From contig BCKQ01000004.1 in NCBI GenBank assembly GCA_001600695.1, positions 1,022,204-1,044,433 of the forward strand: a stretch of 22,230 nucleotides of DNA. The letters are read 5' to 3'. Below, piece by piece: positions 1 through 22,230 of the stretch. Every line of letters begins with the position of its first letter. Position 1 is the first letter of the stretch. Below the pieces are notes generated by a model. That model had not been told where the DNA came from. It worked only from the letters and a program-made list of their open reading frames with translations, and searched no databases. The position numbers were made by a program, and so were the translations under genes. This DNA is from Ascoidea asiatica JCM 7603 (lineage: Eukaryota > Fungi > Ascomycota).

Positions 1-976
1 CTCTAACTTATCTTGGTCAATCAGGATTTAAACACAAGCTTATTGAAATTTAATGAAATTATTTGAGAAGGATAGTAGTGAATTGGAGAATTGTGATAAA
101 GAATATTGGACGATTAATGATAATGCTGAATTATAATAAGCCATAAAAAACGGCTTTAATAGACTATAGAAATTTGATATTTTAATGGATTATGTTATAA
201 TATAATACAATAAAATAAAACATAAAGTAAATAAATGGTAATTTAAGGATGAAAAAAAAGGCAAAAACTAAAAGAGGAGAGTATTTAAAAATAGCATCAT
301 TATGTTCAATTTACTCTTGATCCAAAATTGTATTTCATATCTTGAAGTACTTACGCGTAAGGTACATTACTATAAATAAATTAAATAAATAAAATTAAAA
401 AAAGATATTTTCAAATTTGAATAATGGTTTTTTAAGATTAATCTTATTAAAATTGTTTTATTACTTTTTATTAGGTAAATTTAGCTACGATTATTTTTTT
501 ATGTTTATTACTTTTATTTTTGTGATCAATATCAAATATGAATTTTGATAAAGATTTTATAATATTTTATCTAAAATTTAGATTACTTGATGACCCATTT
601 AATTGATTAATAGAAGAAGAAACATAAAGCCTTCTTGGCCCATATTCTGAGTATATAATTTTACCTTTTTTTCAGTACTGGCCATTTATCAACCCTAAAA
701 ATTAATTTTCTGTTAAAAATCGAGACCATATTCTTGGAACCTATTCTATCCTTGATTGATAATTTCCGCTAAAAACCGTACCACGGACAATAATCATTTC
801 GATCTCCAAACTTTATTTGATTTTAATGAAATGAAAAGAAATAAAGAAATAAAGAAATAAATGAATGAATGAATAAAATAAATGATAAATTAAGTAGTTG
901 TGAGGAAGTAAAAGAAATAAAATAAACTCTATAATCCCCTATAGATAAACAGAACTACAATAGTCAGATAGAAAAA

Positions 977-1690
977 ATGCTACCGACTCCTATCGTTAAA
1001 GCTGATTTCAGTAAAATTTATGAACCAGCAGAAGATTCCTTTCTTTTGTTAGATTCTCTAGAAGCAGAAAAGAATTATTTAAATAAAGAATTCATATCTA
1101 ATACTAATAATAATATCTTTAAAATAATAGTTGAAATAGGGACTGGATCTGGAATAATAACTACTTTTTTACAAACTTCAATATTTGATCAATATAATGA
1201 TAGAATAATATACTTAACTACAGATTTAAATCCATATTCTTGTAAAACTTCACTTGAAACAAGTCAATTAAATAACAATAAAAATAATTTATATATGGAT
1301 TCAATTCAATGTGACTTAGTAAATTCAATAATTCCAAATTCAATAGATTTATTAATTTTTAATCCACCTTATGTTCCAAGTTTAAATGATGAAATTCCTT
1401 TATTACCATTAACAAATAATAAAATTTTATCAAATAATCAATTATTAGATTTAGCTTTATTAGGAGGTGATGATGGTATGATTATTACAAAAAAATTATT
1501 AAAGAAATTGAATGTAATTTTAAATAAAAATGGTATTGCATATATATTATTTTGTGCAAGAAATAAACCGGAATTAATAATTAAAAATAAAAAAGAATAT
1601 TTAAATGGTAATTTTGATATTAAAAAAATAATTTTTAGAAAATGTGGTTGGGAAGAATTATCAGTTTTGAAATTTACAAAACTAGATTAA
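977..1690 (+). CDS. MTQ2: eRF1 glutamine methyltransferase catalytic subunit (HemK2/N6AMT1 family), 237 aa
   Basis: N-terminal MLPTP...YEPAEDSFLLLDSLE, SAM-binding EIGTGSG, catalytic FNPPYVP, LALLGGDDG, and C-terminal RKCGWEELSV, all typical of Mtq2. Confidence 0.93.
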   Translation: MLPTPIVKADFSKIYEPAEDSFLLLDSLEAEKNYLNKEFISNTNNNIFKIIVEIGTGSGIITTFLQTSIFDQYNDRIIYLTTDLNPYSCKTSLETSQLNNNKNNLYMDSIQCDLVNSIIPNSIDLLIFNPPYVPSLNDEIPLLPLTNNKILSNNQLLDLALLGGDDGMIITKKLLKKLNVILNKNGIAYILFCARNKPELIIKNKKEYLNGNFDIKKIIFRKCGWEELSVLKFTKLD

Positions 1691-1700
1691 AAATTATAAT

Positions 1701-3362
1701 TTAAAATAAATTTATTTCAGTATCATTACCTAAAATTTCTTTGGTAATTAAACCTGCAATATTTGCACCTGCTAAAGCTGATGTTTCCATTGTACTCATT
1801 AAAGTTTCCATACAATTAACATACCAAATATCCTCATCAATTTCACTTCTAAAATCTTCAAAATTTTTTATTGTTTTTAAAATTGGATATGCTTTCCAAA
1901 ATTTTGAATAATAAAAATTAATATTTAATCTACTATTTGGGAAAAACATTGGATATAATTGTCTTTCAGAAATAAAATTTGGCGAAAAAATTTTATAAAT
2001 ATATTCTTTTGTATCTGGTATATATTTTATAACTTGAATTGAATAAAATTCAAATTTTCTTGGAGGAATTGGTTCATCACTTTGAACTGAAAGTATATCT
2101 GATGGAATAATAAAACTTCTATCTGAAATATTAAAGAATTTTGGATTATTTAATTTTGGATGTTTTGAGCTAAAAATTGTTACATAAAGATCTTTATATT
2201 CAACTTTTAAATGATTTGGGAAAAAATTGGTAGTGAAATTTGAATCATTATTTAAATCTAAATAATCTAATGGTGATGCAATTATAACTTTATCAAAATT
2301 TTCAGTATATTGATTATTATTATAAATTACTTGAAATTTTTTATTATTATTTTTTATATTACTTGAATTATAATTTTTATTTAATCTAATATCATTAACA
2401 TGAGAATTTAATTTTAAAGTTGAATTTGAATGTTGAATAAATTTTTGAAAAATCTGATAATTTCCATCAGTTACTTGATAAATAGAATCTGAATAAATTG
2501 TACTTGAAGAAACCATGCCAACTAAAGCATTAATATCATTAATATTTTGTCCATAATTATTTCTTAATAAAGAATTTATAAATTCATTGATAAATTCAAA
2601 ACTTGAAATACCTTGTTGATTAAGAAAATAATCTAAAGCAGGTTGATTTGAAATTGAGCTGAAATTTGATTGATTTTCATTGGTAATAAAATTTAAAGAA
2701 GTAAATGGGAAATTGTCTTCGTAAAAATTCGAAATAAAAATTGAAATAAAAGTTTTAACTAGAGATTTTAATTGATAATATGAATACCAGCCATATCTTA
2801 ACCAAAATGATAACCAAGGACTACTACTAGTTCCTTGAGTATAAACAAATTTAGATTCAGAAGATGCATTATAAATTCCTAAACTTTGTTCAATTTGACT
2901 ATCATCTTCATAGAATAAATCATTATTTGGATCAAAATTTGAAGATAAATTGAAATCTTTTAAGTACTTAACTAGAATTTTATTTGCATCAGTAAAAACC
3001 GAACCACCTAATTCAATTGGAATATTAATAATTTCTAAAAAATCAGGATCTTCAAAAGTATAATTTATAGTTGAGGCTCTACCACCAATATAATCATTTT
3101 TGTCAAATATTGTTATATCAAATAAACTTTCATTAGTAATATTTGATTTTGAGAATTTATTTAAATGAAAAGCAGTTGAAGAACCTGCAGAACCTGCTCC
3201 AATTATCGCAACTTTGAATTTTTCAAAAGTTATATTTTGATTAATTACAGGTAACTCAATTGGCAGTTGGTTTCCAATTGGTAAATGATAATTTGCTTGA
3301 TTATCTAAAGGAGAACTAAACAGCAATGAAGCTAGAAACAAGAAAATACACACCAAACCCAT
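1701..3362 (-). CDS. Prenylcysteine oxidase/lyase-like FAD-dependent oxidoreductase with N-terminal signal or anchor, 553 aa
   Basis: Hydrophobic N-terminus; Rossmann motif VAIIGAGSAGSSTAFHL; YIGGRA and IELGGSVFTDAN; NNYGQN; C-terminal WKAYP and IWYVNCMETLMSTMETSALAGANIA, characteristic of PCYOX1-like proteins. Confidence 0.85.
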   Translation of the reverse strand: MGLVCIFLFLASLLFSSPLDNQANYHLPIGNQLPIELPVINQNITFEKFKVAIIGAGSAGSSTAFHLNKFSKSNITNESLFDITIFDKNDYIGGRASTINYTFEDPDFLEIINIPIELGGSVFTDANKILVKYLKDFNLSSNFDPNNDLFYEDDSQIEQSLGIYNASSESKFVYTQGTSSSPWLSFWLRYGWYSYYQLKSLVKTFISIFISNFYEDNFPFTSLNFITNENQSNFSSISNQPALDYFLNQQGISSFEFINEFINSLLRNNYGQNINDINALVGMVSSSTIYSDSIYQVTDGNYQIFQKFIQHSNSTLKLNSHVNDIRLNKNYNSSNIKNNNKKFQVIYNNNQYTENFDKVIIASPLDYLDLNNDSNFTTNFFPNHLKVEYKDLYVTIFSSKHPKLNNPKFFNISDRSFIIPSDILSVQSDEPIPPRKFEFYSIQVIKYIPDTKEYIYKIFSPNFISERQLYPMFFPNSRLNINFYYSKFWKAYPILKTIKNFEDFRSEIDEDIWYVNCMETLMSTMETSALAGANIAGLITKEILGNDTEINLF

Positions 3363-3768
3363 TTCTTTCTATGACAAAAGTTACCTTGAAAACTTTTGAG
3401 TGAACTAACTTGAACAAAAATTGTAAAAAATAGTTATTTGAAGGTTGAAAGTCTTTGAAATTAAATGCTTTTATTCATGAGAAGAGTGTTGAAATAAACC
3501 TTTATTTTTATCTCAATTTATAGTCCTTCGTTTTTATCTTGTTATCTCTCGTTATCTCCGTTCACTGCGCAATGTTGCTACGAGCCACCCCGATTCATCT
3601 CACTTTTGGAAGGCAAATTAGTAGCGAATCTGCTGAAATTTGTTTGCTTCTTCTTTCTTTTCAATGTTTTCCTTCAGAAACGAGACTTTGCTTTTTGAAA
3701 AAAGTTACAGGTTATATTCGTGGAGCTGAAGTGAATAACTTACAGATATTATCAAGAAAAAAAAGAGG

Positions 3769-4280
3769 ATGAACTCGAGTTTTAAATGTTCAAAGATTGG
3801 ATCTTCAGCGGCTTTATTGAGGAAATCATTGGCAAATAAAAGAAACTTTTCTAGTTTAAATTCAGTTTTGAATAAAAATATTAATTTGAAATTATTTACG
3901 AAAAGCGATTGTGGTTTATGTGATAATGCGAAACTAGTATTGAAGCAATTGCAAACCAATCATAAAAAGGAGCTAAACAATGATATCAATATCACTTTAG
4001 AATATATTGATATTTCAAAACTGGAAAATAAAAAGTGGTTCAACGATTATGTATGTGTATCATTAATTATTATCACAATAACAATAAATTTTTGATAACT
4101 ACAGCTATGAAATATTGAAAATTTCTTTTAACAATACTAACAAACTTTCATTGTTTTTGTTATAACAAGTGTTTTGATATTCCTGTTTTGCATATTGAGA
4201 AAGAGAATTCAAATAAACCTGTCAAGTTTATGCATAGATTGGATGTGCAAAAGTTAATCCAAGAGATCAATAATGAATAG
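3769..4280 (+). CDS. Glutaredoxin-like protein (YDR286C/DUF836-type), about 130 aa, probable mitochondrial presequence; exons 3769-4050 and 4170-4280
   Basis: LFTKSDCGLCDNAK CxxC motif. A phase-0 intron (4051-4169) has donor GTATGT, branch TACTAAC (4135-4141) and acceptor AAG. Splicing gives KKWFNDY|CFDIPVLHIE...KFMHRLD...NNE* (TAG 4278-4280), restoring the family YxFDxPVLH motif. The Arg/Lys/Ser-rich N-terminus lacks acidic residues. Confidence 0.88.
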
Positions 4281-4390
4281 AAAAAAAGAAAAGCTTTTTA
4301 TTAGGAATTAAAATAGAATCGAAAAGTAAATAAGTTAAAAGGAAAGAAAAAAAAATAGTAATAAAAAAAGTTCATGAAAATAATTAAGAA

Positions 4391-5306
4391 CTAATAAGAA
4401 TTTTCCTCCAACTCAAGTAAAAGATTATTAGCTTCCTCTTCAGTTGGAATTTTTCTACTTATTGCATTTCCTTTTATTTTGATAATTTTCAGAAGGTTTG
4501 CAGCAGGATAAACCCCATATTTTTCCATAACTTTTAGATAAAATAATCCACATGCATTACATAAAGTTCTTGGTCCATCTGGTCCACCTCTCCATTCTGG
4601 TGTATCTTCAGCTGCACAATGCTTACAAACTAAATTAAGATATTTTGGATCATCTTGAGTTTTTGCTTTACCTTTACCTTTACCATTGGTTTGATTTTTA
4701 TCTTTATTATTATTGCTTTTTGTTATCTTCAAATCTTTGGGTAATGATATTGTTTTTCTATGAGTGAAATTATCCTTATGAATTAAGTCATTGCTTGGTC
4801 CTGTTTCATTCATATCTGTTAAATTTGTAGATGGATTATAATTACGGTATCTATTATCATTGAAAGTATCTTGGAAAGTATTCTGGAAAGTATTTTGAAA
4901 AGTGTTTTGAAAATTGTTTTGCATATTATTTTGTGAATTATGTTGAAAATCATTGTGGTTAGTTGGGAAACTATTTGGGAAATTATTTTGATTATTATCT
5001 TGATCAATATTTTGAGCATAGTTGTCGAAATTATTTTGAAATTTATTTTTAAATTTGAAGTAACCTGAATATTTCATTGGGTTTGATGGACTAATTGGGG
5101 AAATAATATTATTTTGATTATTTTGAATAGTTTCATTATTTTGATTATTTTGATTATTTTGAATAGTTTGAATAGTTTGATTAGATTGACTAGCTTGATA
5201 CGCATTTTGATTAATATTTTGACTAATATGCTGATATGAATAGGATTGTTGTGTTTGCAATGGATCATTATTATACCGATAATTTACTGGTGCATTGAAA
5301 TAAGGA

Positions 5307-5363
<57 letters not shown>

Positions 5364-6133
5364 GTATTATTAGTATTATTAGTATTATTAGTATTATTAG
5401 TATTATAATATTCATAACTATTATTATTATAATATTTATAATTATTATTGTCATTAGGAATATAATTGTTATTATGAATATAATTGTTATAATGATTATA
5501 TTTATTATAATTGTTATAGTCATTATAGTTATTATAATTATTATAGTTAGTATTATTACTGAAATTATTATTACTCAAAGTGGAAGTATTAGATGGTTGA
5601 GAACTATGAAATGAGGTATTATTGGAAACATTGGTATTTAAAGGAAAAGAGTGTGATGTAGAAGTAAGAAAAGGAGGAGGTGGTGGTGGTGGTAGACAAA
5701 AATTTCCAGGTAAGGGGCCTTGAAATTTATAGTTTTGACTATTATCTGTTTTAGAAGACTCTTTGTCATCATTATTTGAAAAAAGTTTATAGTTTTTCAA
5801 ATCATAGCTTTCAGCAGATTTTGTAGGTTTGTTTGTTCTTGGATTTTTTAAAATCATTTCAGTTCTAAAATTACTCATAAAATTATTTCTATAATTAACC
5901 ATTGCTTCTAATTCTGGGGTACCAGATCTCTCTCCTGGTGGTAATGGATTGGAATAGATTAAAGGACTTAGATGAAAAGACTTTTGTTAGTTAAGTTATG
6001 TCAAACAGATACTGATTAATGATTTAAAAAAGGATACTTACTTATTAGAAATAATTGGTCTTTGATTATTTGAAAATGCTTTCAATCTTTGAGAACTTTC
6101 AAAAACTCTATTATGAGTTTTAAATGGAAGCAT
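4391..6133 (-). CDS. GATA zinc-finger transcription factor, Gat2/Brg1-like, with Asn/Gln-rich low-complexity region; predicted exons 6133-6042 and 5966-4391 (about 555 aa)
   Basis: C-X2-C-X18-C-X2-C finger CKHCAAEDTPEWRGGPDGPRTLCNACGLFY near the C-terminus. An upstream minus-strand intron (6041-5967) has GTAAGT, AACTAAC (5992-5986) and a TAAG acceptor. It joins MLPFKTH...IISN to NPLIYSNP...ELEA-MVNY in frame. The start is less certain than the product call. Confidence 0.85.
5306..5408. repeat. (ATT)n and (AGTATTATT)n microsatellite encoding poly-Asn and NNT repeats in the GATA factor
   Basis: Tandem triplet and nonamer repeats are directly visible; they explain the poly-Ile shadow ORFs. Confidence 0.95.
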
Positions 6134-8637
6134 TTCTGGATTATTTTTATATTGTAATTGAAACAATTGAATAAAATTAATAAAATCAAAATAATATGAT
6201 TAAAAATTAGTTGTAATGAAATTTTATAACAAGGTAAAAAAAAAATTATTAAGGTGAAATATATTTTAGTTAGTTGCTATAAATATAAATATGTACAAAA
6301 TTTCTTTTTGAATTGAGTAAGAATTTTTATAATGAAACGATTGTACTAATTGATAATTATAAATAAAAAATATAAAGCTGGATTTAAAAAAAATTGACAT
6401 AAAAAAGAAAATTTAAAAATAATAATGAAATAAAAGTGAAAATGGAATGAAATAAAAATAAAAGGAAATGTTTAATATATATATACTGTTTATATTATTA
6501 TATTTATAAGATTAATGAGGTAAGTAGAAATTATTTGTGCTTTTGCTTTTAAATGGTTTGAAGTATTTTCAAAATTTGTGTAAATTAACTTGGTTTTTAG
6601 CTGATTTAACTTTTATTATCTCAAAAAGAAATAGTGAAAGTCAAGATTATACAAATGAAAAAACAATTATTAGATTACAGTGAAGTTGAATTATTAGTAC
6701 TTTTAATTAATTGCTATCAAAATTGCTATAAAAATTGAAATTGAAATTGAAAATGAAATTGAAATTGAAGCCGGATTCTAAAATAAAATAAATTAAATAA
6801 ATAATTATATTTTTTTTTAACTCCGGGATCAATTGAGTGCAATTTTTCCTCTAGTTATTATATTGAACTAAAAACAACAATTCATTGGTTTTTCCTTGAC
6901 GTTAAATCAAATAGCAGACAAAGAGTAATCACTAGTTGAAGTAAAAAGGTTTGAAGTATAAGATGAGAATAAAGAGAAATCGGTTACAAAATGCTAGCAT
7001 ATGTTAAAGTTGAACAACCTATGTTTTTTTTTTTTGAGTGAATTCTGTAATTACACTTTGCAAATTGAGAATAATTTGAAATACGAGGCTACTTTGAACA
7101 GTGAAAATAATTTACATTGGGCGGAAATAGCATTGAAGAAGCATCCGAACTGGAATTCACACACTGAAACACAGAATCATTCTCAAAGTTTAATTGTTAT
7201 TGAACTAAATTTGATTGCGAATTATGGTGCTTTTGAAGAACAAAAAAGTGATTATTATACTGTGATTGGCTTATTCTAATCATTACTTGGATTTATGTAT
7301 AGAACTGATGAAAGATTAGAGGTTTTTTCCCGAAATTATTCTGTTTCTTAAAAGGGAATCAGTTTCGCTTTTCGATACCTCAGGCTTTATAACTTTTTAT
7401 GAATGATCCTTTTTATTTGTGTTTTTGTAGCAACAGTAGCTACTATATCTGCCTTATATTTCTTGTCCACAAAGAGAATTGGTTGGGTCGCAGAGATGGC
7501 AGAAGCGATTAGCATTGCTCTGCTATAGACTTTTAATCGGAAGCCAGTAGCCAATATCACAATCTCAATCAGCAAATCGCAACTAAGGAACCTTTTACTC
7601 TTCAGAAAAACTTCTTTCTCTAAATCATTTCCAATCTTTTTGAATCAACTGCTGAGAAATAATCAATTTTGTCATTCAGCTTTTTTACACTTCATACAAA
7701 TCCTTCACTACATTCTCATTTCGGAAAAACACTCGGTCACGTGAACAGGATACTTTACTATGTGCAGCAAGTTTCTGCACAGATCATAATACTAGCTTTT
7801 TTCTGCAGGAAGCCCAACTTAGTTTGCTCATCGCTCATCCCTGCGAAATACGAGAATACCCCACCAAATAATATCTTTCAAAAGAACATATTACTTCCAT
7901 AATTATTTGTTTTGTTATTTGTTATTCTGAATTTGTTCCAATGAGTTAGTAAGACCTGATAAATTAAATCAGTCAGCCGAAACAAGGTACTTAAATGATT
8001 TATAAGCTATTAAATTCAAGAAAGTATGATTCTGTAATTTGAAACTTTGATTAATAAAATGAACCAAAGAGTAACTTTAACAATAATTAATCTGTAATCT
8101 AATTACTTACAATTTACAAAAATAGTCTACGATTAACTAGTTCACAAAAGCCAGATTCCATTCAAGATAAGAAGAGCTTATGTGGAGAAGGAAACTTAAT
8201 AAATTGTCCCTTATGATCTAAGGATCGGGTCAAAATAATTTTATAGTCACTATCTTTCTGTTGAGTTTGTTTTTAAGATTTCGATAAAGACACTCAAAAG
8301 ACTGGAAATTTTTCAGAAGAATTAAAAAGACTTTGAGTTCTAGAAGTATTTAAAACTTTTATAATTTCTAGAATTTTAGCAATTCAAGTTTCATAGAAAA
8401 AATCTAAGAATTTATTAACTTAGCTTAGCAATTTAAATTGTTCTTCACTCGGATTTGATTATAGGAATTTAAACCTAAAGTTCTCTTTTTAATCTACAAC
8501 TTAATAATTATGATAATTTTGAAAATAAGAATATTTATTGATTTAAAATCAGTCCAATAATGTCTTGAATATATTAGGAGCAAATTACTTTTATTCAAAT
8601 ATCAATTATAATAAAAAAAAAAAGAAAAAAGAGATGA

Positions 8638-9795
8638 TTATAAAGCTTTTAAAGATTTTAATTCAGGTTGTTTACTTCTTTTAATTAAATCTTTATAAAA
8701 TTGACTTGTATCAGATAAATTCCAATAAATTTCAATTGATTCAAATAATTTTAGACCTTTAGTTTGAGTACCTTTATAACCATCTAATTGATCCCAATTT
8801 ATTTTTATATTACCTTTATAATTTTGATTATTTAATTTAATTAAATTTTCATTTAATTCCCATTTATTTAAATTTGAATTATAAAAAGTTTCAAAAAAAA
8901 TATTAAACCAAAAAAATGTTGAAGATGTTAAAATTTTTAAATTTGAAAATTTTTGTTCAATTGAAATTTTTATATCTGGTCCAATATTTTTAATTAAATT
9001 TGAATTTAAATTTTTTTTAAAAATTGGTGAATAAGTTAAAAAATCTATAGATTTATGAATTATATCATTATTATTATTAAAAGTTATAATTTTTTCAATT
9101 TTTTTTGAATTATTAATATTATAATTTAATAAAGTTAAATTTATATCATAATATGGTTTTAAAATTCTAATATATTCAATATTACATTTAAAATTATTTG
9201 GATTATAATCTGGGAAATAATCAGGTAAAATATAAAGATAATTATAAAAATATTTTATATAATTTTTTTGAGATTTTATTGAAACTCCATCACCAAAACC
9301 AGATCTCATTCTTTTTTCAGTAAATAATTTTAAAGCATTTGAAACATTATAATGATATTTTGCAATTAAATAACATGCAAGAATTGTACCACTTCTACCT
9401 TTACCAGCTTTACAATGAATTAAAATAATATTTTTATTATTTTGATTTAAATAATTATTAATTGAATCAATAATTTGAGGTAAAATATGAAAAGAAGGAG
9501 GTTGATGATCAGGAAATGGAAAATGTTTTATATTATAATTAACTTGATAATCATCATAACCAGGTTCTTCACCTCTTAAATTATAAATTCTCCAATTATT
9601 TTTATGATAAAAATTTAAAAATTTTAAAATATCATTAATTGAATTTCTATATAATTTATTTGGATAATTATTAACAATTGCAGAAGATATTATAATTCTA
9701 TTAGTTATATAAGTTAAATCTAAATGAATATTTAAATTATTATCATGAAATGGTTTTTGAGAAGAAGAAGCAATTGATTTCAAAATTGAAGTCAT
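8638..9795 (-). CDS. TEP1: PTEN-family phosphoinositide 3-phosphatase, 385 aa
   Basis: LDLTYITNRII, IYNLRGE, WPD-loop equivalent FPFPDHQPP, P-loop IHCKAGKGRSG and GVSIKSQKNY, followed by a C2-like region with FFWFN. Confidence 0.92.
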   Translation of the reverse strand: MTSILKSIASSSQKPFHDNNLNIHLDLTYITNRIIISSAIVNNYPNKLYRNSINDILKFLNFYHKNNWRIYNLRGEEPGYDDYQVNYNIKHFPFPDHQPPSFHILPQIIDSINNYLNQNNKNIILIHCKAGKGRSGTILACYLIAKYHYNVSNALKLFTEKRMRSGFGDGVSIKSQKNYIKYFYNYLYILPDYFPDYNPNNFKCNIEYIRILKPYYDINLTLLNYNINNSKKIEKIITFNNNNDIIHKSIDFLTYSPIFKKNLNSNLIKNIGPDIKISIEQKFSNLKILTSSTFFWFNIFFETFYNSNLNKWELNENLIKLNNQNYKGNIKINWDQLDGYKGTQTKGLKLFESIEIYWNLSDTSQFYKDLIKRSKQPELKSLKAL

Positions 9796-10556
9796 TTAAA
9801 ATATGATTTCCTTAATTTCCTTAATTTCTTTAATATTATTTGATATTATTTGATATTTTTTAGTTATTTTATGAATAAGTTATTAAATTATTTTATATGA
9901 TATTATAAGATATATGTTTTTTTTTATTATTATTTTTAGATATTCTAATAGTGTAAAAATGTAAAGCTATGTTAAAAGGTTAATTAAAGTCAAATAAAAG
10001 CTAATATAATAGAAATAATCAGCTCATACCTATTGTTAGATGACTTGGAATGATTCAAAGCTTTAATGTAAGTAAAATGTAACATATTTTAAAAAGAATA
10101 AACAATGTATTTCAAAGATTAGTTTAGTGACTTTAGATACAAATGAAATAGTAAGAGAAGTATGAAAAGTAAACCATTGATCACAATAGAATTGAAAAAT
10201 TCAAAGGAGATAGAGACCCAAATCACTTAAGAAACAAAAAATGAGAATTAGTTTTATTTCAAAAGAAAAATTTCAAAAATTGATGGTTTTGTGGATATGA
10301 AAGAGAAAGCAAAAAAAGAATTGATTCTCTCTACCTTTGCCAAAATAGAGCCATTATGTTCATTTATTCAGATCTTTCAATTGTTCATTGAGGTATTTAA
10401 TCTAAGAAAGAATCAGTGTCATATTGAAAGTGGAAGTTAATTTGATTGTTATTGATAGAAAGATGAATGAGTTGTTTATTGAAGAAGTGCAATTACTTTT
10501 TACTTTTAAAATAAAGGTCTAAAAGGTACTCGACATACTTAAAAATGGGTGAATAT

Positions 10557-10636
10557 TTTACGCGTCAAACACCAACACAAACACAAACACAAACACAAAT
10601 AAGGAAAAGTATTTATTTTGTTGCAGTTTACGCGTC
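10557..10636. promoter_or_regulatory. Two MCB-like elements (TTTACGCGTC) in the divergent TEP1/RUB1 intergenic region
   Basis: ACGCGT occurs at 10560-10565 and 10630-10635 with identical flanks, in a CpG-poor background. Function is inferred from the yeast MBF consensus. Confidence 0.45.
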
Positions 10637-10956
10637 GTTGGGTAGCTGAGACTGAGACCACTTTTAGGGATGTTCTGGAATCAGTGGTTTTTTAAACTAT
10701 TCCGGTCCGCTCCGCTGCTTTGGAACCAGAAGTCAAAAAAGGCATTGCATCCACAGTTCTGGTACTGGTGCGAGATGCCGGAGTGAGCCACCGGAGTGGT
10801 AACGTCACAACACAACAACTGCACTGCACCGGATCTGATCATAATCAAAAGACGATAGCGAAAGAGGATCAAAAAGCACTGAATTGTTCTGTTCAACAAC
10901 AAGCTTCAAAAGCACCAAACTGAAATCATTGTAACAAAATTAGATAAAAACTATTC

Positions 10957-11020
10957 CATATTCATATTCATATTCATATTCATATTCATATTCATTTCAT
11001 TTCAATTCAATTCAATTCAT
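10957..11020. repeat. (CATATT)n hexamer repeat grading into pentamer repeats just upstream of RUB1
   Basis: Directly visible tandem repeat. Confidence 0.9.
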
Positions 11021-11045
11021 TACAATTTTACAATATTCCTCCAAC

Positions 11046-11584
11046 ATGAAGCTAACTGTCAAAGTATGTTTTCATCTCCTTCAACAAGATTACTCAATCT
11101 ATTAATCGTTAATCAGGTAGAAAAAATTAGTTATACTGACATTCATTTACAATTTGTAGACTTTAACAGGTAAAGAAGTATGTATATAATTATTTATTTT
11201 TATTTTTATTTTTATTTTTATTTTTATTTAAAAAAATTCTAAAGTTTACTAACTTTAATTTTATTAAAAAATAAAGATTCCTCTTGAAATTGATTCAAGT
11301 GAAAGAATAATAAGAATAAAAGAATTTATGGAAGAAAAAGAAGGTATTCCTCCTTTACAACAACGTTTAATTTATCAAGGTAGACAAATGTATGTATTAT
11401 ATTATAATTTAAAAAAAACATAATTTCACTAAATTTCAATCAATTTCTAACAATTAAATTCAATTAAATTCAATTATCGTATAATTATAGTGATGATGAG
11501 AAAACAATAGCTGAATCTGATATTGCTCAAGAAGCTCAACTTCATTTGGTTTTAACTCTTAGAGGTGGTGCTAGTACTATTTAA
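11046..11584 (+). CDS. RUB1: Ubiquitin-like protein Rub1/NEDD8 precursor, 80 aa; exons 11046-11063, 11160-11177, 11277-11389, 11491-11584
   Basis: Three GTATGT introns with branch points TACTGAC, TACTAAC and TTCTAAC. Spliced product is MKLTVK|TLTGKE|IPLEIDSSERIIRIKEFMEEKEGIPPLQQRLIYQGRQI|DDEKTIAESDIAQEAQLHLVLTLRGG-ASTI*. The di-Gly falls at 75-76. EEKEGIPP and Thr72 (not Arg72) indicate Rub1 rather than ubiquitin. Confidence 0.95.
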
Positions 11585-11755
11585 TCAATCAATAATCTAT
11601 CACTTTATTAATCTATTACTTTATTAAATAGATTATGATCTATCAACTTCTATAATTTCACATCTCTTTAACCTTTATTTTACATTACTTTAAATCTTGC
11701 ACTAAATAATACTCAACTCTGTCCTAATTAAACATAAATTTTATTTTGGGGTTAT

Positions 11756-11764
11756 TCACGTGAC
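11756..11764. promoter_or_regulatory. Cbf1-type E-box TCACGTGAC about 130 bp upstream of CLF1
   Basis: Exact RTCACGTG consensus on the minus strand, in a short intergenic region. Confidence 0.45.
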
Positions 11765-11891
11765 TTCTATTGGCGTTTAATAAAATATTTACAATTTAAT
11801 TATAATTGTAATATAATAACAATAAACCTTTATTTATTAATCACTTATCAATCAATACATCAATAGATTATACAAAAGTAATTAATAAAAG

Positions 11892-14072
11892 ATGGAAAAT
11901 GAAATTTCAAGACCTAAAATTCAAAATAAAGCTCCAGCTCCTTTACAAATATCTGCTGAACAAATTGTTTTAGAATCTTATTTATCTCAAAATAATGATA
12001 ATGATGAAAATGATTTTGAATATCAATTTAAGAAAAAAAATTCAAATATAAAATTATTAGATAAAGAAGAATTATTAGATTATCAAAATAGAAAAAGAAA
12101 AGAATTTGAAGATGCTTTAAGAAAAAATTTACAAGATATTCAACAATGGTTAAGATATGCAAAATTTGAAATAAATTTAAATCAATTTGAAAGAGCAAGA
12201 TCAATATTTGAAAGATCTTTAAATTTTAATAATAATAATATTTCAAATCAAATTAAAATTTTTTTAAATTATATAAATTTTGAATTAAATTTTAAAAATT
12301 TTAATCATGCAAGAAATTTATTAGATAGATCAATTTATAAATTACCAATGGAAAATAAAATTTGGTTAAATTATATAAAAATTGAAGAAAATTTAAAAAA
12401 TTTTAATAATGTTATAAAAATTTTTGAAAATTGGTTAAATAATAAAAAATTTAATTTAAATCCTGGTATAATTCCTTGGAATTCTTATATAAATTTTTTA
12501 AAAAAATATAATTATAAAAATAAATTTTATAAAAAAATTAATAATGTATTTCAAAGATATTTATTAAAATTTCCAATTTTAAATACTTGGTTAAATTATT
12601 TAAATTTTATGAAAAAAAATGGTGATATAATTTCAATAAGAAAAATTTTTGAATTATGTATTGATTCTACTTTAAAATTAAATAATAATGATTATAATTC
12701 AATTAATGAAAAAATTTTAATAGATTTTGCAAATTGGGAAGCTGAAAATAATAATGAAATTGAAAGATCAAGAAGTATTTATAAATTTGGTTTATTATAT
12801 CTTAATGAAAATAATAATAAAAATTTATTTAAAAATTATACTTTATTTGAAAAAAAATTTGGTAATAAATTAGAAATTGAACAATCAATATTATTAAAAA
12901 GAAAAAAAAAATATGAAAATGATTTAAAAAAAAATGTAAATGATTATGATTCATGGTGGTTATATATATCTTTAATTGAATCTTTATATTCAAATTTATC
13001 AATTAATGAAAATAATGAAAAAATTATAAATATTTTTGAAGATTCAATTAAAATTCAACCAAATATTTTAGAAAAAAATTATTGGAGAAGATATATTTAT
13101 TTATGGATAAGATATATATTTTGGGTTGAATTAAATTTAAAAAATTTTGAAAAAGTAAGAGATTTATTTGAAAGAATTTTAAAAATTATACCACATAAAA
13201 TTTTCACATTTTCAAAAATTTGGATTTTATATTCAAAATTTGAAATACGACAAAATAATTTAAATAAAGCAAGAAAAATTTTAGGTATGTCAATTGGATT
13301 ATGTCCAAAACCAAAATTATTTAAAGAATATATTAATATTGAATTAAAATTAAAAGAATTTAATAGAGTTAGAAAATTATATGAAAGATATATTGAGAAA
13401 TTTCCAGAAATTATAGAAAATTGGTTAAATTTTGCAAAATTTGAAGAAAATTTAAATGAAATTGAAAGATCAAGAGGAATTTATGAAATTATAATAAATT
13501 TAAATGAATTTTCTTTTTCTAATAAAAATTTAAAAAAAATTTGGAAAAAATATATTGAATTTGAATATGATCAACAAGAATATAATAATTGTAGAAAAAT
13601 TTTTTATGAATATTTAGAAAAAAGAAATTATGAAGTTCAAATATGGATAGATTTTGCATTGTTTGAATTAACAATTCCAACTGAAGAACAATTATTACAA
13701 CTTGAAAATATTAATAATGATGAAGAAGAATTAGAATTTGATGTGACTCCAGAACAAGAAGAAAAATCAAGAGAAATTTTTGAAAAAGCTTTAAAATATT
13801 TCAAAGATAATAATTTAAAAGAACAAAGAGTTATAATTTATAAAGCATATAAAGAATTTGAAATCCAAAATGGTAATGAATTAGAAATTGAAAAATTAAA
13901 TAAAAGAATGCCAACAGTTATTAAAAAAACCAAAAAATCAGAAGATGGTCTTCAAGAAGAATATATTGATTATTTATTTCCAGAAGATGTTAAAAAGAAT
14001 AAAACTCTTAGTGGATTACTTGCCAAAGCAAATAAATGGAAACTTAATCAATTGCAATCTTCTACAACATAA
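11892..14072 (+). CDS. CLF1: Pre-mRNA splicing factor Clf1/crooked neck (HAT repeats), 726 aa
   Basis: KIQNKAPAPLQISAEQI, RKRKEFEDALR, ERARSIFERSL, YWRRYIYLWIRY, IPHKIFTFSKIW, ARKILGMSIGLCPKPKLFKEYI and EEYIDYLFPED, plus repeated HAT units. Confidence 0.96.
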   Translation: MENEISRPKIQNKAPAPLQISAEQIVLESYLSQNNDNDENDFEYQFKKKNSNIKLLDKEELLDYQNRKRKEFEDALRKNLQDIQQWLRYAKFEINLNQFERARSIFERSLNFNNNNISNQIKIFLNYINFELNFKNFNHARNLLDRSIYKLPMENKIWLNYIKIEENLKNFNNVIKIFENWLNNKKFNLNPGIIPWNSYINFLKKYNYKNKFYKKINNVFQRYLLKFPILNTWLNYLNFMKKNGDIISIRKIFELCIDSTLKLNNNDYNSINEKILIDFANWEAENNNEIERSRSIYKFGLLYLNENNNKNLFKNYTLFEKKFGNKLEIEQSILLKRKKKYENDLKKNVNDYDSWWLYISLIESLYSNLSINENNEKIINIFEDSIKIQPNILEKNYWRRYIYLWIRYIFWVELNLKNFEKVRDLFERILKIIPHKIFTFSKIWILYSKFEIRQNNLNKARKILGMSIGLCPKPKLFKEYINIELKLKEFNRVRKLYERYIEKFPEIIENWLNFAKFEENLNEIERSRGIYEIIINLNEFSFSNKNLKKIWKKYIEFEYDQQEYNNCRKIFYEYLEKRNYEVQIWIDFALFELTIPTEEQLLQLENINNDEEELEFDVTPEQEEKSREIFEKALKYFKDNNLKEQRVIIYKAYKEFEIQNGNELEIEKLNKRMPTVIKKTKKSEDGLQEEYIDYLFPEDVKKNKTLSGLLAKANKWKLNQLQSSTT

Positions 14073-15331
14073 TTTAATAATGAAATTTAATAAATTAAAT
14101 AAATGTAAAATAAATGTAAATTTAATTTAAAATGTAACTATAAATTATTGTGAAGAAGCACCGCAAAACTGGCTTTGATTTTTAGATTTGGGTTTACTAA
14201 ATAGGAAATTCGTAATCGACTTATCCTGAATCTTGATTTCCGAGGTTTTCTGTCCTAAATCGCGTAATAGCCACTCGCGCAAAAGTTCTCATTTTTTTCA
14301 ACAATACGATATTGCGTAAAAAAAAGTGGCTAGTGAGCTATTAAAAATAGCGTCATGTCACGCAATGTCTACAAACGTGCTACTGCGCGCAGAGGTTTTT
14401 TGTTTTTGCTGGGTGTTGGTTCCGAATGAGGCAGCACTCCGTTTTGGGTAATATTTCTACTCTGAAATGATCAATTTGATAGTGAACTGGCTTTGAAAGA
14501 GTTTACGATTCAAAAAAATTTATATTTTTTAATTTGAGAGTTGTCTAATTTTGGTGGATTTGGATTTGGATTTGGATTTGGTTTATTTAAAAAATAGCCT
14601 TGTAATAACCTTGTAAGATGAATGTTGAATAATAAATGAACATCCCTTTTGAATTATTTCGAGAATTTGATATTTGAAATTTGAAATTTGATATTTGATA
14701 TTTGATATTTGTTAATGCAATCCTGTTAATATTCAATTCAAGGGTGAATTATATAAATAAGCAAGAATAACTGATTAAATGCTAATAGTTACAGGTACAA
14801 CGTTCGTTCCTTGTCCATTCATATCCTGCAATTCTCCATTATTTAAAAGTAAATTACATTTCAGGAATATGAAGATTTACCTAATTTGAATGAATATCGT
14901 AGTAGTTTTTGAATTTGAAAAGATTAAAAACTTATTATTAACTTACTTTAATACGAAGCTAAATTGAATTATCTATTTCTAGTCCAAAAGTTTCTAAAAA
15001 GTCTTTTTTTTGCTTTCTTTTGGTGGTAATAAAGAGTAATAAATAGATACGTATTGGTGGTTTGGATTCCATAGTGTGGAATATTGCTTGAAGTATACAA
15101 ACTGACAGTAGTTAAGGAAGTTAACTTAATACTACTAAAAGTAGTGCTAAAGTACTTTAGTATTCAGGTGTATTTATTCTACAGTATATAAACATAGTAA
15201 AATCCCCCATATTATTAGAAATTTCATCTCCCTTTACTACATCTCATTTCTTTACGATATGGTCCTACTTTAATTTAATTTAATTTAATCACAAATATAT
15301 TTATCATTATAACTATTAATATAATTACAAG

Positions 15332-15400
15332 TATATATATATATATATATATTGTATATCTAAGAATTATAAAAATTATAAGAATTATAAGAATTATAAG
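15332..15400. repeat. (TA)n tract and (AAGAATTAT)n repeat upstream of KRE9
   Basis: Directly visible. Confidence 0.85.
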
Positions 15401-15417
15401 AAACATAGGATATAAAA

Positions 15418-16278
15418 ATGAATTTTAAATTAATATTTATAATAAATTTAATTATAATATATATAATAAATTATTCAATTGCAGATGTTTCAGTTTCGAA
15501 ACCTTTAGCAGATTCAACATTCACAGTTTCAAATTCTAAAGTTTCTGTTGAAATTAGATGGGTTGATTCAGGTGGTTCACCAAAAATTTCATCAGCTACA
15601 AGTTATACATTTACATTATGTACAGGACCAAATTCAAATATTATTGCATTAGATGTTATTGGTTCAAATATTGCTTCAAGTAAATTTAAAGATGATTATT
15701 CATATACAGCTTCAATTGATTCAAGTATTGGTAAAACTGGAATTTATTATATTCAAATATATACATTATATTCAAATGGTTTTACAATACATTATTCAAA
15801 AAGGTTTAAATTATCTGGGATGACTGGAACTCAAACAACATCTGGATTAATATCAGATAATCCACCAGATGCACAATATTCATTAAAAACTACAGGTACA
15901 GATACAACAGATGGTACATCAATTGCTACAATAAATTCAGCATCATTTTCAATACCATATACTTTACAAACTGGTAAAACAAGATTTGCACCAATGCAAA
16001 CACAACCTGGTACTACAATCACTGCAACTACATGGTCAATGAGATTTCCAACATCATCAGTTAGTTATTATAAAACAATTCAAGGATCACCAATTGTATT
16101 TTCAACAATTACACCAGCTTGGTCATATGTACGAACATCATATATTAATCAAGCATCAGCAGCACCATATCCAAGTAATAATGGTGGTTGGTATAGTGCA
16201 AATCATAATATTATTAAACCAACAAAAATTAATATAAATACTTTACATAGAAGATGGATTGATGATGATAAAGAATAA
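15418..16278 (+). CDS. KRE9: Secreted beta-1,6-glucan synthesis protein Kre9/Knh1, 286 aa
   Basis: Signal peptide ending IADVSVSKP; YTFTLCTGPN; TIHYSKRFKLSGMTG; Ser/Thr-rich linker; SFSIPYTLQTGKTRFAPMQTQPG; STITPAWSY; C-terminal RRW. Confidence 0.93.
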   Translation: MNFKLIFIINLIIIYIINYSIADVSVSKPLADSTFTVSNSKVSVEIRWVDSGGSPKISSATSYTFTLCTGPNSNIIALDVIGSNIASSKFKDDYSYTASIDSSIGKTGIYYIQIYTLYSNGFTIHYSKRFKLSGMTGTQTTSGLISDNPPDAQYSLKTTGTDTTDGTSIATINSASFSIPYTLQTGKTRFAPMQTQPGTTITATTWSMRFPTSSVSYYKTIQGSPIVFSTITPAWSYVRTSYINQASAAPYPSNNGGWYSANHNIIKPTKININTLHRRWIDDDKE

Positions 16279-17173
16279 TTACATATTTATTTATTTATCT
16301 ATTTATTTATCTATTTATTCATCTATTTATTCATCTATTTATTTACACATGGACTATGACTTTGACTATATGGCTTGTTTACTTTATTAATTTTGATATG
16401 TATTTTGATTTGTATTGTTTTGTTCTTTTTTTCGTTTCTTCCTTTTTTCGTTTCTTCCTTTCTTCATATTTCATTATATCTTTTATTTATTATAACTATT
16501 TTGTTTCATTTTTTAGTTTTTTTAGCTTTTTTTTTTTTCTTTTTATCAGCACTTTTATTATTAAAATACTTACTTACTTATTATTATATAACTAGGTTTT
16601 TTTATCTGTAATTTAATCTGTAATTTTATTAAAAAAATAAAAAGGTACCTTTAATTATTATGTTACTATAGTTACTGTAAACATTGTAAATACAATGTAA
16701 GATTAGTTAATGTGATTTTTAGATTATGTAAATCATAAAAACAAAGCCTCGATGTGAAAAGTAGAAAAAAAAAAAAAAGGGTCTCTCATACATTTAAAAT
16801 ATCTTTTAGTAAATTAGTTTCGTTTAGTTTTAGTTTCTTTGTTTTTTTACGTGTTTTAGAATTCGATCTCTTCAAAAATCAATTTCAGAAACTTTGAAGT
16901 AATAACTTCTTTTAAATATAAAAAATCAAAAATCATGTTATAATCTATTTTTAAAACCAATTACATTTCAATTCCTGTAAAATAAATAGATGAGAGTGAA
17001 TAAATAAATAAATAAATCAAATCACCAAAGCCATTTGCCATACACAAGGAAAGAAACCTTTTTTTTGATTTGCTCACATTCTTTTCATTGGCGCTTCTGC
17101 AAAAAGAAAGTTTTGAGAATGAGAGAAAATATTACGTAATCGGAGAAAAGAGAAAGAAGCAGAAGAAAGAGAG

Positions 17174-17222
17174 CACGTGGCTACCGCTGAATGAGTCACG
17201 AGTCAGCAGTATGGCTGAGTCA
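17174..17222. promoter_or_regulatory. Cluster of Gcn4/AP-1-like sites and an E-box
   Basis: CACGTG 17174-17179, TGAGTCA 17192-17198, GAGTCA 17200-17205 and TGAGTCA 17216-17222, all within 50 bp. Confidence 0.55.
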
Positions 17223-17454
17223 CAGCTGACATAATCCGGGTCCGAGTGAAGCCAATTCTGCAACGTTACGGTGGAAAATCAGGGAAATCAGGGAAATCAG
17301 ATAAATTAGACGCTGTCTGAAGTGAAAAGTATCAGCCGAGAATCAAAACACAAGAATCCACAAAAGCGTTCACGAGGTTTTCCTCTTTAACTGGTATGAG
17401 ATTATTGTGAGAGCTCAAATTTATAGTTGAAAATCCCCTTTTGAAATGCTTTAT

Positions 17455-17511
17455 ATTTAGTGCACATTGCCCTGGTTTCCTATTTTCAGGCACGATTTAG
17501 TGCACATTGCC
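17455..17511. repeat. 17-bp perfect direct repeat ATTTAGTGCACATTGCC (two copies, 40-bp period)
   Basis: Copies at 17455-17471 and 17495-17511. Confidence 0.9.
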
Positions 17512-17746
17512 GTGGAAACAACGGAGTCTCATTACAGCCATTGTTCAGATTTGTAGGCGAATTGGGTGACAGTGTCAATTAGGCTGAAAATAGTATTGGA
17601 ATGATTCAAAAATATTCATTTCTTCTCCAAAAATGATATAATTTACATCATTTAAATCGCTTTTTAAACCATAATAAGAATCAAATCAGACTTGAATGAA
17701 ACCATTCTTCAAGCTCGTCTTTTTTACATATCTTTCATCGCAATTC

Positions 17747-17877
17747 GATACAGTGGCCGAGTGGTTAAGGCGCCGCCCACAGATTAAAATTGTTGTCAGA
17801 TTTAAAAAACTGACTCGACAATAAATCTTGAAAGGCGTTAGGTTTATCCTTCGCAGGTTCGAATCCTGTCTGTGTCG
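17747..17877 (+). tRNA. Intron-containing tRNA with CAG anticodon and serine identity, tRNA-Ser(CAG); exons 17747-17783 and 17833-17877 (82 nt mature), 49-nt intron 17784-17832
   Basis: Acceptor stem GATACAG/CTGTGTC with discriminator G73. D-arm/A-box TGGCCGAGTGGTTAAGGC. Anticodon stem CGCC/GGCG with loop C-A-CAG-A-[intron]-A. Long variable arm AGG-TTTAT-CCT. T-arm/B-box GCAGG-TTCGAAT-CCTGT. The intron sits at the canonical 37/38 position, and C32 can pair with the antepenultimate intron base G17830. Confidence 0.88.
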
Positions 17878-17880
17878 TTG

Positions 17881-17887
17881 TTTTTTT
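17881..17887 (+). terminator. RNA polymerase III terminator (T7)
   Basis: Run of seven T beginning 4 nt after the tRNA discriminator base. Confidence 0.85.
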
Positions 17888-18241
17888 GTGTATTGTTCTA
17901 TGATATATAATTATATCACATAATCATACAATATAATTTTATCATTTATTTTCCTTCATCTTTCAATCAAGTTCTCTTTTGCACTTTTCAGACCTGCTTT
18001 GTTTTTTCCACTCTTCTGCTGCATTTCTAAGGCCATTTCGATCTTTGCTTTAAGCTCTGCTCCGGCGTGCTCGTGCTCGCTCCCGCTTTCGCCGTCAAAC
18101 CAGGTTTGGAAGCACCACAAAACTGGTCTCAGATCTTATTGTTGTTGCACTTGTTGTCCTAAATACATTTATTCTGAGTCCTGGAATTATAATCTCCTTC
18201 AGTGGCAAAATATTGGATTATTTCATTCATTTTATAAATCT

Positions 18242-18298
18242 AATGAATATGAATATGAATATGAATATGAATATAAATATAAATATGAATATGAATAT
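18242..18298. repeat. (GAATAT)n hexamer repeat
   Basis: Directly visible; reverse complement of the repeat unit upstream of RUB1. Confidence 0.9.
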
Positions 18299-18814
18299 CA
18301 AAAGATGTAAATGTCTTAAAAATGATACTTCAAAATAAAAGTTATTAACTGTTTTCATTCAATTCAATTCAAAATATGATAATTTCACAAAATTTAGGAA
18401 ATTGAGAAGATTTTTATTTTAAAGTTTCAATATTAAACTATTTAATAAATCTAAAGAAATTTTGTACTATTAATTTTCTTCACATTTCTGATTTGAGGCA
18501 ACTTATAAATCATAACAAACTTTTAATACTTTGATATTCTAATATTCTAATATTTTATTATTAAAAGATTTAAAGATCATATATTAAATAATATATTAAA
18601 TATTATATTAAAGAAAATATTATGAAAAAAATGGCTTTAATGGTGATAAAAGTAGTAATTGAGTTTGTAAATGTGTGAGAAATTGAAACTTACAAATAAA
18701 CTAAGAAGAAGAATTTATCAATCCATTCAAGAAATTACACTGCATCAATTGGTAAATCTAAAATAAAAAAAAAAGAAAAGCAAACAATTATCAATTTATA
18801 TTTTACAGTATATA

Positions 18815-18820
<6 letters not shown>

Positions 18821-18845
<25 letters not shown>
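18821..18845. repeat. (AT)n microsatellite upstream of the G-beta-like gene
   Basis: Directly visible. Confidence 0.9.
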
Positions 18846-18938
18846 AATTAATCCATTAATTATATACAAATATTTAAATTTTTTTTATGATTAATCATAT
18901 TTTTTTAATAAAATACAAAAATATATTTTTTTCAAATA

Positions 18939-19726
18939 ATGAGTACATTAACTTCAATAAATAATAGAAATAAACTTTCAAAAGATATTGAAGAATTAAA
19001 TTATAAAATAAAATTAATTGATAATGAAGAATTACTTTTAAAAAATCAATTAATTAAAAAAAATCAAAGATTAAAAGATTCAAATTTAACTAAAATTTTT
19101 AATGATCTTGATAATAATAACATTAATAATAATAACTCAATTAATAATATAAATGAAATAAAATTAAAAAAATTATATGAATTAAAAGGTCATTATAAAA
19201 ATAATAATAGAATTCAAAATATTAAATGGTCTTTTGATAGTAAATTTTTAATTTCTTCTGATAATGAACATAGATTATTATTATGGGATGCAATGAATGG
19301 TTTTAAAATTGGAATGTTAAAATTAAATCAAACTGAATATCCAACTTGTTTATCAATATCTAATGATAATAGATTTATTTCTTTAGGTAATTTAGATAAT
19401 AGATGTATAATTTATAAATTACCTGATTATCAATCAATTTTATCTTATGTATTTAATAATCATTCAAATAATAATATTTCAAATAATTATAATAATAAAA
19501 ATAATAATATTGAATTAAAAAATATTTATAATGATAAACCAAGTATTAAAAATATTTTACAAATTTCTGATAATAAAGGTTATATGACTGAATGTTCATT
19601 TATAAAAAATGATGAAAATAAATTAATAACTGCTTCAACAAAATTAATTAATTTATGGGATTTAAATAAAAATCTAATTATTCAAAAATTTGAACAAGGA
19701 ATTGATGAAATTTTATCAATGGATTT

Positions 19727-19760
<34 letters not shown>

Positions 19761-20597
19761 TTATTTATTGTAGGATGTTGTAATGGTAGTGTTAAAGCAT
19801 ATGATTTAAGAATTAGTAAATCAATTTTAAAATTTAATATTAATAATAGTTATAGTCCTAGTAATGGTAATGGTAATACTCATATCAATGGACATAATAA
19901 TGATAATAGCTTTAGTAGTAGTGGTAGTAGTAATGAATATTTAATGAATTATGGAAATGATATAACTTGTTGTAAATTTTTACCAATAAATAATGGTATT
20001 CATAAACAATTCTCAATAGGTACTAATGAAAGAGATATTTACCTTTATGATCTAAGATGTGGTTCAATGGAATTGCAAAAATATTCTTATAATGATGTCT
20101 GCGGTTTTAATAATATAAATATAAATAATATTAATAATAGTTTTAATGGTGAAAATACAAATTCTATTATAGATGAATTAAATTTATATTCAAGAAATAA
20201 TCCAAGAGTTGAAATTGAAAATTTTAATTATAAATATGATTCAGAATTGGAATTTAATTCAAAATTGATTAATGGATTATTACCTCAAAATCAAGAGAAT
20301 ATAAATCACCAAGATAATACCTTAAACAGTACCCTGAATAATACTCAGAATAATAACCTGAATTCATATATTAATAGTGAAGATGATGATGGTATTATAG
20401 ATATAAATTTTTCTCAATCTTGTAGATTAATGTTCACCACAATTGATGGTATTGGTGGAGTTGTATGGGATATATTAAAAGGCACTATTGTCAAAAAATT
20501 TGATGATATTGGTCATATGGCAATTAGTCCAAATGGGTTAGCATTGGCTACAGATTCAATAACTAAAAATACCATTAATATATCGTGTGTGACATGA
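18939..20597 (+). CDS. Divergent heterotrimeric G-protein beta subunit-like WD40 protein (Ste4-like), 552 aa with Asn-rich insertions
   Basis: N-terminal coiled coil (LKDSNL), then G-beta-ordered motifs: LKGH, WSFDSKFLISS, LLLWD, GNLDNRCIIY, GYMTECSF, LITAS, LWDL, LSMD, FIVGCC, YDLR, DITCCKF, YDLRC, INFSQSCRLMF, VVWDILKG and ISPNGLALAT. Confidence 0.75.
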
Positions 20598-22230
20598 TTT
20601 AGAAAACCCTTGCTGAATTTTCTTCAATTATAATTATGTACTTCAACAGCAAAAATAATTAATCAAATTAATTTCAAAATTTTCATGATATATGCCACAT
20701 TTGAATTCAACTACACCAATATCATCAAATCTAATTCATCACAATAACCATTTCCACTGGTCTAATTATTATTTATACACAATATTTAATTTAATAGAAA
20801 ATTCAATTTAATGAAATACTTTTAATGCTAAATATTTTATTCAGGCAGTTTCTGTAAAAAATATTTCACCATCGAAACTGAGACCATGATTACGGTACTA
20901 CTTTTTTGCAGTAAAATCAAATATTAAAAACTCAGAATTTCAGAAATTAAAACTATCAAGCTGAACAAATTAAATTTCAATTAAACAAATATGTTGGAAA
21001 TTGAAACGAATAATACAACAAATAAGTTAATGCAACTAGAAAAAAAAAATAACTTGAAAAAAAATACAATTAATGAAAGGGATATTAATTGGTAATTGTG
21101 AATAAATTAAAAATTAATTTAATATGTTACATTTATGAATCAAGAAAATTTTTTCGAGATTTCAGTACCGAAATTGATTTTGAAGAGATACGAGTATCTT
21201 CGAAATAAAACATGAAATTAACAAGCAAAGTTAAAACAAATTACACCATTATTAAAGTAATAAGATTTCAATTCAGATTTCCCAATAATAGTAGTAAATC
21301 TCCATGCACTGAAAAGCATATTTTTCATGTACAGTTGATGAAACGAACACCATTCAGGAGTGAACATGTAGAAATCAAAGAAACTTTCCAATAAGTGATT
21401 CTTGCCTGAGAGAAATGAAAAAAGACATTCAGATAATTGATATAACTGAAAAAGACAAAACACCAAATTAAGTGAAACCACTGAACCTATTAGGAAAATA
21501 ACATTCAATAAATGCTCTAATTTTTTAATCACTTATCATCGGAGTAAAAGTTTCAATTGCAATTAATGAAATTAGTGAAATCCATTAAATTCTCCAAACT
21601 TTCATAACTCAAACTTTGCTTAAGAAAATCTCATAAAAAATAAATTGAAAAATAGCATAAACCTTATAAAGTGGCTGCGTGCAATCAAAGACAACTAAGC
21701 ATCAATTGGAAAATCTCAGAATTACTGAGATTAAAAGAAAGTATGTGTATAAACAGCTGATAACTCGTTAATTTCGATAACAAGATTCTTGCAAGATATT
21801 TGTAATAGTTACGAAAAATCCATCATAGAATATTTTTTACTTACACGCTACTGCAAGTCAATTCAGTCACTCTCAGAAGTCCATTCGATTCTCACCACTA
21901 AACCCACAAAACTACCACAATGACTAAACTGTCCCAAAATTTAGTTGAAAAAAAAGCTATCAGGATTCCTAACAGATATTAATTTCCTGTTTACAACCGA
22001 GTAACTCTATAACTATCTGGTTGAATGAGCGAAAAATGCGGTTTGTACTAATCAATTTTCTTCCACTTTAGCCTGCATCCAAAATAATATTTCTGCATTT
22101 CTATTCCAATTCTCATAAAGTTTCTTATTGATCACTGCGCAAATAAATAATGGTTTAAATTCAATTCTCTTTCAGATTTACCACCCAGAAATTTATTACA
22201 CTTTTCTTTTAATCGTTTACCTTTTATCAT

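Follow-up and report, generated by a model that had tools for sequence, protein, structure and literature searches.

A serine-type tRNA gene with anticodon CAG in Ascoidea asiatica JCM 7603 and the dual decoding of CUG as serine or leucine

Which amino acid is brought to CUG by a tRNA that joins a serine-type body to the anticodon CAG? This question is raised by a tRNA gene on the forward strand of contig BCKQ01000004.1 of Ascoidea asiatica JCM 7603. The gene lies in a stretch of 22,230 nucleotides that was analysed as a whole and is called the window in the following. The original prediction, made from the letters of the DNA, described a serine body with a CAG anticodon and proposed that CUG is either reassigned from leucine to serine or decoded in two ways. 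With high confidence we identify the gene as a tRNA-Ser(CAG) of A. asiatica JCM 7603 (tS-CAG-B), namely, of the two copies there, the one at the ancestral locus, and conclude that CUG is dual-decoded as serine and leucine. The gene is already known, having been published in 2018 and 2024 together with its origin, its effect and the tRNA that competes with it. The sequence, anatomy, family, gene set, synteny and CUG rarity described below come from the present analysis; the ratio of serine to leucine is taken from the papers.

The gene matches the Rfam model RF00005 from end to end with 37.1 bits (gathering score 29). A run of ARAGORN on the window missed it. The sequence can be parsed into a cloverleaf with an acceptor stem of 7 bp, a D arm and a T arm, and the anticodon loop reads C32 A33 C34 A35 G36 A37, followed by the intron and A38. 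Cloverleaf, Pol III boxes, terminator, anticodon, G73, A37 and the 11-nt variable arm were all recovered exactly where they had been predicted (Table 1). U is nearly invariant at tRNA position 33. In this tRNA an A takes its place, and pair 27.43 of the anticodon stem is a C.U mismatch; the original prediction had named neither. The precursor is predicted to fold with -40.6 kcal/mol (z = -3.7), and none of 200 shuffled sequences folded equally well. In the minimum-energy fold the D and anticodon arms adopt another register than in the cloverleaf, which rests on homology to the Rfam family. Exon 1 is the same in a second copy on contig 11 and in a Saccharomycopsis-like gene of a metagenome contig (L115), and the variable arm shares 10 of its 11 bases with a Ser(GCU) copy of the genome (L010).

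Table 1. Coordinates of the tRNA-Ser(CAG) gene, its synteny markers and the other CAG tRNA genes of the genome. Positions are those of the window unless a contig is named.
Feature	Position	Strand	Basis or remark
tRNA-Ser(CAG) exon 1, positions 1-37	17747-17783	+	sequence, Rfam match
Pol III A box, D arm	17754-17764	+	sequence; tRNA numbering 8-19
C32 and unusual A33	17778-17779	+	both paired with intron end in precursor fold
Anticodon CAG, reads CUG	17780-17782	+	sequence
A37, anti-determinant against LeuRS	17783	+	base from sequence, role from papers
Intron of 49 nt, canonical 37/38 site	17784-17832	+	internal hairpin 17789-17822; U-G at -4/-3
tRNA-Ser(CAG) exon 2, positions 38-73, Ser(GCU)-type body	17833-17877	+	sequence comparison
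Long variable arm, 11-nt hairpin (3 bp, 5-nt loop)	17840-17850	+	fold, sequence; main SerRS recognition element
Pol III B box, T arm	17856-17866	+	sequence
Discriminator G73	17877	+	sequence
T7 Pol III terminator	17881-17887	+	sequence
MTQ2 (eRF1 methyltransferase)	977-1690	+	synteny marker of ancestral Ser(CAG) locus
KRE9	15418-16278	+	PF05390, PF10342; synteny marker named in PMC11342251
Second tRNA-Ser(CAG) (L028)	contig 11, 18893-19024	minus	50-nt intron; between ILV6 and ATG11
tRNA-Leu(CAG) (L020)	contig 5, 479233-479375	minus	62-nt intron; single copy; adjoins TRA1

SerRS recognises its tRNAs by the variable arm and G73 and takes no account of the anticodon. LeuRS, according to published work, needs A35, G37 and A73 and is blocked by A37. 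For comparison, 43 leucine and serine tRNA genes with a shared D-arm pattern were gathered from the genome. All leucine genes of this set carry G37 and A73, and all serine genes carry A37 and G73. The gene in the window has A37 and G73, not the leucine combination. In a tree of tRNA genes built with the anticodon removed, both Ser-type CAG genes were placed inside the serine tRNAs (100/98) as sisters of Ser(GCU) (92/99); a phylogeny of this kind had been proposed as a check. The three Ser2-type CAG genes cluster together (97/94). Trees of such short sequences are weak, yet all measures agree. Exon 2 is identical to Ser(GCU) at 37-41 of 45 positions, to UCN-box serine tRNAs at 29-34 and to leucine tRNAs at 18-23. 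Tree, G73, A37 and exon 2 identity support a serine-type tRNA and bear out the predicted serine body. By the identity rules of SerRS and LeuRS, the mature tRNA should therefore carry serine to CUG.

Exon 1 is less distinctive. Without the anticodon it matches Leu(CAG) at 28/34 positions and Ser(GCU) at 28-30/34, and C27, C28 and the first five acceptor pairs are common to the Ser(CAG) gene and Leu(CAG). Such likeness would fit a leucine tRNA, or a leucine/serine chimera that accepts both amino acids and is itself the source of the ambiguity. However, G73, A37 and exon 2 are of the serine type, positions 29, 30, 32 and 37 are as in Ser(GCU), and only serine has been reported from the near-identical tRNA of A. 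rubescens. We regard this reading as very improbable. A chimera with exon 1 of Leu(CAG) in particular was not supported: exon 1 lies at about the same distance from both candidates, and the sites in common are dispersed along it. If the two parts met exactly at the intron, one pair would remain in the anticodon stem, and the shared acceptor start is missing from the Leu(CAG) genes of Wickerhamomyces ciferrii and Saccharomycopsis.

The serine-type tRNA would read CUG only if its intron is removed in the right place. When the 49-nt excision was slid along the precursor, cuts at or after base 36 yielded CAG, and cuts farther upstream yielded UGA, CGA or CAA. The predicted fold joins A33 and C32 to U(-4) and G(-3) at the intron end, and this pairing supports the canonical site between positions 37 and 38. 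This U-G is kept in the contig 11 copy and in L115, while the remaining intron has diverged. At the level of sequence, splicing at 37/38 yields the CAG anticodon of tS-CAG-B (CUG-Ser2, Ascoideales), and a published northern probe for the Saccharomycopsis malanga tRNA crosses the same spliced junction. Were the 49 nt cut out five bases farther upstream, U33 and anticodon UGA would stand in the remaining loop, with intron end and A38 completing a perfect UGA loop, so that a shifted cut would give an ordinary tRNA-Ser(UGA). Against such a product, eukaryotic tRNA splicing is established to cut at 37/38, the UGA loop is found neither in the contig 11 copy nor in L115, and the genome already has six ordinary Ser(UGA) genes. 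Since it is confined to the window copy, the UGA loop is best seen as a product of chance. The shifted splice was rejected on this lack of conservation and is, in our judgement, practically out of the question.

With splicing at 37/38, the gene can be compared to the known Ser(CAG) systems. Its derivation from Ser(GCU) and its A37 are both as described for tS-CAG-B. No difference was found from the published tRNA-Ser(CAG) of A. asiatica (PMC6041473; Krassowski et al. 2018, PMC5951914, tS-CAG-B; PMC11342251), with which it shares the origin from Ser(GCU), A37, G73, two near-identical copies, the Leu(CAG) competitor and the neighbours MTQ2 and KRE9. It is the same gene. Within CUG-Ser2, Saccharomycopsis and A. 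rubescens have an identical exon 1 including A33 (seen in L115 and in the S. malanga probe) and the linkage to MTQ2. However, their Ser(CAG) genes have a different variable arm and a shorter intron (15 nt in L115). Moreover, Leu(CAG) is lost or irregular in these yeasts and CUG encodes serine only, whereas Leu(CAG) of A. asiatica is intact.

The genes of Candida and other Serinales (CUG-Ser1, tS-CAG-A) likewise combine a serine body with CAG, G73 and a purine at position 33. They originated independently, from UCN-box serine tRNAs, and have G33, mostly G37 and no competing Leu(CAG), whereas the A. asiatica gene comes from Ser(GCU) and has A33 and A37. The similarity of the 5′ end to the Candida albicans tRNA-Ser(CAG), to which the original prediction had drawn attention, is real for one Ser1-type metagenome gene that starts with the same five bases (L142); two others (L111, L138) start differently. 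Given the separate origins, it does not indicate descent. Descent from a Candida gene was rejected, as the gene is sister to Ser(GCU) and its exon 2 is closer to Ser(GCU) than to the UCN-box serine tRNAs. As a separate observation, a tRNA-like sequence was noticed at L121:5396-5500 (metagenome contig JACCDV010586277.1); it has a long insert, G73 and a T arm of the serine type. It reads CAG with G33 and A37, or GCA in a different register, and its host is probably a eukaryote.

The neighbourhood of the gene identifies the copy. According to O Cinneide et al. 2024 (PMC11342251, Fig. 1 legend), tRNA-Ser(CAG) is present in two copies in strain JCM7603 and in a single copy in strain CBS457.69, and the copy that JCM7603 alone possesses has the Saccharomycopsis-type neighbours MTQ2 and KRE9. 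Both neighbours are present in the window, and the gene is therefore taken to be the JCM7603-only copy. CFT2, the third marker of the tS-CAG-B synteny, was not seen in the window. On metagenome contig L115, CFT2 and MTQ2 are followed by the tRNA with the identical exon 1, 133 bp after MTQ2.

Several further features of the surroundings were recorded. A CLF1/crooked-neck-like gene at window positions 11892-14072 has a GC content of about 15% and zero CUG codons. S. cerevisiae has CLF1 close to CFT2 and APC2, which usually adjoin the Ser2 tRNA-Ser(CAG). The closest relative of MTQ2 (57%) was found in metagenome contig L059 (Logan ERR14064710), where, as in the window, the next gene lies on the opposite strand; this sequence possibly comes from another Ascoidea species. 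A 21-nt direct repeat (17455-17475 and 17495-17515, 95% identical, 40 nt apart) lies about 250 nt upstream of the tRNA. The non-coding region 17030-17600 is GC-richer, contains one CACGTG box and a pair of TGAGTCA motifs at about 17174-17225, and resembles a regulatory region for Pol II. When it was compared to the flanks of about 50 further tRNA genes of the genome, nothing matched, and there was thus no sign of an LTR; an LTR upstream of the tRNA was rejected on this basis.

Three genes with a CAG anticodon were found in the genome: the Ser-type genes of the window and contig 11 and a Leu-type gene on contig 5. Across 82 exon positions the two Ser-type copies differ at a single one, yet their introns and flanks have diverged, which points to selection. 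The difference is at base 70, where the window copy has a U3.G70 wobble and both the contig 11 copy and L115 have U3-A70. This wobble is compatible with a silent or weak duplicate in the window, with serine at CUG supplied mostly by the contig 11 copy. The window copy also appears dispensable, because it is lacking in strain CBS457.69, and leucine slightly exceeds serine at CUG despite a 2:1 ratio of serine to leucine genes. However, promoter boxes, terminator and intron-end pairing of the window copy are intact, its exons have been conserved amid diverged introns and flanks, and it occupies the ancestral locus. We therefore consider a silent or weak duplicate unlikely. In view of the strain that lacks it and of the one extra change, the window copy might add little to the tRNA pool. 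As to the other copy, the contig 11 gene lies about 6 kb from GLN4, and in S. crataegensis (L063, near 20450-20560) a Leu-type CAG tRNA is found near TRM1 and just past GLN4. That both have GLN4 in their vicinity may be coincidental.

A search of the genome for a second CAG tRNA with A73 and G37, which had also been proposed, led to the gene on contig 5. This Leu(CAG) is intact, with U33, G37, A73 and an anticodon stem of five pairs. In the tree it groups with leucine tRNAs and the TRM1-linked Leu(CAG) of W. ciferrii (88/91), with which it is the same over positions 8-37. Its first five acceptor pairs are those of the Ser(CAG) genes, unlike the other leucine tRNAs of the genome. A TRM1-linked Leu(CAG) is present in the W. 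ciferrii and S. crataegensis loci and was not found in loci L062, L064 and L065. In A. asiatica, TRM1 lies on contig 2, apart from Leu(CAG); its best match is that of A. rubescens (64%). Two Ser(CAG) genes and one structurally intact Leu(CAG) make up the gene set published for stochastic CUG decoding in A. asiatica.

Proteomic data for this species are available from Muhlhausen et al. 2018 (PMC6041473), who reported 501 leucine and 418 serine spectra at 110 CUG sites, with both residues at 44 of these sites, corresponding to about 45% serine and 54% leucine. In A. rubescens, which has a near-identical serine tRNA and is without Leu(CAG), only serine was found at CUG (PMC6041473). The intact Leu(CAG) and the published spectra argue for dual decoding rather than plain reassignment, so that of the two outcomes left open by the original prediction the former is retained and the latter is not. 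Its inference that serine is inserted at CUG holds for about one half of the decoding. Complete reassignment, with CUG read as serine only and Leu(CAG) idle, would agree with the 2:1 excess of serine genes and with the Ser-only CUG of the relatives A. rubescens and Saccharomycopsis. On the other hand, Leu(CAG) has kept all the features listed above, leucine accounts for the larger share of the published spectra, and conserved CTG sites align to leucine in 44% and to serine in 8% of cases. Complete reassignment is thus highly unlikely.

CUG is a rare codon in this genome: in 13 ORFs it accounts for 14 of the 1049 codons of the Leu family (1.3%), which equals the published value for A. asiatica; taken alone this is weak evidence, as the genome has about 23% GC and other G-ending codons are also rare. 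The seven main ORFs of the window contain only five CUG codons, with none in MTQ2, CLF1, KRE9 or the phosphatase gene, and the single CUG of TRM1 is located in its unconserved N-terminus. A G-protein beta-like WD40 gene (window 18939-20597) has long Asn-rich inserts, and both of its CUG codons fall inside one insert.

The unusual A33 is common to the window copy, the contig 11 copy, L115 and S. malanga. In our metagenome scan, all 38 distinct CAG tRNAs with A73 have U33 and the Ser1-type genes have G33; C. tropicalis has C33. With A33 in Ser2 and non-U33 bases in Ser1, U33 has therefore been lost in both independent Ser(CAG) lineages. G33 was reported to lower leucylation and decoding, and a 2024 review describes the role of A33 in mistranslating tRNAs as unexplored. 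The text of the searched Ser2 papers, whose figures are not searchable, yielded no mention of A33, the C27.U43 mismatch or the intron-end pairing. For the change from GCU to CAG, three separate anticodon point mutations were named as the only obvious route (Krassowski et al. 2018, PMC5951914). We offer a different route as speculation, and a doubtful one. If an intron-bearing Ser(GCU) gene lost its old positions 33-36, four bases in all, the former A37 would come to stand at position 33, and the first bases of the intron would supply the new CAG-A by the same single step. Introns are present in every Ser(GCU) gene of the genome; CAG occurs within the first eight intron bases in two of them and at the very start in none. 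If true, a deletion origin would avoid the three separate mutations. A33, the trace of this event, may moreover reduce decoding or leucylation, like the G33 of Candida, and thereby account for an even split between serine and leucine despite the 2:1 gene ratio.

The proposed course of events is as follows. The A box, B box and T7 tract suggest that the window gene is transcribed by Pol III, and the position of the intron and its conserved end pairing suggest that the splicing endonuclease removes it between 37 and 38. By established identity rules, SerRS would charge the tRNA through the variable arm and G73, with A37 keeping LeuRS off; the published proteomics of A. asiatica and A. rubescens bear on this charging indirectly. 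Judged from sequence, transcription, splicing and charging of this copy are probable, and the charged tRNA would put serine at CUG. The Leu(CAG) of contig 5 would read the same codon, leaving each CUG to be filled at random with serine or leucine, about half each according to the published proteomics, and the cell would cope through the rarity of CUG.

CUG in A. asiatica is the one known nuclear sense codon whose reading varies at random between two amino acids. Programs that take the name of a tRNA from its anticodon mislabel or miss tRNA-Ser(CAG), as ARAGORN did with the window copy, and CUG in the A. asiatica genome should be translated as serine or leucine.
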